Assembly: GCA_044361595.1 (NCBI GenBank)
Contig: JBIKIN010000010.1
Location: 4,112-68,111, forward strand
From: Pelobium sp.
GTDB lineage: Bacteria > Bacteroidota > Bacteroidia > Sphingobacteriales > Sphingobacteriaceae
Reading direction: 5' to 3'
DNA length: 64,000 bases
The first letter of the stretch is position 1; every line of letters starts with the position of its first letter. The translations under genes and the position numbers were made by a program. Positions 1 to 64,000 of this stretch are shown here, piece by piece. Below the pieces are notes generated by a model that was given only the letters and a program-made list of their open reading frames with translations, was not told where the DNA came from and did no database searches.

Positions 1-346
1 CTATTCCATAAGTATAGGCAGAATCACCGTAATAGCCATTCATTAATACACCACAATCAACAGACAGAATATCTCCATCCAATAGTTGATAGTTACTTGG
101 AAATCCATGAACTACTTGGTCATTGAGACTAATACATAGTGAAGCAGGAAAACCATTAAAATTAAGAAATGCTGGAACTCCACCCGAATCTCTTATATAC
201 TCCTCGGCTACTTTATCTAGTGACTTAGTAGTAACGCCTGGGGCAATTATCTTAGCGACCTCTGCATGTGCTTTACCTACTAAAAGAGAACTAGCTCTTA
301 TTAGTTCGATTTGCTCTGCATTCTTAAAAACTATCTTATTAGACAT
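1..346 (-). CDS. map: methionine aminopeptidase (type I), 3' part outside window; not in the ORF track
   Basis: Manual translation from ATG at 346: MSNKIVFKNAEQIELIR...GFPASLCISLNDQVVHGFP...DILSVDCGVLMNGYYGDSAYT; directly downstream of secY. Confidence 0.95.
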   Translation of the reverse strand, partial: MSNKIVFKNAEQIELIRASSLLVGKAHAEVAKIIAPGVTTKSLDKVAEEYIRDSGGVPAFLNFNGFPASLCISLNDQVVHGFPSNYQLLDGDILSVDCGVLMNGYYGDSAYTYGI

Positions 347-354
347 TAACTAAT

Positions 355-1689
355 CTAAATGACAGTTCCAGTATCTGCTGAAGCCATAGCATTACGACCT
401 TTTATTCTTCCAGTCTTCATTAATCCATCATAATGACGCATTAATAAATGACTCTCTACCTGTTGTAATGTATCTAAAACTACAGCTACAAGAATTAATA
501 AAGATGTACCTCCAAAGAAATGCGCAAATTGAGAGTTAACACCCGCAATAATAGCAAAAGATGGTAGTATAGCAATTATAGCTAAGAAAATAGACCCTGG
601 AAAAGTAATTTTAGAAATAACACCATCTATAAAATCTGCAGTTGTTTTTCCAGGCTTGATACCAGGTACAAATCCACCATTCTTCTTCATATCGTCTGCC
701 ATTTGATTAGGATTAATCGTAATAGCAGTATAAAAGAAGGTAAACAGCATAATTAGAACCCCAAAAGTAATATTATAAGCTAATGAAGTATAATCACTAA
801 AAGAAGCTAATAAAGGAGATTGTGCGCTTGGGAAAAACTGGCCAATTGTAGATGGAACAAACATAATTGCTTGAGCAAATATGATAGGCATAACACCAGC
901 CGCATTTAACTTAAGCGGAATATATTGTCTAACTCCGCCATATTGCTTGTTACCAACAATTTTTTTAGCGTATTGAACAGGAACCTTTCTTGTACCTTGA
1001 ATTACTAAAACTGTAAAAACTACTACGGCAAATAATGCAACAAACTCAATAAAGAAGGCAATTAAACCTCCAGAACCATCCTTACGACTCACAAACTCCG
1101 CTCCTATACCATAAGGTAATTGGGCAATAATCCCTACCATAATTAATATAGAAATACCGTTACCAATACCTTTATCGGTTATTTTTTCGCCCATCCACAT
1201 TACAAACATCGTACCTGCAGTTAAAATAACCATAGACGAAATTGTAAATAAAGGATCAGAGAATAATCTTGCCTCGGGTGCAATTTGAGATTTCACATAC
1301 CCAATTGCTTGTAAAGCTGTAATGGCAATAGTTAGGTATCTAGTAATTTGTGTAATCTTTTTTCTACCACTTTCACCTTCCTTTTGCATCTTTTGAAAAT
1401 ACGGTACCGCAATTCCTAAAAGTTGAACAACAATGGAGGCAGAAATGTAGGGCATTACACCTAACGCAAAAATAGATGCTCTAGAGAAAGATCCCCCAGC
1501 AAACATATTTAACAAACCTAAAAGTCCTTCTTTAGCATCTTGATTATCAAGAGATGCAGGATCTACGCCAGGTAGAACAATAAATGAACCTATTCTATAT
1601 ACTAAAAGAATTAAGAGTGTGTATAAAATACGCACTCTCAATTCCTCAATCTTCCAAATATTGGATAAAGTTGTAAAAAGCTTCTTCAT
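355..1689 (-). CDS. secY: preprotein translocase subunit SecY
   Basis: Multi-TM protein with SIFALGVMPYISASIVVQLL and GIGNGISILI motifs; spc operon position. Confidence 0.99.
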   Translation of the reverse strand: MKKLFTTLSNIWKIEELRVRILYTLLILLVYRIGSFIVLPGVDPASLDNQDAKEGLLGLLNMFAGGSFSRASIFALGVMPYISASIVVQLLGIAVPYFQKMQKEGESGRKKITQITRYLTIAITALQAIGYVKSQIAPEARLFSDPLFTISSMVILTAGTMFVMWMGEKITDKGIGNGISILIMVGIIAQLPYGIGAEFVSRKDGSGGLIAFFIEFVALFAVVVFTVLVIQGTRKVPVQYAKKIVGNKQYGGVRQYIPLKLNAAGVMPIIFAQAIMFVPSTIGQFFPSAQSPLLASFSDYTSLAYNITFGVLIMLFTFFYTAITINPNQMADDMKKNGGFVPGIKPGKTTADFIDGVISKITFPGSIFLAIIAILPSFAIIAGVNSQFAHFFGGTSLLILVAVVLDTLQQVESHLLMRHYDGLMKTGRIKGRNAMASADTGTVI

Positions 1690-1697
1690 TAAAATGA

Positions 1698-2144
1698 TTA
1701 TAATTTTTCTACAGAACCACCTAAAGCCTCAATAGCTTTTTGTGCTGTAGCAGTAAATGCATGAGCCTTAACGTCTAATTTAACTTTGATTTCACCTCTT
1801 CCCATGATTTTAACTAAATCATTTTTAGAAACTAAACCATGTGCTTTTAAAGCATCTAAATCGATTAAACTTAGGCTAAATTTTTCAGCAATTGCATTTA
1901 ATACATCTAGGTTAACGCCTACGTATTCTACTCTGTTAGGATTTTTAAATCCAACCTTAGGAACACGACGTTGTAAAGGCATTTGACCACCTTCAAAACC
2001 TACCTTTGACTTGTATCCAGAACGTGAGCCAGCACCTTTGTGACCGCGTGTTGATGTTCCACCACGTCCAGAACCAGTACCACGACCGATTCTTTTTCTA
2101 TTTTTTGTTGAACCTTCTGCAGGTTTTAAATTACTTAAATTCAT
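1698..2144 (-). CDS. rplO: 50S ribosomal protein L15
   Basis: [35 protein letters not shown]. Confidence 0.99.
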
Positions 2145-2149
2145 GGTAA

Positions 2150-2329
2150 TTATATTTTTTCTATGGCTACCAAATGATTTACTTTTTTCACCATTCCAAT
2201 AATTGCCGGATTAGCTTCTACCTCAACGCTCTGGCTGATTTTATTCAAACCTAACGCTTGCATAGTCTTTTTTTGGCGTTCACTTCTATCGATAACGCTC
2301 TTAATCTGGGTGATTTTTATCTTAGCCAT
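2150..2329 (-). CDS. rpmD: 50S ribosomal protein L30 (59 aa; not in the ORF track)
   Basis: Manual translation [59 protein letters not shown]; lies between rpsE and rplO. Confidence 0.97.
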
Positions 2330-2333
2330 TTTC

Positions 2334-2852
2334 TTAACCGTTAAAAACTTTACTTAATGAAACACCTCTGTTTTGTGCTACTGTGTATGCATCTCTCAAT
2401 TTAGCTAAAGCAGATATTGTAGCTTTAACCACGTTGTGAGGATTTGATGAACCTTTAGATTTTGCAAGTACATTATGTATACCCGCAGATTCTAAAACAG
2501 CTCTCATCGCACCACCTGCAATAACTCCAGTACCATTTGCAGCAGGTTTTAGGAACACAAAACCACCAGAAAATTTACCAATTTGCTCGTGAGGAATAGT
2601 GTTATTGATAATAGGAACTTTAACTAAGTTCTTTTTAGCATCATCGATACCTTTAGCAATAGCCTCAGTAACCTCTTTAGCTTTTCCTAAACCGTAGCCT
2701 ACAACACCATTTTCATCACCCACTACCACAATAGCAGAGAAACTGAAAGTACGACCACCCTTAGTAACTTTAGCAACACGTTGGATGCTTACCAAACGAT
2801 CTTTTAATTCAATCTCGTTTGCTTTTACTCTTTTTATATTTATAGTTGACAT
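2334..2852 (-). CDS. rpsE: 30S ribosomal protein S5
   Basis: [37 protein letters not shown]. Confidence 0.99.
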
Positions 2853-2866
2853 TTCTACTCCTAAAA

Positions 2867-3223
2867 TTAAAAGATTAAACCACCTTCACGAGCACCTTCT
2901 GCCAAAGATTTAATTCGGCCATGGTACAAGTAACCATTTCTATCAAAAACAACTTCTTTAACTCCAGCAGCCATCGCTTTTTCAGCAACTTTTTTACCAA
3001 CTTCTTTAGACTGATCTATTTTAGTTCCTTTTGCACTGAAATCTTTTTCTAATGATGATGCTGCAACAATAGTTTTACCATCAAGATCGTTGATTATTTG
3101 AGCATATATTCCTTTGTTACTTCTGAAAACAGATAGACGAGGACGCTCTGTTGAACCAGTAATTCTTTTTCTGATTCCTTTTTTTATTTTATCCCTGCGG
3201 GATGATTTAGTTTTTCCTGCCAT
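2867..3223 (-). CDS. rplR: 50S ribosomal protein L18
   Basis: [33 protein letters not shown]. Confidence 0.99.
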
Positions 3224-3228
3224 GACAA

Positions 3229-3786
3229 TTATTTTTTAGATGCTGACTTACCTGCTTTTCTTCTCAACTGCTCGCCTACAAACTTGATACCTTTACCTTT
3301 GTATGGCTCAGGAGCTCTTAATGAACGTATTTTAGCTGCAACTTGACCAAGCAATTGCTTATCAATTGATTCTAAAATAATTGTAGGATTTTTACCTTTC
3401 TCCGCTGTTGTAGCAACTGTAATTTCTGGAGGTAATGCAAAAACAATATGATGAGAGTAACCTAGAACCAAATCTAAGGTATTACCTTGATTAGTAGCTC
3501 TATAACCTACACCAACTAATTCTTGAACTGTTTTGTATCCTTCTGTAACACCCACAACCATATTATTGATTAAAGAACGATATAAACCATGTAATGCTTT
3601 ATGACGCTTTTGATCAGTTGGACGAGTTACTAATATTTGACCCTCTTCTTGCGATATATTAATATCACTATCAACTTGTTGACTTAATTCTCCTTTTGGA
3701 CCTTTTACTGTTACAACATTATCAGCCGAAACTGTTAAAGTTACACCATTTGGAATCGAAATTGGAGCTTTACCTATTCTAGACAT
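3229..3786 (-). CDS. rplF: 50S ribosomal protein L6
   Basis: [21 protein letters not shown]. Confidence 0.99.
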
Positions 3787-3801
3787 TTCTTTTTCCTCCT
3801 T

Positions 3802-4200
3802 TTAGTAAACGTAACATAAAACTTCGCCACCAACATTAAGTTGTTTTGCTTCTTTATCAGTCATTACACCTTTTGAAGTTGATAAGATGGCGATACCTAA
3901 ACCATTTAATACTCTAGGCATATTGCCCATACCTGCATATTTTCTCAAACCTGGCTTACTAGCTCTCGCAATGCTGCGAATAGCTGGAATTTTAGTTATC
4001 GGATGATATTTTAAAGCTACTTTAATAGTACCTTGAACATCATTATCCTCAAACTTGTAATTTGTGATGTAACCCTTATCAAAAAGTACTTTCGTAATTT
4101 CCTTTTTAAGGTTTGATGCAGGAATTTCTACAACCCTATGGTTGGCCTTGATGGCATTCCTTACTCTTGTAAGATAATCTGCTATTGGATCTGTATACAT
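3802..4200 (-). CDS. rpsH: 30S ribosomal protein S8 (start corrected to MYTDPIAD at 4200)
   Basis: TDPIADYLTRVRNA, GLGIAILSTSKGVMTD; the 4248 start in the ORF track runs through the intergenic promoter. Confidence 0.97.
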   Translation of the reverse strand: MYTDPIADYLTRVRNAIKANHRVVEIPASNLKKEITKVLFDKGYITNYKFEDNDVQGTIKVALKYHPITKIPAIRSIARASKPGLRKYAGMGNMPRVLNGLGIAILSTSKGVMTDKEAKQLNVGGEVLCYVY

Positions 4201-4237
4201 TTTATTATTATATAAATAAAAAGAATTTTTCGGACCG

Positions 4238-4245
4238 CAAAGGTA
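4238..4245 (-). promoter_or_regulatory. internal Bacteroidota housekeeping promoter -7 element (TACCTTTG) upstream of rpsH
   Basis: Exact TAnnTTTG match on the minus strand in the rpsN-rpsH gap; no clear -33 TTTG. Confidence 0.6.
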
Positions 4246-4273
4246 CAAAAAATTCTTATTAATTCTTATTTAA

Positions 4274-4543
4274 TTACCAGCTTGCTTTTGTAACCCCTGG
4301 TATTTTGCCTGCTAAAGCCATTTCACGGAATGTAACACGTGAAATACCAAACTGGCGCATGTAACCTCTTGGTCTTCCTGTTAATTTACATCTGTTGTGT
4401 AAACGCACTGGAGAAGAACTTTTTGGTAATTTATCTAAAGCTTCATAATCTCCAGCAGCTTTTAATGCTTCTCTTTTAGCAGCATACTTTGCTACCATTT
4501 TTTGACGCTTACGTTCGCGAGCTTTTATTCCTTCTTTAGCCAT
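4274..4543 (-). CDS. rpsN: 30S ribosomal protein S14 (Zn-independent, long form)
   Basis: 89 aa, [15 protein letters not shown], no CxxC pairs. Confidence 0.99.
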
Positions 4544-5105
4544 TGTTAACTATGTTATGATTTTTGAATGGTAAACCAAATTGCTTTAATAACTCTAAAG
4601 CCTCAACATCAGTTGTTGCAGAAGTTACGAAAGTAATATCCATACCTTGGATTTTGTTAATTTTATCAATATTAATTTCTGGGAAAATGATTTGCTCAGA
4701 AATACCTAAAGTGTAATTTCCTTTTCCATCAAATCCTTTATCATTAATTCCTTTAAAATCACGAATACGAGGTAAAGCAACAGAAATTAATCTATCAAGA
4801 AACTCAAACATATGGTTGTCACGTAAAGTAACACGTACACCAACTGGCATACCTTTACGCAATTTAAAGTTTGAGATATCTTTTTTAGACTTTGCAGAAA
4901 CAGCTTGTTGACCAGTAATTGTGGTTAACTCTTGTATTGCAGCTTCAACTAGTTTCTTATCAGTTACACCTGCACCAACACCTTGGTTGATTGCAATTTT
5001 ATGTAACTTAGGTACTTGCATTACACTTTTGTACTGAAATTTTTCCTTCAGTGCAGATACAATTTCCTCTTTGTATTTATTTTTTAATCTTGGTGCGTAA
5101 GCCAT
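4536..5105 (-). CDS. rplE: 50S ribosomal protein L5
   Basis: [25 protein letters not shown]. Confidence 0.99.
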
Positions 5106-5440
5106 TACTTAATTTCCTCCCCAGATTTTTTAGCTATTCTGATTACTTTCCCATCTTCACCTCTTTTTCTAGCAACTCTAGTAGCAGACCCTAATTTAGG
5201 ATCAACAAGCATAATGTTAGAAATATGAATTGGGGCTTCCATTTTGTTAATTCCACCGTTTGGATTAGCAGCGTTAGGTTTAGTATGCTTAGAAACCATA
5301 TTAGCTCCTTCTACTAAAACACGATTAGTTTTGGTAATTACCTCAACTACTTTACCCTGCTGACCTTTAGAGTCTCCGGCTATTACTTTTACTAAATCAC
5401 CTTTACGAATGTTTAGCTTTACGTTTTTCTTCTTTTCCAT
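5105..5440 (-). CDS. rplX: 50S ribosomal protein L24
   Basis: [24 protein letters not shown]. Confidence 0.99.
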
Positions 5441-5441
5441 A

Positions 5442-5810
5442 TTATAAAACCTCCGGCGCTAAAGACACAATTTTCATGAATTGTTTTTCACGCAACTCTC
5501 TAGCCACTGGGCCAAAGATACGAGTACCTCTCGGTTCGTCTTGAGCGTTTAACAATACTGCCGCATTATCATCAAAACGGATATAAGAACCGTCTTTTCT
5601 TCTGATTTCTTTTTTAGTTCTCACAACTACGGCTTTCGATACTGTTCCTTTTTTGATGTTTCCAGATGGAAGCGCACTTTTAACAGTAACTACCACTTTA
5701 TCACCTATAGAAGCGTATCTCTTACCGGTACCGCCTAAAACTCTAATCACTAAAACTTCTTTAGCTCCTGAATTATCGGCAACATTCAATCTTGATTCCT
5801 GTTGTACCAT
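5442..5810 (-). CDS. rplN: 50S ribosomal protein L14
   Basis: [21 protein letters not shown]. Confidence 0.99.
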
Positions 5811-5811
5811 T

Positions 5812-6066
5812 TTATTTAGCCCTTTCTAAAATTTCAACTAATCTCCAGTTCTTACTCTTACTCAGCGGACGTGTCTCCATGATCAGGACAGTATCACCGA
5901 TACCGCAATCATTCTTCTCGTCATGAGCCATAAATTTGGTAGTTGTTTTAACAAACTTACCATAAATTGGGTGCTTCACTTTTCTCTCTACTGAAACAAC
6001 AACAGACTTATCCATTTTGTTGCTTACTACCAACCCAGTTCTCGTTTTTCTTAATTTTCTTTCCAT
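5812..6066 (-). CDS. rpsQ: 30S ribosomal protein S17
   Basis: [23 protein letters not shown]. Confidence 0.99.
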
Positions 6067-6080
6067 TTCGACTGTAAAAA

Positions 6081-6293
6081 TTATGAATTACTTTCAGATG
6101 CTGCTTTAGCTTTACGCTGAGTTAATTCAGTATTTAAGCGAGCAACAACCTTTCTCGCCTTGTTAATTCTTGTAGGATTCTCTATAGCAGAAACTGCATG
6201 AGCAAATTTTAACTTAGTTAAAGTTGCTTTTTCCTCTTGAATTCTGGTAACGATTTCTTCGTTAGACAGGTCTTTTATTTCTGAGTATTTCAT
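6081..6293 (-). CDS. rpmC: 50S ribosomal protein L29
   Basis: [21 protein letters not shown]; operon position. Confidence 0.97.
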
Positions 6294-6304
6294 TGTTGTT
6301 ATTA

Positions 6305-6727
6305 TTATGCTTCTACGTAATCTCTACGTACGACAAATTTTGTTTGAACTGGTAACTTTTGAGCGGCTAATCTCATAGCCTCTTTAGCTACTTCGTAAGG
6401 TACTCCTTCTGCTTCGAAAAGGATTCTTCCAGGTCTTACTACGGCAACCCAATATTCTGGAGCACCTTTACCTTTACCCATACGTACCTCTGCTGGTTTC
6501 TTCGTTACTGGTTTGTCAGGAAAAATTCTAATCCATACTTGACCTTCACGTTTCATGAAACGAGTTACGGCAATACGAGCAGCTTCTATCTGACGGCTGG
6601 TAATCCAGCATTCTTCTAATGATTTAATTCCGAATGATCCGAAAGATAATTCTGCACCACGAGAGGCTAAGCCTTTCATTCTGCCCTTTTGCATCTTTCT
6701 AAACTTCGTTCTTTTTGGCTGTAACAT
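6305..6727 (-). CDS. rplP: 50S ribosomal protein L16
   Basis: [20 protein letters not shown]. Confidence 0.99.
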
Positions 6728-6765
6728 TACTTAATCTTTAATTCGTTAAACGATAGTTTTAATAA

Positions 6766-7566
6766 TTATCTCTTTCCTCTTCCGGCACCTGCACCTGCAC
6801 CACCTCTGTTGTTTCCACCACGGTTACCACCTTTTCTGTCTCCACCACGATCATTACGATCGCCACGTGGAGCAAAATTAGCACCTTCTGGCTTACCACC
6901 TTTACCAGTGTTTGCGCCTATGTTAGGAGAAAGATCTCTCTTACCATAAACTTCGCCTTTACAAATCCAAACTTTAATACCTATTTTACCATAAGTTGTT
7001 AAAGCCTCACCTAAAGCATAGTCTATATCAGCTCTCAAAGTATGTAACGGAGTTCTTCCATCTTTATACTGTTCGCTACGAGCCATCTCTGCTCCACCTA
7101 ATCTTCCAGAACACATGATTTTAATTCCTTCTGCACCCATTCTCATGGTTGCAGCAATAGAGGTTTTCATAGCTCTTCTAAAAGAAATTCTAGCTTCTAA
7201 CTGCTTAGCAACACCATCAGCAACTAATTGTGCATCAAGCTCGGGACGTTTAATTTCAAATATGTTAATTTGAACGTCCTTCTTCGTTAACTTCTTTAAT
7301 TCTTCTTTAATTTTATCAACTTCAGAACCACCTTTCCCTATTACAATACCCGGACGAGCAGTGTGAATAGTTACAGTGATACGTTTTAAAGTTCTTTCGA
7401 TAACAACTTTAGAAACACCACCTTTGGCTATACGAGCAGATAAGTATTTACGAATTTTCTCGTCCTCAACTAATTTATCGGCATATTTATTACCACCAAA
7501 CCAGTTAGAGTCCCAACCTCTTACGATTCCTAATCTAAGACCTATTGGATTTGCTTTTTGTCCCAT
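6766..7566 (-). CDS. rpsC: 30S ribosomal protein S3 with Gly/Arg-rich C-terminal tail
   Basis: [26 protein letters not shown]. Confidence 0.99.
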
Positions 7567-7572
7567 TTCTTA

Positions 7573-7935
7573 TTAATTAGTTTGAGGTTCAACATTCTTA
7601 CTATCTACAACCAAAGTAACATGATTAGAACGCTTACGAATTCTATAACCACGACCTTGAGGTGCAGGTCTTAAACGCTTTAATTGACGACCACCATCAA
7701 CCATAATTGTTTTAACAAAAAGTTGTGCGTCTTCAGGGCGTTGACCCTCATTTTTTGATTCCCAATTTTTGATAGCTGATAATAAAAGCTTTTCAACTCT
7801 TATAGCAGCTTCTTTATTGGTATATTTTAATATGTAAAGTGCCTTTTCAACACGCTCACCTCTGATTAAATCTACAACCAGTCTCATTTTACGAGGTGAA
7901 GTTGGGCAATTATTTAATTTTGCTACTGCTTCCAT
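7573..7935 (-). CDS. rplV: 50S ribosomal protein L22
   Basis: [31 protein letters not shown]. Confidence 0.99.
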
Positions 7936-7942
7936 TGCTTAA

Positions 7943-8209
7943 TTATTTTTTCTTTTCAGCGTGACCTCTAAATGTTCTGGTTGGAGCAAACTCTCCTAAT
8001 TTATGACCAACCATGTTTTCAGTTACATATACAGGAATAAATTTATTTCCGTTGTGAACTGCAAATGTATGACCTACGAAATCTGGTGAAATCATTGATC
8101 TTCTCGACCATGTTTTAATTACAGTCTTTTTACCTGCATCATTCAAAGTAGATACTTTCTTCTCTACATTATGATCTATATAAGGTCCTTTTTTTATCGA
8201 ACGAGCCAT
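7943..8209 (-). CDS. rpsS: 30S ribosomal protein S19
   Basis: [21 protein letters not shown]. Confidence 0.99.
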
Positions 8210-9033
8210 TATTTCTTCCTCCTAGCTATGATGAAACGATTTGAGTATTTCTTCTTATCACGTGTTTTAAAGCCTTTAGACAATAAACCTTTTCTAGAAC
8301 GTGGGTGACCACCTGATGATCTACCCTCACCACCACCCATAGGGTGATCTACTGGGTTCATTGCAACACCTCTTACTCTTGGTCTTCTACCTAACCAACG
8401 CTTTCTACCAGCTTTACCTAAAACTTCGTTTGCGTGTTCTGAGTTAGATACTGTACCTATTGTAGCAGTACAAGTAACAAGAATCATACGTGTTTCGCCT
8501 GATGGCATTTTCACAGTTGCATATCTACCGTCTCTAGCTGCTAATTGAGCATAAGAACCAGCACTTCTTGCAATTTGTGCTCCACGCCCAGGTGCTAATT
8601 CTATATTGTGAATAATAGAACCTAGAGGAATATTAGCTAACTTAATGTTGTTACCTAAATCTGGTGCTACAGCATCTCCAGAAATTACAGTAGAACCTAC
8701 TTTTAATCCTTCTGGGGCAATGATGTATCTTTTTTCACCATCTGCATAATGTAACAGCGCAATACGGGCGGTACGATTTGGATCGTACTCTATTGTTGCT
8801 ACTGTTGCGGGGATATCTTTTTTATCGCGTTTAAAATCTATTAATCGGTACAATTGCTTGTGACCCCCACCGATATAACGCATAGTCATTTTACCAGTAT
8901 TATTTCTACCACCAGATTTACCTTGTTTCACAACAAGAGTCTTCTCAGGAGTTCTAGTAGTGATTTCTGTGAAATCAGAACCTACTCTGAAACGAGTTCC
9001 GGGGGTTACTGGTTTAAATTTTCTTAAGCCCAT
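8209..9033 (-). CDS. rplB: 50S ribosomal protein L2
   Basis: [29 protein letters not shown]. Confidence 0.99.
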
Positions 9034-9040
9034 AATTTAA

Positions 9041-9331
9041 TTAAATATTGCTATAAAAGTCAATAACTTCACCTTGTTTTAGGGTAATCACTGCTTTTTT
9101 AATTTTAGCAGCTCTACCTGATACCATACCTGCTTTTGTAGATCTGGTTTTTAATTTACCTACAACTACCATTGTATTTACAGATTCTACGGTTACACCG
9201 TACATTTCTTCAATAGCAGATTTAATTTGTAGTTTGTTAGCTCTATGATCGCACTGAAAAGTATAGCGATTCAGTTTATCAGTTAACAGTGTAGCTTTTT
9301 CTGTTAATACAGGTTTTTTTAGAATTTCCAT
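9041..9331 (-). CDS. rplW: 50S ribosomal protein L23
   Basis: KKPVLTEKA, ANKLQIKSAIEEMYGV. Confidence 0.98.
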   Translation of the reverse strand: MEILKKPVLTEKATLLTDKLNRYTFQCDHRANKLQIKSAIEEMYGVTVESVNTMVVVGKLKTRSTKAGMVSGRAAKIKKAVITLKQGEVIDFYSNI

Positions 9332-9332
9332 A

Positions 9333-9962
9333 TTACTTAGCTAGTGCCTCCTCCAATGATTTTACCGAACCGGTAGTTAATACTAATTTTCCAGCATTTA
9401 ATACATCATATGTATTTAACTGATCTGCTGTGATAACTTTAGTTTTTTGAATATTTCTGCTTGATAAATAAACATTATCATTTGCAGCAGGAAGAACGAT
9501 TAAAGTTTTCTCTGAAGAGAAGTTTAATGCCCCCAATAAACTAATAAAGTTTTTAGTCTTTGGACTATCAAAACTGAAGTCTTCTAAAACTATAACACTG
9601 TTATCTTTTGCTTTGTATGCTAAAGCAGATTTACGAGCTAATGCTTTTAATTTTTTATTTAATTTAAAACTATAGTCACGAGGTTGAGGACCGAATATTC
9701 TACCACCACCATTAAATAATGGAGATTTAATACTTCCTGCTCTTGCACCACCAGTTCCCTTTTGCTTATATAACTTACGGGTTGACCCAGCAATCTCATT
9801 ACGTTGCTTAGACTTGTGAGTACCTTGACGTTGATTTGCTAAAAATTGCTTAACATCTAAATAAATAGCGTGATCGTTAGGCTCGATACCGAAGATTTCA
9901 TCAGACAGTTGCACCTTGACACCTGTTTCTTTTCCTGATACGTTTAATACTTTAACTTCCAT
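9333..9962 (-). CDS. rplD: 50S ribosomal protein L4 (start corrected to MEVKV at 9962)
   Basis: [21 protein letters not shown]; the 9974 start would overlap the rplC stop. Confidence 0.98.
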
Positions 9963-9963
9963 C

Positions 9964-10581
9964 TTACTTCTCAATTAATACGTACGAACCCTTAGCTCCT
10001 GGTATTGAACCGCTCACTACTAATAAATTTTGCTCTGCAAATACTTTAACGATTTGAAGGTTCTGAATTTTCACTCTTGAACCACCTGTTCTACCGGCCA
10101 TTCTCATACCCTTAAATACTCTTGAAGGATAAGAAGACGCACCTAATGAACCTGGAGCTCTTAAACGGTTATGCTGACCGTGAGTTTGCATACCCACACC
10201 GCTAAATCCGTGGCGCTTTACAACACCTTGAAAACCTTTACCTTTAGAAGTACCCACTACGTCAACGTAATCGCCTTCTAAAAAAAGATTTACATCAACA
10301 ACTTCACCTAAAGATTTTGCTTCTGTAAAATACTTAAACTCCACAACCTTTCTTTTAGGTGTAGTTTCAGCTTTTGCAAAATGGCCTTTTAATGAAGAAG
10401 TAGTGTTTTTTTCTTTTTTCTCATCGTAAGCTAACTGCACTGCAGCGTAGCCATCACTCTCGATGGTTTTCACTTGTGTTACTACACAAGGGCCAGCTTC
10501 TATCACAGTACATGGTATATTCTTACCGTCTGCGTCGAAAATGCTGGTCATTCCTACTTTTTTTCCAATAATTCCTGACAT
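9964..10581 (-). CDS. rplC: 50S ribosomal protein L3
   Basis: [23 protein letters not shown]. Confidence 0.99.
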
Positions 10582-10654
10582 TTCTATATTTTAATTAACA
10601 CCCATCGAAGCAGTAGGGCTTCGTTCAAGGTGGAGATTATCCGCTCATTTGCGG
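10582..10654 (-). promoter_or_regulatory. structured 5' leader of rplC, candidate ribosomal-protein autoregulatory leader
   Basis: Relatively GC-rich UTR between promoter and ATG with hairpins CCGC-aaauga-GCGG and CGAAGC-ccuacu-GCUUCG. Confidence 0.5.
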
Positions 10655-10658
10655 ACGG

Positions 10659-10689
10659 CAAAGATAGGAAACACTTATTAATTATCAAA
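10659..10689 (-). promoter_or_regulatory. Bacteroidota housekeeping promoter of the rplC superoperon
   Basis: TTTG (10686-10689), 19-nt spacer, TATCTTTG (10659-10666): full -33/-7 consensus. Confidence 0.85.
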
Positions 10690-10850
10690 TAGTTATGAGT
10701 TTATTTTTCTATTTTTTTTTATTAGGTAAAAACAAGTAGCTAAAAACGAGTTGAAACAACAAGAATTTATCAATTAAATTTATTCAATACATTGATTAAC
10801 AGACATTAATTATATAAGAAATAAGTTATAAACATTGCGACTTTTTAACT

Positions 10851-10962
10851 TAGGGTAATTGATAAAAGTGTTTGTTTTCTTTTATAAACTATTGATAGAC
10901 AAATTAGCTACTGAACTTTTAGAATCGGAAAAGCTTAAATATTATTTTGGTAGGGTAATTGA
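10851..10962 (+). repeat. exact 12-bp direct repeat TAGGGTAATTGA, two copies 100 bp apart
   Basis: Copies at 10851-10862 and 10951-10962. Confidence 0.8.
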
Positions 10963-10993
10963 GCTTTAAGTATTAATTACAAATTAATTAAAC

Positions 10994-11413
10994 ATGAAAA
11001 AATTAAAACAAATTTTAAAAACAACTATGCTTGTGGCTCCAATAGCCATGATAGCAGCTTGTAACGGTGCTAATGCTAAGTATGAAAACTTAGCTACAGG
11101 CGAAAAAGTGTACATTATTAAAGACTCTGAGACAGGAAAATCTATTGATAGTGTTACAAATGAACCTGTAATGTTTTATGTAAACCTTGAAACAAAGGAT
11201 ACGATAAATGGCGAAACGGGCTTAATCGTAAACAATAAAATAATTAAAAGTGCTGAAGGTACATATTCATTAATTGAAAATGAAGTAGAAGAAACTCTAG
11301 ATTCTGAAGGGGACGTTAAAATTAAGATAGATGGCGACGAAATGAAGATTAAAACAGACGATAAGAAAATTAAAATTGACGGAAACGAAAAAAAAGTAAA
11401 ATATGATAACTAA
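10994..11413 (+). CDS. hypothetical lipoprotein with C-terminal KIKIDGDE repeats
   Basis: Signal peptide II-like (MIAA-C); two 16-aa repeat units at the C-terminus; paralog of next gene. Confidence 0.85.
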   Translation: MKKLKQILKTTMLVAPIAMIAACNGANAKYENLATGEKVYIIKDSETGKSIDSVTNEPVMFYVNLETKDTINGETGLIVNNKIIKSAEGTYSLIENEVEETLDSEGDVKIKIDGDEMKIKTDDKKIKIDGNEKKVKYDN

Positions 11414-11942
11414 AAGCATAAAATATGCATGCTTTGGATTAATAGCTATGGCCACAGTGGCTTGTAATAATGATGCAAAAGAAGATGTGAGCGAATCAAC
11501 AACAGATGCTAATTTTAATGAAGTTGATGCTGATGGAATGAAAAGAGTTGCAAAACCCGTTGTTAAACCAGGTAAGTACATAGATTTAACTACTGGAACT
11601 GAAGTTGAAATAATTGCAGATCCAACTACTGGTATTGCAATTAATAGCAGTACGCAAATTCCTGTTCAGTTTTATTATGACCCAGTTACGCTTGATACGA
11701 TTTACCAAAATGGTTTAGTAGTTAACTCTATGTTAATTGATGAAGGTGACGGAAAATATCGTTTAGATGATATGAAAATTAAAATTGATGGCGACGAAAT
11801 TAAGATTAAGACAGACACTTCCAAAATTAAGATTGATGGTGGAGATATGAAATATAAAACTGACGGCGAAAAAATCAAAGTTGATGATGATGAGATAAAG
11901 ATTAAAGACGCTAAAGGAAAGACAAAGATTGATGGAAACTAA
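11403..11942 (+). CDS. hypothetical lipoprotein with C-terminal KIKIDGDE repeats
   Basis: Signal peptide II-like (ATVA-C); about 3.5 16-aa repeat units; shares central domain with upstream gene. Confidence 0.85.
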   Translation: MITKSIKYACFGLIAMATVACNNDAKEDVSESTTDANFNEVDADGMKRVAKPVVKPGKYIDLTTGTEVEIIADPTTGIAINSSTQIPVQFYYDPVTLDTIYQNGLVVNSMLIDEGDGKYRLDDMKIKIDGDEIKIKTDTSKIKIDGGDMKYKTDGEKIKVDDDEIKIKDAKGKTKIDGN

Positions 11943-11985
11943 ATAAAAGTGAAATCGAATAATTAGTTTTTAAATTTTTAATAAG

Positions 11986-12018
11986 AAAGCTGTTTTGGTA
12001 AACAAAACGGCCTTTTTT
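11986..12018. terminator. probable bidirectional intrinsic terminator
   Basis: GCTGTTTTG-gtaaa-CAAAACGGC hairpin with A/T flanks between convergent genes. Confidence 0.7.
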
Positions 12019-12032
12019 ATGAAATTAAATTA

Positions 12033-13082
12033 TTAGCTCTCAATTATTCTTTTAGGAAACACCAAAGATGCAACAACACTTGAAGTTAAAATAAATAAAA
12101 TCACAAATAAAGAATGAATAGTAGTAAATCCCCATAATTCTAAATAATGATGGATAAGCATTTTGACTCCAATAAATATTAATAACGCTGCTAAACCGTA
12201 TTTCAAATAATGAAACTTATGAATAATATTTACCAGCAGGAAAAACATAGATCTTAAACCCAATATTGCAAATATATTAGAGAAGAAAACGATGTAAGGG
12301 TCTTTAGTAACTGCAAAAATAGCAGGAATAGAATCTACGGCAAATATAACATCTGTAAACTCTACTATTAATAAAACTAAAAAAAGAGGTGTAAGGTATA
12401 GTTTGTGATCTACTTTTAGGAAAAATTTATTGCCCACAAATTCAGGATGTACGGAAAAATATTTACTAGCGAACTTTACTACTTTATGATTTTTGGTGTC
12501 AATCTTATTATCATCCTCTTTTGCAAAAAGCATTGTTAAACCAGAGTAAACTAGAAATGCCCCAAAAACATATAATATCCATCCAAATTTATTGATAAGT
12601 GCTGCACCTAAAAAAATAAATAGAAAGCGCATGAGTACAGCCCCGATAATTCCCCAAAACAACACACGATGATAATATTTTTCATCAACACCAAAAGCGC
12701 TAAAAATTAATACCATCACAAATATATTATCAACAGACAAAGCATACTCTATTACGTAACCAGTAATAAACTCTAAACTGATTGCATTTTTATAGGCAAT
12801 TAAATTTTCTTGGAAATTAAGCGAACTGATATCAACTTGATGAAGATTTTGTCTTACGATTTGTTCTAACTGAGCTTGATTTTGAATATCGTGTAACTCA
12901 TGACCTTCGGTTTTTAAAAGGAAATAAAAGACTAGTGCAAAGGAAACCCAAACAGCACTCATGATTGCCGCTTGATTAAAAGATACTGGTGTATCCTTTT
13001 TATGGAAAACACCCAAATCTACTGCAAGCATCAATATCACAAACAAAGCAAAACTTACAAAAAATATTAACTCGTGACTCAT
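12033..13082 (-). CDS. TerC/Alx family metal-homeostasis membrane protein
   Basis: GYVIEYALSVDNIFV, EFTDVIFAVDSIPAIFAVT, SNIFAILGLRSMFF. Confidence 0.93.
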   Translation of the reverse strand: MSHELIFFVSFALFVILMLAVDLGVFHKKDTPVSFNQAAIMSAVWVSFALVFYFLLKTEGHELHDIQNQAQLEQIVRQNLHQVDISSLNFQENLIAYKNAISLEFITGYVIEYALSVDNIFVMVLIFSAFGVDEKYYHRVLFWGIIGAVLMRFLFIFLGAALINKFGWILYVFGAFLVYSGLTMLFAKEDDNKIDTKNHKVVKFASKYFSVHPEFVGNKFFLKVDHKLYLTPLFLVLLIVEFTDVIFAVDSIPAIFAVTKDPYIVFFSNIFAILGLRSMFFLLVNIIHKFHYLKYGLAALLIFIGVKMLIHHYLELWGFTTIHSLFVILFILTSSVVASLVFPKRIIES

Positions 13083-14054
13083 TTACTTTTTTCTTTCTGT
13101 AGTATATTTAACCAATTGCTCTAAACTATCTTTTGAAATAGACGGTGGGAAATCTTTAATCAAATCAAAGGCTTTCGCCTGATATTTCATCATCTCACCT
13201 TCTGCATAAGATAAACCACCTTGCTCTTTAACAAATTCTATAATTTGATTTATTTTATCGGGTTTATCTTCGTGATTCTTTACTAAGTTAATAACTCTCT
13301 TTCTTGTAGTCTTATCTACTTTATTTAAAGCATGTATTAGAGGTAGCGTAACTTTTTTCTCTTTAATATCTAAACCTTTTGGCTTTCCTACATCGTCTAA
13401 ACCAAAATCAAACAAATCATCCTTTATTTGAAAGGCTATGCCAATGTTTTCGCCAAATGAATGCATAAGTTGTATTGTTTCCTCATTAGCACCAGCAGAT
13501 GAAGCCCCTGCTGCGCAACAAGATGCAATTAAGGAAGCTGTTTTTTGACGTATAACTTCGTAGTAAACTGCTTCACTAATATCCATGCGTCTTACTTTTT
13601 CTATTTGTAAGAGTTCTCCTTCACTCATTTGCTGTACAGCATCTGAAACAATCTTAAGCAATCTAAACTCTTGATGATCTACTGAAAGTTGTAAGCCCTT
13701 AGAAAGTAAGTAATCGCCTACTAAAACGGCTATTTTATTTTTCCATAAAGCATTAATAGAGAAAAATCCTCTTCTTTCAAAAGAATTATCAACCACGTCA
13801 TCGTGTACTAAAGTTGCTGTATGTAGTAATTCTACCAAAGAAGCGGCTCTGTAAGTAGATTCTGTAATTCCGCCACAAATATTTGCAGCAAAAAAAACAA
13901 ACATAGGTCGCATTTGCTTTCCTTTTCGTTTTACGATATAATGTGTAATTCTGTCTAACAAAGGGACAGAGCTTTGCATAGAAACCTTGAACTTTTCTTC
14001 AAAAGCATCAATTTCTTTTGCTATAGGTTTTTTTATATCGCTAAGCTTTAACAT
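13083..14054 (-). CDS. polyprenyl diphosphate synthase (IspB-like)
   Basis: GKQMRP, LVHDDVVD, FQIKDD, GKP motifs. Confidence 0.95.
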   Translation of the reverse strand: MLKLSDIKKPIAKEIDAFEEKFKVSMQSSVPLLDRITHYIVKRKGKQMRPMFVFFAANICGGITESTYRAASLVELLHTATLVHDDVVDNSFERRGFFSINALWKNKIAVLVGDYLLSKGLQLSVDHQEFRLLKIVSDAVQQMSEGELLQIEKVRRMDISEAVYYEVIRQKTASLIASCCAAGASSAGANEETIQLMHSFGENIGIAFQIKDDLFDFGLDDVGKPKGLDIKEKKVTLPLIHALNKVDKTTRKRVINLVKNHEDKPDKINQIIEFVKEQGGLSYAEGEMMKYQAKAFDLIKDFPPSISKDSLEQLVKYTTERKK

Positions 14055-14088
14055 TGTAAATCAAACAGACGTTTAGCTGTAAGGTTTG

Positions 14089-14096
14089 CAAACATA
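14089..14096 (-). promoter_or_regulatory. -7 promoter element (TATGTTTG) for polyprenyl synthase-terC
   Basis: TAnnTTTG match 35 nt upstream of the ATG. Confidence 0.5.
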
Positions 14097-14181
14097 ATGT
14101 AAAAAGCCGATAATTAGCATCATATTTAAACGTTCTTAGTCTCTAATTATTCAATTTTTATAATTTTACAAAAAAAATAAA

Positions 14182-14733
14182 ATGAAAATAAACTTACTTG
14201 CAGTAATTCCTTTAATTTTTTTAAATGTGAGTGTTATTGCTCAAACCAAAAAACCCTCAAGTGGTAAGCCAACAATTTTTAATAGAACCGAGTTTAGCTA
14301 TACTTTTGGAATAGAGGATGCGCTACCCAATACTTCTATAGACGCATTACATTTAAAAACTGTTGTAGGTTTTACTTTACCACATGTAGGTTTTGGCATA
14401 GGACTAGAAAATGGGAGTTTTAGGGGGGAAAATAACGCTAGATTTAATACTTTAGCCTTTAGCGGGAATTTACACCTGCTTGCAAAACCAAACTACTACG
14501 AAGGAACTAACTACTTTATAAAAGGTGCAATAGGTTATGGATTGGGTGTTTTTAATAATTATGATAAAGGATTAAATTATGAAACTGCTACTGGAGTTAT
14601 GATTACTACCAAAAAAAGGAAAAGGTATTTTATTCAGGCTATTTACCACCAACAAAACATAGATGATTTTTTATTAGCAAACGAAAAGGTAAAAATTAAA
14701 ACTCTAGGTATTGGTTTAGGAACTTGGTTTTAA
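14182..14733 (+). CDS. hypothetical outer-membrane beta-barrel protein
   Basis: Signal peptide, alternating amphipathic strands, C-terminal aromatic (LGIGLGTWF). Confidence 0.7.
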   Translation: MKINLLAVIPLIFLNVSVIAQTKKPSSGKPTIFNRTEFSYTFGIEDALPNTSIDALHLKTVVGFTLPHVGFGIGLENGSFRGENNARFNTLAFSGNLHLLAKPNYYEGTNYFIKGAIGYGLGVFNNYDKGLNYETATGVMITTKKRKRYFIQAIYHQQNIDDFLLANEKVKIKTLGIGLGTWF

Positions 14734-14737
14734 CAAT

Positions 14738-14986
14738 TCAAAGAAAAGCCTCTGGTTTAGTTTCTGCTTTTTTTTTATAAAAATAAACTACAGCGCCTAT
14801 TAGATACAGCCAAGGTAGGTTATGAAATATTAAATCAAAGTAATCTAATAAAAGCATATCATTTGCTCCATCAATTAACCATTTTAACTTCTCGTAAGAA
14901 TGTGGTATTGGATAATAAGGGGTTAAACCTATAGTAACACACAAAAGTAGCGCTAATTTAACATGGTCTGAGGGTTTAAATTTCAT
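14738..14986 (-). CDS. small conserved membrane protein (GLTPYYPIPHSYEKLKWL...DLIFHNLPW)
   Basis: Two hydrophobic segments; overlaps the thioredoxin stop (translational coupling). Confidence 0.7.
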   Translation of the reverse strand: MKFKPSDHVKLALLLCVTIGLTPYYPIPHSYEKLKWLIDGANDMLLLDYFDLIFHNLPWLYLIGAVVYFYKKKAETKPEAFL

Positions 14987-15282
14987 GCCTCTAAATTATG
15001 TATAATTTTTAAAAGTTCGGTTTTAGTTATCATTCCTGATTGTCGCCATTTTTGTTTTCCGTTTTCGAATAATATAAATGTAGGAACTCCCTGCACATTA
15101 TAATTTGTAGCAACTTTTGTGTTTTTATCCACATCAATTTTAATGATAGTTAGTTTATCTCCTAGCTCCTTTTTAAGGTCCTGTAAAATTGGAGACATTG
15201 CTTTGCATGGCCCACACCAAGTGGCAAAAAAATCGATTAATACTTTATTATTTTGATTTATTATTTCGTTAAAATTTGCCAT
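14983..15282 (-). CDS. trxA: thioredoxin (start corrected to MANFNE at 15282, 99 aa)
   Basis: WCGPC active site, VQGVPTF cis-Pro loop. Confidence 0.93.
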   Translation of the reverse strand: MANFNEIINQNNKVLIDFFATWCGPCKAMSPILQDLKKELGDKLTIIKIDVDKNTKVATNYNVQGVPTFILFENGKQKWRQSGMITKTELLKIIHNLEA

Positions 15283-15475
15283 TTCTATCTCCTTTAATGT
15301 AATGATAAGCGTAACGTAAAGCATCAGCATTTAAAGCTAGGTAAACCACAATTACTATTAATAAACCCTTTAATTTACCAAACCTTAATCCTAAAAAAAT
15401 TAAAAATGTTAGCGCAATTAAATGACGGTATAAATAATATTTGGTGGGCTTTAACATCAATAACAAAGCTAGCAA
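15269..15475 (-). CDS. possible small two-TM membrane protein
   Basis: Fills the gap between methyltransferase and thioredoxin; two hydrophobic stretches; TTG start; no recognisable family. Confidence 0.35.
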   Translation of the reverse strand: MLALLLMLKPTKYYLYRHLIALTFLIFLGLRFGKLKGLLIVIVVYLALNADALRYAYHYIKGDRNGKF

Positions 15476-15486
15476 ACTCCCCTAAC

Positions 15487-16086
15487 CTATTTGTCGACTT
15501 TTATGAAATTAATAAAAAGCTCTGAACCTAATCTTGGATTTACTGAATTGTAAGCATTCTCCATTTTATTAATCTCGAATTTATCTTGAAAAAGTGATTG
15601 ATATTCTTCAAGAGTTCCTCCGAACGGAGGACCACTAGAACCAAATTGCTTATTAAACAACAAACCTACTATTTTACCACCTAAAGCTAATAATTGATGC
15701 GTTTTCTCAACATAATTTTGCCTTAAATTAGGGTGAATGGCACAAAAGAAAGTTTGTTCAATAATCAAATCAAAATCACCTTTTAGATTAAAGAAATCAT
15801 TTTGAATAAGACGACAATTTTTAGAATCATAATTTGAGAGTTTTCGAGCTAAATCAGCTAATGGTTTTTCAGCAAAATCAACAACGGTAATATTTGTAAA
15901 ACCTTGTTCTAAAAGATAAATGGCTTCATAAGCATTCCCAGCTCCAGGAATCAAAATCCTTAAATCTTTGTTTATTAACTGATTGATATAGGTTTTTATA
16001 GTCGGAGAAACCTCGCCCAAATCCCATCCAATTTGTTGATTGAGGTACCTATTATTCCAATAATTTTCACTTAAAAAATCTGCCAT
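15487..16086 (-). CDS. TPMT/thiopurine S-methyltransferase-family SAM-dependent methyltransferase
   Basis: GWDLGEVSP, RILIPGAGNAYEA, EQTFFCAI, GPPFG motifs. Confidence 0.9.
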   Translation of the reverse strand: MADFLSENYWNNRYLNQQIGWDLGEVSPTIKTYINQLINKDLRILIPGAGNAYEAIYLLEQGFTNITVVDFAEKPLADLARKLSNYDSKNCRLIQNDFFNLKGDFDLIIEQTFFCAIHPNLRQNYVEKTHQLLALGGKIVGLLFNKQFGSSGPPFGGTLEEYQSLFQDKFEINKMENAYNSVNPRLGSELFINFIKVDK

Positions 16087-16114
16087 TTAACTTTCTTTAG
16101 GATGAAAAATCAAA

Positions 16115-16122
16115 CAAATCTA
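16115..16122 (-). promoter_or_regulatory. -7 promoter element (TAGATTTG) for the methyltransferase-thioredoxin arm
   Basis: TAnnTTTG match 29 nt upstream of the ATG at 16086. Confidence 0.5.
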
Positions 16123-16236
16123 ATTTAAAAAGCTTTTAATCTTTGTAAAATAAGCTTTCTTAAACTTAATCAACAATAAAAATTTATTGTAAGTATATTA
16201 AATCTCGATTCGACTAAAAATCGTAATTTGCATTAA

Positions 16237-16908
16237 ATGAATAAAACCGCAATTATACTTTTTGCTAATTTACCTGAGTTTGAAGCTCGGGCAAAAAGTT
16301 TTTCGGCTTATTCATCACAAAAAGCTACTCAGCAAATTTCTCAGGTTTTAACCCAACATTTTTATCAATTAGCGCAACAAAGTTCTGCCGATTCTTTTTT
16401 AGTTGACACTTATCATCAAAAAGGAAAATCTTTTGGGGAAAGAATTACTAACGCTTTCATTGATATTTATGCAAAGGGTTATGAAAACATTATTTGCATT
16501 GGCAATGATTGTCCGGAGCTTAATTCAAATCAATTGCAAAATGCCATTAACCTTGTAGAACAAGGTAATGTAGTTTTGGGTCCTACCTTAGATGGAGGTG
16601 CCTATTTAATGGGTATACCAAAAAACAAGTTTAACTGTAGCACCTTTTTAAATGTTAAATGGCAAAGCATTAAAACCTATCAAAACTTAAAGCAAGTATT
16701 TAATAATTTTGTAACTGAGTTAAGCTTACAGGTAGATATAGATTCGGTAGAGGATTTAAAAACAAACTACGCTAACAATAGCCTAATAAATGTTTTAAGA
16801 CATTTAATTTTAAGTTTTAAAAATAAATTATCAGACCTATTAAATTTAACTTTAATAGACTTTATTAAGGTAGATCGTTATTCTTTAAAAGCTCCGCCTT
16901 TGGCTTAA
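16237..16908 (+). CDS. DUF2064 / TIGR04282-like CofC-fold transferase with C-terminal KAPP tail
   Basis: QKGKSFGERITNAF, IGNDCPEL, VLGPTLDGGAYLMG, DIDSVEDL; adjacent to ArsS-type genes. Confidence 0.8.
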   Translation: MNKTAIILFANLPEFEARAKSFSAYSSQKATQQISQVLTQHFYQLAQQSSADSFLVDTYHQKGKSFGERITNAFIDIYAKGYENIICIGNDCPELNSNQLQNAINLVEQGNVVLGPTLDGGAYLMGIPKNKFNCSTFLNVKWQSIKTYQNLKQVFNNFVTELSLQVDIDSVEDLKTNYANNSLINVLRHLILSFKNKLSDLLNLTLIDFIKVDRYSLKAPPLA

Positions 16909-16972
16909 AATCTAGCTTTCGATGGCATTTCGCTATCAAAAATCACAAAAATTAAACATTTCAAAAATAACT

Positions 16973-16994
16973 GAGTAGACTTATAAGTCTACTC
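16973..16994. promoter_or_regulatory. perfect 22-bp palindrome GAGTAGACTTATAAGTCTACTC (operator or RNA hairpin)
   Basis: Self-complementary; ends 19 nt before the ATG at 17014; no U-tract. Confidence 0.6.
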
Positions 16995-17013
16995 GTCTAT
17001 ACATATTAATAAC

Positions 17014-17349
17014 ATGGCTAAAAATTACTTTGATCCTGAAGATTTAAAAAAGTTTGGTAAAATAACTGAGTTCCAAAAACCACTAGGAGATAAATTCTTC
17101 GATTATTACAGCGAAGTTTTTAAAGAAGGTGCACTGACTGTAAGAGAAAAATCACTAATTGCTTTAGCGGTTGCCCATGCGGTACAATGTCCTTATTGTA
17201 TTGATGCTTATTCATCAGACTGTATACAAAAAGGTGCCGATGAAGAACAAATGATGGAAGCTGTACACGTTGCAGCAGCAATTAAAAGTGGCTCTACTTT
17301 GGTTTTTGGGGTACAAATGATGAACCATGTTAAAGATACAACGATGTAA
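17014..17349 (+). CDS. AhpD/carboxymuconolactone decarboxylase-like protein, ArsS-associated (TIGR04169-like)
   Basis: REKSLIALAVAHAVQCPYCIDAY (CxxC); immediately upstream of the radical SAM gene. Confidence 0.9.
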   Translation: MAKNYFDPEDLKKFGKITEFQKPLGDKFFDYYSEVFKEGALTVREKSLIALAVAHAVQCPYCIDAYSSDCIQKGADEEQMMEAVHVAAAIKSGSTLVFGVQMMNHVKDTTM

Positions 17350-17351
17350 TT

Positions 17352-18419
17352 ATGGGAGTTAAACAAATTTCAAAATCGTTAAAAGCCCAAGGAAGTATGC
17401 TGGGTGATAATTTTTACCAGCTTAAAGTACTATCTCAAAAAGATATTCAAGATGGTGCTTATGAAAATTTTCATAAGAAACTAAAATCGTTAAATGTAGA
17501 TGCAATAAAAGTTTCCCAATTAGAAATATTTCAGATAAACATAGGAAAACTATGTAACCAAACTTGTTCACATTGCCATGTGGATGCCGGACCTGACAGA
17601 AAAGAAGAGAATATGTCTTTCGAAACTTTAGAAAGATGCCTTTATCTAATAAAAACCTACAATTTTAAAAAGGTTGATATTACGGGTGGTGCACCAGAAA
17701 TGAACGAGCATTTTAGATGGTTTGTAGAAGAATGTACAAAAGCAAACGTAGAAGTAATGGTTAGATGTAATTTAACTATTATTATGGCCAATAAAAAATA
17801 TCATGATTTACCTACGTTTTTTAAAGCCAATAATGTACACGTAATTTCTTCACTACCTTCTTTCTCAGCCATGCGAACAGATGCACAAAGAGGTGACGGA
17901 GTTTTTGAAGATTCTATTGCTGCATTACAAAAACTAAATGCGGTAGGTTATGGTGTTGAAGGATCTGGTTTGGTCATAGATTTAGTTTATAATCCATCTG
18001 GAGCTTATTTACCGGGTGACCAAAATTCTATGGAGGCCGAATTTAAAAGGCAGTTAAAAAGAAAATTTGATATCGTTTTTAATAGTTTGTATGCCATTAC
18101 TAACTTACCCATTAGCAGGTTTCTAGATTATTTACTAGAAACTGGGAAGTACTTAGATTATATGCACCAATTGGTGGATGCCTTTAATCCGGCTACTTTA
18201 GATGGTTTGATGTGTAAAAACACATTAAGTATAAGCTGGGACGGTTACATGTATGATTGTGATTTTAACCAACAGCTTGATTTAAAATTTACAGGTAAAG
18301 CTAAACACATTAATGATTTTGATTTTGAGGAGATTATGAATCGCAAAATCATCATTAACAACCATTGTTACGGATGCACCGCTGGTGCTGGTAGTAGTTG
18401 TGGCGGAGAAATAGCTTAA
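17352..18419 (+). CDS. arsS: ArsS-type radical SAM protein (arsenosugar biosynthesis family, TIGR04167-like, DUF3641 C-terminus)
   Basis: CNQTCSHC (CxxxCxxC), DITGGAPE, CKNTLSISWDGYMYDCDFNQ, C-terminal HCYGCTAGAGSSCGG. Confidence 0.9.
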   Translation: MGVKQISKSLKAQGSMLGDNFYQLKVLSQKDIQDGAYENFHKKLKSLNVDAIKVSQLEIFQINIGKLCNQTCSHCHVDAGPDRKEENMSFETLERCLYLIKTYNFKKVDITGGAPEMNEHFRWFVEECTKANVEVMVRCNLTIIMANKKYHDLPTFFKANNVHVISSLPSFSAMRTDAQRGDGVFEDSIAALQKLNAVGYGVEGSGLVIDLVYNPSGAYLPGDQNSMEAEFKRQLKRKFDIVFNSLYAITNLPISRFLDYLLETGKYLDYMHQLVDAFNPATLDGLMCKNTLSISWDGYMYDCDFNQQLDLKFTGKAKHINDFDFEEIMNRKIIINNHCYGCTAGAGSSCGGEIA

Positions 18420-18458
18420 AAAAAATCAATCAAACAATCTTATTTTATTTAAAGAAAC

Positions 18459-21400
18459 ATGAAATCAATCATCATGATTGCTGTTTCCTGTTTACTTTTA
18501 AATTTTGCTAATGCTCAAAATTTAAAAGTAAAAGGAACAATATTGGACCAAATTTCGGGCGAAAAACTTATTGGCGTAAGCGTAAAAGAAAAGAATAACC
18601 CTAAAAACGGCACTGCATCCAACGCAAACGGCGAGTTTACACTCAATTTATCCTCGTCCAAAACCACATTAATATTTAGTTACATTGGTTATACCACAAA
18701 AGAAGTTATCTTAACAGGAGAAAAAGAGTTAACTATAAAATTAAGCCCTGGCTTGTTACTAAACGAAACCGTAGTAACCGCTTTAGGTGTAGAGCGTGAT
18801 TCAAAAGCCTTAGGCTACAACATTCAACAAGTAAACGCAAAAGAGATAAGTACCGTTAAATCGGTTAATTTCTTAGATAACTTAACTGCAAAAGTTGCTG
18901 GCGTTACCATCACACAAGGAGCTAGCGGTGTAGGTTCTACCTCAAAAATTGTAATTAGAGGCGAAAGTTCTTTTGCGAATAATAACCCTCTATTTGTTGT
19001 AGATGGTATCCCGATTAATAACAATTCGATTATCCCGAGAACAGTAGAAACACCTTCCAGCTTCCAAGCTATTGATTTTGGAAACGGTGCTATGGATGTA
19101 AATCCTGATGATATTGCATCAGTTTCTGTACTAAAAGGTGCAGCAGCAGCGGCATTATATGGAAACAGAGCCGCTAACGGGGTTATTTTGATTAACACCA
19201 AAGATGGAAGCGATAGCAAAGGCTTCGGAGTAAGCTTTAACTCTTCAACAACTGTAGAAAGTCCGTTTAAATTACCAGAATTTCAAAATCTTTACGGACA
19301 AGGAAATGGTGGTCAATTTGCTTTTAAAGATGGTTTAGGAGGTGGAGTGAACGATGTTTTAACCTATTCTTGGGGGCCAAGATTAGATCAAGGAACTTTA
19401 ATTGCTCAATATGATAGTCCGGTTATTTTACCTGATGGTAGAGTTTTACGCGGTGGAGACGTAGCTGCTTACATCGGAAACACCATTACTCCTACTCCCT
19501 TTATTTCACATCCAGATAATTTGAAGAATTTCTTTGAAACAGGCCAAACTTATATAAATAACCTAGCCTTTAGTGGTAAATATGATAAAGGAAATTATCG
19601 TTTATCCTACACCGATTTAAAGAGTGAATCAATTTTGCCAGGGAGTAATTATTTAAGAAAAAACGTATCGGCAAATTTCAATTTCAAACCGTCTGATAAA
19701 CTAAATTTTAGATCAACAATCATTTATCAAAATGCAAAAAGTGATAACAGACCATCAAGTGGTTATGGTTCAGAAAACCTGCAATATGGATTAGTTGCTT
19801 GGTTGCCTCGTTCTTTGGATATCGAGCCTTTAAAAAATTATTGGCAAACTGGTTCAACCAATTTAAACAACTACTCTTACAATTATTCATTTTTCGATAA
19901 TCCATATTTCATCTTAAAAGAGAATAGGAATGAGTTAAACAGAGATCGAATTTTTGGAAATATTGCTCTTAAATATGATTTAGCTGATAACCTTTTTGTG
20001 CAGATTAGAAGCGGAATGGATTATAGTAATGATGCTAGAAGATTGTTAAGACATTACAGCACAAACAGATTTAAATCTGGTGCTTATGGCGAACACGATG
20101 TGTTTTTCAGAGAAATCAACTCAGATGTTTTATTAAATTATACCAAGAAAGTAAACGATTTCGGCTTTGATATTTCTTTTGGTGGGAACCAAATGAACCA
20201 AAACTTTAAGAGCGACCAAACACAAACTTCCGCTTTAGCGCAACCTGCTTTATTTACTTTAGCAAATGCAGCTACACCCTTAGAAATCTTCACTTTTTCT
20301 AGCAGAAAAAGAATAAATAGTGCTTATGGCTCAGCAAAATTGAGCTTTAAAAACTATTTATTTGTAGATATCACAGGTAGAAATGATTGGTCAAGTGCTT
20401 TAGCAACTCCGCAAAGTACAGCAAACACTTCTTTCTTTTATCCATCTGTCTCTACCAGTTTAGTCATTTCAGAATTGGTAAAAATACCTAAAGTATCCTT
20501 TGCTAAATTGAGAGCGAGTTATGCTCAAATTGGTAACGATACAGATCCTTATCAAACTGCCGGAATTTTTAATCCAGCAACACCATTTAACAGCGCTCCT
20601 ACACTAACCGATCAAAATAGTATTGCCAATCCTAATTTATTGCCCGAGCAAACCAGTTCTATTGAATTAGGAGCTGATGTTCGGTTTTTTCAAGATCGAC
20701 TGGGAATCGATTTTACTTATTACAACTCTTTAACAGAGAACCAAATTCTTTCTTTACCAGTTTCTAACGCTACAGGATACAGCCAAAGGGTGACCAATGG
20801 AGGTTCTGTGCGTTCTAAAGGTTTAGAGATTATTTTAAACACCACACCAGTTTTAACTAATAATTTTTCTTGGAATGCTAATTTCAACTTTAGTAGAAAT
20901 GTAGCAACCGTAGAATCTTTACCAGAAGGTGCCAAAAGATTGACTTTGGCTTACGCCCGAGTTTATGACAGCCCAAATCAGTCCGTATATTACATTGTTG
21001 AAGAAGGCGGTAGAATTGGAAGTTTATGGGGAACTGGCTACCTAAAAAATAGCGAAGGCAAATTTATTTTAAACAGTGGCGGTAATTTAATTGCTGATAA
21101 TACTTTGAAAAATTTGGGTAATTACAACCCTGATTTTATGCTTGGTTTTAACAACAGCTTTAGGTACAAGCAATTTGATTTTGGGTTTTTATTTGATTGG
21201 CGCCAAGGCGGAATTTTAATATCTAGAACTTTGGCATTAGCCGGAGTAGGTGGTCAATTAAAAGAAACTGAAAACCGTCCAGCTGAAGGATTAATATTTG
21301 ACGGCGTAATTAATACTGGAACTGCAGCAAACCCAGTTTATGTTGAAAATACAATCGCTATCTCTCCAGAAAGTTATTACCGCCAATTTTATGATCGTAA

Positions 21401-21680
21401 CCACGAAGAAAACAATACATACGATGCTTCCTACCTAAAAATGAGACAGTTTAATGTGGGTTATACTTTCAGTAAGGTCACTTTAGCTAAAACTTTCTTA
21501 AGAAATGTACAAAGTTTAAAGCTATCATTTATTGGTAGAAACTTATTTGCACAATCAGAAATCCCACATTTTGACCCAGAGCAAATGGCTTTACAAGGAA
21601 ATAGATTTTTAAACGGAGTGGAGGACATGTCGTACCCAACTACCAGAAGTTTTGGATTAAGCTTAGGTCTTAACTTTTAA
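18459..21680 (+). CDS. SusC/RagA-family TonB-dependent transporter
   Basis: N-terminal carboxypeptidase-like domain, plug NNPLFVVDGIP and VLKGAAAAALYGNRAANGVILI, C-terminal F. Confidence 0.97.
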   Translation: MKSIIMIAVSCLLLNFANAQNLKVKGTILDQISGEKLIGVSVKEKNNPKNGTASNANGEFTLNLSSSKTTLIFSYIGYTTKEVILTGEKELTIKLSPGLLLNETVVTALGVERDSKALGYNIQQVNAKEISTVKSVNFLDNLTAKVAGVTITQGASGVGSTSKIVIRGESSFANNNPLFVVDGIPINNNSIIPRTVETPSSFQAIDFGNGAMDVNPDDIASVSVLKGAAAAALYGNRAANGVILINTKDGSDSKGFGVSFNSSTTVESPFKLPEFQNLYGQGNGGQFAFKDGLGGGVNDVLTYSWGPRLDQGTLIAQYDSPVILPDGRVLRGGDVAAYIGNTITPTPFISHPDNLKNFFETGQTYINNLAFSGKYDKGNYRLSYTDLKSESILPGSNYLRKNVSANFNFKPSDKLNFRSTIIYQNAKSDNRPSSGYGSENLQYGLVAWLPRSLDIEPLKNYWQTGSTNLNNYSYNYSFFDNPYFILKENRNELNRDRIFGNIALKYDLADNLFVQIRSGMDYSNDARRLLRHYSTNRFKSGAYGEHDVFFREINSDVLLNYTKKVNDFGFDISFGGNQMNQNFKSDQTQTSALAQPALFTLANAATPLEIFTFSSRKRINSAYGSAKLSFKNYLFVDITGRNDWSSALATPQSTANTSFFYPSVSTSLVISELVKIPKVSFAKLRASYAQIGNDTDPYQTAGIFNPATPFNSAPTLTDQNSIANPNLLPEQTSSIELGADVRFFQDRLGIDFTYYNSLTENQILSLPVSNATGYSQRVTNGGSVRSKGLEIILNTTPVLTNNFSWNANFNFSRNVATVESLPEGAKRLTLAYARVYDSPNQSVYYIVEEGGRIGSLWGTGYLKNSEGKFILNSGGNLIADNTLKNLGNYNPDFMLGFNNSFRYKQFDFGFLFDWRQGGILISRTLALAGVGGQLKETENRPAEGLIFDGVINTGTAANPVYVENTIAISPESYYRQFYDRNHEENNTYDASYLKMRQFNVGYTFSKVTLAKTFLRNVQSLKLSFIGRNLFAQSEIPHFDPEQMALQGNRFLNGVEDMSYPTTRSFGLSLGLNF

Positions 21681-23128
21681 TGAAACATATCATGAGAAAA
21701 TATATCATCATATTTATCGCAATTTTAGGTTTATCAGCCTGTACCAAAGATTTAAGCGATATCAATACCAATCCAAACGCACCAATTGATGCACAACCAT
21801 CATTATTATTCAGAAAAGTTTTGTTTGATTATGGCGAACAAATGTCTTTCGAAGGTTTTGATGCTGGAAATTTATTAGGTCAGTATTTTACCATGACGGA
21901 TTTTAACAATTTCGACCGTCATGCTTTAGCAGAACCGTTATACGCTGGAAACCCTTGGCCAATCCTTTATAGAAATTTGAGAGACAATGAAATCGTGTTA
22001 AATAAAGCGAACGAAAGCCCGGTTTTCTCGGTTTACAAAGGCCCAGCTTTGGTGATGAAGGCTTATATGACTGCGGCTTTAACAGATCTTTACGGCGATG
22101 TACCTTACAGCGAAGCCTTAAAAGGTAAAACTGAAATTTTTACTCCAAAATATGACAAACAAGAGGATATCTATAATGGTGCAAACGGCATTCTTAAAAA
22201 CTTAGAAAATGCCGTTATCGCAATGGAGGCCTATAACGGAACTACTAGATTAGAGGGCGATATCGTTTATAACGGAAACTTACAAAATTGGGCACGCTTC
22301 GCAAACTCATTAAGAATCAAACTCTTAATGAGGATATCTGATAAAGTAAATGTTGCATCACAATTGCAAGCACTTTTTGCAGGTGGAAAATATATCACTA
22401 ACAATACGCAGAACGCAATTTTTAGGTTTTCGGCAACCCCACCAAATAACTTTAGAATTACAACTGCCCGTATAGGAGATTATAACTTATACATCATGTC
22501 TAAAACAGCTGAAGAAATTCTGAAAAATTTCAACGACCCCAGAATTTCTTTATTTTACCGCCCGACAACGGCAAATCCTGCTAATTTTGTCGGCTTGCAA
22601 AACGGTCCAGATGCTTCGGTTACCCCAGTAACTTTAGCAAATAATAGTTTGACAGGAAGAATTTTTAGAGAAGACGGTGTGAATTTAAAATACAATTACA
22701 GCACAGCTTGGGAAACCAATTTCTTTTTAGCAGAAGCAGCTCAAAAAGGTTTGATCTCTACATCGGCGAAAGCCTTATATGATTTGGCTGTTGCACAAGG
22801 TTTTGAATACTGGAATGTAACGATGCCAGCTAACTATTTAACTACAGGTCCTGCTTTGTTTAATCCGGCTTCGCCTGATGCTTTAAAATTAATCATCACT
22901 CAAAAATGGATTCCAAATACGATTAATGGTTATGAAGGCTGGATTGAATATAGAAGAACCGGTTTCCCAGAGTTAAAACCAGTTTTAGCGAGTAGAAATA
23001 ATGGAATTTATCCGGTGCGGATGCCTTATCCACAAGAAGAGGCCACTTTAAACGGAGATAATTATCAAGCCGCAGCAGCAAAAACAAATAACAATAGTAT
23101 AAACGCTAAAGTATGGTGGGATAACTAA
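21680..23128 (+). CDS. SusD/RagB-family lipoprotein (alternative start 21692)
   Basis: LGLSA-C lipobox then INTNPN; LTDLYGDVPYSEAL; GWIEYRRTGFP; RMPYP; follows SusC. Confidence 0.95.
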   Translation: MKHIMRKYIIIFIAILGLSACTKDLSDINTNPNAPIDAQPSLLFRKVLFDYGEQMSFEGFDAGNLLGQYFTMTDFNNFDRHALAEPLYAGNPWPILYRNLRDNEIVLNKANESPVFSVYKGPALVMKAYMTAALTDLYGDVPYSEALKGKTEIFTPKYDKQEDIYNGANGILKNLENAVIAMEAYNGTTRLEGDIVYNGNLQNWARFANSLRIKLLMRISDKVNVASQLQALFAGGKYITNNTQNAIFRFSATPPNNFRITTARIGDYNLYIMSKTAEEILKNFNDPRISLFYRPTTANPANFVGLQNGPDASVTPVTLANNSLTGRIFREDGVNLKYNYSTAWETNFFLAEAAQKGLISTSAKALYDLAVAQGFEYWNVTMPANYLTTGPALFNPASPDALKLIITQKWIPNTINGYEGWIEYRRTGFPELKPVLASRNNGIYPVRMPYPQEEATLNGDNYQAAAAKTNNNSINAKVWWDN

Positions 23129-24498
23129 TGAGCTTAAACACCGTTTCCTACCTGCAATGGGGGTTTATTTTACTTTCAAGTATTTTAATTTTTTGGCTGG
23201 CGCCGATAGCGAAAACCACTCAAGACTTTTTCTACGGAAGTAAAGACAATAAACAACCCAATGCCATCCTATTAACTAGCAGTTTGGTAATTAGCTGGAT
23301 TTTTGCAAAATCTATCACCAATGTGGCTAATTTAGGATTAAGTTTTGGCGTGGTAGGTGTGGTTTCCTACTCCATTTATTACCTTTCTTTTTTGGTAGCT
23401 GGATTAGTAATTTATAAAATGAGGCTAAATGGTGGATTTAAAAGTATCCACCATTTTATTGGCTCAAAATATGGGAAAGGAGCACTTTATCTGTTTTCTA
23501 TATTAATTGCTTTTAGGTTATTTAACGAGGTTTGGTCTAACACATTAGTCATTGGTTCATACTTTGGCGATGTAGGTTCTACACCCTATTACGCTTCTAT
23601 CATTGTATTTACTTTGCTCACTTTGGCTTATGCTTTAAAAGGCGGCATGAGTACTTCTATTTTAACAGATGTCATCCAGATGGTTCTGTTTGGAGTTTTA
23701 CTTACCTCAATCTTACTCTACATTTTACCAGAGATGAAAGGGGATTTTAAACCTCTTTATCAATCAGGTACGTGGAGTATGGCAACGGGTGGGAACTTAG
23801 TTTTAGTGGCTTTATTACAATGTTTTAGCTATCCTTTTCATGATCCAGTTTTAACCGACAGAGGTTTTATCACTTCTCCAAAAACCACATTAAGATCTTT
23901 TATTTGGGCTAGTGTCATAGGTGTTATCTGTATTGCTTTGTTTGGAATAGTAGGGATTTTTGCTCAAACCAAAGGTTTTACTGGCCAAGCAACTGTTGAA
24001 GTGGCTAAATTTTTTGGGCCAGTCATGTTGCTCATCATGAATTTCATTATGGTAACTTCAGCAGCATCAACTTTAGATTCGGCTTTTTCATCCTTTTCAA
24101 AACTATACAATATCGATATTTTTCCTAATCGAGAATTGAAAATCAGTAAAGGTAGAATAGCGATGGTTGTGTTGACCATTTTAGGAACTGTCCCTATATT
24201 TTTTAAGCCCGAGATACTTTCAGCAACAACCATTAGCGGTACAATGGTCATTGGTTTAGCTCCAGTTTTCTTATTTTGGAATACTAACACCCCGAAATTT
24301 TCATTTTTTGCTCCGGTAATTTTTGGTTTGCTAATGGGTTTATGCATCACTTTTGAAATGGCACCAAAAGCCTGGATTTTTACCGATGGAAAATACAATG
24401 ATTTGTTAGGAGTAAATCTTTGGGGAAGTTTAATTTGTTTCATACTATTTTTTATTCCTTTGCTTAATCAGAAATGGAAAAAAACATCAAATATTTAG
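23128..24498 (+). CDS. sodium:solute symporter (SSS) family transporter
   Basis: Multi-TM; YALKGGMSTSILTDVIQ and SAASTLDSAF motifs. Confidence 0.88.
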   Translation: MSLNTVSYLQWGFILLSSILIFWLAPIAKTTQDFFYGSKDNKQPNAILLTSSLVISWIFAKSITNVANLGLSFGVVGVVSYSIYYLSFLVAGLVIYKMRLNGGFKSIHHFIGSKYGKGALYLFSILIAFRLFNEVWSNTLVIGSYFGDVGSTPYYASIIVFTLLTLAYALKGGMSTSILTDVIQMVLFGVLLTSILLYILPEMKGDFKPLYQSGTWSMATGGNLVLVALLQCFSYPFHDPVLTDRGFITSPKTTLRSFIWASVIGVICIALFGIVGIFAQTKGFTGQATVEVAKFFGPVMLLIMNFIMVTSAASTLDSAFSSFSKLYNIDIFPNRELKISKGRIAMVVLTILGTVPIFFKPEILSATTISGTMVIGLAPVFLFWNTNTPKFSFFAPVIFGLLMGLCITFEMAPKAWIFTDGKYNDLLGVNLWGSLICFILFFIPLLNQKWKKTSNI

Positions 24499-25298
24499 GC
24501 GAATTAAAAGGAAAAGTGCTTGTTTTTGGTGGAGTTTATTCTAATCTACAAGCCCTAGAATCTATTAAAAATTTGGCTTTCGCCGATGGAATATCACCAG
24601 AAAACATCATATGTACCGGAGATATTGTTGCCTATTGCGCTCAACCTAAAGAGTGTATAAAACTGATTAGAGATTGGGGAATCCATTGCATTGCAGGTAA
24701 TGTAGAATTAAACTTGGTAAACGATATAGATGACTGCGGTTGCAATTTTGAAGACGGCAGCAGGTGCGATGTTTTCTCTCGCCAATGGTATCCCTATTTA
24801 AAAAGTCAAGTGAACCAAGATGATATAGATTGGCTGGCAACCATTCCCGAGTTTCTTTCTTTTGCTTACGCCGATAAAAAAATTGCCTGTTTACATGGCT
24901 CCTATTTCGATACATCAGAGTTTATTTTCAAATCAACCGATTGGAGTGCAAAGCAAAAGAATTTTGATGCGCTTAACGCTGATGTGATTTTAGCAGGTCA
25001 TTGCGGTTTGCCTTTTTCACATATAAATGAAGATAAAATTTGGATTAATGCAGGAGTTATCGGAATGCCTGCAAATGATGGAACACCAGGAGTTTGGTAT
25101 GCCATTTTAAACGATTCCAAAGGCTTTAATTTTGAAATAAAAGCTCTAGAATACGATTTCGAAAAAGCTGCAGACTTAATGAATGACAAGCCTTTACCTC
25201 AAACTTATCAAAAAACATTAAAAACAGGTATTTGGGATAACTGTGAGATTCTACCTGAGGTAGAAACAGGTTTACAGAGGCAAAAAATTTCGTTTTAA
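24474..25298 (+). CDS. calcineurin-like metallophosphoesterase-family protein with altered metal ligands
   Basis: TGD, GN, HGS, GH and INAGVIG motifs in the expected order; motif I is GGVYSN instead of DxHxN. Confidence 0.8.
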   Translation: MEKNIKYLGELKGKVLVFGGVYSNLQALESIKNLAFADGISPENIICTGDIVAYCAQPKECIKLIRDWGIHCIAGNVELNLVNDIDDCGCNFEDGSRCDVFSRQWYPYLKSQVNQDDIDWLATIPEFLSFAYADKKIACLHGSYFDTSEFIFKSTDWSAKQKNFDALNADVILAGHCGLPFSHINEDKIWINAGVIGMPANDGTPGVWYAILNDSKGFNFEIKALEYDFEKAADLMNDKPLPQTYQKTLKTGIWDNCEILPEVETGLQRQKISF

Positions 25299-25800
25299 TT
25301 CCCTAAACTGTGCTTGGTCTAAAGCATAGCGTGACAAAGGATAAATCAATCAAATAGAGTTTTTATACTCGGTTTAAAAATTGCAAAATCACAAATGTTG
25401 ATTAAGTCAAAAGTCAATAAAATAAAAATCATTTAATGCTTAACTGCTATTAAATCCAATCTAAGACTCTTTGTAATTTACTTAGCCTTAGAAACCCCTG
25501 CGCTAAACTATACAGACGCTAGCCTCTATAGCCCTATAAAATTAGATTCTCATTCTAGCTTTTCCATTAATAATGGAATCATATCCTTCTATTTTCTACT
25601 TCCTTCTCCCACTTTTTTTAAAAAATACTGCTCGTTTAAACAAATTTTCCCACTTACACATTTTTAGGCATAAAAACACTCAATTTCAAAGCCTTAGCTT
25701 TAATAATTATATTCGATAATGGTCAATATAAACAACCTTGTTAATCCAAAATCTATTTTAACGACCCCAAAAAAGCATTTTAAGACTGTTGAAAACTTTT

Positions 25801-25830
25801 TGTGGTAAAAAGTGGTAAAAAGTGGTAACA
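25801..25830 (+). promoter_or_regulatory. MraZ-binding boxes (three GTGGT repeats at 10-nt pitch)
   Basis: tGTGGTaaaa aGTGGTaaaa aGTGGTaaca, 40 nt upstream of mraZ. Confidence 0.85.
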
Positions 25831-25870
25831 TTCTTTAATTTTACACTTAATAAAACCAAAAAAAATTTAA

Positions 25871-26335
25871 ATGTCCCAGTTAATTGGAGAGTTTGATTGC
25901 AAATTAGATGCTAAAGGCCGCTTAATGGTTCCTTCCGGCCTAAAAAAGCAATTGCCTGCAGTTGATGCTGAGGGACTTATTATTCACCGTGGTTTTGAAA
26001 AGCATTTAACCATTTACGCCAAAGTCGAGTGGGATAAGATTACATCAGAACTTGCTCAGCTTAATCAATATGAGAAAAAAACTAGAGAATTTATTAGGTA
26101 TTTTACTCGTGGCGCAACGGAGTTAAGTCTAGATGCTTCCGGCAGGGTATTACTACCTAAAGCATTATTAGAATATGCTGGTATTAAAAGTGAAGTAGTG
26201 CTTTCTTGCCAGTTTAGCAAGATTGAAGTTTGGGATAAAAACACTTACGATACCCAATTAGATAACGAACCTGAAAATTTCGCAAACCTAGCAGAAGAAG
26301 TAATGGGCAGTTTAGGAAGGAGGAAGGATGACTAA
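25871..26335 (+). CDS. mraZ: division/cell wall cluster transcriptional repressor MraZ
   Basis: KLDAKGRLMVP and LDASGRVLLP repeats. Confidence 0.98.
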   Translation: MSQLIGEFDCKLDAKGRLMVPSGLKKQLPAVDAEGLIIHRGFEKHLTIYAKVEWDKITSELAQLNQYEKKTREFIRYFTRGATELSLDASGRVLLPKALLEYAGIKSEVVLSCQFSKIEVWDKNTYDTQLDNEPENFANLAEEVMGSLGRRKDD

Positions 26336-27230
26336 ATACCATACTCCCGTTATGCTGCAAGAATGTATAGATGCTTTAGCGATAAAAGCTAACGGCACTT
26401 ACGTGGATGTTACTTTTGGTGGGGGCGGCCATTCTAAAGAAATTATTAAAAACCTGAGCGAAGATGGTATTTTGATAGCTTTTGATCAAGATCAAGATGC
26501 TAAAGAAAATATCATTAATGATGAACGTTTCATCTTTATCGATCAAAACTTCAGATTCCTTAAAAATAATCTTAGAGCACATGATGTGCTTCCTGTTGAT
26601 GGCATTCTTGCCGATTTGGGCGTTTCTTCTCATCAGTTTGATGTTCCAGAAAGAGGTTTCTCTACTCGCTTTGATGGTGATTTGGACATGAGAATGGACC
26701 AAGATGGCGAGTTGACCGCTCAAAAAGTGGTGAATACTTATAGCGAAGACCAATTGCATAAAATATTTGGCATTTATGGCGAAATACAAAACGCTAAAAC
26801 TTTAGCCAAAACCATTATTACAGCTCGTTTAAACGCAGCTATAGTAACCATATCCGATTTAAAAAGTGCTATTAATCATCTTATCCCAAAAGGAAAAGAA
26901 AATAAATATTTAGCGCAAGTTTTTCAGGCTTTGAGGATAGAAGTTAACCAAGAAATGGAAAGCTTAAAGGAGTTTTTAAATCAAACTATAGATGTTTTAG
27001 CCCCAGGAGGACGATTGGTGGTAATGTCTTATCATTCATTAGAAGATCGTTTGGTGAAAAATTTTTTGGCCAAAGGAAAATTCAGCGGTATGGTAGAAAA
27101 AGATTTTTTTGGAAACGAGATAAAGCCTTTTGATTTAGTAGTTAAGAAATCAATTACGGCATCAGAAGAAGAGATTAAGTTAAATAATAGGGCAAGAAGT
27201 GCAAGGTTAAGAATAGCTATTAAGAGATGA
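26328..27230 (+). CDS. rsmH: 16S rRNA m4C1402 methyltransferase
   Basis: YHTPVML, DVTFGGGGHS, DLGVSSHQFD, FQALRIEVN, SYHSLEDR. Confidence 0.98.
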   Translation: MTKYHTPVMLQECIDALAIKANGTYVDVTFGGGGHSKEIIKNLSEDGILIAFDQDQDAKENIINDERFIFIDQNFRFLKNNLRAHDVLPVDGILADLGVSSHQFDVPERGFSTRFDGDLDMRMDQDGELTAQKVVNTYSEDQLHKIFGIYGEIQNAKTLAKTIITARLNAAIVTISDLKSAINHLIPKGKENKYLAQVFQALRIEVNQEMESLKEFLNQTIDVLAPGGRLVVMSYHSLEDRLVKNFLAKGKFSGMVEKDFFGNEIKPFDLVVKKSITASEEEIKLNNRARSARLRIAIKR

Positions 27231-27634
27231 CAAATAGGTTAAAATCTGAAATAGAAGAAGAACAAGAAGTGCTAGAGCCGCAATTAAAAAGAAAAGCGGT
27301 TAAAGCAGAAACAAAGGATGTCACTTCTCCTAATTTTTTAACTCAATTTTTAAAAGGAACGTTAACACAAGAATCGGCGACAGAAGCCTTACCTTTTATA
27401 TTATTTATTGCCTTTTTGGGTATGATATATATTGGAAATAGACACTCGGCCGAGAATAATATCAGAAAAATAGAAACATTAAAAAAAGAAGTAAAAGAAT
27501 TAAGCTGGGATTTTAAAACGCTAAAAGCAGATTTAATGTTCCATAGCCGCCAAACCGAGGTAATTACTAAAGTTGATTCTTTACTAGGATTAAAAGTATC
27601 AGTAGAACCACCAATAAAACTAAAAGCACAATAA
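27227..27634 (+). CDS. ftsL: FtsL-like cell division protein
   Basis: Single TM followed by coiled coil; position between rsmH and PBP. Confidence 0.8.
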   Translation: MTNRLKSEIEEEQEVLEPQLKRKAVKAETKDVTSPNFLTQFLKGTLTQESATEALPFILFIAFLGMIYIGNRHSAENNIRKIETLKKEVKELSWDFKTLKADLMFHSRQTEVITKVDSLLGLKVSVEPPIKLKAQ

Positions 27635-27637
27635 AAA

Positions 27638-29740
27638 ATGAATATTAGAACTAACATACTACTAAGAGTTTATGCGGCATTTGGCCTCATTATTCTTTTT
27701 GCGGTAGCAGTTTTAGCTAAAATGACTCATGTGCAACTAGTACAAGGCAAGAAATATATTGCCATGGCTGATAGTTTAAGCACTAAATACGCCGAAATTG
27801 AGGCTGCAAGAGGTAATATTTATTCTATTGATGGGAGCTTATTGGCTACCTCTGTACCGGAGTATGATTTAAGAATGGATTTACTGGCTGGTGGTATAGT
27901 AGATGATGAAATATTTTACTCAAAAGTAGATTCTTTAGCTGCAAGTTTAGCTGATTATTTTAAAGACAAGAGTGAAAAAGAATATGCTAGAGCATTAAGA
28001 GATGCTAGAAAAGAGAAATTAGGCTACTTTTTAGTCAAAAGAAACATTACCTATCAAGATTTAAAAACCATAAAAAAGTTCCCTATTTATAATTTGGGAC
28101 GTTACAAAGGTGGATTTATTGCCGTACAAGAGAACAAAAGGATTTTACCATTTAGAGATTTAGCACTAAGAACCATTGGTTATTACAACACAAATTCTAA
28201 TGCAGCAGTGGGTTTAGAAGGTGCTTATGGCGATTATATCAATGGCGAAACAGGTAAAAGATTAGTACAAAGAATTGCAGGTGGCGTTTGGATACCAGTT
28301 AATGAAGACGCTGAAATAGCGCCAAAAGACGGAGCAGATATTATTTCAACAATTGATGTAAACATTCAAGATTTAGCACAAAACGCCTTAAAAAAGCAAT
28401 TGATAAAATCGGCAGCAGATTTTGGTTGTGTTTTGGTAATGGATGTTAAAACTGGCGAGATTAAAGCTATTGCAAATCTTACCAAAGGGAAAGACGACAC
28501 CTATCAAGAAACATTTAATTATGCTATTGCCCAAAGTGCCGAGCCTGGCTCAACTTTTAAACTAGCATCATACTTAGTGGCTCTTGACCAAGGTAAGTTT
28601 GGTTTAAACGACATGATGGATACTGAAAATGGACAGTGGAGAGTTTACAACCATACCATTAAAGACCACGAGAATGAGGGTGTTATCCCTATGAAAGTTG
28701 CTTTTGAAAAATCATCTAATGTGGCCATTGTAAAACAAATTTATAGGCACTATAAAGATAATCCGAATGAATTTACAGACGCTTTAAAAGAGTTGCACTT
28801 AGATCAAAAATTGGGTTTACAAATTAATGGAGAAGGAACTCCGCTAATTAAAACTACCAAAAGCAAATCATGGAGCGGACTTACCTTACCTCAAATGGCT
28901 TATGGCTACGAGTTAAAAATGAGCCCTATTCAGATTTTAACCCTTTATAACGCCGTTGCAAATAATGGCAAAATGATAGCTCCACTATTTGTTCATGAAA
29001 TTAGAAGACTAGGCAATACTGTAGAATTATTTAATGCAAGAGTAATTAATAAATCAATATGCTCTGAGAAAACTTTAGGGCTATTAAAAGAAATGCTTGA
29101 GGGAGTTGTGACTGAAGGTACAGCAAGTACAATTAATAATCCGCTTTATAAAATTGCTGGTAAAACAGGTACAGCTCAAGTTGCTGATGGATCTAATGGC
29201 TATAAAGGAAAACGTAAATATCAAGCATCATTTTGTGGGTACTTCCCGGCAGATAATCCAAAATACTCTATGATTGTAGTGGTTCAAAATCCAACAAAAG
29301 GCTCTTACTATGCTGCCTCAGTTGCTGGACCAGTGTTTAGAGAAATTGCCGATGTTATTATTGGTAGCGACTTAGAATTGAACACCACAAACAAAGCCCC
29401 TCAATTTGTAGGAAACACCAAACTACCCGAAGTAAAGAGCGGCTACAAAAAATCAGCACAAACAGTTTATAAAACATTTGGCATAAAAGCCTTATACGCA
29501 TCTAATAACGAAAGTGAAATTGGTATAGATACTAATAGCGGTATAGCCTACAAAGAAGTAAAAATGAATAAAGGCCTAGTGCCAGATGTTAGCGGTATGG
29601 GTTTAAAAGATGCACTTTTTGTACTAGGAAACTCGGGTTTACAACCTATAGTGAAAGGAAATGGCAAAGTAATTAGTCAATCCTTAGCATCTGGAACTCC
29701 AATTTATAAAGGCACAAGAATATTAATAGAATTACAATAG
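27638..29740 (+). CDS. ftsI: class B penicillin-binding protein (FtsI/PBP3) with C-terminal PASTA domain
   Basis: EPGSTFK (SxxK), SSN, KTG; VPDVSGMGLKDA. Confidence 0.93.
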   Translation: MNIRTNILLRVYAAFGLIILFAVAVLAKMTHVQLVQGKKYIAMADSLSTKYAEIEAARGNIYSIDGSLLATSVPEYDLRMDLLAGGIVDDEIFYSKVDSLAASLADYFKDKSEKEYARALRDARKEKLGYFLVKRNITYQDLKTIKKFPIYNLGRYKGGFIAVQENKRILPFRDLALRTIGYYNTNSNAAVGLEGAYGDYINGETGKRLVQRIAGGVWIPVNEDAEIAPKDGADIISTIDVNIQDLAQNALKKQLIKSAADFGCVLVMDVKTGEIKAIANLTKGKDDTYQETFNYAIAQSAEPGSTFKLASYLVALDQGKFGLNDMMDTENGQWRVYNHTIKDHENEGVIPMKVAFEKSSNVAIVKQIYRHYKDNPNEFTDALKELHLDQKLGLQINGEGTPLIKTTKSKSWSGLTLPQMAYGYELKMSPIQILTLYNAVANNGKMIAPLFVHEIRRLGNTVELFNARVINKSICSEKTLGLLKEMLEGVVTEGTASTINNPLYKIAGKTGTAQVADGSNGYKGKRKYQASFCGYFPADNPKYSMIVVVQNPTKGSYYAASVAGPVFREIADVIIGSDLELNTTNKAPQFVGNTKLPEVKSGYKKSAQTVYKTFGIKALYASNNESEIGIDTNSGIAYKEVKMNKGLVPDVSGMGLKDALFVLGNSGLQPIVKGNGKVISQSLASGTPIYKGTRILIELQ

Positions 29741-31203
29741 TGGCACATTTAACAGACATATTATATACCGTTGCGCTAGAGCAAGTAATTGGAAATACTA
29801 ATTTAGAAATTTCAGGCTTAGCCTTTGACTCTAGAAAGGTAACAGCCAATAGTCTTTTTATTGCAATTAAAGGTACAGTTTCTGATGGTCATTTATTTAT
29901 AGAAAAAGCTATTAACTTAGGAGCAAAAGCTATCATTTGTGAGGAAATACCTTCAAATTTAACAGATGGAATTACCTATTTAAAAGTTAAAAAATCGGCA
30001 AAAGCCTTAGGAACAATTGCTACAAATTATCATCAGCATCCATCAAAAAACTTAAAATTAGTTGGAGTAACAGGCACAAACGGAAAAACTACCGTTGCAA
30101 CACTACTTTATAAATTATTTAGAGAATTAGGGTTTAAAGTTGGATTAATTTCTACTGTAGAAAACCAAATAAATGACAAAATTATACCATCAACACATAC
30201 TACACCAGATCCAATTGCCTTAAATCAATTATTGGTAGATATGGTGAATAGTGGTTGCGACTATTGTTTTATGGAAGTAAGCTCTCATGCTGTTGCTCAA
30301 TACAGAATTGAAGGCTTAGCGTTTACAGGGGCAATCTTCACTAATATTACGCATGATCATTTAGATTTTCACTTAACTTTTGAAAACTACATTAAAGCAA
30401 AAAAAACATTCTTTGATGGTTTAACAAAATCTGCTTTTGCTTTAACCAATACCGATGACAAAAACGGAATGGTTATGCTTCAAAACACATCAGCTCATAA
30501 AAAAACATACGGGCTAAAATCTTTAGCAGATTTTAAAGCAAAAATCATCGAAAATCAATTCTCGGGTTTGCATTTAGATATAGACCAAGAAGATGTGTAT
30601 TTTAAATTAGTTGGAAGTTTTAATGCTTCAAACTTATTAGCTGTTTACGGTACAGCATTATTACTAGACCAAGACAAGACAAAGGTTTTAACAATACTTA
30701 GCAGGATAAGTGGCGCAGAAGGAAGATTTGATTTTCTAATTGCTCCAAATAAAGTTGTTGCTATTGTAGATTATGCTCATACGCCAGATGCTTTACTAAA
30801 TGTTTTAAGCACTATAGATAATATAAGAAATAAAACAGAACAAGTAATTACTGTTGTAGGATGTGGTGGCGATAGGGATAAAACAAAAAGACCGTTAATG
30901 GCACAAACTGCTTGCGATTGGAGCAATAAAGTAATCCTTACGTCTGACAACCCTAGAACAGAAAATCCGGAAAGTATTATTGAAGACATGAAAGCTGGTA
31001 TTTCGCCAGTAAATCAGCGCAAAGCAATTGCTATTACAGATAGAAAAGAAGCTATTAAAACAGCTTTTTTAATGGCTCAACCAGGCGACATTATACTTGT
31101 AGCGGGCAAAGGGCATGAAAAATACCAAGAAGTTAATGGTGTAAAAACCAACTTTGATGATAAGCAAATATTAAAAGATTGTTTTAACCAATTAACCAAG
31201 TAA
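29740..31203 (+). CDS. murE: UDP-MurNAc-tripeptide synthetase
   Basis: [30 protein letters not shown]. Confidence 0.97.
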
Positions 31204-31207
31204 GCCT

Positions 31208-32503
31208 ATGTTGTACCATCTATTTATTTATTTAGAAAAGCAATTTGATTTCCCTGGGGCTGGCTTGTTTCAGTTTATATCTTTTAGAGCTGGTATGGCC
31301 ATGATACTTTCATTAGTTATTACTACGGTTTATGGCAATAGATTAATAAACTATTTAAGATACAAACAGGTAGGCGAAACGGTAAGAAACTTGGGATTAG
31401 AAGGACAATCTCAAAAACAAGGTACACCTACTATGGGTGGCTTAATTATAATTGCCGGTATACTTATCCCTACTTTATTATTTGCCCGCTTAGAAAATAT
31501 TTACATCATCCTAATGGTTGTAACCACCGTTTGGATGGGTGCTATTGGGTTTTTAGACGATTACATTAAAGTATTTAGAAAAAATAAAGAAGGTTTAGCC
31601 GGAAGATTTAAAATAATAGGTCAGGTTGGGTTATCTCTAATTATTGGATGGACTATGTTTTTTCATCCTGATATTTTAGTTAGACAAACTGTAAGCGAAG
31701 TTCCTGTAATAGTTAAAACTCAAAAAGCTGGCAATACTTTTAAGGAAGAAATAATTAACGCTAACGGAGACAAATTAATTAGGGTACAAAAAAGTAATGG
31801 TATTTATTACGCAAAAGATGTAAAGTCGACCAAAACTAATATTCCATTTTATAAGAACAATGAATTTGATTACGCCAAAGTTCTTAAGTTTTTGGGTAAT
31901 GATTATGAAAAATACGCCTTAGTTGTTTTTCTATTATTTGTAATTGTAATTATAACTGCTGTTTCTAACGGTGCAAACATTACCGATGGAATAGATGGAT
32001 TAGCCACAGGCACCTCTGCTATTATCGGTATTACTCTAGCCTTGCTTGCCTATGTTTCTGGAAACACCATCATAGCCGATTATCTCAAAATTATTTATAT
32101 ACCAAACTCGGGCGAGTTAGTAATATTTGCTTCGGCCTTTGTGGGTGCTTGTATTGGCTTTTTATGGTATAACGCCTACCCTGCGCAGGTTTTTATGGGC
32201 GATACTGGAAGTTTAACTATTGGTGGAATCATTGCTGTATTTGCTATCATGATACGTAAAGAACTATTAATACCAATACTATGTGGCGTGTTTTTGATAG
32301 AAAATCTATCAGTAATAATGCAGGTAAGCTGGTTTAAATACACCAAAAAGAAATTTGGCGAAGGCAGAAGAATCTTCTTAATGTCGCCATTACATCACCA
32401 TTATCAAAAGAAAGGATATCACGAATCTAAAATTGTAAGCAGGTTTTGGATTATAGGAATATTACTAGCTATAATAACCATCGTAACCCTAAAATTAAGA
32501 TAA
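31208..32503 (+). CDS. mraY: phospho-MurNAc-pentapeptide transferase
   Basis: [34 protein letters not shown]. Confidence 0.98.
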
Positions 32504-32509
32504 ATAAGA

Positions 32510-33847
32510 ATGAAAAGAGTAGTGATTTTAGGTTCAGGCGAGAGTGGCGTAGGTGCTGCAATTTTAGCTCAAAAACAAGGATTTGATGTTTTTGTATCTG
32601 ATTTTGGAACCATTAAGCCAGCTTATCAAAAAGAATTAGAAGAATTAAATATAGCTTTTGAATCAAATCAACATACCCAAGAATTGATTCTTAATGCTAC
32701 CGAGGTTATAAAAAGTCCTGGTATTTCTGATCAAGTATCAATTGTTAAAAAACTTAAAGATTTAGGTATACCAGTAATTTCTGAAATAGAATTTGCTGGG
32801 CGATACAGCAATGCTAAGATGATTTGCATTACAGGATCGAACGGAAAATCTACGACCACCATGTTTACCTATCACATACTACAAAATGCTGGGTTAAACG
32901 TAGGCTTAGCTGGAAACATTGGCAAAAGCTTTGCTCGTCAGGTTGCATTAAATCACTTTGATTATTACGTACTAGAAATTAGCAGTTTTATGCTAGACAA
33001 TATGTACGAGTTTAAAGCAGACATAGCTGTTTTGCTGAATATAACGCCAGATCATCTAGATAGATATGATTACAAAATGTCTAACTACATCAAATCTAAA
33101 TTTAGGATAGTTCAAAATCAGACGGAGGAAGATCATTTCATCTATTGTGATGATGATGATAGCATCAAAGAATTTATGGCTGATAAGGAATTCAAAATGA
33201 AGAAATATCCTTTTTCTATAGAACACGAAATTAAAAACGGAGCATACTTAACAGAAAATAAACTTATGATTAATCTTAGCAATTCAGACAAATTTGATAT
33301 CACCATCCAAGATTTAGCAATTCAAGGGAAACACAATACTTACAATTCTATGGCATCTGGAATAACTGCTAAAATATTAGACATTAGAAATGAGAGTATC
33401 CGCGAAAGCATGGGGAACTACAAAAACATAGACCACCGTTTAGAGTTTGTAGCCAATGTATCTGGAATAACTTTTATAAACGATTCTAAGGCAACCAATG
33501 TAAACTCGGTTTGGTATGCACTAGAGTCTATCAAAACAGATATCGTTTTGATAATGGGAGGAGTTGACAAAGGCAACGATTATACAATGCTAAAGAGTTT
33601 GGTAAGAGATAAAGTTAAAGCTATTATTTGTTTGGGGAAAGATAATAAAGCATTACACGATGCCTTTGAAGAAGATGTTGAAGTTATGGTTAATACATTC
33701 TCGGCAAGTGAAGCGGTTCAAATTGCATATCACATGGCTAAAAAAGGAAGTACAGTTTTACTTTCGCCTGCTTGTGCAAGCTTTGATTTATTTAAAAATT
33801 ATGAAGACCGCGGCGACCAATTTAAAGCAGCTGTAAAAGAATTATAA
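32510..33847 (+). CDS. murD: UDP-MurNAc-L-Ala-D-Glu ligase
   Basis: ITGSNGKSTT, NDSKATN, LLSPACASFD. Confidence 0.98.
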   Translation: MKRVVILGSGESGVGAAILAQKQGFDVFVSDFGTIKPAYQKELEELNIAFESNQHTQELILNATEVIKSPGISDQVSIVKKLKDLGIPVISEIEFAGRYSNAKMICITGSNGKSTTTMFTYHILQNAGLNVGLAGNIGKSFARQVALNHFDYYVLEISSFMLDNMYEFKADIAVLLNITPDHLDRYDYKMSNYIKSKFRIVQNQTEEDHFIYCDDDDSIKEFMADKEFKMKKYPFSIEHEIKNGAYLTENKLMINLSNSDKFDITIQDLAIQGKHNTYNSMASGITAKILDIRNESIRESMGNYKNIDHRLEFVANVSGITFINDSKATNVNSVWYALESIKTDIVLIMGGVDKGNDYTMLKSLVRDKVKAIICLGKDNKALHDAFEEDVEVMVNTFSASEAVQIAYHMAKKGSTVLLSPACASFDLFKNYEDRGDQFKAAVKEL

Positions 33848-33848
33848 A

Positions 33849-35024
33849 ATGATAAAAGCAGTTTTAGACTTAACCAAAGGAGATAGATGGATTTGGATAA
33901 TTATTATCCTATTATCCTTAGTATCTGTTTTAGCGGTATATAGCGCTACGGGAACTTTAGCCTACAAAAGAGGTGTAGGTTCAGAATCGTTGATGCTAAA
34001 ACATTTGCTATTCATTATACTTGGCTTTGTATTAATCTATTTTTCGCATTTACTTAATTACCGTTATTACGCGGGAATATCTAAAGTTTTAATGGTTGTT
34101 ACTATACCATTACTTCTTTATACTTTATTATTTGGTAGCCACGTAAACGATGCGAGTAGATGGATTGCAATACCCGGAACTGGCTTAACTTTCCAAACTT
34201 CTGATTTAGCTAAACTAGCTTTAATCACCTATCTAGCAAGAACACTAACTAAAAAACAAGAAAATATAAAAGATGTAAAAAAAGCATTTATACCTATTAT
34301 GGGCTCTGTATGCTTGGTATTTATTTTAATTGGCTTAGCAAATCTTTCTACTGCTTTAATGCTGTTTGGAGTAAGTATTTTGATATTATTAATTGGTAGA
34401 ATTAGCATGAAACAAATTGCAATAGTATGTGTGGGTGGTGCCGCATTATTAGCAGTATTGGTGTTTTTTGGGCCAAGAAGAGAAACTTACAAATCAAGGA
34501 TTAAAGCTTATACTAATCCAGAAATGCAAAATTCTGATAGAACCTATCAACAAGACCAAGCAAAAATTGCGATAGCCTCTGGAGGAATATTAGGAAAAGG
34601 GCCTGGTAACAGTACCCAAAGAAACTTTTTACCTCACCCCTATTCTGATTTTATTTTTGCAATTATAGTAGAAGAATATGGTCTAACAGGAGGATTTATA
34701 ATAGTGATTTTATATGTAATTCTAATGTATAGAATCATGAAAATTGTAACTCAAGCACCAAAAGCATTTGGTGCTTTGCTAGCCGCCGGACTAGGTTTTA
34801 GTTTAACCATACAAGCCTTAGCCAATATGGCTGTAGCAGTAAATTTATTCCCGGTAACTGGGGTGCCACTTCCATTAGTGAGTATGGGTGGTACATCTAT
34901 ATTGTTTACCAGTATTGCATTTGGAATTATATTATCTGTGAGTAAAGATGTTGAGGAATATAAATCTGATAATAGCATTAAAGAAGATAAAATTATAGTA
35001 GGCGAAATACCTGCGCTGGCGTAG
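33849..35024 (+). CDS. ftsW: SEDS peptidoglycan polymerase FtsW
   Basis: FQTSDLAK, SDFIFAIIVEEYG, TGVPLPLVSMGG. Confidence 0.95.
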   Translation: MIKAVLDLTKGDRWIWIIIILLSLVSVLAVYSATGTLAYKRGVGSESLMLKHLLFIILGFVLIYFSHLLNYRYYAGISKVLMVVTIPLLLYTLLFGSHVNDASRWIAIPGTGLTFQTSDLAKLALITYLARTLTKKQENIKDVKKAFIPIMGSVCLVFILIGLANLSTALMLFGVSILILLIGRISMKQIAIVCVGGAALLAVLVFFGPRRETYKSRIKAYTNPEMQNSDRTYQQDQAKIAIASGGILGKGPGNSTQRNFLPHPYSDFIFAIIVEEYGLTGGFIIVILYVILMYRIMKIVTQAPKAFGALLAAGLGFSLTIQALANMAVAVNLFPVTGVPLPLVSMGGTSILFTSIAFGIILSVSKDVEEYKSDNSIKEDKIIVGEIPALA

Positions 35025-35034
35025 TGATAATGAG

Positions 35035-35150
35035 AGAAGGATTGAATTAGTTAATGAATGAGTGAATGAAGGATAGAAAGAATGTATGATGGTAAAAGTT
35101 TTGCGTTTAGTTATTCTATCATTCAAAATTCAATAATTCAAAATTAAAAA
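35035..35150. repeat. degenerate 7-8 nt periodic repeat element (GAATG-type arm and ATTC-type arm)
   Basis: aatgaatg agtgaatg aaggatag aaagaatg ... ttctatc attcaaa attcaat aattcaaa; the arms are partly reverse-complementary. Confidence 0.65.
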
Positions 35151-35157
35151 TATAAAG

Positions 35158-36255
35158 ATGTCAAAAAAAATAATCATAAGTGGTGGAGGTACAGGAGGAC
35201 ATATTTTTCCTGCTGTGGCTATTGCTAATGCATTAAAAAAAATCGACTCAAATATTGAAATCTTGTTTGTTGGAGCTTTAGGCCGTATGGAAATGGAAAA
35301 AGTGCCGGCAGAGGGATATAAAATAATAGGCTTACCCATTCAGGGATTTCAAAGAAAAAATTTAGCAAAAAATTTAACATTACCATTTAAGATTATTGGA
35401 AGTATAAGTAAAGCAATTAAAATTATAAAAGATTTTAAACCTCATGTAGTTGTTGGCGTAGGAGGTTATGCTTCGGGTCCATTATTATATGCTGCGTCTT
35501 TAAAAGGTATTCCATATTTAATTCAAGAACAGAACTCTTACGCAGGTATAACAAATAAATTATTAGGTAGAAAAGCGAAAAAAATATGTGTAGCATTTGA
35601 TAATATGCATTCTTTTTTTCCATCTGATAGAATTATAAAAACTGGCAATCCGGTTAGAAAAACAGTTATAGAAATTGAAGGTAAAAAAGAAGAAGCTGCC
35701 TCCTTTTTTGAACTAGACATCAACAAAAAAACAGTTTTGGTAGTAGGTGGTAGTTTAGGATCACGTACACTTAATAACAGCATGATTGCTGGATTAAAAC
35801 AACTAGAAAGCAATAAAATTCAGCTTATTTGGCAAACAGGAAAATATTATTACAAAAACATAGCAGAAAATTATACTGAAATGCCTAAATGTAATGGTAT
35901 AAGAATTTATGAGTTTTTAAACCGTATGGATTTGGCTTTTGCCATGGCAGATGTAATTATTTCTAGAGCTGGTGCAGGTACAATTGCAGAACTGTGTCTA
36001 ATTAACAAACCAGTTATTCTAGTGCCATCACCAAACGTAGCAGAAGATCATCAAACAAAAAATGCAGAAGCATTAGTTAAAGAAAACGCAGCCATATTAA
36101 TAACAGATGAGCATGCCGAAGCTGATTTAGTGGATCAAACTATAACACTTTTAAGAGATCCGAAGAAAATTGAAACGCTATCTAAGCAAATATCAAAATT
36201 AGGAATCGCAAACTCTGACGAACAGATTGCTTTAGAAATATTAAAACTAGCTTAA
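35158..36255 (+). CDS. murG: lipid II GlcNAc transferase
   Basis: GGGTGGHIFP, GGYAS, TGNPVR, GGSLG, SRAGA. Confidence 0.98.
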   Translation: MSKKIIISGGGTGGHIFPAVAIANALKKIDSNIEILFVGALGRMEMEKVPAEGYKIIGLPIQGFQRKNLAKNLTLPFKIIGSISKAIKIIKDFKPHVVVGVGGYASGPLLYAASLKGIPYLIQEQNSYAGITNKLLGRKAKKICVAFDNMHSFFPSDRIIKTGNPVRKTVIEIEGKKEEAASFFELDINKKTVLVVGGSLGSRTLNNSMIAGLKQLESNKIQLIWQTGKYYYKNIAENYTEMPKCNGIRIYEFLNRMDLAFAMADVIISRAGAGTIAELCLINKPVILVPSPNVAEDHQTKNAEALVKENAAILITDEHAEADLVDQTITLLRDPKKIETLSKQISKLGIANSDEQIALEILKLA

Positions 36256-36256
36256 A

Positions 36257-37609
36257 ATGATTAATATAAATGATATCAAACGAGTATACCTTATCGGCAT
36301 TGGCGGGATAGGTATGAGCGGACTTGCAAGATATTTTAATCAAAGGGGATGTTTAGTTTATGGTTATGATAAAACATTAACACCATTAACCAAAGAGTTA
36401 GTACACGAAGGAATTGGAATCTCTTATGTAGATGATAGCAACCTAATTCCCATTTCTTTTCAAAACAATGACAGTGAAACACTAATTATATATACACCTG
36501 CCATTCCAAAAGAAAGCAATATTTTAAGTTTCTTTAAAAAAGAAAATTTCGATTTATACAAACGCTCTCAAGTATTAGGGATAATTTCTAACAGCATGTA
36601 CTGCGTAGCTATAGCCGGCACACATGGTAAAACAACCACAAGCAGTTTAGTTGCACATTTATTAAGAGAAGGTGGTATAGATTGCTCGGCCTTTCTGGGC
36701 GGCATTGCTAGCAATTATGATTCTAATCTTTTAATTGGTAAACATGATGTGGTTGTGGTTGAAGCAGATGAATACGATCGATCATTTCTAACACTACATC
36801 CAGATATTGCGGTAATTACATCTATGGATGCCGATCATTTAGACATCTATGGTGCCGAAGAACAACTGCATCAATCTTTTCAGCTTTTTGCAAATCAGGT
36901 AAAAAGCGATGGAGAAATCATCGTTAGAGAAGGCTTACCAATTTCAAGGGGAACGTCATACGGTTTATCAACATCGGCGAAAGCCAAAGGATATAATCTA
37001 AAAGTTAAAAACGGAGCATTCCATTTCGATTTTGAAAATGACAACATCAAACTAGAAGATTTAATGCTTGGTTTACCAGGTCAACATAATATAGAAAATG
37101 CAGTTGCAGCAATTCAAATTGCACTAACATTAAATATAAAACCAGATTTAATTAGAGCAGGATTAGCGTCGTTTAAAGGGGTAAAAAGAAGATTTGAATA
37201 TCAGGTAAAAACTGATAATCATATTTATATTGATGATTATGCACATCACCCCGAAGAGTTAAAAGCTTGCTTTAAAGCTGTAAGAACCTTATATCCTAAC
37301 AAAAAATTATCAGTTATTTTTCAACCTCATTTATATAGTAGAACAAGAGATTTTGCTCAAGAGTTCTCCGAAGTATTAAATACTACCGATGAATTAATTT
37401 TATTAGATATATATCCAGCTAGAGAACTGCCTATAGAAGGAGTTAATAGTAAGATGCTTGCTGACAAAATAGATGTTCATAAAGTAACACTTTGTGGAAA
37501 AGAAGAGTGCTTGGAAATTATAAAGAACCAAAAACCAGAACTACTTTTGACGGTTGGTGCAGGCGATATTGATACATTAGTTTCACCTATTAAAAATATA
37601 TTGAGCTAG
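36257..37609 (+). CDS. murC: UDP-MurNAc-L-Ala ligase
   Basis: IGIGGIGMSG, AGTHGKTTTS, EADE, DDYAHHP. Confidence 0.98.
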   Translation: MININDIKRVYLIGIGGIGMSGLARYFNQRGCLVYGYDKTLTPLTKELVHEGIGISYVDDSNLIPISFQNNDSETLIIYTPAIPKESNILSFFKKENFDLYKRSQVLGIISNSMYCVAIAGTHGKTTTSSLVAHLLREGGIDCSAFLGGIASNYDSNLLIGKHDVVVVEADEYDRSFLTLHPDIAVITSMDADHLDIYGAEEQLHQSFQLFANQVKSDGEIIVREGLPISRGTSYGLSTSAKAKGYNLKVKNGAFHFDFENDNIKLEDLMLGLPGQHNIENAVAAIQIALTLNIKPDLIRAGLASFKGVKRRFEYQVKTDNHIYIDDYAHHPEELKACFKAVRTLYPNKKLSVIFQPHLYSRTRDFAQEFSEVLNTTDELILLDIYPARELPIEGVNSKMLADKIDVHKVTLCGKEECLEIIKNQKPELLLTVGAGDIDTLVSPIKNILS

Positions 37610-38469
37610 TGTTGAAAAAAATAAACTGGAAGGCGCTATTATTTGGATTTACATGGGTAATTAGTCTTGCCTCTGTAATTGCTTTAATGAGTTTTATTGA
37701 AATTAAAAAAGCAACAAATACTTGCGCTAAAGTTGAAATTATACTACCAGGTAATCAATATTTTATAGAACGAGAAGAAGTAGACCAATTGCTTAATGAT
37801 AACAACGGCTTACTTATTGGAAGAAGGCTTGCAAATATTAATTTACAAAAATTAGAAAACAGATTGGTGGCAAACCCTTTTGTAGAATATGCAAAAGTAT
37901 ATATGGATATGGATGGTGTTTTACACGCCAAAATTAAACAGCGTCAACCTGTTTTAAGAGTGTTAAATTATACTGGTCAGGATTTTTATATAGATAAAAA
38001 TGGTCTTAAAATACCTTTATCAGATCACTTTACTGCGAGAGTATTAGTAGCAAATGGAGCAATTTTAGAAAGTTTTAATAATAAGATTGATACGCTACAA
38101 ACTAAAATTGCCAAAGATTTATTTGCTGTTGCAAGCTATATAGAACAAGATAAATTGTGGAGCGAGCAAATTGTTCAGATTTATATCAATAATGAAAATG
38201 ACATGGAGCTTGTTCCTAGAGTGGGAACTCAAAAAATAATTTTTGGCAATGCTGATGATTTAGAGAGCAAATTTAAAAACCTAATGGTTTTCTATAAAAA
38301 AGCGATTCCACGAGTAGGTTGGGAGGCATATAGTACTATCAATCTAAAATTTAAAGGCCAAATAGTTTGCGTTAAAAGAGATTCGACGCTAAAATCAAAT
38401 AAAGAAATACCTGTACTTACAGACAGTACATCGATAAATCAAGAAGTTCAAGATTCAATAAAAATATAA
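37609..38469 (+). CDS. ftsQ: cell division protein FtsQ/DivIB
   Basis: N-terminal TM, POTRA-like region, INLKFKGQIVC; position. Confidence 0.88.
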   Translation: MLKKINWKALLFGFTWVISLASVIALMSFIEIKKATNTCAKVEIILPGNQYFIEREEVDQLLNDNNGLLIGRRLANINLQKLENRLVANPFVEYAKVYMDMDGVLHAKIKQRQPVLRVLNYTGQDFYIDKNGLKIPLSDHFTARVLVANGAILESFNNKIDTLQTKIAKDLFAVASYIEQDKLWSEQIVQIYINNENDMELVPRVGTQKIIFGNADDLESKFKNLMVFYKKAIPRVGWEAYSTINLKFKGQIVCVKRDSTLKSNKEIPVLTDSTSINQEVQDSIKI

Positions 38470-38474
38470 TCAAC

Positions 38475-39827
38475 ATGGAAAAAGCTATCACTAAAAACTC
38501 TAAAAGTTCATCAATTGTAGTAGGTCTAGATATCGGAACTACTAAAATTTGTGTGATTATTGGTCGTAGAAACGAGCAAGGTAAAATAGAAGTACTAGGT
38601 TTAGGTAAAGCCACATCTGATGGTGTTACTCGTGGTGTAGTTTCCAATATTGCTAAAACTGTTAAAGGTATTTTACAAGCAGTAGAAGAAGGTAGTAACC
38701 AATCTAATGTTGATGTTAAAATAGTTAACGTAGGTATAGCTGGTCAACACATTAAAAGTTTACAACACCGTGGTATTTTAACGCGTAAAGATTTAAGTAA
38801 CGAAATTGCAAAAAAAGATATTGATCGTTTAATCGACGATATGTTCAAATTAGCGATGAGCCCTGGAGAAGAGATAATCCATGTTTTACCTCAAGAGTTC
38901 ACAGTTGATAACGAACCAGGAATAAAAGATCCAGTAGGTATGGCTGGTGTAAGATTAGAAGCCAATTTCCACATCATTACTGGCCAAGTTACCGCAATTA
39001 AAAATATTATCAGATGTGTTGAGCAAGGTAATCTTGAAACAGAAGATTTAATTTTAGAGCCATTAGCGTCTTCAGAATCGGTTTTAAGTGATGAAGAAAA
39101 AGAAGCTGGAGTAGTTTTAGTAGATATTGGTGGTGGCACTACAGATGTAGCTATTTTTCATGAGGGAATTATTAGACATACTGCTGTAATTCCTTTTGGA
39201 GGTAATAGTGTAACGGAAGATATCAGAGAAGGATGTTCTGTAATGCGTAACCAAGCAGAACTTTTAAAAGTAAAATTTGGCTCGGCTTTAGCAGAAGAAA
39301 ACAAAGAAAATGAAATTATTTGCGTTCCTGGTTTAAGAGGCAGAGAACCTAAAGAAATTTCAATCAAAAATTTGGCTTTTGTAATACAAGCCAGAATGGA
39401 AGAAATAATAGATCACGTACATTATGAAATTAAATCATCTGGTTACGAGAAAAAATTAATAGGTGGTATTGTAGTAACAGGTGGCGGTGCATTATTAAAA
39501 CATTTACCTCAATTGATTGAATACGTAACAGGCTTAGATTGTAGAGTTGGTTACCCTAATGAACATCTAGCCAAAAATGAAACATTACCTAAAAACGTAT
39601 ATGAGGATTTAAAAAGCCCTATGTATGCTACTGGTATTGGATTACTAATTAAAGGAGTAGAAAAGGTAGAAGCACAAATGCTTAAAGAATCTTTACAGCA
39701 ATCAAGAAAAAGTGATAGTACTGTAGAGGTAACTACTAAAAAGACTAGAGGATTATTTGCTAGTTTACTAGAGGGCACTAAAAAATTCATAAAAGATGAT
39801 ATCTCAGACCAAGAGTATTTAAAGTAG
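38475..39827 (+). CDS. ftsA: cell division protein FtsA
   Basis: VGLDIGTTKI, VDIGGGTTD, GIVVTGGG. Confidence 0.98.
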   Translation: MEKAITKNSKSSSIVVGLDIGTTKICVIIGRRNEQGKIEVLGLGKATSDGVTRGVVSNIAKTVKGILQAVEEGSNQSNVDVKIVNVGIAGQHIKSLQHRGILTRKDLSNEIAKKDIDRLIDDMFKLAMSPGEEIIHVLPQEFTVDNEPGIKDPVGMAGVRLEANFHIITGQVTAIKNIIRCVEQGNLETEDLILEPLASSESVLSDEEKEAGVVLVDIGGGTTDVAIFHEGIIRHTAVIPFGGNSVTEDIREGCSVMRNQAELLKVKFGSALAEENKENEIICVPGLRGREPKEISIKNLAFVIQARMEEIIDHVHYEIKSSGYEKKLIGGIVVTGGGALLKHLPQLIEYVTGLDCRVGYPNEHLAKNETLPKNVYEDLKSPMYATGIGLLIKGVEKVEAQMLKESLQQSRKSDSTVEVTTKKTRGLFASLLEGTKKFIKDDISDQEYLK

Positions 39828-39887
39828 TTTTCAACAAAGCACAAGTTTTCAACACAATTAACATTTGTGGATAACTAATGTGGAAAA
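39828..39887. promoter_or_regulatory. cluster of four DnaA-box-like 9-mers between ftsA and ftsZ
   Basis: TTTTCAACA (39828, 39846) on +; TGTGGATAA (39866, perfect reverse TTATCCACA) and TGTGGAAAA (39879). Confidence 0.6.
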
Positions 39888-39953
39888 TTATTTATTATTA
39901 CACTGAGTTAAAATAAGAATTTAAAAAACGCTTACCAACTGATAATTAAAGAT

Positions 39954-41594
39954 ATGCAGTTTGAAATGTTAAAAGAAAAATCATCAATCATCAAAGTAAT
40001 TGGTGTTGGTGGTGGCGGAGGCAACGCGGTAAACCATATGTACAGGCAAGGAATCACGGGTGTGGATTTCATCATCTGTAATACAGATGCCCAAGCTTTA
40101 GAATTAAGTCCAATCCCAAACAAAGTTCAATTAGGCGCAAGCTTAACAGAAGGTATGGGTGCAGGCTCTATTCCAGAGGTGGGTAAAAACTCGGCTATAG
40201 AAAATATAGACGATGTAAAACAAATGCTTGGCGCAAATACCCGTATGCTTTTCATAACAGCTGGTATGGGTGGTGGTACTGGTACAGGTGCAAGTCCAAT
40301 TATTGCTAAAGCAGCTAAAGAACTAGACATTTTAACCGTTGCAATAATTACAACACCGTTTTCTTTTGAAGGTAAACGAAGAAAATCTCAAGCAGAAGAA
40401 GGTTTAGAAGAACTTAAAAAATATGTAGACTCTTACCTTGTCATTTCAAATGATAGGTTAAGAGAAATTTTCGGCAATCTAACTTTGGGATCTGCATTTG
40501 GGCAAGCTGACGATATTTTAACTACCGCAGCAAAAGGAATTGCAGAAATTATTACTGTACCAGGTTACATCAACGTTGATTTTAAAGATGTGCGTACCGT
40601 AATGAAAGAAAGCGGTGTTGCAATTATGGGTAGTTACGCTGCTGAAGGTGAAAACAGAGCATTAAAAGCTGTTGAAGGTGCATTAGCATCACCACTTTTA
40701 AAAGATAATGAAATAGAAGGCGCTAGATATATTCTATTAAATATCAGTTCAGGAGTTAAAGAAGTTACCATGGATGAAGTTAGTATTATTACAGACTTTA
40801 TTCAAGAACAAGCTGGCCTTTCGGCCGATTTAATTTGGGGTAACTGTACAGATCCTGAATTAGGAGATAAAATTTCGGTAACTATAATTGCAACAGGATT
40901 CCAAACGCAAGAAGAAAGAGAGCTAACAAAACAAACTGCTCCAAAAAAACAATTCTTAACTTCAGAAACCCCGTTAATTAAACCAATTAATGAGTTTTCA
41001 AAAAAGATTGAAAAAGTTACAGAAGAAGAACCAGAAATGGTACAAATGCCTATTCTTAAATCTGAAATATCAAAAGTCCCACAAACCGACTTATTTGCTG
41101 AGGTTCCAAAAACAAATTACAATCCTTTTAACACTAGCGACGACCTGGTTAAACATCAATTAATAGAAGAGACTAAAGAAGAGACCACATCAGAAGTGGA
41201 AGATTTTGGTTTTAGTATGAAATTCTCAACTTCAGAATTTGAAACACCTATAATTCCAATTGAGGTTACCAACGAAGTTATTTTTGAAGAAAATGAAACA
41301 ATAGTTCCATCAGCTTTTTCAGAAGATGATCAAAAAACTGATGAATCGATGGAGGAGCAATTGAGAAAATCTAAAGAGCGCATCTTACGCTTAAAAGATT
41401 TAAGCATGAAATTACGTTCTACATCAGGCTTGGTAGAATTAGAAAACGAACCAGCATACAAAAGAAAGCAAATGCAGTTAAAAGATGTCCCTCATTCTTC
41501 AGAGTCTCAAGTATCTAGATTTACTTTAAGTAATGAAGATGGACAAACAGAAATAAGACCAAATAACTCTTTCTTACACGATAATGTAGATTAA
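39954..41594 (+). CDS. ftsZ: cell division protein FtsZ with long C-terminal extension
   Basis: GVGGGGGNAV, GMGGGTGTGA tubulin motif, INVDFKDV, terminal FLHDNVD. Confidence 0.99.
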   Translation: MQFEMLKEKSSIIKVIGVGGGGGNAVNHMYRQGITGVDFIICNTDAQALELSPIPNKVQLGASLTEGMGAGSIPEVGKNSAIENIDDVKQMLGANTRMLFITAGMGGGTGTGASPIIAKAAKELDILTVAIITTPFSFEGKRRKSQAEEGLEELKKYVDSYLVISNDRLREIFGNLTLGSAFGQADDILTTAAKGIAEIITVPGYINVDFKDVRTVMKESGVAIMGSYAAEGENRALKAVEGALASPLLKDNEIEGARYILLNISSGVKEVTMDEVSIITDFIQEQAGLSADLIWGNCTDPELGDKISVTIIATGFQTQEERELTKQTAPKKQFLTSETPLIKPINEFSKKIEKVTEEEPEMVQMPILKSEISKVPQTDLFAEVPKTNYNPFNTSDDLVKHQLIEETKEETTSEVEDFGFSMKFSTSEFETPIIPIEVTNEVIFEENETIVPSAFSEDDQKTDESMEEQLRKSKERILRLKDLSMKLRSTSGLVELENEPAYKRKQMQLKDVPHSSESQVSRFTLSNEDGQTEIRPNNSFLHDNVD

Positions 41595-41616
41595 CTTTAT
41601 AAATCATTTAAAACAT

Positions 41617-41653
41617 AAAACCATTTTCTTAATTGAAAATGGTTTTTTTTTTT
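41617..41653. terminator. bidirectional intrinsic terminator
   Basis: AAAACCATTTTC-ttaatt-GAAAATGGTTTT followed by a long T run; convergent genes. Confidence 0.85.
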
Positions 41654-41963
41654 AAACAACTAATGTTGTTGTTCTAATTAAATGATCAAATGTTTGATTG
41701 GCTTGCATAATTGGAGTAGAATAGACAGGAATATCTTCTCCATAATTAATTGCTATAAATTTTTCAATTTGCGAAAAAAGCATAGATTTAGTTTGCGCAG
41801 TAACTACTGTAATCTTGTTACTAATTAACTCGTCGCCATCTAACTTATAAATCTCGTTATTAACATCTATACTAGCGTGTGCTATTAATTGTTGAGCCAA
41901 TAAACTTTTAATTAGAATTTTAGCATCAGTTTGTTTGTTTAAATAAATAATAAGGTTCAGCAT
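41652..41963 (-). CDS. CutA-like (PII-like fold) small protein, divergent
   Basis: Size and pattern (LLAQQLIAHASI ... VVTAQTK ... IPVYSTPI) resemble CutA1; downstream of tetR. Confidence 0.6.
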   Translation of the reverse strand: MLNLIIYLNKQTDAKILIKSLLAQQLIAHASIDVNNEIYKLDGDELISNKITVVTAQTKSMLFSQIEKFIAINYGEDIPVYSTPIMQANQTFDHLIRTTTLVV

Positions 41964-41975
41964 AGTTTAATTTTT

Positions 41976-42653
41976 TTATTGAGGTTTTGATGAGAACAAT
42001 AATTGTTCAATAAACAACTGAACGCTTTTTAAACTATTTGTATTGCCAAAATCTGTTAAAGAAGGTAAATTTTTCATAAAAAAATCTTGGTAATGCGCCA
42101 TTTCTAATACAGTACTAGCTAAAGATTTAGGGAATGGATAATTTGGACTGTATGCCAAAATCGCTTCACTAATACGTTGACAGAGTTTTTTGTATGGCAT
42201 AAATAACTGTTCCTTATTATCTTCTGTAACATGTTTAGTTAAATACACTTTAGAAGACTCAGCTATAATAATATCATGTAAATCTTCCAAATTGATAGCT
42301 GCTTGCGCTGTTTCTTGACCCTCTAATTGCCAAGTTAAAACAGCCGCTATAGTCTTTAGGTTAACCTCAGCATCTTCAATGTTATTGGTATTAAACATCA
42401 CTTGATAATCTAACCAGTTCCAATACCATGCGACTATATAACTTAATAACCTATGCTTGTTTTCGAAGTACCTATAAACAGTAGCTTCGGTTATTTTTGT
42501 CTCTTCTGCCAATTTTTTAAAAGTGAAAGCCTCAAAACCTAAAGTCTTAATCAAATAAGTACTATTCTTTAAAATTCTTTGGCCAATTTCACTCTGCTCA
42601 GGATCTCTCAAAAACAGTTTGCTATTCATTTTTGGCTTTAGTTGCCATTCCAT
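41976..42653 (-). CDS. TetR/AcrR family transcriptional regulator
   Basis: GFEAFTFKKLAEETKITEATVYRYFENK HTH. Confidence 0.95.
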   Translation of the reverse strand: MEWQLKPKMNSKLFLRDPEQSEIGQRILKNSTYLIKTLGFEAFTFKKLAEETKITEATVYRYFENKHRLLSYIVAWYWNWLDYQVMFNTNNIEDAEVNLKTIAAVLTWQLEGQETAQAAINLEDLHDIIIAESSKVYLTKHVTEDNKEQLFMPYKKLCQRISEAILAYSPNYPFPKSLASTVLEMAHYQDFFMKNLPSLTDFGNTNSLKSVQLFIEQLLFSSKPQ

Positions 42654-42666
42654 ATCTAAACAATTG

Positions 42667-42693
42667 CTCCTATATTTACAACAAATATAGGAG
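42667..42693. promoter_or_regulatory. 11-bp inverted repeat containing the tetR -7 element (TATATTTG on minus strand, 42682-42689)
   Basis: CTCCTATATTT-acaac-AAATATAGGAG. Confidence 0.6.
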
Positions 42694-42726
42694 AATATGT
42701 CACGAATTAATCATTTACTATAATAA

Positions 42727-42745
42727 ATGATAGTATTACTATTAT
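42727..42745. promoter_or_regulatory. candidate TetR operator ATGATAGTA-T-TACTATTAT
   Basis: 9-1-9 near-palindrome (one mismatch) over the expected -33 position of the ABC promoter. Confidence 0.6.
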
Positions 42746-42761
42746 TATTCAAATCAATTTT

Positions 42762-42769
42762 TACTTTTG
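42762..42769 (+). promoter_or_regulatory. -7 element (TACTTTTG) of the ABC-HlyD-TolC operon
   Basis: TAnnTTTG match 19 nt before the ATG at 42789. Confidence 0.65.
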
Positions 42770-42788
42770 TTAACGTAAATTTTAAATA

Positions 42789-44459
42789 ATGGCGCAACAA
42801 CCTTCATTACGCTCAGCAGTTAAAAAACTTTTTAATCTAATAAATTTAGAAAAAAAGGAAATTAGAAATGTATACATATATGCAATAATAAGTGGGATAA
42901 TTGTTTTATCACTTCCATTAGGTATTCAAGCAATTATTAATTTAATGTTTGGCGCAACAATTAGCACTTCACTTATTGTATTAATCATTTTAGTTATTAT
43001 TGGAGTATTATTTGCTGGGGTTTTACAAATAAAACAAATGCGAATTATTGAGCGCATTCAACAAAGAATTTTCACGAGGCTTACCTTTGCTTATGCTTAC
43101 AGGATACCTAAACTAAGTCTCCCAAGTATTGACAATTATTACCTTCCTGAATTAGTAAATCGTTTTTTTGATACAGCAAGCTTGCAAAAAGGTTTATCTA
43201 AATTGTTGCTAGATTTTCCAGCTGCCACAATTCAAATATTGTTTGGTTTAATTTTACTTAGTCTTTATCACCCGGTGTTTATAGTTTTTGGGTTTTTATT
43301 GGCCATATTGGTTATAGTTATATTTTACGTTACCAGCCCAAAAGGCTTCAGTTCTAGTATTAGAGAATCGGATTATAAGTTTGATGTTGCACATTGGTTA
43401 GAAGAAATAAGTAGAAGCATAAAGACGTTTAAATTCTTTCAACATACCGATTTACACCTTAAAAAAACAGATAGCTTAGTAAACGGGTATTTAGATGCTA
43501 GAGAAGAGCATTTCTCAGTATTGGTTTTTCAGTACAGAATAGTAATTGGCTTTAAGGTATTTATCACAGCTGCCATGTTAATTATTGGTGCAGTTTTATT
43601 TGTTAATCAGCAAATAAATATTGGCCAATTTATAGCAACAGAAATTATCATTCTTACCATTACGGGTGCAATAGAGAAATTGATAGTAAGTTTAGAGGTG
43701 GTTTATGATGTATTAACTTCGTTAGAGAAAATAAATAAAGTTTTAGACAAACCTCAAGATACAGATAAAGCATTATTAAGCTCAAATGAATGGAAAAAAA
43801 CAGAAGGACTTGATATCAAAATTAAAGAATTAAATTTTGGTTTTACCCCAAATAATGATGTATTAAAAAACATCAACTTACACATAAAAGCTGGAGAGAA
43901 AGTTTGTTTAACCGGTTCTGAAGGGTCGGGAAAAAGTTCATTCTTGAAATTGCTTAGTGGAATGTGGCCCGATTACAGAGGTAATTTATTATTTAATGAT
44001 GTTCCGTTTAAAAGTATGGTTCCAGACACCTTATACAAACAAGTTGGATTATACTTTAATGAAGATGAACTATTTAGTGGGACATTATTAAACAATCTTA
44101 CACTAGGTGCAAAAGAAATTAATTTTACCGAGCTTCAATTTGTTTGCGATTTAGTTGGACTATCAGATTTTATTGGAAGTAAACAAGAAGGATATGCAGT
44201 TAAGTTAGATCCACAAGGTAAAAAGCTATCTTATAACATTGCCCAAAAAATATTATTAGCAAGATGTATTTATCAAAAACCAGCCTTAATGCTATTAGAA
44301 GACGGCTGGTTAGGAATTGACAAGGAATCAAAAACTAAAATAATTGATTATTTAACAGCTAAAGAAAATAAAACCACGTTAATTACGATTACAGATGATG
44401 AGTATTTTGCTAAAAAATGTTCACGTACTATTTATCTTTCAAAAGGAACTATAAACTAA
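42789..44459 (+). CDS. type I secretion-like ABC exporter (TMD-NBD) with degenerate ATPase motifs, no C39 peptidase domain
   Basis: Six-TM ABC membrane domain; Walker A GSEGSGKS; signature LSYNI; Walker B MLLEDG. Confidence 0.88.
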   Translation: MAQQPSLRSAVKKLFNLINLEKKEIRNVYIYAIISGIIVLSLPLGIQAIINLMFGATISTSLIVLIILVIIGVLFAGVLQIKQMRIIERIQQRIFTRLTFAYAYRIPKLSLPSIDNYYLPELVNRFFDTASLQKGLSKLLLDFPAATIQILFGLILLSLYHPVFIVFGFLLAILVIVIFYVTSPKGFSSSIRESDYKFDVAHWLEEISRSIKTFKFFQHTDLHLKKTDSLVNGYLDAREEHFSVLVFQYRIVIGFKVFITAAMLIIGAVLFVNQQINIGQFIATEIIILTITGAIEKLIVSLEVVYDVLTSLEKINKVLDKPQDTDKALLSSNEWKKTEGLDIKIKELNFGFTPNNDVLKNINLHIKAGEKVCLTGSEGSGKSSFLKLLSGMWPDYRGNLLFNDVPFKSMVPDTLYKQVGLYFNEDELFSGTLLNNLTLGAKEINFTELQFVCDLVGLSDFIGSKQEGYAVKLDPQGKKLSYNIAQKILLARCIYQKPALMLLEDGWLGIDKESKTKIIDYLTAKENKTTLITITDDEYFAKKCSRTIYLSKGTIN

Positions 44460-44470
44460 AATAACTTACA

Positions 44471-45826
44471 ATGTTTTTAGAAAGCAAAACACATATTGCA
44501 AAACTAATGGAGTTTAATTCTTTCGAAAGGATTATTACTCAAAAGCCGTCTAAGAAACTAGCAAAGATTTTTATCATATCTTTTGTAGTATTTGTTATTA
44601 TTATGCTACTTCCTTGGACACAAAATATCCAATCAGAAGGAAGTGTTTCTACCATTAGTCCAAACCAAAGGCCACAACAAATTAACAGTATTATTGCAGG
44701 CCGTATTGAGAAATGGTATATACAAGATGGGCAAGTTGTTCAAAAAGGAGACACATTGCTCCAAATTAGCGAGGTAAAAGAAGAATATTTAGACCCTAAC
44801 CTTTTGGGCAGAGTGTCTGAGCAAATTAAGGCTAAATCCGATGCTATAGAGTTTTATGATCAAAAGGCTAATACAGCCTCTTTGCAACAAGGTGCATTAA
44901 ATAGTGCATTAAGATTTAAATTAGAACAACTTCAAAACAAACTAAAACAATACACATTACAAGTACAGTCTGACAGTATAGCATATGTTGCAGCCACAAA
45001 TTTGCTAGGTATTAGTACTGAGCAATTAAATCGTCGTAAACAATTATACGCTGCCGATTTAAACTCTTTAACAGAACTAGAAACAAGACAACAATACTAC
45101 CAAGATGCATTAGCAAAGAAAATAAGTGCCGAAAACAAATACTATAACGGCAAAAACGAATTGCTAAACATTAAGTTAGAACTTTTAGGTACACAGCAAG
45201 ATTATACCGAAAAACTGTCTAAAATTGAAGGCGAAAAGTTTAGTGCATTATCCCAAGTATCATCTACAGAAGGGGAAGTTGCAAAACTTAATAATCAGTT
45301 TTCTAACTATCAAAAAAGACAAGGTTTTTACGTTATTACTGCCCCACAATCAGGCCAAGTATTACGATCTAGCAAAGCTGGTATTGGAGAAACTGTAAAA
45401 GATGGCGAAATGTTAATGCAGATTGTTCCACAAGTATTTGAGCCCGCTGTAGAAATATTTATTAGTCCGCTTAATATGCCTTTAATTGCGAAAGGACAAA
45501 AAGTACAATTACAATTTGATGGTTTCCCTGCTATTGTGTTCTCTGGATGGCCACAAGCATCTTATGGGATTTTTTCGGGTAGAATTGCAGCTGTTGATCA
45601 ATCTATAGCTAACAATGGGAAATTTAGAATTTGGGTAAAACCAGATCCAAAAGAAAGACCATGGCCTAAAGAAATTAAATTTGGTGCAGGAACTAAAAGT
45701 ATAGCTTTATTAAGCGATGTACCTCTAATTTATGAATTATGGCGACAATTAAATGGCTTTCCGCCAGAATTTTACAAACCAGATCCAGGAAACGATAAAG
45801 ATAAAAGCGCAAAAAATGAGAAGTAA
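44471..45826 (+). CDS. HlyD-family membrane fusion protein
   Basis: TM anchor, lipoyl-like IAGRIEKWYIQDGQVVQKGDTL, long coiled coil, ITAPQSGQV. Confidence 0.93.
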   Translation: MFLESKTHIAKLMEFNSFERIITQKPSKKLAKIFIISFVVFVIIMLLPWTQNIQSEGSVSTISPNQRPQQINSIIAGRIEKWYIQDGQVVQKGDTLLQISEVKEEYLDPNLLGRVSEQIKAKSDAIEFYDQKANTASLQQGALNSALRFKLEQLQNKLKQYTLQVQSDSIAYVAATNLLGISTEQLNRRKQLYAADLNSLTELETRQQYYQDALAKKISAENKYYNGKNELLNIKLELLGTQQDYTEKLSKIEGEKFSALSQVSSTEGEVAKLNNQFSNYQKRQGFYVITAPQSGQVLRSSKAGIGETVKDGEMLMQIVPQVFEPAVEIFISPLNMPLIAKGQKVQLQFDGFPAIVFSGWPQASYGIFSGRIAAVDQSIANNGKFRIWVKPDPKERPWPKEIKFGAGTKSIALLSDVPLIYELWRQLNGFPPEFYKPDPGNDKDKSAKNEK

Positions 45827-47210
45827 AATATTCATTTTATTATTATCGTTTCTAACAACGTCTAAAGTAAATGCTCAAGATTTGTTGTTAGACACCTTAA
45901 CTTGGGATTCCTTTACAGATATTGTAAAAACTTACCATCCTGTAACAACTCAAGCGAAACTTTTAACCGATTTAGCAAAAGCTAAAAGATTGCAGGCATT
46001 AGGTGGTTTCGATCCTAAATTAGAAGGCGAATTAGACCAAAAACAATATGATGGGACCGAGTATTTTCGCTTTTTAACCCCTCAAGTGAAATTACCTTTA
46101 TGGTATGGGATAGAATTAAAAGGTTCTTATTCAGAAGCAGAAGGTGCATTTGTAAACCCAGAAAACAAATTACCACAAGAAGGCTTATCATATGCTGGTG
46201 TTAGCTTTCAACTAGGTAAAGGATTGCTCATGGATAAAAGAAGAGCAGCATTTAAACAAGCAAAAATATTTACCGAGGCTACCGAAAACGAAAAAATAAA
46301 AATTATAAACGATTTGTTTCAAGATGCTGGGGAAGAGTATATTAATTGGCAAAATAAGTTCCAAATTTACAAAGTCTATCAAGAAGCATTAAACCTTGCA
46401 AAAGTAAGATTTGAGGGGGTAAAAAAGAGTTATCAATTTGGAGACAGAGCTGCGATTGATACTGTAGAAGCGTTATTGCAAGTACAAACCAGAGAAGGTA
46501 TGTTGCAACAAGCCAATTTAGATTTACAAAGTGCTAAATACATGCTTAGTACTTATTTATGGTTACAAAACAATCAAACGGTAGATGCCGATAAGTTATT
46601 AATTAAACCACAAGAAGAATTAATTGTACCATTTACCCCACTTTTAGATGTAACAAACAACCCCAAGTTACTTTCTTATGGTTTTAAAATAAGTGATTTA
46701 AATATTGAACGAAGATTAAAAGCAGAAAACCTTAGACCAGAGCTTGGACTACAATTTGGCATTTTAAACCAAGGTTTAACACCCCTTAGAAATATAAATC
46801 AGAACTATTGGAACGACAATAATAAAGTAAACTTTAGAGTAGCGTTTCCTTTAACATTTTCTAAAGAAAGAGGAGAGCTTTCTGAAGCTAAAATTAAAAT
46901 TAAGCAAGTAGAAATAGAACAAAGTTTAGTTCAAAATGAGCTGCTTAACAAAATGAAACAAAACGCTTTTGAATTGAGCACTCTTCAAAATCAAATCAAT
47001 ATTTTAAGGCAAAATTACATTAGTTCAGAGCAATTATTAAAGGGCGAAGAATTAAGATTTAGAGTAGGCGAAAGCTCATTATTTTTAGTAAATGCCAGAG
47101 AAAGCAAATTGATTGAAGTAAAAGAAAAGTTATTGCAAACAGAGGCTAAGCTCAGAAAAGCTCAATTAAAAACACTTTGGTTACAAGGCACCCTATTTCA
47201 AAATTTTTAG
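45816..47210 (+). CDS. TolC-family outer membrane channel (start corrected to MRSKIF at 45816)
   Basis: Signal peptide, FDPKLEG, GDRAAIDTVEA, FRVGESSLFLVNARE. Confidence 0.9.
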   Translation: MRSKIFILLLSFLTTSKVNAQDLLLDTLTWDSFTDIVKTYHPVTTQAKLLTDLAKAKRLQALGGFDPKLEGELDQKQYDGTEYFRFLTPQVKLPLWYGIELKGSYSEAEGAFVNPENKLPQEGLSYAGVSFQLGKGLLMDKRRAAFKQAKIFTEATENEKIKIINDLFQDAGEEYINWQNKFQIYKVYQEALNLAKVRFEGVKKSYQFGDRAAIDTVEALLQVQTREGMLQQANLDLQSAKYMLSTYLWLQNNQTVDADKLLIKPQEELIVPFTPLLDVTNNPKLLSYGFKISDLNIERRLKAENLRPELGLQFGILNQGLTPLRNINQNYWNDNNKVNFRVAFPLTFSKERGELSEAKIKIKQVEIEQSLVQNELLNKMKQNAFELSTLQNQINILRQNYISSEQLLKGEELRFRVGESSLFLVNARESKLIEVKEKLLQTEAKLRKAQLKTLWLQGTLFQNF

Positions 47211-47305
47211 TTGTAAAATTTAGAAATTAATGTAGATTTATACATTAAAGTTTATTAAACAATCATAATAAGCTAAAAAATAAATTAAACCTTTTCTAAA
47301 TTTTT

Positions 47306-48733
47306 ATGAGTGAGCAAAAAAATTATGGTACAGCTCTGTACTCTTTAGTTACAGTATTTTTCTTTTGGGGTTTTGTAGCAGCAAGTAATGATATTTTAAT
47401 CCCAGTTTTTAAAAAAGCTTTTGATCTTACACAAAGCCAAAGTCAATGGGTTTCCTTGGCTTTTTATATAGCTTATACTGTAGGCTCATTAATTTACAAT
47501 GGCATTTGTATATTAATGAAAAAAGACTTAATCAATACCATAGGATATAAAAATGGCTTAGCATTAGGTTTATTCATATCTGCTTTAGGTACATTATTAT
47601 TTTACCCAGCAGCAAATCTTCAATCGTTTCCTCTTATGTTAACAGGCTTATTTGTAGTAGCCCTAGGATTCTCACTGCAACAAACTGTAGCTAACCCATT
47701 AGCTATTGCCTTAGGCCCTATTAAAACGGGCTCACAAAGATTAACGTTAGCAGGTGGGATAAATAATTTTGGAACAACTATAGGCCCATTGATTGTAAGC
47801 TTCGCCATTTTTGGCACAAATACAGCAGCAAGTACAGATATTAGCATAGAAAGCGTAAAAATTCCTTATTTAATTTTGGGTGCTGCATTTTTATTAGTGG
47901 CCATATTCCTAAAATTTTCCTCATTACCAGATAAACCAGCTCTAGTTGAAGCCAAGGTAGATGAGAATGTAAAAGGCTCTGCACTTAAATATCCTCAACT
48001 AGTATTGGGAATGATAGCGATTTTTGTTTATGTAGGTGTAGAAGTTTCAACTGCAAGTAATTTGCCGGCCTACATGGAAAAAGATTTAGGCTATTCTATC
48101 AAAGAAATAGCGCCATACATTTCTCTGTATTGGGCTAGTTTAATGATCGGAAGGTGGACAGGAGCTGTTGAAGCTTTTACTGATAATATTACTAAACAAA
48201 AGCTTTTTAGATTTTTAGCGCCTTATTTAGCATTTGGGGTGTTTTTATTAGTAAACGCAATTGCAAAAAATAATTTAGCTCCATTTTATGTATATGGCTT
48301 TATCATATTGGCATTAATTGTAGCCGATGTAATGAGTAAAGGTAATCCCGCAAGAATGTTACTCATTTTCTCTTTAATGGGAATTATATCGCTTATTATT
48401 GGTATGTCAACTAACGGTATGATTAGTGTTTATGCAATAACCAGTGTAGGATTATTTTGCAGTACACTATGGCCTTGTATTTTCACTTTAGCAGTTTGTG
48501 GTTTGGGTAAAAACACTAGCCAAGGAAGTAGTTTTTTAATTATGATGATTATGGGCGGTGGAATTATAAGCTGGGCGCAAGGTTACTTATCAGAATTTAC
48601 TGGCATTCAAAACAGTTACATTGTAGGCGTATTATGTTTTGCTTATCTAGCGTTTTATGCATGGAAAGTAACAGGCATATTAAAGAAACAAGGAATTGAT
48701 ATCTCTAAATTAGACACAGAAGGCTCTCATTAA
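47306..48733 (+). CDS. FucP/GluP-family sugar:H+ symporter (MFS)
   Basis: LVTVFFFWGF, LQQTVANP, YVGVEV, IMGGGII. Confidence 0.9.
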   Translation: MSEQKNYGTALYSLVTVFFFWGFVAASNDILIPVFKKAFDLTQSQSQWVSLAFYIAYTVGSLIYNGICILMKKDLINTIGYKNGLALGLFISALGTLLFYPAANLQSFPLMLTGLFVVALGFSLQQTVANPLAIALGPIKTGSQRLTLAGGINNFGTTIGPLIVSFAIFGTNTAASTDISIESVKIPYLILGAAFLLVAIFLKFSSLPDKPALVEAKVDENVKGSALKYPQLVLGMIAIFVYVGVEVSTASNLPAYMEKDLGYSIKEIAPYISLYWASLMIGRWTGAVEAFTDNITKQKLFRFLAPYLAFGVFLLVNAIAKNNLAPFYVYGFIILALIVADVMSKGNPARMLLIFSLMGIISLIIGMSTNGMISVYAITSVGLFCSTLWPCIFTLAVCGLGKNTSQGSSFLIMMIMGGGIISWAQGYLSEFTGIQNSYIVGVLCFAYLAFYAWKVTGILKKQGIDISKLDTEGSH

Positions 48734-48742
48734 AAAAAGCAT

Positions 48743-48766
48743 ATACCCAATAATTTGGGTGTTTTT
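48743..48766 (+). terminator. probable intrinsic terminator of the MFS gene
   Basis: ACCCAA-taat-TTGGGT followed by GTTTTT. Confidence 0.6.
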
Positions 48767-48784
48767 ACAAGCTTTACACTTTAG

Positions 48785-48815
48785 TTTTATTGCCATTTGG
48801 CAAATGGCAATAAAA
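48785..48815. repeat. perfect 14-bp inverted repeat upstream of uvrC
   Basis: TTTTATTGCCATTT-ggc-AAATGGCAATAAAA. Confidence 0.8.
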
Positions 48816-48934
48816 GCTATCGTTTCTCCAAAGGAATCTTTTGGAAAATCTTTAACGCAACATCAAACATACACCAATTAGTAATTTGATTATTAATAAA
48901 ATAAAAGATTAGCTGCATTAAATTTCATAATTAT

Positions 48935-48942
48935 TAAATTTG
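48935..48942 (+). promoter_or_regulatory. -7 element (TAAATTTG) of uvrC
   Basis: TAnnTTTG ending 7 nt before the ATG. Confidence 0.65.
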
Positions 48943-48949
48943 CGGCCTC

Positions 48950-50740
48950 ATGTTTGATTATAAAGCAGCACTTCAAAATATACCTCATAAACCCGGAGTT
49001 TATCAATATTACGATAAAAACGATGAACTCATCTATATAGGAAAAGCTAAGGACCTTAGAAATAGAGTAAGTTCCTACTTCAATAACGATACTTATAAAG
49101 TAAATGCTAAAACCCAAGTATTAGTTAGTAAAATAAATAAAATAACATTTACTATTGTTGATACAGAAATTGATGCTTGGCTTTTAGAAAACAGTCTCAT
49201 TAAAAAGCATCAACCAAGGTACAATATCATGTTAAAAGATGATAAAACTTACCCTTGGATAGTAATTAAAAATGAAAGATTTCCTAGAATATTTTGGACT
49301 AGACGAAAAGTGAAAGATGGTTCTAAGTACTTGGGGCCATATCCTTCAGTTAGTATGATGCATTCTATTTTAGGCCTTATAAAAGAAACCTATTTATTAA
49401 GAAATTGCAATCTAAACCTTTCAGAAGCTAACATTAAAGCAGGAAAATTTAAAGTTTGCTTAGAATATCAAATTGGGAACTGCAAAGGTCCTTGTGAGAA
49501 TTATCAAAACGAAGAAGATTACAATCAATCTATAGAAGAAATAAAAGATATTTTAAGTGGTAAAACTGCACAAGTTGTAAAACAATTAAAAGAAGATATC
49601 AACGACGCAGCCAATAAACTAAATTTTGAACTAGCCTACAAACTTCAAAGAAAGTACGACTTATTAGAAAAATACCAAAGTAAATCTACTGTTGTTAACT
49701 CATCTATAACAGATGTTGATGTGTTTAGTATTGCATCAGATGAAAAATTTGGCTTTGTAAATTATTTAAAAGTTATAAACGGAAGTATAACACAAACACA
49801 AACCATAGAATTAAAAAAGAAACTAGACGAAACAGATGAAGAGCTACTCAGTATTGCTATTTCAGAATTTAGATTAAGATTCGAAAGCTCCTCAAAAGAA
49901 ATCATAGTTCCTTTTGAAATTTCTTTAGATGATGACTTTGTAAAGTTTACTGTACCAAAACAAGGCGAAAAAAAGAAACTATTAGAGTTATCACAAAAAA
50001 ATGTAATGTTCTTTAAAAAAGATAAGATAGAACAATACGAAAAATTAAATCCTGATTTAAGGACTGAGCGTTTGCTTACACAAATGCAAAAAGATTTAAG
50101 GTTAAACGAACTACCAAAACATATAGAATGTTTTGATAACTCTAACTTCCAAGGAAAATACCCCGTATCTGCAATTGTGGTTTTTAAAGATGCTAAACCA
50201 TCTAAAAAGGATTACAGGCATTTTAACGTAAAAACTGTAGAAGGGCCTAACGATTTTGCAACCATGGAAGAAGCTGTTTACAGACGTTATAAAAGATTAT
50301 TAGAAGAAAACCAGCCACTACCTCAACTCATAATTATTGATGGTGGTAAGGGGCAGCTATCATCTGCGGTTAAAAGCTTAAAAAAACTAGATATTTATAA
50401 TAAAGTGGCAATAATTGGTATTGCAAAGAGGCTAGAAGAGTTGTTTTATCCCGGAGATCAATATCCTTTGTATTTAGATAAAAAATCAGAGACCTTAAAA
50501 ATTATACAACAATTAAGGGATGAGGCGCATAGGTTTGGGATAACTTTCCATAGAAAAAAGCGAGACCAAGGAACTTTACAAACAGAGTTAGAGCTAATAG
50601 ATGGGATAGGCAAAACATCTGCTGAAAACCTTCTCAAACATTTTAAATCAGTTAAAAAAATTAAGGAAGCTAAAGAGGAGGAATTACTTCAAGTAATTAA
50701 TACCAAACAAGCTAAAGCCCTACTAAAATATTTTGCATAA
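48950..50740 (+). CDS. uvrC: excinuclease ABC subunit C
   Basis: GIY-YIG (PGVYQY...YIGKAKDLRNRVSSYF), IECFDNSN, IIIDGGKGQL, RDEAHRF, HhH. Confidence 0.99.
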   Translation: MFDYKAALQNIPHKPGVYQYYDKNDELIYIGKAKDLRNRVSSYFNNDTYKVNAKTQVLVSKINKITFTIVDTEIDAWLLENSLIKKHQPRYNIMLKDDKTYPWIVIKNERFPRIFWTRRKVKDGSKYLGPYPSVSMMHSILGLIKETYLLRNCNLNLSEANIKAGKFKVCLEYQIGNCKGPCENYQNEEDYNQSIEEIKDILSGKTAQVVKQLKEDINDAANKLNFELAYKLQRKYDLLEKYQSKSTVVNSSITDVDVFSIASDEKFGFVNYLKVINGSITQTQTIELKKKLDETDEELLSIAISEFRLRFESSSKEIIVPFEISLDDDFVKFTVPKQGEKKKLLELSQKNVMFFKKDKIEQYEKLNPDLRTERLLTQMQKDLRLNELPKHIECFDNSNFQGKYPVSAIVVFKDAKPSKKDYRHFNVKTVEGPNDFATMEEAVYRRYKRLLEENQPLPQLIIIDGGKGQLSSAVKSLKKLDIYNKVAIIGIAKRLEELFYPGDQYPLYLDKKSETLKIIQQLRDEAHRFGITFHRKKRDQGTLQTELELIDGIGKTSAENLLKHFKSVKKIKEAKEEELLQVINTKQAKALLKYFA

Positions 50741-50769
50741 AAAAAGCCTTCTTTAAATAGGAGGCTTTT
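50741..50769. terminator. bidirectional intrinsic terminator between uvrC and gldN
   Basis: AAAGCCTTCT-ttaaat-AGGAGGCTTT with A/T flanks. Confidence 0.8.
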
Positions 50770-50791
50770 GAATTCTATTGATATTAAGAAA

Positions 50792-51820
50792 CTATTGTTC
50801 CCACATATCTTGTTCGTATTGAATTAAAGATTTTTTAATTCTATCTGCTTCTAATAATTTATCTAAACCAGTTAAATCTTTACCATCAATCCCTTTTTTA
50901 TTACCAATTGCAATTCCATCAGCATTAGTTTCTTCAACTATCAGACTACTAAAAAATCTTAATTGGAAAACATCATCAAAGCTGTATCTAATGTTTTGGT
51001 TAGGATGAAAAACAAAATTCTTACAAATTTGATCTCTTATGGTAGGGTAATTAACGTAAAACAATGATGTCATTCCTTTACCTGCTTCACCAATTTTAAC
51101 TGATGGATCATCTAGTTTTGTTGGATTAGAAACTCCAGGTACAGCACCAAAAAGTGTATTAGCATCAATTGCCGCTGCACTTGCTGGAACTATAACAGAA
51201 AGAGCAATAATATACGGCTTAAATTCTGCCCTATTTGTATCAAAATACCAATCTTCAATAATCCTAAGACCTGCTTTACCTCTTAAACCTGGAGACTCTC
51301 CTGTTTGAGTTAGATCTGCAATTCCTGCTAACTGATTTGTTCTAGCTAATAAATCATTAAAGCTAATTGGCTCAATTAACCTTCCATCATTATCACTCCA
51401 TGCTTGATAAGCATCAATTTTTCCATCTTCAATTGCTTTAAACAAAACATATAAAAAGTTTTTACTTGCAGTCTTTGGTACGAGATATTTATTGGCTTCA
51501 TCGACAAAATAAATATCTCTTTTTAATCTCTTCGCAAAGATAACATCGTCCTTTTTAACTCTAGGATACTCTGGGGCACATTTTATTGAGTCCTTGTTAG
51601 CAGTTTTTTCAGTACCCTTCTTACTTTCTTCGGATTTTTGAAAAATTGAATAAATGGGCTCAACTTTAGGCTTAATAGTAGCTGGCGCAACTGGTGTAGT
51701 AGTGGCTGGCTGAGTACTTTCTGATGGAGGTGGTGTTGTAGTTTTTTTTGGCTTATTTGTCTGTGCAAATAAAGAAATACCTAGGACACTAAATAAAAGA
51801 GCAATTACAATCTTTTTCAT
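50792..51820 (-). CDS. gldN: gliding motility/T9SS protein GldN (PorN)
   Basis: Signal peptide; IEDWYFD, SFDDVFQLRFFSSLI, EQDMWE; follows gldM. Confidence 0.88.
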   Translation of the reverse strand: MKKIVIALLFSVLGISLFAQTNKPKKTTTPPPSESTQPATTTPVAPATIKPKVEPIYSIFQKSEESKKGTEKTANKDSIKCAPEYPRVKKDDVIFAKRLKRDIYFVDEANKYLVPKTASKNFLYVLFKAIEDGKIDAYQAWSDNDGRLIEPISFNDLLARTNQLAGIADLTQTGESPGLRGKAGLRIIEDWYFDTNRAEFKPYIIALSVIVPASAAAIDANTLFGAVPGVSNPTKLDDPSVKIGEAGKGMTSLFYVNYPTIRDQICKNFVFHPNQNIRYSFDDVFQLRFFSSLIVEETNADGIAIGNKKGIDGKDLTGLDKLLEADRIKKSLIQYEQDMWEQ

Positions 51821-51823
51821 AAT

Positions 51824-53353
51824 TTAATTTCTTATTACAACATTAACGCCTGTTTTTAAATTTCTTGTTGTACCATCTTCACCATAAACGGTTATGCTAC
51901 TGAAAGACACAGCGTCACCTGGACTCAATTTTGTTACAGCAGCTCTGATTTGTGGTGTAAAACTACCATCTGGTGAGGAATAAAAAATAGGGTCTTGACC
52001 AGGCTTACTGATAAAAACATTGAATTTGGTAACTCTAAACTTTAAAGCAAAATCAAAATTATCTAACTCGGCATTTAAGAAAGACGCACTTGTAGCTGAA
52101 CTTCTAGAAACTGGACCTGAAGTTACTCCAGCAAATTGAGCTAAAGGATCTGGTACAGTTTTTACTCTAAACTTAGTTGCTCCTAAAACTTGTGTTTTAC
52201 CTTTTTCGATTTCGGCAGAAACAGTAACAGTTGCTTCTGTACCACCACTTACTTTAACAATATATGAGCCATTGGAGCCAGAAACTGATCCTCCAGAAAC
52301 ACTAACTTTTAATTTTTCTTTTGCAATACCCGGTGCTGAAACAGAGACTGGGTTATCAACTCCTCTGTAGAAAACATTCATTTTATCAGGAGAAACTACC
52401 GCAGACGGTCTCGCTACTTGATATTCTACTGGTTCTGTTGTAAAGGTTTTAATTTCACCACTTGTTGGATCTTTAAAGGAGACTGTTCCAGTCCATTTAA
52501 ATACACCTTCTTTAGATGCGGAAGTTTTATATTTACCCATACCATTTTCATTTGGTAAAGTTGAACCATTGGCAGTTGCAGTAATAGGAATACTTGAACT
52601 TCCAGCAGTTAAAAATACATCAGCTTCGTATGTTTGTCCAGCTAAAATATAACTACTTTTAGCAACAGCAACAGCTTTATAACTATCTACAACGCCACCA
52701 CCTGTTGTTTCTTGGTATAGTTTACTAATTACATACGCTTCAGCATTTTTAGCATCATTTTGAAACTTAGAAAGCAAAGTTATCGTAGAGGTTAACGGCT
52801 TACCTTCACCAAAATTGTAATCAGCCCAAGTTTGAGGTCTACTGTTTTCCTTATTTATTTTAGGCCAATCCAATGCTAAACCAATAGCTTTAGGGTCAGA
52901 TCCTATTAAAGCACCTAATTTCTTAGCCGCCTCTTCTATTTTCTTTTGTAAAACATCACCTTTTTTCTTTTCGACTAATTCCTTGTGAGAAACACCTAAA
53001 TCGTCACGCTTTTTCAAATCTCCTGTTTCTGTCAAACCATCAGTCATAGTTATTAGTTCCTGCTTTACCTTTTCTATCTCAGCTACAATACCATCACCAA
53101 TCTTTTTTGCTTCCAATGCTTTATTATAGTTGACCTCTGCCTTTTTTGGAGCATTATCGTAGTAATTTTTGAATAGCGTCATGATAAATTTCATTCTACC
53201 ATCCATATTCTCATTACTTTTGTCTAAACCGTCTTTAACTGTTTTAAATGCATCTAATACGGTATTACTTACGTTTAATGCTAACATCGCCATTAACACC
53301 AAGTACATAATACCAATCATTTTCTGCCTTGGGGTTTCTTTACCGCCTGCCAT
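51824..53353 (-). CDS. gldM: gliding motility/T9SS motor protein GldM (PorM)
   Basis: MAGGKETPRQKMIGIMYLVLMAMLALNVS, VVSPDKMNVFYRGVDNPVSVS. Confidence 0.98.
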   Translation of the reverse strand: MAGGKETPRQKMIGIMYLVLMAMLALNVSNTVLDAFKTVKDGLDKSNENMDGRMKFIMTLFKNYYDNAPKKAEVNYNKALEAKKIGDGIVAEIEKVKQELITMTDGLTETGDLKKRDDLGVSHKELVEKKKGDVLQKKIEEAAKKLGALIGSDPKAIGLALDWPKINKENSRPQTWADYNFGEGKPLTSTITLLSKFQNDAKNAEAYVISKLYQETTGGGVVDSYKAVAVAKSSYILAGQTYEADVFLTAGSSSIPITATANGSTLPNENGMGKYKTSASKEGVFKWTGTVSFKDPTSGEIKTFTTEPVEYQVARPSAVVSPDKMNVFYRGVDNPVSVSAPGIAKEKLKVSVSGGSVSGSNGSYIVKVSGGTEATVTVSAEIEKGKTQVLGATKFRVKTVPDPLAQFAGVTSGPVSRSSATSASFLNAELDNFDFALKFRVTKFNVFISKPGQDPIFYSSPDGSFTPQIRAAVTKLSPGDAVSFSSITVYGEDGTTRNLKTGVNVVIRN

Positions 53354-53395
53354 AATTAATTTTTAAGAGTTTATTTAAATTAAAAAATGATTTTT

Positions 53396-54202
53396 TTAAG
53401 CTCTAGGCTGATTCATAGCTGAAAGCATGTTACCGTAAACAGCATTTAAGCTAGACAAATTCTTAGATAGTTTTGCAACTTCATCTTTGAATTGTTTTGA
53501 ATCGTCCATAGACTCATTAAAATTAGACATGGTTTGAGATAAATTAGAATAAAACTTATTCATCGATTTAAGATGAGCACTAGAATCTTGTAATTCTAAT
53601 TCATAAACTGCATTTAAAGCAGATATACTTTTACCCAAATTATTTATTTGGTTATGGTATTCTTTAGATCCTTGAGCAGCGGCAGATATCTCGGCTACTC
53701 CAGCCGTAGCTTGCTCAAAAGCTGTACTTAAACCTGATGCCTTTGAAGCAGCAGATTTAACATTTGCAGCAAATTCGTTAGTAGCTATACTTGCATCAGC
53801 TGCATTTGAAATAGCACCTACTTTATTACTGAAATTTTCCAGACCTTCTTTGATCTTAGCGGTGATATCATCTCCAATTTTTAAATCAGGGAAACCACCT
53901 CCACCACCAGCAGAACCTTTAATTTCTAACTCGTTTAGTTTTACTGGCTTAGACATATCAATTGGTGTACCTGTAAAATCTTCAGATAGTTGTGGATAGA
54001 CTTTATCCCATTTTGGATCTTTGTGAGGAGGCACAAAACCCATGATAAAAAATAAAATAGCTTCGGTTCCTAAACCAATACCAATAATTAGCTCCCCACC
54101 TGGCCAGTGAAGAATTTTTGCCATTGCACCAATAATTACCACAGTTGCTCCCCAAGATATAATTGCATCTAAGGTTATTTTAAATTTTTTCTTTTGAGCC
54201 AT
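53396..54202 (-). CDS. gldL: gliding motility/T9SS motor protein GldL (PorL)
   Basis: WGATVVIIGAMAKILHWPG, GLGTEA, NLSSLNAVYGNMLSAM. Confidence 0.98.
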   Translation of the reverse strand: MAQKKKFKITLDAIISWGATVVIIGAMAKILHWPGGELIIGIGLGTEAILFFIMGFVPPHKDPKWDKVYPQLSEDFTGTPIDMSKPVKLNELEIKGSAGGGGGFPDLKIGDDITAKIKEGLENFSNKVGAISNAADASIATNEFAANVKSAASKASGLSTAFEQATAGVAEISAAAQGSKEYHNQINNLGKSISALNAVYELELQDSSAHLKSMNKFYSNLSQTMSNFNESMDDSKQFKDEVAKLSKNLSSLNAVYGNMLSAMNQPRA

Positions 54203-54253
54203 TTTTTTTAAAAGTTAATTTTAGATTTTAGGAATATGATTATAATAAATTGT

Positions 54254-55591
54254 TTAAGGTTTCATTTTACCTGGTTTATCCTTTATGTCTCTACCTACGA
54301 AAGGAGTTACAGATCTAAAACCAATTGATGATCTAGCAGAATCAGGATACTCGTAAGATTTTGCAGAGTTTTGTAAGAAATAACCTATATCTTTCCAAGA
54401 GCCCCCTTTTACAACTCGTTTCTTGTTGTAGTCTGGATCTCCTTTTTTAACAGCTTTGTTGAAAGATGGGTTAATTGTACTTACATAGGCAGTAGCTGCA
54501 TCGCTGTAAATAGAACTTGTCCACTCAGCCACGTTACCGGCCATATTATATAAACCAAAATCATTTGGAAAATAAGACTTAACATAAACTGTAAAAGCAC
54601 CACCGTCATCAATATAGTTACCTCTGCCCGGCTTAAAGTTAGCTAACAAACAACCTTTAGCATTTTTGATATAAGGACCGCCCCAAGGATAGCTAGTTTG
54701 AACTCTTCCTCCTCTTGCTGCATATTCAAACTGAGCCTCGGTAGGTAATTCATAATCTAATCTTTTGGTGATTATTTTTTTTGAATCTTTATAAGACTCA
54801 TTTAGTCTAGATCTCCAAACATTAAAAGCATTAGCCTGCTCCCACGTAACACCTACAACAGGATAGTTAGCGAAAGATGGATGAGAGAAATAACCTTTAG
54901 CCATTGGGTCATTTTGTGCATAAGTGAAATCAGAAATCCAAACCAAAGTATCAGGATAAACAAAAGTCTCCTCTTTTACGATAAATTCTTCTCGACTAAC
55001 AGACATACCGTTCTTATTTAAGTTCGGATCCCTTACACCTCTATAAGAAGCTGCTTTTTTATAATCTATCCAAGAATATTCATATTTAAGCTGTTCTATT
55101 TTTAATTCTTTCTTGTTAAAAAACTTCTCGTTACCAGAATAGTACATGGCTTTTTCTAACTTATCTTTTAAAGTTTTATCGCCCCACATTCCACTTTTTT
55201 TATTCATGGCTGCCCAGTTAATGTTAGTACTTGCCTTACCACCCTTATTTTTAAGTACATATTTTTGAGGCTTACCAACTTGGTAAAAAGCAATAGAATC
55301 TCTAACCCAATTCACAAACTGCTTATATTCGCTGTTTGTAATTTCGGTTTCATCCATGTAAAATGCAGAAATAGTAACTTGCTTATTTTGAGGAAATTGA
55401 GATATTGTAACATCCTGATCAACCTGACCCATTACAAAGGTTCCAGCAGGTATGTAAACCATGCCATATGGTAATTCCTGCTTTACTGTATTATTTGCAA
55501 CACCTATTAACTCTCCTCTTCCGTCACCCCTACCGCAACTAAAAAGTGCAAAAGAAATTAATATCAGTGCAGATATGTATAATTTTTTCAT
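54254..55591 (-). CDS. gldK: gliding motility/T9SS lipoprotein GldK (PorK); start corrected to MKKLY at 55591
   Basis: Lipobox LFS-C, FGE-sulfatase fold (YPVVGVTWEQA, LPTEAQFEYAARGG, GLYNMAGNVAEW). Confidence 0.95.
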   Translation of the reverse strand: MKKLYISALILISFALFSCGRGDGRGELIGVANNTVKQELPYGMVYIPAGTFVMGQVDQDVTISQFPQNKQVTISAFYMDETEITNSEYKQFVNWVRDSIAFYQVGKPQKYVLKNKGGKASTNINWAAMNKKSGMWGDKTLKDKLEKAMYYSGNEKFFNKKELKIEQLKYEYSWIDYKKAASYRGVRDPNLNKNGMSVSREEFIVKEETFVYPDTLVWISDFTYAQNDPMAKGYFSHPSFANYPVVGVTWEQANAFNVWRSRLNESYKDSKKIITKRLDYELPTEAQFEYAARGGRVQTSYPWGGPYIKNAKGCLLANFKPGRGNYIDDGGAFTVYVKSYFPNDFGLYNMAGNVAEWTSSIYSDAATAYVSTINPSFNKAVKKGDPDYNKKRVVKGGSWKDIGYFLQNSAKSYEYPDSARSSIGFRSVTPFVGRDIKDKPGKMKP

Positions 55592-55812
55592 GTGCTTATC
55601 AAGTTTTATTGTGTTTTTATTGTGCAAAAAACGTTTCTAATATACAGAATTTCAACATTTTCAAACAATTTATTTTTTAATTTTCATTAAAAAAGTAAAA
55701 TTCTTAAAAGAAATGTAAATCTAACAGCTTATCATTTTGAAAAAAATACCAACTATTAGGTATTTTTGCTTCTGACTTTACTCTATTACGAATACATTAT
55801 TTTAAAAGTTTC

Positions 55813-55845
55813 AAAAAAAAAGCGACTATTTTAAAAAAGTCGCTT
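55813..55845 (-). terminator. intrinsic terminator after hemD
   Basis: AAGCGACT/AGTCGCTT stem followed by a U-run on the minus strand. Confidence 0.75.
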
Positions 55846-55856
55846 CGGAATAAGTA

Positions 55857-56630
55857 TTAGTTTTGCTTTATCGACTTTATATATTGCTCTATTGCCATTG
55901 TCATGGATGGTGCATCTGGTGTTGGAGCAGGAATATCTAAAATTAAATCAGCATCCAAAATTGCTTGTTGTGTTGTCTTACCAAACGCAGCTATTCTAGT
56001 ATTATTTTGTTTAAAATTTGGAAAGTTTACAAATAGTGATTGTACGCTTGATGGACTAAAGAAAACAATAATATCATAAAATACTTCAGCAAGGTCAGAT
56101 AAATCAGAAACTACCGTTTTAAATAATACTGCCGGAGTAAAATCAATACCTTGACTTCTTAAAGTTGTTTCGGTAGCCTCTGCCGCTACATCAGAACATG
56201 GATAAAGAAACTTCTCGCTAGTATGTTTTTTTAATACCTCTGCTAAATCTTTAGGTGTTTGCTTTCCGAAAAATATTTTACGTTTTCTATACTGTATGTA
56301 CTTTTGAAGGTATAAAGCAATAGATTCAGATAAACAGAAATATTTCATTTCTGCTGGTACCTCAAATCGCATTTCTTCACAAACTCTAAAATAATGATCG
56401 GCAGCGTTTCTACTTGTTAAAATAACAGCGGTAAAATCTGCCATGTTTATTTTGTCCTTTCTTATTTCTTTACCAGGAACCCCTTCTACGTGAATAAATG
56501 ATCTAAAATCAATTTTTAAGTTTAAAGCGGCAGCGATGTCAAAATAAGGAGATTTTTCATTTTCTGGCTCAGGCAATGTCACCAAAATACTTTTCACTTT
56601 ATTTTTTCTAGTGTCGATATTAATTTTCAT
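55857..56630 (-). CDS. hemD: uroporphyrinogen-III synthase family protein (probable start 56630)
   Basis: KVKSILVTLP, AVILTSRNAADHYF, IVFFSPSSV, IAAFGKTT. Confidence 0.85.
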   Translation of the reverse strand: MKINIDTRKNKVKSILVTLPEPENEKSPYFDIAAALNLKIDFRSFIHVEGVPGKEIRKDKINMADFTAVILTSRNAADHYFRVCEEMRFEVPAEMKYFCLSESIALYLQKYIQYRKRKIFFGKQTPKDLAEVLKKHTSEKFLYPCSDVAAEATETTLRSQGIDFTPAVLFKTVVSDLSDLAEVFYDIIVFFSPSSVQSLFVNFPNFKQNNTRIAAFGKTTQQAILDADLILDIPAPTPDAPSMTMAIEQYIKSIKQN

Positions 56631-56635
56631 GAATG

Positions 56636-57616
56636 CTATAGACTGATATTTATTGTTTTTGCAAATAAAATTAAAGGACAAATTTCAAGAGCGCAAAGAT
56701 ATAGAATTAAATAAAATATTGATAACCTATAATTTAATAAAACATTAATTGCTATTCTCACAAATTGAAAGCTAAAAACTAATAAAAAGAACAGCAAAAA
56801 CCCTTCGATAATGTAATTTTCATGATTTGTATCTAACAAAATAAGGCAAAGTATTATGGGAAATAAAAGAAAGATAGAGTTAAATAAGGTAATGCAAATA
56901 AAATTAATATAATCTTTAGTTAATTTCTGGACTAAAAATAAGTGTCCAAAAAACTTTAATACAACTATTTTTAAGAAAAAAAATGTGAAAGAAGCTAAGG
57001 TTAATATTAAAAATGTTTCTATTTGAATAACACTTTGGTTGCCGAAATATTTAAATAAAATTAAACTTATAAATAATCCCACCGTAAGAGATAAAATAAT
57101 AAATAAAAATAGAAACTGCCAAGAAAACAAGTAGTTATCATCTTTACTAAATTGAGCTAGAAATCTATTGTCGTAAAATGCTTTGAAAATATTGGATAAT
57201 TCTTTGCTAAACAAAACTTTAACTACCCCAAAAAAGACTAAAATAAATAAGAAAATAAAAATAAATAGTTTTGGGCTTTTCTTTATAAATAAACCTAACC
57301 CATAATTACTATTAATAACTTTTATGCCTTTGGGGGAACTCAGTAAAAAAGGATCGGTAACAAAAAAGTCTTTAACTAATTGATTGTAATAAGGGTTAAT
57401 TCTTTGAGGATTGGGTTTTATATACTGATAGGTTAACGAATCTGCGATAAAGGACTTTCTAGCCAAAGCAACACTATCAACAATGAGATAATTATTAGTA
57501 GAAATAATATTAGCCGTATCTATTTTCTGCGTTTTAGTAGAATCTTTGGTTAATTGTGAAAAACCAGTAAAATTAAAAGCCAATAAAAATATAATACCTA
57601 ATAAAAGTCTAATCAT
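56636..57616 (-). CDS. DUF4271-family membrane protein
   Basis: Signal peptide, periplasmic region, multi-TM ending YLILYLCALEICP; usual neighbour of hemD in Bacteroidota. Confidence 0.8.
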   Translation of the reverse strand: MIRLLLGIIFLLAFNFTGFSQLTKDSTKTQKIDTANIISTNNYLIVDSVALARKSFIADSLTYQYIKPNPQRINPYYNQLVKDFFVTDPFLLSSPKGIKVINSNYGLGLFIKKSPKLFIFIFLFILVFFGVVKVLFSKELSNIFKAFYDNRFLAQFSKDDNYLFSWQFLFLFIILSLTVGLFISLILFKYFGNQSVIQIETFLILTLASFTFFFLKIVVLKFFGHLFLVQKLTKDYINFICITLFNSIFLLFPIILCLILLDTNHENYIIEGFLLFFLLVFSFQFVRIAINVLLNYRLSIFYLILYLCALEICPLILFAKTINISL

Positions 57617-59331
57617 TAAAAATAGCTGATAATGCCAAAGTGTATCTTACCGTTTTGCAAATTTAATGGATTATTTCTTGCTTTTCCTAAAGCATAATTT
57701 AAAGAGGCTATACCTACTTTAGTTTGAAAGGTAATACCTGCCCCAATTCCAAGTGGGGAGTCATTTTGCTTTAAATTTACAAATTCTTGCCAAACGTAGG
57801 CTTGGTCTACAAAAGCATTTAGGTAAGAATTGGTTTCAATTAGATATCTAAATTCTACAGTTTGAATAGAAAAGGCATTAGATATAATTGATTGCTCATC
57901 AAAACCTCGTAAAGTTTTAAACCCACCAATTCTAAAAGCCTCGTTATCAAATAAATTCTTTCCATTCAAAACTCCTGTATAATTATGTAGGTATAAAACA
58001 GATTTACTTCCTGTTTTTAAATAATATTTCAAATTAGCAACCAATTTTATCTGCTCACTATTAGTTGATTGAAAAAAATCATTCGGCCTAAAATTTTCTG
58101 AAGGATTTATCTTTCTTGAACCTATTGCTATCTGTATATCAAAATCTAAGCCTTTTAAAGGTGTAATTCTTTGGTCTAACTTAATATAAGATGCTGATAA
58201 GCCATAAAATATTGTGCTAATATTTGCAAAATTGGGTATTAAAGAAATTGAATTTGATTGACCAACTTGATTACCATTAAAGTTTTCTACAAAAAAACTT
58301 AAACGCTTAGAAGTGCTAAAGTTATAATCAAAAGCTATTTTGGTAGTTAAATTTAAGAAACTACTATCTCGTTTAAACAATTGAAAATCGGTATTTACAC
58401 CTATTTGCGTTCTAAAAATATATGGATAATTAAATTTTAATGACAGTTCTTGAGATTGAGACGGTAAACCTCTATAATTAAAATCCAATACTTCTCCAGC
58501 CTTAAGTGCATTTTTTAGGTTCAATTTAAAATCTCCTGTTAATTGTAATTTACCTGTTTGTGAATTTGGCAAAAAACCTATAATCCCATCAAACTGATTA
58601 GCGTTTTGTTTATCCAAAAAAACATTTACAGTTGCGCTTTCGCCACCAAACACAATTTCACTAGGCTTTAAGATTTTTAAATAGGGCAAATCTCTCAATC
58701 GAGAATCAATTAAACCTACTTTACTTTGATTATAATTTTGACTTGTTCTAAGCCCTAAATAGGAGCTTAAAAAACTTTGGCTAAGCTTTGCATTACCCAC
58801 TAATCTAATAGAATCTAATTTGATATTTCTATTTGGACTAACAAATATGCTAGCTTCATAAACTCCAGAAGAGTAGCTCAAGCTATCTAAAAATAAAGAA
58901 ACAAAAGGATAACCATTATCCTCATAATAACTTAAAATCTTTTGATATAACTTATTTATGCTACTAAATGCAATTGGCTTTTCTCTTTTTAATTGATCTT
59001 TTAAGCTTAATTCGTCAATTAAATTAGCCGAAATATTTCCATTATTTAGTTTTAATCCGTTGTATTGTTTACCCAAACTCAAAACAATTTGTAAAGAATC
59101 GTTTTTAAATTCATAATCGGTGACATCAACATCTAAATAACCTAAAAACTTTAATCGTTCAATTTCTTTTTTTAATCCGTCAACCGCAGCAGCAGAATCT
59201 TTAAAAATTTGTGGATTAATGCTTCTAACTTTTTTATCTAATTTCAGAAAACTAAGGGTAATACTTTTTTTTTGGCTTACGCCGATTTGGGACACACATA
59301 AAAAAAATAAAAGTAAAGCTGTCCTAAGCAT
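57616..59331 (-). CDS. BamA/TamA-family outer membrane protein (POTRA + beta-barrel)
   Basis: YEDNGYPF POTRA, FRIGGFKTLRGFDE, C-terminal KIHFGIISYF. Confidence 0.85.
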   Translation of the reverse strand: MLRTALLLFFLCVSQIGVSQKKSITLSFLKLDKKVRSINPQIFKDSAAAVDGLKKEIERLKFLGYLDVDVTDYEFKNDSLQIVLSLGKQYNGLKLNNGNISANLIDELSLKDQLKREKPIAFSSINKLYQKILSYYEDNGYPFVSLFLDSLSYSSGVYEASIFVSPNRNIKLDSIRLVGNAKLSQSFLSSYLGLRTSQNYNQSKVGLIDSRLRDLPYLKILKPSEIVFGGESATVNVFLDKQNANQFDGIIGFLPNSQTGKLQLTGDFKLNLKNALKAGEVLDFNYRGLPSQSQELSLKFNYPYIFRTQIGVNTDFQLFKRDSSFLNLTTKIAFDYNFSTSKRLSFFVENFNGNQVGQSNSISLIPNFANISTIFYGLSASYIKLDQRITPLKGLDFDIQIAIGSRKINPSENFRPNDFFQSTNSEQIKLVANLKYYLKTGSKSVLYLHNYTGVLNGKNLFDNEAFRIGGFKTLRGFDEQSIISNAFSIQTVEFRYLIETNSYLNAFVDQAYVWQEFVNLKQNDSPLGIGAGITFQTKVGIASLNYALGKARNNPLNLQNGKIHFGIISYF

Positions 59332-59427
59332 GAATATAACGAACGATAATTTTTTAAAAATAGCTGTATAAAAACGAAGAAAAAAATACCAAACATAAAA
59401 TTATGATAGTTAGACAAAGCATTTCCC

Positions 59428-59435
59428 TATTTTTG
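59428..59435 (+). promoter_or_regulatory. -7 element (TATTTTTG) of hemW, implying a leaderless transcript
   Basis: TAnnTTTG ending 4 nt before the ATG at 59440. Confidence 0.6.
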
Positions 59436-59439
59436 CAGC

Positions 59440-60579
59440 ATGGCAGGTATTTATATTCACATTCCGTTTTGCAAGCAAGCTTGCCATTATTGCGATTTTC
59501 ATTTCTCAACTTCTCTAAAACATAAAGATGATTTATTGCAATGCATTCATCAGGAGATTAAACTGCAAAAATCTTATTTAGAAAATCAAACTGTAGAAAC
59601 TATCTATTTTGGAGGAGGAACTCCTTCCCTACTCAGCGCTTCAGAAGTAGACCGAATTATTGATATTGTTCATCAAAACTTTGAGGTTTCTAAACAACCA
59701 GAAATCACTTTAGAGTCCAATCCAGATGATTTAGGTATTGAAAAATTAAAAGAATTTAAAAATACCAATATTAACCGCTTAAGTATTGGAGTACAATCTT
59801 TTTTTGACGAAGATTTAAAATGGATGAACAGGGCGCATAAAGCTAATGAAGCTGAAAGCTCAATAAAAAGAGCTCAAGATTACGGATTAGAGAACATTAC
59901 CATAGATTTAATTTATGGCTACCCATTATTGAGCGACGAGAAATGGGAAACCAACATCAATAAAACCATCGAATTTGATATTCCACATATATCTTCTTAC
60001 AGTATGACAGTTGAACCCCAAACTGCCTTGGCAAGTTTCATTAATAAGGGAAAACAAATTGCCATGGATGAGACTCAAAGTGCAGCTCAATTTCAAATCT
60101 TAATACAAGAACTTACTCAAAACGGGTTCGAGCATTACGAGATATCTAACTTTGCTAAGCCCGGGAAATATTCTAAACATAATACAAACTATTGGCGTGG
60201 GGTTCATTATTTAGGTATTGGTCCTTCAGCTCATTCTTTTAATGGCAAAAGCAGGCAGTGGAATATAGCTAACAATGCAAAGTATATTCAAGAATTAGAG
60301 ACTAAGAAAATTCCATTCACCCTAGAAGTTTTAACTTTAGAAAATAAGTTTAACGAATATGTAATGACTAGCCTGCGGACACAGTGGGGCATAGATTTAG
60401 AGAAAATTAAAATAGATTATGGTCTAGATTATAAAAATAAATTATTGGCTTTCGCCGATGAACACATTAACGATAACTTATTGGCTTTCGCCGATGAAAA
60501 ACTTAAATTAACACTTAAAGGAAAATTATTTGCAGATAAAATTGCTGCTGACTTATTTATTACCGATGACGAATTTTAA
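59440..60579 (+). CDS. hemW: radical SAM heme chaperone HemW
   Basis: IYIHIPFCKQACHYCDF, TIYFGGGTPS, HYEISNF, HN..YW. Confidence 0.95.
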   Translation: MAGIYIHIPFCKQACHYCDFHFSTSLKHKDDLLQCIHQEIKLQKSYLENQTVETIYFGGGTPSLLSASEVDRIIDIVHQNFEVSKQPEITLESNPDDLGIEKLKEFKNTNINRLSIGVQSFFDEDLKWMNRAHKANEAESSIKRAQDYGLENITIDLIYGYPLLSDEKWETNINKTIEFDIPHISSYSMTVEPQTALASFINKGKQIAMDETQSAAQFQILIQELTQNGFEHYEISNFAKPGKYSKHNTNYWRGVHYLGIGPSAHSFNGKSRQWNIANNAKYIQELETKKIPFTLEVLTLENKFNEYVMTSLRTQWGIDLEKIKIDYGLDYKNKLLAFADEHINDNLLAFADEKLKLTLKGKLFADKIAADLFITDDEF

Positions 60580-61363
60580 AAATAAAATAGTTTGGATAAC
60601 CGGCGCTTCATCTGGAATTGGAGAAGCATTAGTTTATGAGTTAAATGAAGCTGGCGCCAAACTTATTGTTTCTTCTCGCAAAGCTGATGCCTTATATCAA
60701 GTAAAACAGAAGTGTAAAAAGAATCCTCTAGACATTCATGTGTTACCTGTAGACTTAGAGCAAACCGAAAGTTTATCTAGCAAAGCAAACGACGCATGGA
60801 AAATTTATGGACGTATTGATATCTTAATTAACGCCGGAGGAATAAGTCAGCGAAGTGAGGTAGTAGATACTTTATTAGCCGTTGAACAAAAAATAATGAG
60901 TATTAATTTTTGGGGAACTGTAAGTTTAAGCAAAGCAATTTTACCAAAAATGATAGCACAAGGCAGCGGAAACTTAGTTGTAATCAGTTCGCTTGTGGGT
61001 AAATTTGGTACTCAGTTTAGAAGTACCTATTCAGCATCTAAACACGCACTGCATGGTTACTTTGATAGTTTAAGAAACGAAGTTTTTGATAAAGGAATTT
61101 CGGTTAACATCATTTGCCCTGGATTTATTAGAACAAATGTTACCATCAACTCGGTTACATCTGATGGTGGCGTTTATGGTAAAATGGACCAAAACCAAGA
61201 AGATGGCATGAGCGCAAAAAACTGCGCTATTAAAATTTTAGAGGCTATTGCTAAAAACAAGGAAGAGGTACTAATTGGAGGAAAAGAAACTTATGGTGTT
61301 TACATTAAAAGGTTTTTACCAAAATATTTCTCTAAAATGATTAGAAAAAGAAAAGTTATTTAA
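60566..61363 (+). CDS. short-chain dehydrogenase/reductase (start corrected to MTNFK at 60566)
   Basis: TGASSGIG, INAGG, YSASK. Confidence 0.93.
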   Translation: MTNFKNKIVWITGASSGIGEALVYELNEAGAKLIVSSRKADALYQVKQKCKKNPLDIHVLPVDLEQTESLSSKANDAWKIYGRIDILINAGGISQRSEVVDTLLAVEQKIMSINFWGTVSLSKAILPKMIAQGSGNLVVISSLVGKFGTQFRSTYSASKHALHGYFDSLRNEVFDKGISVNIICPGFIRTNVTINSVTSDGGVYGKMDQNQEDGMSAKNCAIKILEAIAKNKEEVLIGGKETYGVYIKRFLPKYFSKMIRKRKVI

Positions 61364-61365
61364 CA

Positions 61366-61398
61366 CAAAAGCCGATTTAAATATTAAATCGGCTTTTG
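61366..61398. terminator. bidirectional intrinsic terminator between SDR and pgk
   Basis: Perfect 15-bp stem CAAAAGCCGATTTAA-ata-TTAAATCGGCTTTTG. Confidence 0.85.
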
Positions 61399-61418
61399 AT
61401 TAATTAATATTTAAAGTT

Positions 61419-62612
61419 TTAATCTAAAATTGCTTTAACGCCAGGTAATTCTTTGCCCTCCATGTACTCTAACAGGGCGCCTCCACCTGTAGATACATAA
61501 CTCACTTGTTCTTCCATGCCAAATTTAGCAACTGCAGCTGCTGAGTCGCCACCCCCTATGAGAGAGAAGGCTCCATTTTCTGTAGCTTCTACCACAGCGT
61601 TGGCAACAGCTTTTGTTCCATTTTCAAATTTAGGCATCTCAAAAACACCCATTGGCCCATTCCATAAAATGGTTTTAGACTTGGCAATAATGCCTGCAAA
61701 TTTTTTGATAGTATCTTCACCAATATCTAAGCCCATCCAATTGTCTTTGATGTGGTCGTTATAAGCATTTCCTGTTTCTGCATCGTTAGAAAAGGCATCC
61801 GCAATTACAGAATCTGTAGGAATAATCATGTTTACTCCTTTTTCATTAGCCTTTTTGATCAATTCTTTAGCTAAATCTAATTTATCTTCTTCTACTAAAG
61901 ATTTTCCAATTTTACCCCCATTAGCTTTAATAAAAGTATATGTCATACCGCCGCCAATCAGTAAATTATCTACTTTATCTAATAACTTTTCTATTAGCAA
62001 AATTTTATCAGACACTTTTGCCCCTCCCATAATTGCGGTAAAAGGGCGCTCGGGGTTATTTAATACTTTTTCTGCATTAGCTAACTCTGAGCCCATTAAG
62101 TATCCAAAATATTTAGAACTTGGGAAAAATTTAGCAATTATTGCCGTAGAAGCATGAGCTCTATGAGCGGTACCAAAGGCATCATTTACATAAATATCAC
62201 CAAGTTGAGCTAGTTTTTGAGCAAATGCTTCATCTCCTTTTTCTTCTTCTTTGTAAAAACGTAGGTTTTCTAGCAATAAAACTCCACCAATTTGAAGGTT
62301 TTTGGCTAATTCTTGTGCTTGTGCTCCAATGCAATCATCGGCAAAAGCTACACTTGTACCCAAAAGTTCTGATAAATGCGCTACGATATGCTTTAAAGAA
62401 TATTTATTTGTTGGGCCATCTTTTGGACGACCTAAGTGCGACATTAAAATTACGCTACCGCCATCTTTTAAAATCTTTGTAATTGTAGGCAATGCCGCAG
62501 TAATACGCTTATCGTCTGTTATATTGAAATCAGAATCTAGAGGAACATTAAAATCAACTCTGATTAATGCCTTCTTCCCTGAAAAATTAATATCATCTAT
62601 TGTTTTCATCAT
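61419..62612 (-). CDS. pgk: phosphoglycerate kinase
   Basis: [39 protein letters not shown]. Confidence 0.99.
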
Positions 62613-62752
62613 TATTTTAATTTCATGCTAAACTAACAATCATAAAGTAAACTTTATCATGCCTTATTTAAAAATTTGTCTATTTTACAATATAATTCAT
62701 TAATAAAGTGAATAATTGAGGGCAATTAATTGACTATAATAGCTAAAGTAAA

Positions 62753-64000
62753 TTACTCTAATCCATCAATGGTAACCGCAACATTCCCAGTTGCTACAAC
62801 CATGGCTACAATTGCATTTGGTGTTAAAATTACTTTATTGGGTGTAATACCATTTAACTTTCCGTTTACTTTCACGCCTTTCATAGGCTCATAATTAGTA
62901 AGATAACTTGACATAGACTTTTCTCCTTCAGCAAGCTGCTCGGCAATTGAAAAACGGCATGCGTCAGACATTTTTTTCAGAATTAATCCGTGAGCTAGCC
63001 AATTACCTATTTTAAGCAATTTACTTTTAGAATCTAAGACAAAATCTACTTGATCTAGATAAATCTCTTTCTTTTCAGCGTCGTAAGCTGGAATACCCGT
63101 TAAATAAAAATCGCCATTTACAGATCCACTTAAATTTAATGCTACAATCATTTTACCCTCTTTACCCCATAATTCAACTTTGTTTACGGTAACACTTCGC
63201 TTTCCTGACTCGAATTTCTGACCAGCAAAATTTTTGCTTACTATACTAGAAGCATAGGTATAAGTTGCAAAGGCCGCTACGTTAGCCTTAAACTCATTTG
63301 GCATTTTATCAATTGCTTTTAATAATACGCTTGCTCTATCAAATGTATTTTTAGGTTTGCTACCTATAGCTGTTTCTAAATAAGCTTTTAAGCCTAAATT
63401 AGCAGTGATTTTTTGATTTGCTACGCTAGCTTTAGAAGCATAAACTTCTACTGGTTGCATCACAAACCAAGATTCATAGGTTTCGTTTACTTTAGTGGGT
63501 TCACTAAATGCTTGCAAAGCGTCTAAAACGTAAGGTTTAATATCTAGGGATTCTTTAATCGCATCATCAACTAATTTAGATAGAGTAGGCTTAAAAATAG
63601 TAATTGCGGGGTTTATTAAATAAGTAATTGGAATAGATTTACCCGCTACCACAACAGATGGAGATTCTTTCCAAGCAATATTTTGGATGGTTGTTTGTGT
63701 GGTAATTTTCCAATCTTTTAAACCTACAATAGCACTTAATCTAACAGTACCATTAAGATAAAAATCTTTTACGTCTGAAAGATTAATACCAAAAGACTCC
63801 ATTCCGTACTTCACTTTACCATTAATTCTTAAAGGAAAATCCATAATAATTTTACCATCCTTTTCACTAATAATAATGTTACTTTGCTTGTAAACCTTCA
63901 TCATTAAGTTATCAGAATCAAAAGAATTATCCTCGTAAATTAATCCGGTTAAATATTTATTGGTTTGGGTTTGCAAATCTTTAACGGTAACCACTACTGG
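62753..64000 (-). CDS. DUF4403-family protein, 5' end outside window
   Basis: Frame stays open to the window edge; pattern (MMKVYKQSNI, LTGIPAYDAEKKEIYLDQVDF) resembles DUF4403. Confidence 0.75.
   Translation of the reverse strand, partial: PVVVTVKDLQTQTNKYLTGLIYEDNSFDSDNLMMKVYKQSNIIISEKDGKIIMDFPLRINGKVKYGMESFGINLSDVKDFYLNGTVRLSAIVGLKDWKITTQTTIQNIAWKESPSVVVAGKSIPITYLINPAITIFKPTLSKLVDDAIKESLDIKPYVLDALQAFSEPTKVNETYESWFVMQPVEVYASKASVANQKITANLGLKAYLETAIGSKPKNTFDRASVLLKAIDKMPNEFKANVAAFATYTYASSIVSKNFAGQKFESGKRSVTVNKVELWGKEGKMIVALNLSGSVNGDFYLTGIPAYDAEKKEIYLDQVDFVLDSKSKLLKIGNWLAHGLILKKMSDACRFSIAEQLAEGEKSMSSYLTNYEPMKGVKVNGKLNGITPNKVILTPNAIVAMVVATGNVAVTIDGLE

Follow-up and report, generated by a model that had tools for sequence, protein, structure and literature searches.

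An arsenosugar-type ArsS cassette joined to a putative arsenical uptake-and-reduction module in Pelobium

We describe a seven-gene cluster of Pelobium sp., located in a 64,000-nucleotide stretch of contig JBIKIN010000010.1 (the window), that is best explained, from its sequence, as an arsenosugar-type ArsS cassette joined to a dedicated uptake-and-reduction module. The cargo of this route would be a pentavalent arsenical, probably methylated, which is imported and reduced to As(III) as substrate for ArsS; for this specific reading we see an even chance. The block recurs across many genera, which suggests that these bacteria may take up an arsenic compound on purpose. In the literature searched, no description of an uptake-reduction module with ArsS was found.

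Organization of the Locus

The cluster (16237-25298) comprises the following features, with the coordinates of the open reading frames checked in the window:

16237..16908, + strand: DUF2064/CofC-like nucleotidyltransferase-fold protein, divergent TIGR04282 paralogue (Pfam DUF2064, 71.7 bits)
16973..16994, no strand: perfect 9-bp inverted repeat with 4-nt loop, GAGTAGACTTATAAGTCTACTC (terminator scan; 20 nt upstream of the AhpD-like start codon)
17014..17349, + strand: AhpD-like CxxC protein (CPYC), arsenosugar-associated peroxidase-like family (TIGR04169, Pfam CMD)
17352..18419, + strand: ArsS, radical SAM enzyme (TIGR04167, Radical_SAM and DUF3641)
18459..21680, + strand: SusC-type TonB-dependent outer-membrane transporter (TIGR04056, SusC signature)
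21680..23128, + strand: SusD-like outer-membrane lipoprotein, lipobox LSAC (SusD-like_2, 285.7 bits)
23128..24498, + strand: divergent sodium:solute-symporter-superfamily (SSS) permease, 456 aa (Pfam SSF, TIGR00813)
24474..25298, + strand: cytoplasmic Car1-like metallophosphoesterase-fold protein, MPE (Metallophos_2, 31.5 bits, altered motifs)

The intergenic spacing is 105, 2 and 39 nt in order, followed by overlaps of 1, 1 and 25 nt (at 21680, 23128 and 24474-24498), and the gaps between arsS and the MPE gene thus range from +39 to -25 nt. The arrangement of seven co-directional, tightly packed genes put forward in the earlier note is thereby confirmed, and co-transcription of the cluster appears likely. 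A Bacteroidota -7 box (TAnnTTTG) was looked for in the ArsS-SusC gap and none was found. Relatives carry an inverted repeat of differing sequence at the same site as the repeat upstream of the AhpD-like gene. Just upstream of the cluster lie genes for a TPMT-family methyltransferase and a thioredoxin.

The AhpD-like protein (177.6 bits against TIGR04169, cut-off 120), ArsS (429.7 bits against TIGR04167, cut-off 300) and SusC (621 bits against TIGR04056, cut-off 368; SusC signature 57 bits) all exceed the curated cut-offs, which bears out the families first proposed for them. The DUF2064 and SSS assignments hold at the superfamily level, but both proteins are divergent and fall short of the cut-off: the former reaches 92.5 bits against TIGR04282 (cut-off 134), the latter 22.4 bits against Pfam SSF, just below the gathering score of 22.8, and 32 bits against TIGR00813. 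In a tree, the DUF2064 protein belongs to a clade confined to Sphingobacteriaceae that is always found upstream of AhpD-ArsS, with or without SusCD. The radical SAM motif CX3CX2C of ArsS is formed by C68/C72/C75, and its Cys-rich DUF3641 domain is located at the C-terminal end. It is the sole above-cut-off TIGR04167 copy in the genome, reducing the several ArsS-type enzymes of the earlier note to one.

SusC possesses a signal peptide, a CarboxypepD_reg domain and a plug. Its orthologues, with 55-62% identity between families, invariably stand beside SusD-SSS-MPE; SusD orthologues share 50-60% identity across families. An orthologue profile of the permease matches SLC5 structures (choline transporter SLC5A7, E = 5e-9; SGLT1/2, ~1e-4), and at least 592 species genomes encode a relative of the permease. 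For SusD, the permease and the MPE, no model exists in NCBIfam.

Conservation of the Module With ArsS

Linkage between ArsS and the quartet SusC-SusD-SSS-MPE was surveyed from either side. In the ArsS-centred survey (80 loci), the AhpD-like gene adjoins ArsS in 70 loci; the quartet lies downstream of ArsS in Pedobacter and Pelobium relatives and takes other gene orders in Saprospiraceae, and most ArsS loci have no SusCD nearby. The permease-centred survey yielded 69 complete quartets (species loci), 60 of them with AhpD-ArsS at a distance of at most 10 kb. The order is ArsS-SusC..MPE at 41 loci and SusC..MPE-AhpD-ArsS at 19, while the quartet is alone at 9, several of these on truncated contigs. 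PNP is encoded at 34 of the 69 loci, a TIGR04283 glycosyltransferase at 26 and ArsM at 13. The question raised earlier, whether SusCD/SSS are co-conserved with arsS, can thus be answered positively: quartet and AhpD-ArsS occur together in Sphingobacteriaceae, Spirosomataceae, Flavobacteriaceae and Saprospiraceae, in three gene orders, and within the sampled genomes the quartet is found only in ArsS-positive ones. An MPE orthologue is present in 11 genomes of the stratified samples, all of which encode ArsS, as compared to 149 of 401 genomes (37%) overall; the hypergeometric probability for 7/7 ArsS-positive genomes is 9e-4. Conversely, ArsS-positive Bacteroidota mostly lack the module (149 genomes with ArsS versus 7 with the module in one sample).

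Bacteroidota genomes contain many SusCD pairs, with further pairs in this genome, and together with the majority of ArsS loci lacking SusCD this would be compatible with an ordinary nutrient locus that lies beside the ArsS cassette by chance and is functionally unlinked. We consider such a coincidence very improbable. The linkage is kept in at least four families and three gene orders, the sampled genomes with a module orthologue are ArsS-positive without exception, and no carbohydrate-active enzyme is found in or beside the window quartet or the orthologous loci with Pfam-annotated neighbours. The linkage in both surveys already contradicts a chance association.

When not adjoining ArsS, the module stays together as a five-gene unit, DUF2064-SusC-SusD-SSS-MPE; one such unlinked module (L111) is located 4 kb from an ars operon. 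In another class (L100), an OprO/P-type phosphate-selective porin replaces SusCD beside the same permease (56% identity) and MPE (37%), a swap that fits an oxyanion cargo, and a further locus (L157) has the module without SusCD altogether. In L020, the last 70 MPE residues directly follow ArsS, a deletion scar showing that the window arrangement is ancestral in the clade.

A Car1-Like Protein With Altered Motifs

The AlphaFold model of the MPE (pLDDT 93) has its closest folds in 3rqz and SapH 3qfm; among solved structures, phosphodiesterases of the Ap4A hydrolase type come nearest. In motif I the D/H residues are changed to G/Y (FGGVYSN) and in motif III GNH is changed to GNVE, such that three polar metal or catalytic ligands are replaced by Gly, Tyr and Val. 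The catalytic pair C88-G-C90 is kept, with both cysteines invariant in 19 of 19 relatives, and C47, C55, C98 and C177 are extra conserved cysteines. Paralogues are encoded in ArsR-ArsM-ACR3-MPE operons of seven genomes; they align with the window MPE over the full length (30% identity, E = 1e-32), CGC on CGC, and carry C74-G-C76. Car1 of Rufibacter tibetensis is, according to a citing paper, a metallophosphoesterase-type arsenate reductase (Shen et al., 2024, as cited in PMC12124457), and Cys74 and Cys76 are reported there as essential residues. The ars-operon MPEs were matched to Car1 because the residue numbers agree, in conjunction with the ars-operon context and that citing paper.

The window MPE shares with Car1 the fold, the subfamily and the CGC pair. 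It differs by the replacement of three motif residues (Asp and His in motif I, His in motif III), by its extra cysteines and by the location of its gene in a SusCD-permease operon instead of an ArsR-ACR3 operon, and its reductase activity is putative. The arsenic reading is strengthened since the altered phosphoesterase is a paralogue of Car1-type arsenate reductases of ars operons. Against it, the ligands kept by Car1-type proteins are lost, and the activity may therefore differ from arsenate reduction or be absent.

Proposed Route and Its Cargo

In the route that we favor, the SusD lipoprotein and the TonB-dependent SusC barrel would capture an external pentavalent arsenical and deliver it to the periplasm, from where the divergent SSS-type permease would move it to the cytoplasm. 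There, the Cys88-Gly-Cys90 pair of the translationally coupled Car1-like protein would serve to reduce the As(V) center to As(III), with the protein probably recycled by thioredoxin. ArsS and SAM would then adenosylate the trivalent dimethylarsenical to 5'-deoxy-5'-dimethylarsinoyl-adenosine, a chemistry established for ArsS in Synechocystis (PMC13598754, PMC12159101). Conversion of this product to an arsenoriboside may involve PNP, a second DUF2064 protein, DUF547 and the TIGR04283 glycosyltransferase, encoded elsewhere in the genome and clustered in relatives. A methylated cargo such as dimethylarsinate is favored over inorganic arsenate because the window cluster lacks ArsM and the MPE ligands are replaced.

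For a SusCD pair, which as a rule takes up glycans or other large ligands, an oxyanion of 138 Da would be atypical. In addition, the nearest solved relatives of the permease carry choline and glucose, which says nothing on arsenic. Glycosides are typical cargoes of SusCD pairs and of SLC5-type permeases, which would suit a module that takes up intact oxo-arsenosugars or related arsenoribosides or nucleosides from algae and cyanobacteria for cytoplasmic salvage or remodelling. ArsS would then handle any freed dimethylarsenic, and the Car1-like protein would act as reductase on the dimethylarsinoyl moiety of the riboside. Indeed, the module is found most often in marine Flavobacteriaceae associated with macroalgae (Polaribacter, Winogradskyella, Maribacter, Algibacter, Tamlana), and PNP, DUF2064 and GT2 of the same clusters could rebuild the riboside. 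We nevertheless judge arsenosugar import unlikely: no cargo-specific glycoside hydrolase or phosphorylase is conserved in the module, the Pedobacter/Pelobium group of the window organism is from soil, freshwater or cold habitats, the loci with a phosphate-selective porin or without SusCD are easier to reconcile with a small anion than with a glycoside, and ArsS would be left without a clear role.

Equally improbable to us is an arsenic-free cargo, either a pathway co-substrate or acceptor (polyol, nucleoside, phosphate ester) or an S, Se or P analogue, with a non-redox function for the Cys-rich MPE-fold protein. The transport proteins are without a characterised relative, and SusD, the permease and the MPE lack an NCBIfam model, as mentioned above; the closest solved folds of the MPE are phosphodiesterases, the TPMT-family and thioredoxin genes lie just upstream, and the function of the ArsS family has been shown in a cyanobacterium only (PMC13598754, PMC12159101). 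However, the nearest functional relatives of the MPE are ars-operon proteins, with the CGC pair kept and the phosphoesterase ligands lost. Arsenosugar-type ArsM (NF038099, 564 bits) accounts for the 13 quartet loci with ArsM, and an ars operon neighbors the unlinked module of L111. In relatives, a neighboring BigR-like sulfur operon includes the TPMT gene, whose conservation with the module does not extend beyond the Pedobacter group. Nothing was found that points to the S or Se analogue, or to the degradation, suggested in the earlier note.

Relation to De novo Synthesis

As observed earlier, the window contains no ArsM and no GT2 (TIGR04283-type), yet both are present elsewhere in the genome. 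ArsM is encoded at C32:36771-37637 in a canonical ars operon (C32:36346-39738) and the TIGR04283 glycosyltransferase at C60:105085-105792 (221 bits, cut-off 182). The second DUF2064 protein, of TIGR04282 type, is encoded at C12:158097-158702, and PNP and DUF547 genes are likewise present outside the window. In most relatives, PNP, DUF2064, DUF547, GT2 and sometimes ArsM are clustered with the importer. Import in place of de novo synthesis of arsenosugars, as initially suggested, is not supported in view of both gene sets. Within 30 related ArsS-positive genomes of the class, the module is negatively associated with dedicated arsenosugar ArsM (NF038099; counts 1, 6, 16 and 7; one-sided Fisher p = 0.015), as would be expected if import can take the place of ArsM in supplying methylated arsenic. 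Further types of ArsM do not enter this comparison, among them the canonical one of the present genome and one encoded next to ArsS in L013.

Comparison With Known Systems

The cyanobacterial arsenosugar pathway (ArsM and ArsS of Synechocystis; TIGR04167, TIGR04169, TIGR04282, TIGR04283) has its counterparts in the window ArsS and AhpD-like proteins, which exceed the equivalog cut-offs, in a DUF2064 relative of the cluster, and in TIGR04282-type DUF2064, TIGR04283, PNP and ArsM elsewhere in the genome. In contrast, the window cluster lacks ArsM and GT2, its DUF2064 protein is a below-cut-off paralogue, and arsS is directly followed by a four-gene importer and reductase-like module absent from the described cassette.

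Canonical ars operons (ArsR-ArsM-ACR3-ArsC/Car1) export arsenic. They share with the locus the reductase type and the arsenic handling proposed here, whereas the transporters of the window module all belong to importer families, and the module is linked to a biosynthetic radical SAM enzyme.

With polysaccharide utilisation loci, the window locus has in common the canonical SusC/SusD order, overlapping genes, a lipoprotein SusD and a TonB-dependent SusC. It differs in having no glycoside hydrolase, lyase, hybrid two-component, ECF or anti-sigma regulator and no STN domain in SusC; SusCD is accompanied here by a permease and a redox-type enzyme, and the orthologues are unusually conserved, with 50-62% identity across families.

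Organization of the Cluster

A gene cluster at 16237-25298, reported in an earlier note, is confirmed by ORF calls and HMM searches, with some corrections. It consists of seven ORFs, all on the plus strand, which are first separated by gaps of 105, 2 and 39 nt and then overlap by 1, 1 and 25 nt:

16237-16908, plus strand, DUF2064 protein (Pfam 71.7 bits; TIGR04282 92.5 bits versus a cut-off of 134)
17014-17349, plus strand, AhpD-like protein, TIGR04169 (177.6 bits versus a cut-off of 120)
17352-18419, plus strand, ArsS, TIGR04167 (429.7 bits versus a cut-off of 300), with Radical_SAM (PF04055) and DUF3641 (PF12345)
18459-21680, plus strand, SusC, TIGR04056 (621 bits versus a cut-off of 368)
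21680-23128, plus strand, SusD-like_2 protein (285.7 bits)
23128-24498, plus strand, SSS-like permease (SSF 22.4 bits versus a gathering score of 22.8)
24474-25298, plus strand, metallophosphoesterase-fold protein, MPE (Metallophos_2 31.5 bits)

From this spacing only, we infer that the cluster is co-transcribed. Its intergenic gaps contain no TAnnTTTG box, Rfam gives no match across window 14000-27000, and scans for sigma-70 promoters and terminators returned the counts of shuffled sequence, the sigma-70 model being unfit for Bacteroidota promoters. The flanks are unrelated, with a TPMT-family methyltransferase, a thioredoxin, a polyprenyl synthase and TerC upstream in divergent orientation, and an mraZ-mraW-ftsL-PBP division cluster starting 572 nt past the MPE gene. 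The TPMT-family gene (15487-16086, minus strand; PF05724, 91.8 bits), next to the thioredoxin gene (14983-15330, minus strand), is found in relatives inside a sulfur operon with ArsR/BigR-like, TauE, MBL-rhodanese and YeeE genes, so that its use as a stand-in for ArsM is unsupported. The own genome has an operon of this ArsR/BigR-like-TauE-MBL-rhodanese-YeeE type on another contig (C68:15461-21916).

The family assignments made earlier are borne out by HMMs for TIGR04169, ArsS and SusC, whereas those for DUF2064 and SSS hold at superfamily level only. The mention of several ArsS enzymes needs correction, since ArsS is single-copy in the 4.0-Mb, 70-contig assembly, in which the window corresponds to C52:4112-68111. 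This ArsS scores above the equivalog cut-off with the expected Radical_SAM and DUF3641 architecture, and carries the CX3CX2C motif as C68-NQT-C72-SH-C75 and a C-terminal cysteine-rich tail (HCYGCTAGAGSSCGG). The substrate of ArsS is trivalent dimethylarsenic (PMC13598754; PMC12159101), and the Synechocystis enzyme is the only one for which adenosylation of DMAs(III) with SAM has been demonstrated (PMC13598754). The AhpD-like protein belongs to TIGR04169, with a score above the cut-off, a CPYC motif and a gap of 2 nt to arsS. The DUF2064 protein falls outside TIGR04282, true members of which reach 212 bits (locus L095), and a tree places it in a separate clade. That clade is tied to AhpD-ArsS, which rules out that the protein is of the SusC-adjacent type.

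SusC and SusD form a genuine pair by the SusC HMM, the adjoining SusD-like lipoprotein (lipobox LSAC) and the overlap of 1 nt. The cluster is not a polysaccharide utilisation locus: neither carbohydrate-active enzymes nor a dedicated regulator lie beside SusCD in the cluster or its flanks. Among orthologous loci with Pfam-assigned neighbours no carbohydrate-active enzyme family was seen (loci of the wider permease survey were compared with a fixed reference set only), and some orthologous loci contain an AraC-type or a TetR-like gene. The permease falls just short of the SSF gathering score and well below the cut-off of TIGR00813 (32 versus 184 bits). As a single query it matches no sequence in the PDB, and SLC5 carrier structures are reached only by a profile of its orthologues (E = 5e-9), many of which have a precomputed PF00474 match. 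NCBIfam has no model for the SusD, and its matches to the permease and MPE are far below cut-off and at superfamily level. The names of orthologues in public records are generic.

Conservation of the Linkage with ArsS

The quartet SusC-SusD-SSS-MPE recurs with ArsS across Bacteroidota. In a survey of 80 species loci found through ArsS, AhpD adjoins ArsS in 70. The quartet follows ArsS in six relative loci (L012, L013, L015, L016, L019, L022), is partial in two (L014, L018) and is missing in three (L017, L021, L023). Three of the six (L013, L019, L022) carry ArsM and a second, SusC-adjacent DUF2064 paralogue between ArsS and SusC, both absent from the window and L016. Saprospiraceae loci (L037, L043, L058, L063) combine the quartet with ArsS in other gene orders. 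A Sphingobacteriales MAG (L020, 7661-7870) retains just the C-terminal 70 residues of MPE, 43 nt past arsS. This remnant is a deletion scar, left by the clean loss of the SusC, SusD and permease genes together with the 5' part of the MPE gene.

A second survey was centred on the permease and thus blind to ArsS. It found a relative in at least 592 species genomes, and the best 80 loci were examined. Here as in the other loci, ORFs were called by a simple script, and BLAST counts against the reference set may miss divergent or broken genes. Among these 80, 69 contain a complete quartet, in taxa including Winogradskyella, Polaribacter, Maribacter, Algibacter, Tamlana, Dokdonia, Emticicia, Lacihabitans, Neolewinella and uncultured Saprospiraceae. 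AhpD-ArsS lies within 10 kb in 60 of the 69 (87%). The order ArsS-(DUF2064)-SusC-SusD-SSS-MPE accounts for 41 loci and SusC..MPE-AhpD-ArsS for 19; the quartet stands alone in nine, several of them on cut contigs. On these surveys a chance adjacency of SusCD and ArsS is rejected, and it retains almost no probability as an explanation of the cluster.

In a stratified sample, ArsS was found in 149 of 401 Bacteroidota genomes and an MPE orthologue (≥48% identity) in seven, to which a class-level sample adds four. All 11 MPE-positive genomes have ArsS (for 7/7, a hypergeometric probability of 9e-4, which is rough as the genomes are related). In five the module lies within 8 kb of ArsS, and in the other six the five-gene unit DUF2064-SusC-SusD-SSS-MPE is located elsewhere in the genome. 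Because the module never occurs without ArsS in the stratified samples and most ArsS genomes lack the module, it is an accessory of the ArsS system. The coupling of ArsS to SusCD and SSS advanced in the earlier note thus stands on both the neighbourhood and the genome counts.

Fuller Clusters and Variants

The window cluster is a minimal version of fuller clusters. One of these (L095, in genome G187) has 14 same-strand genes: AhpD, ArsS, DUF2064, SusC, SusD, SSS, MPE, DUF2064, purine nucleoside phosphorylase (PNP), ArsM, an unknown gene, a fatty-acid-hydroxylase-family gene, DUF547 and a GT2 glycosyltransferase. The ArsM encoded there reaches 564 bits on NF038099, the dedicated arsenosugar-type ArsM model, and its second and SusC-adjacent DUF2064 proteins score 212 and 94 bits on TIGR04282, respectively. 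Polaribacter batillariae has the core of this cluster plus a rhodanese. When the 80 permease loci are clustered de novo, a signal-peptide rhodanese is found directly 3' of MPE in 27 and a fatty-acid-hydroxylase-family membrane protein in 22. The recurrent rhodanese (164 aa, active-site loop CSVGIR; L115-L194, e.g., L170 12185-12679) does not occur in the window.

ArsM and the GT2 partner are indeed absent from the window, as claimed before, but both occur in the genome. A TIGR04283 glycosyltransferase (C60:105085-105792; 221 versus a cut-off of 182 bits) is divergent from a DUF547 gene, and a second DUF2064 protein of 201 aa (C12:158097-158702) groups in the tree with true TIGR04282 members. 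A purine nucleoside phosphorylase is also present, and a canonical ars operon (C32:36346-39738) encodes, in this order, ArsR, ArsM (288 aa), GNAT, ACR3 and an LMW-PTP-type ArsC. The own genome contains neither NF038099-type ArsM nor a paralogue of the Car1 type, Car1 being the metallophosphoesterase-type arsenate reductase of Rufibacter tibetensis.

Two variants dispense with SusCD. In L157 the permease and MPE lie between ArsS and PNP. L100 (G265:C91:1-12000) is from another class and combines a FadL-like protein, DUF2064, an OprO/P-type phosphate-selective porin where SusCD would be, a permease of the same family (56% identity), a radical SAM protein and an MPE (37% identity). With 59 bits on TIGR04167, the radical SAM protein (301 aa) is not an ArsS; the MPE, for which NCBIfam has no model, shows FGGVYSN, but GNYDH and DDCAC.

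Relation of the Metallophosphoesterase-Fold Protein to Car1

The MPE, called an altered phosphoesterase in the earlier note, has no signal peptide in its sequence. Its AlphaFold model (pLDDT 93) has 3rqz, the Ap4A hydrolase SapH (3qfm) and 1nnw/2gju as nearest solved folds, i.e., uncharacterised or Ap4A-hydrolase-type phosphoesterases, and the fold search yielded nothing further. Compared to 3rqz, motif I changes from SDVHAN to FGGVYSN and motif III from GNHD to GNVE, whereas the motif II Asp, the motif III Asn and two later His are kept. The lost ligands are polar and their replacements are Gly, Tyr and Val. An alignment shows FGGVYSN, GNVE, C47, C55, C98 and the C88-G-C90 pair kept in orthologues, the pair being invariant in 19 of 19.

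A paper on arsenic methylators (PMC12124457) describes an ars-operon metallophosphoesterase that resembles Car1, an As(V) reductase in which Cys74 and Cys76 are essential. Weaker MPE homologues in seven genomes lie in ArsR-ArsM-ACR3-MPE or ArsR-ACR3-MPE operons and keep the canonical motifs SDIHAN and GNYD, with DDC74GC76AYK as the CGC region. One of them aligns with the window MPE over the full length (30% identity, E = 1e-32), CGC on CGC. The window protein thus shares the metallophosphoesterase fold and the Cys-x-Cys pair (C88-G-C90 versus C74-G-C76) with the Car1 type, yet lacks the canonical metal-ligand motifs (DxH, GNH/GNY-D) and sits in a SusCD-permease operon rather than an ars operon. 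Based on the C74-G-C76 homologues and this alignment, we read it as a putative Car1-derived thiol reductase with a remodelled metal site, Car1 itself being compared through its description in PMC12124457 and the ars-operon homologues. In some ars operons (L105 5990-6727, L106, L109), a second metallophosphoesterase paralogue directly follows the Car1-type one, with canonical metal motifs and without the CGC pair.

Nature of the Putative Cargo

All functional statements on the cluster, here and above, are inferences from protein families and gene neighbourhoods. That a pentavalent arsenical is imported, reduced and then passed to ArsS has, in our judgment, an about even chance of being correct, and within this reading a methylated oxyanion is favoured over arsenate. 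Several observations lean toward a small methylated As(V) oxyanion: importer families and a reductase-type enzyme stand next to ArsS, which uses trivalent dimethylarsenic; L100 has a porin in place of SusCD and L157 does without; and Gly, Tyr and Val stand where the MPE has lost polar ligands. The same direction is indicated by a negative association between the module and NF038099 ArsM among 30 ArsS-positive genomes of the class sampled (counts 1, 6, 16, 7; one-sided Fisher p = 0.015, in a small sample with other ArsM types ignored). On the other hand, larger ligands are usual for SusCD pairs, and the module occurs most often in marine flavobacteria associated with algae, in settings where oxo-arsenosugars are the obvious arsenicals. 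Uptake of intact arsenoribosides seems unlikely to us, and a cargo without arsenic about equally so.

The arsenic genes known from bacteria serve to expel or detoxify the element, and its uptake is thought to be accidental, via phosphate, glycerol or sugar carriers. The conserved operon of importer families, an arsenate-reductase relative and ArsS argues for the purposeful acquisition of an arsenical. We tentatively propose, at a probability clearly below even, that many Bacteroidota scavenge environmental arsenicals on purpose by a dedicated high-affinity route feeding the ArsS synthesis of arsenoribosides or arsenolipids. Its components would be TonB-dependent SusCD, a new arsenical permease of the SSS type and, derived from Car1, a reductase with methylated As(V) as its special substrate.

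The arsenosugar cassette of ArsS with TIGR04169, TIGR04282 and TIGR04283 partners has already been named and Car1 has been published; compared to that cassette, the window cluster adds a putative built-in uptake and reduction module. A full-text literature search retrieved no paper in which SusC or TonB-dependent uptake is linked to genes for arsenosugars. If the proposed scavenging is true, the cluster would encode the first importer dedicated to an arsenic compound, and it would be evidence that heterotrophic bacteria put arsenic-containing metabolites to physiological use, beyond making them in detoxification. The cluster provides named, testable candidates for an organoarsenical importer and a methylarsenate reductase, and PNP, the two DUF2064 types, DUF547 and GT2 are candidates for the later steps of arsenosugar synthesis. 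Given how common the module is among marine flavobacteria associated with algae, it may bear on the cycling of arsenosugars and dimethylarsenic in the sea and soils.

Other Sequence Features

In the Polaribacter batillariae record CP071795 (L101, 3912-7195), the SusC orthologue is split in two ORFs, which may be due to a sequencing error or mark a frameshifted pseudogene; the public record has no gene there. Some 42 nt before mraZ (25871), positions 25802-25829 hold three direct repeats (GTGGTAAAAA GTGGTAAAAA GTGGTAAC) spaced at a period of 10 nt, which resemble an MraZ operator preceding the division cluster. A perfect 9-bp inverted repeat (16973-16994) precedes the start codon of the AhpD-like gene by about 20 nt. 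Read on the minus strand, the repeat has A-rich sequence before it and T-rich sequence behind it; none of the minus-strand genes has its end at this place. In ten relatives the sequences differ and most form a hairpin at the corresponding position, so that the stem seems to covary.
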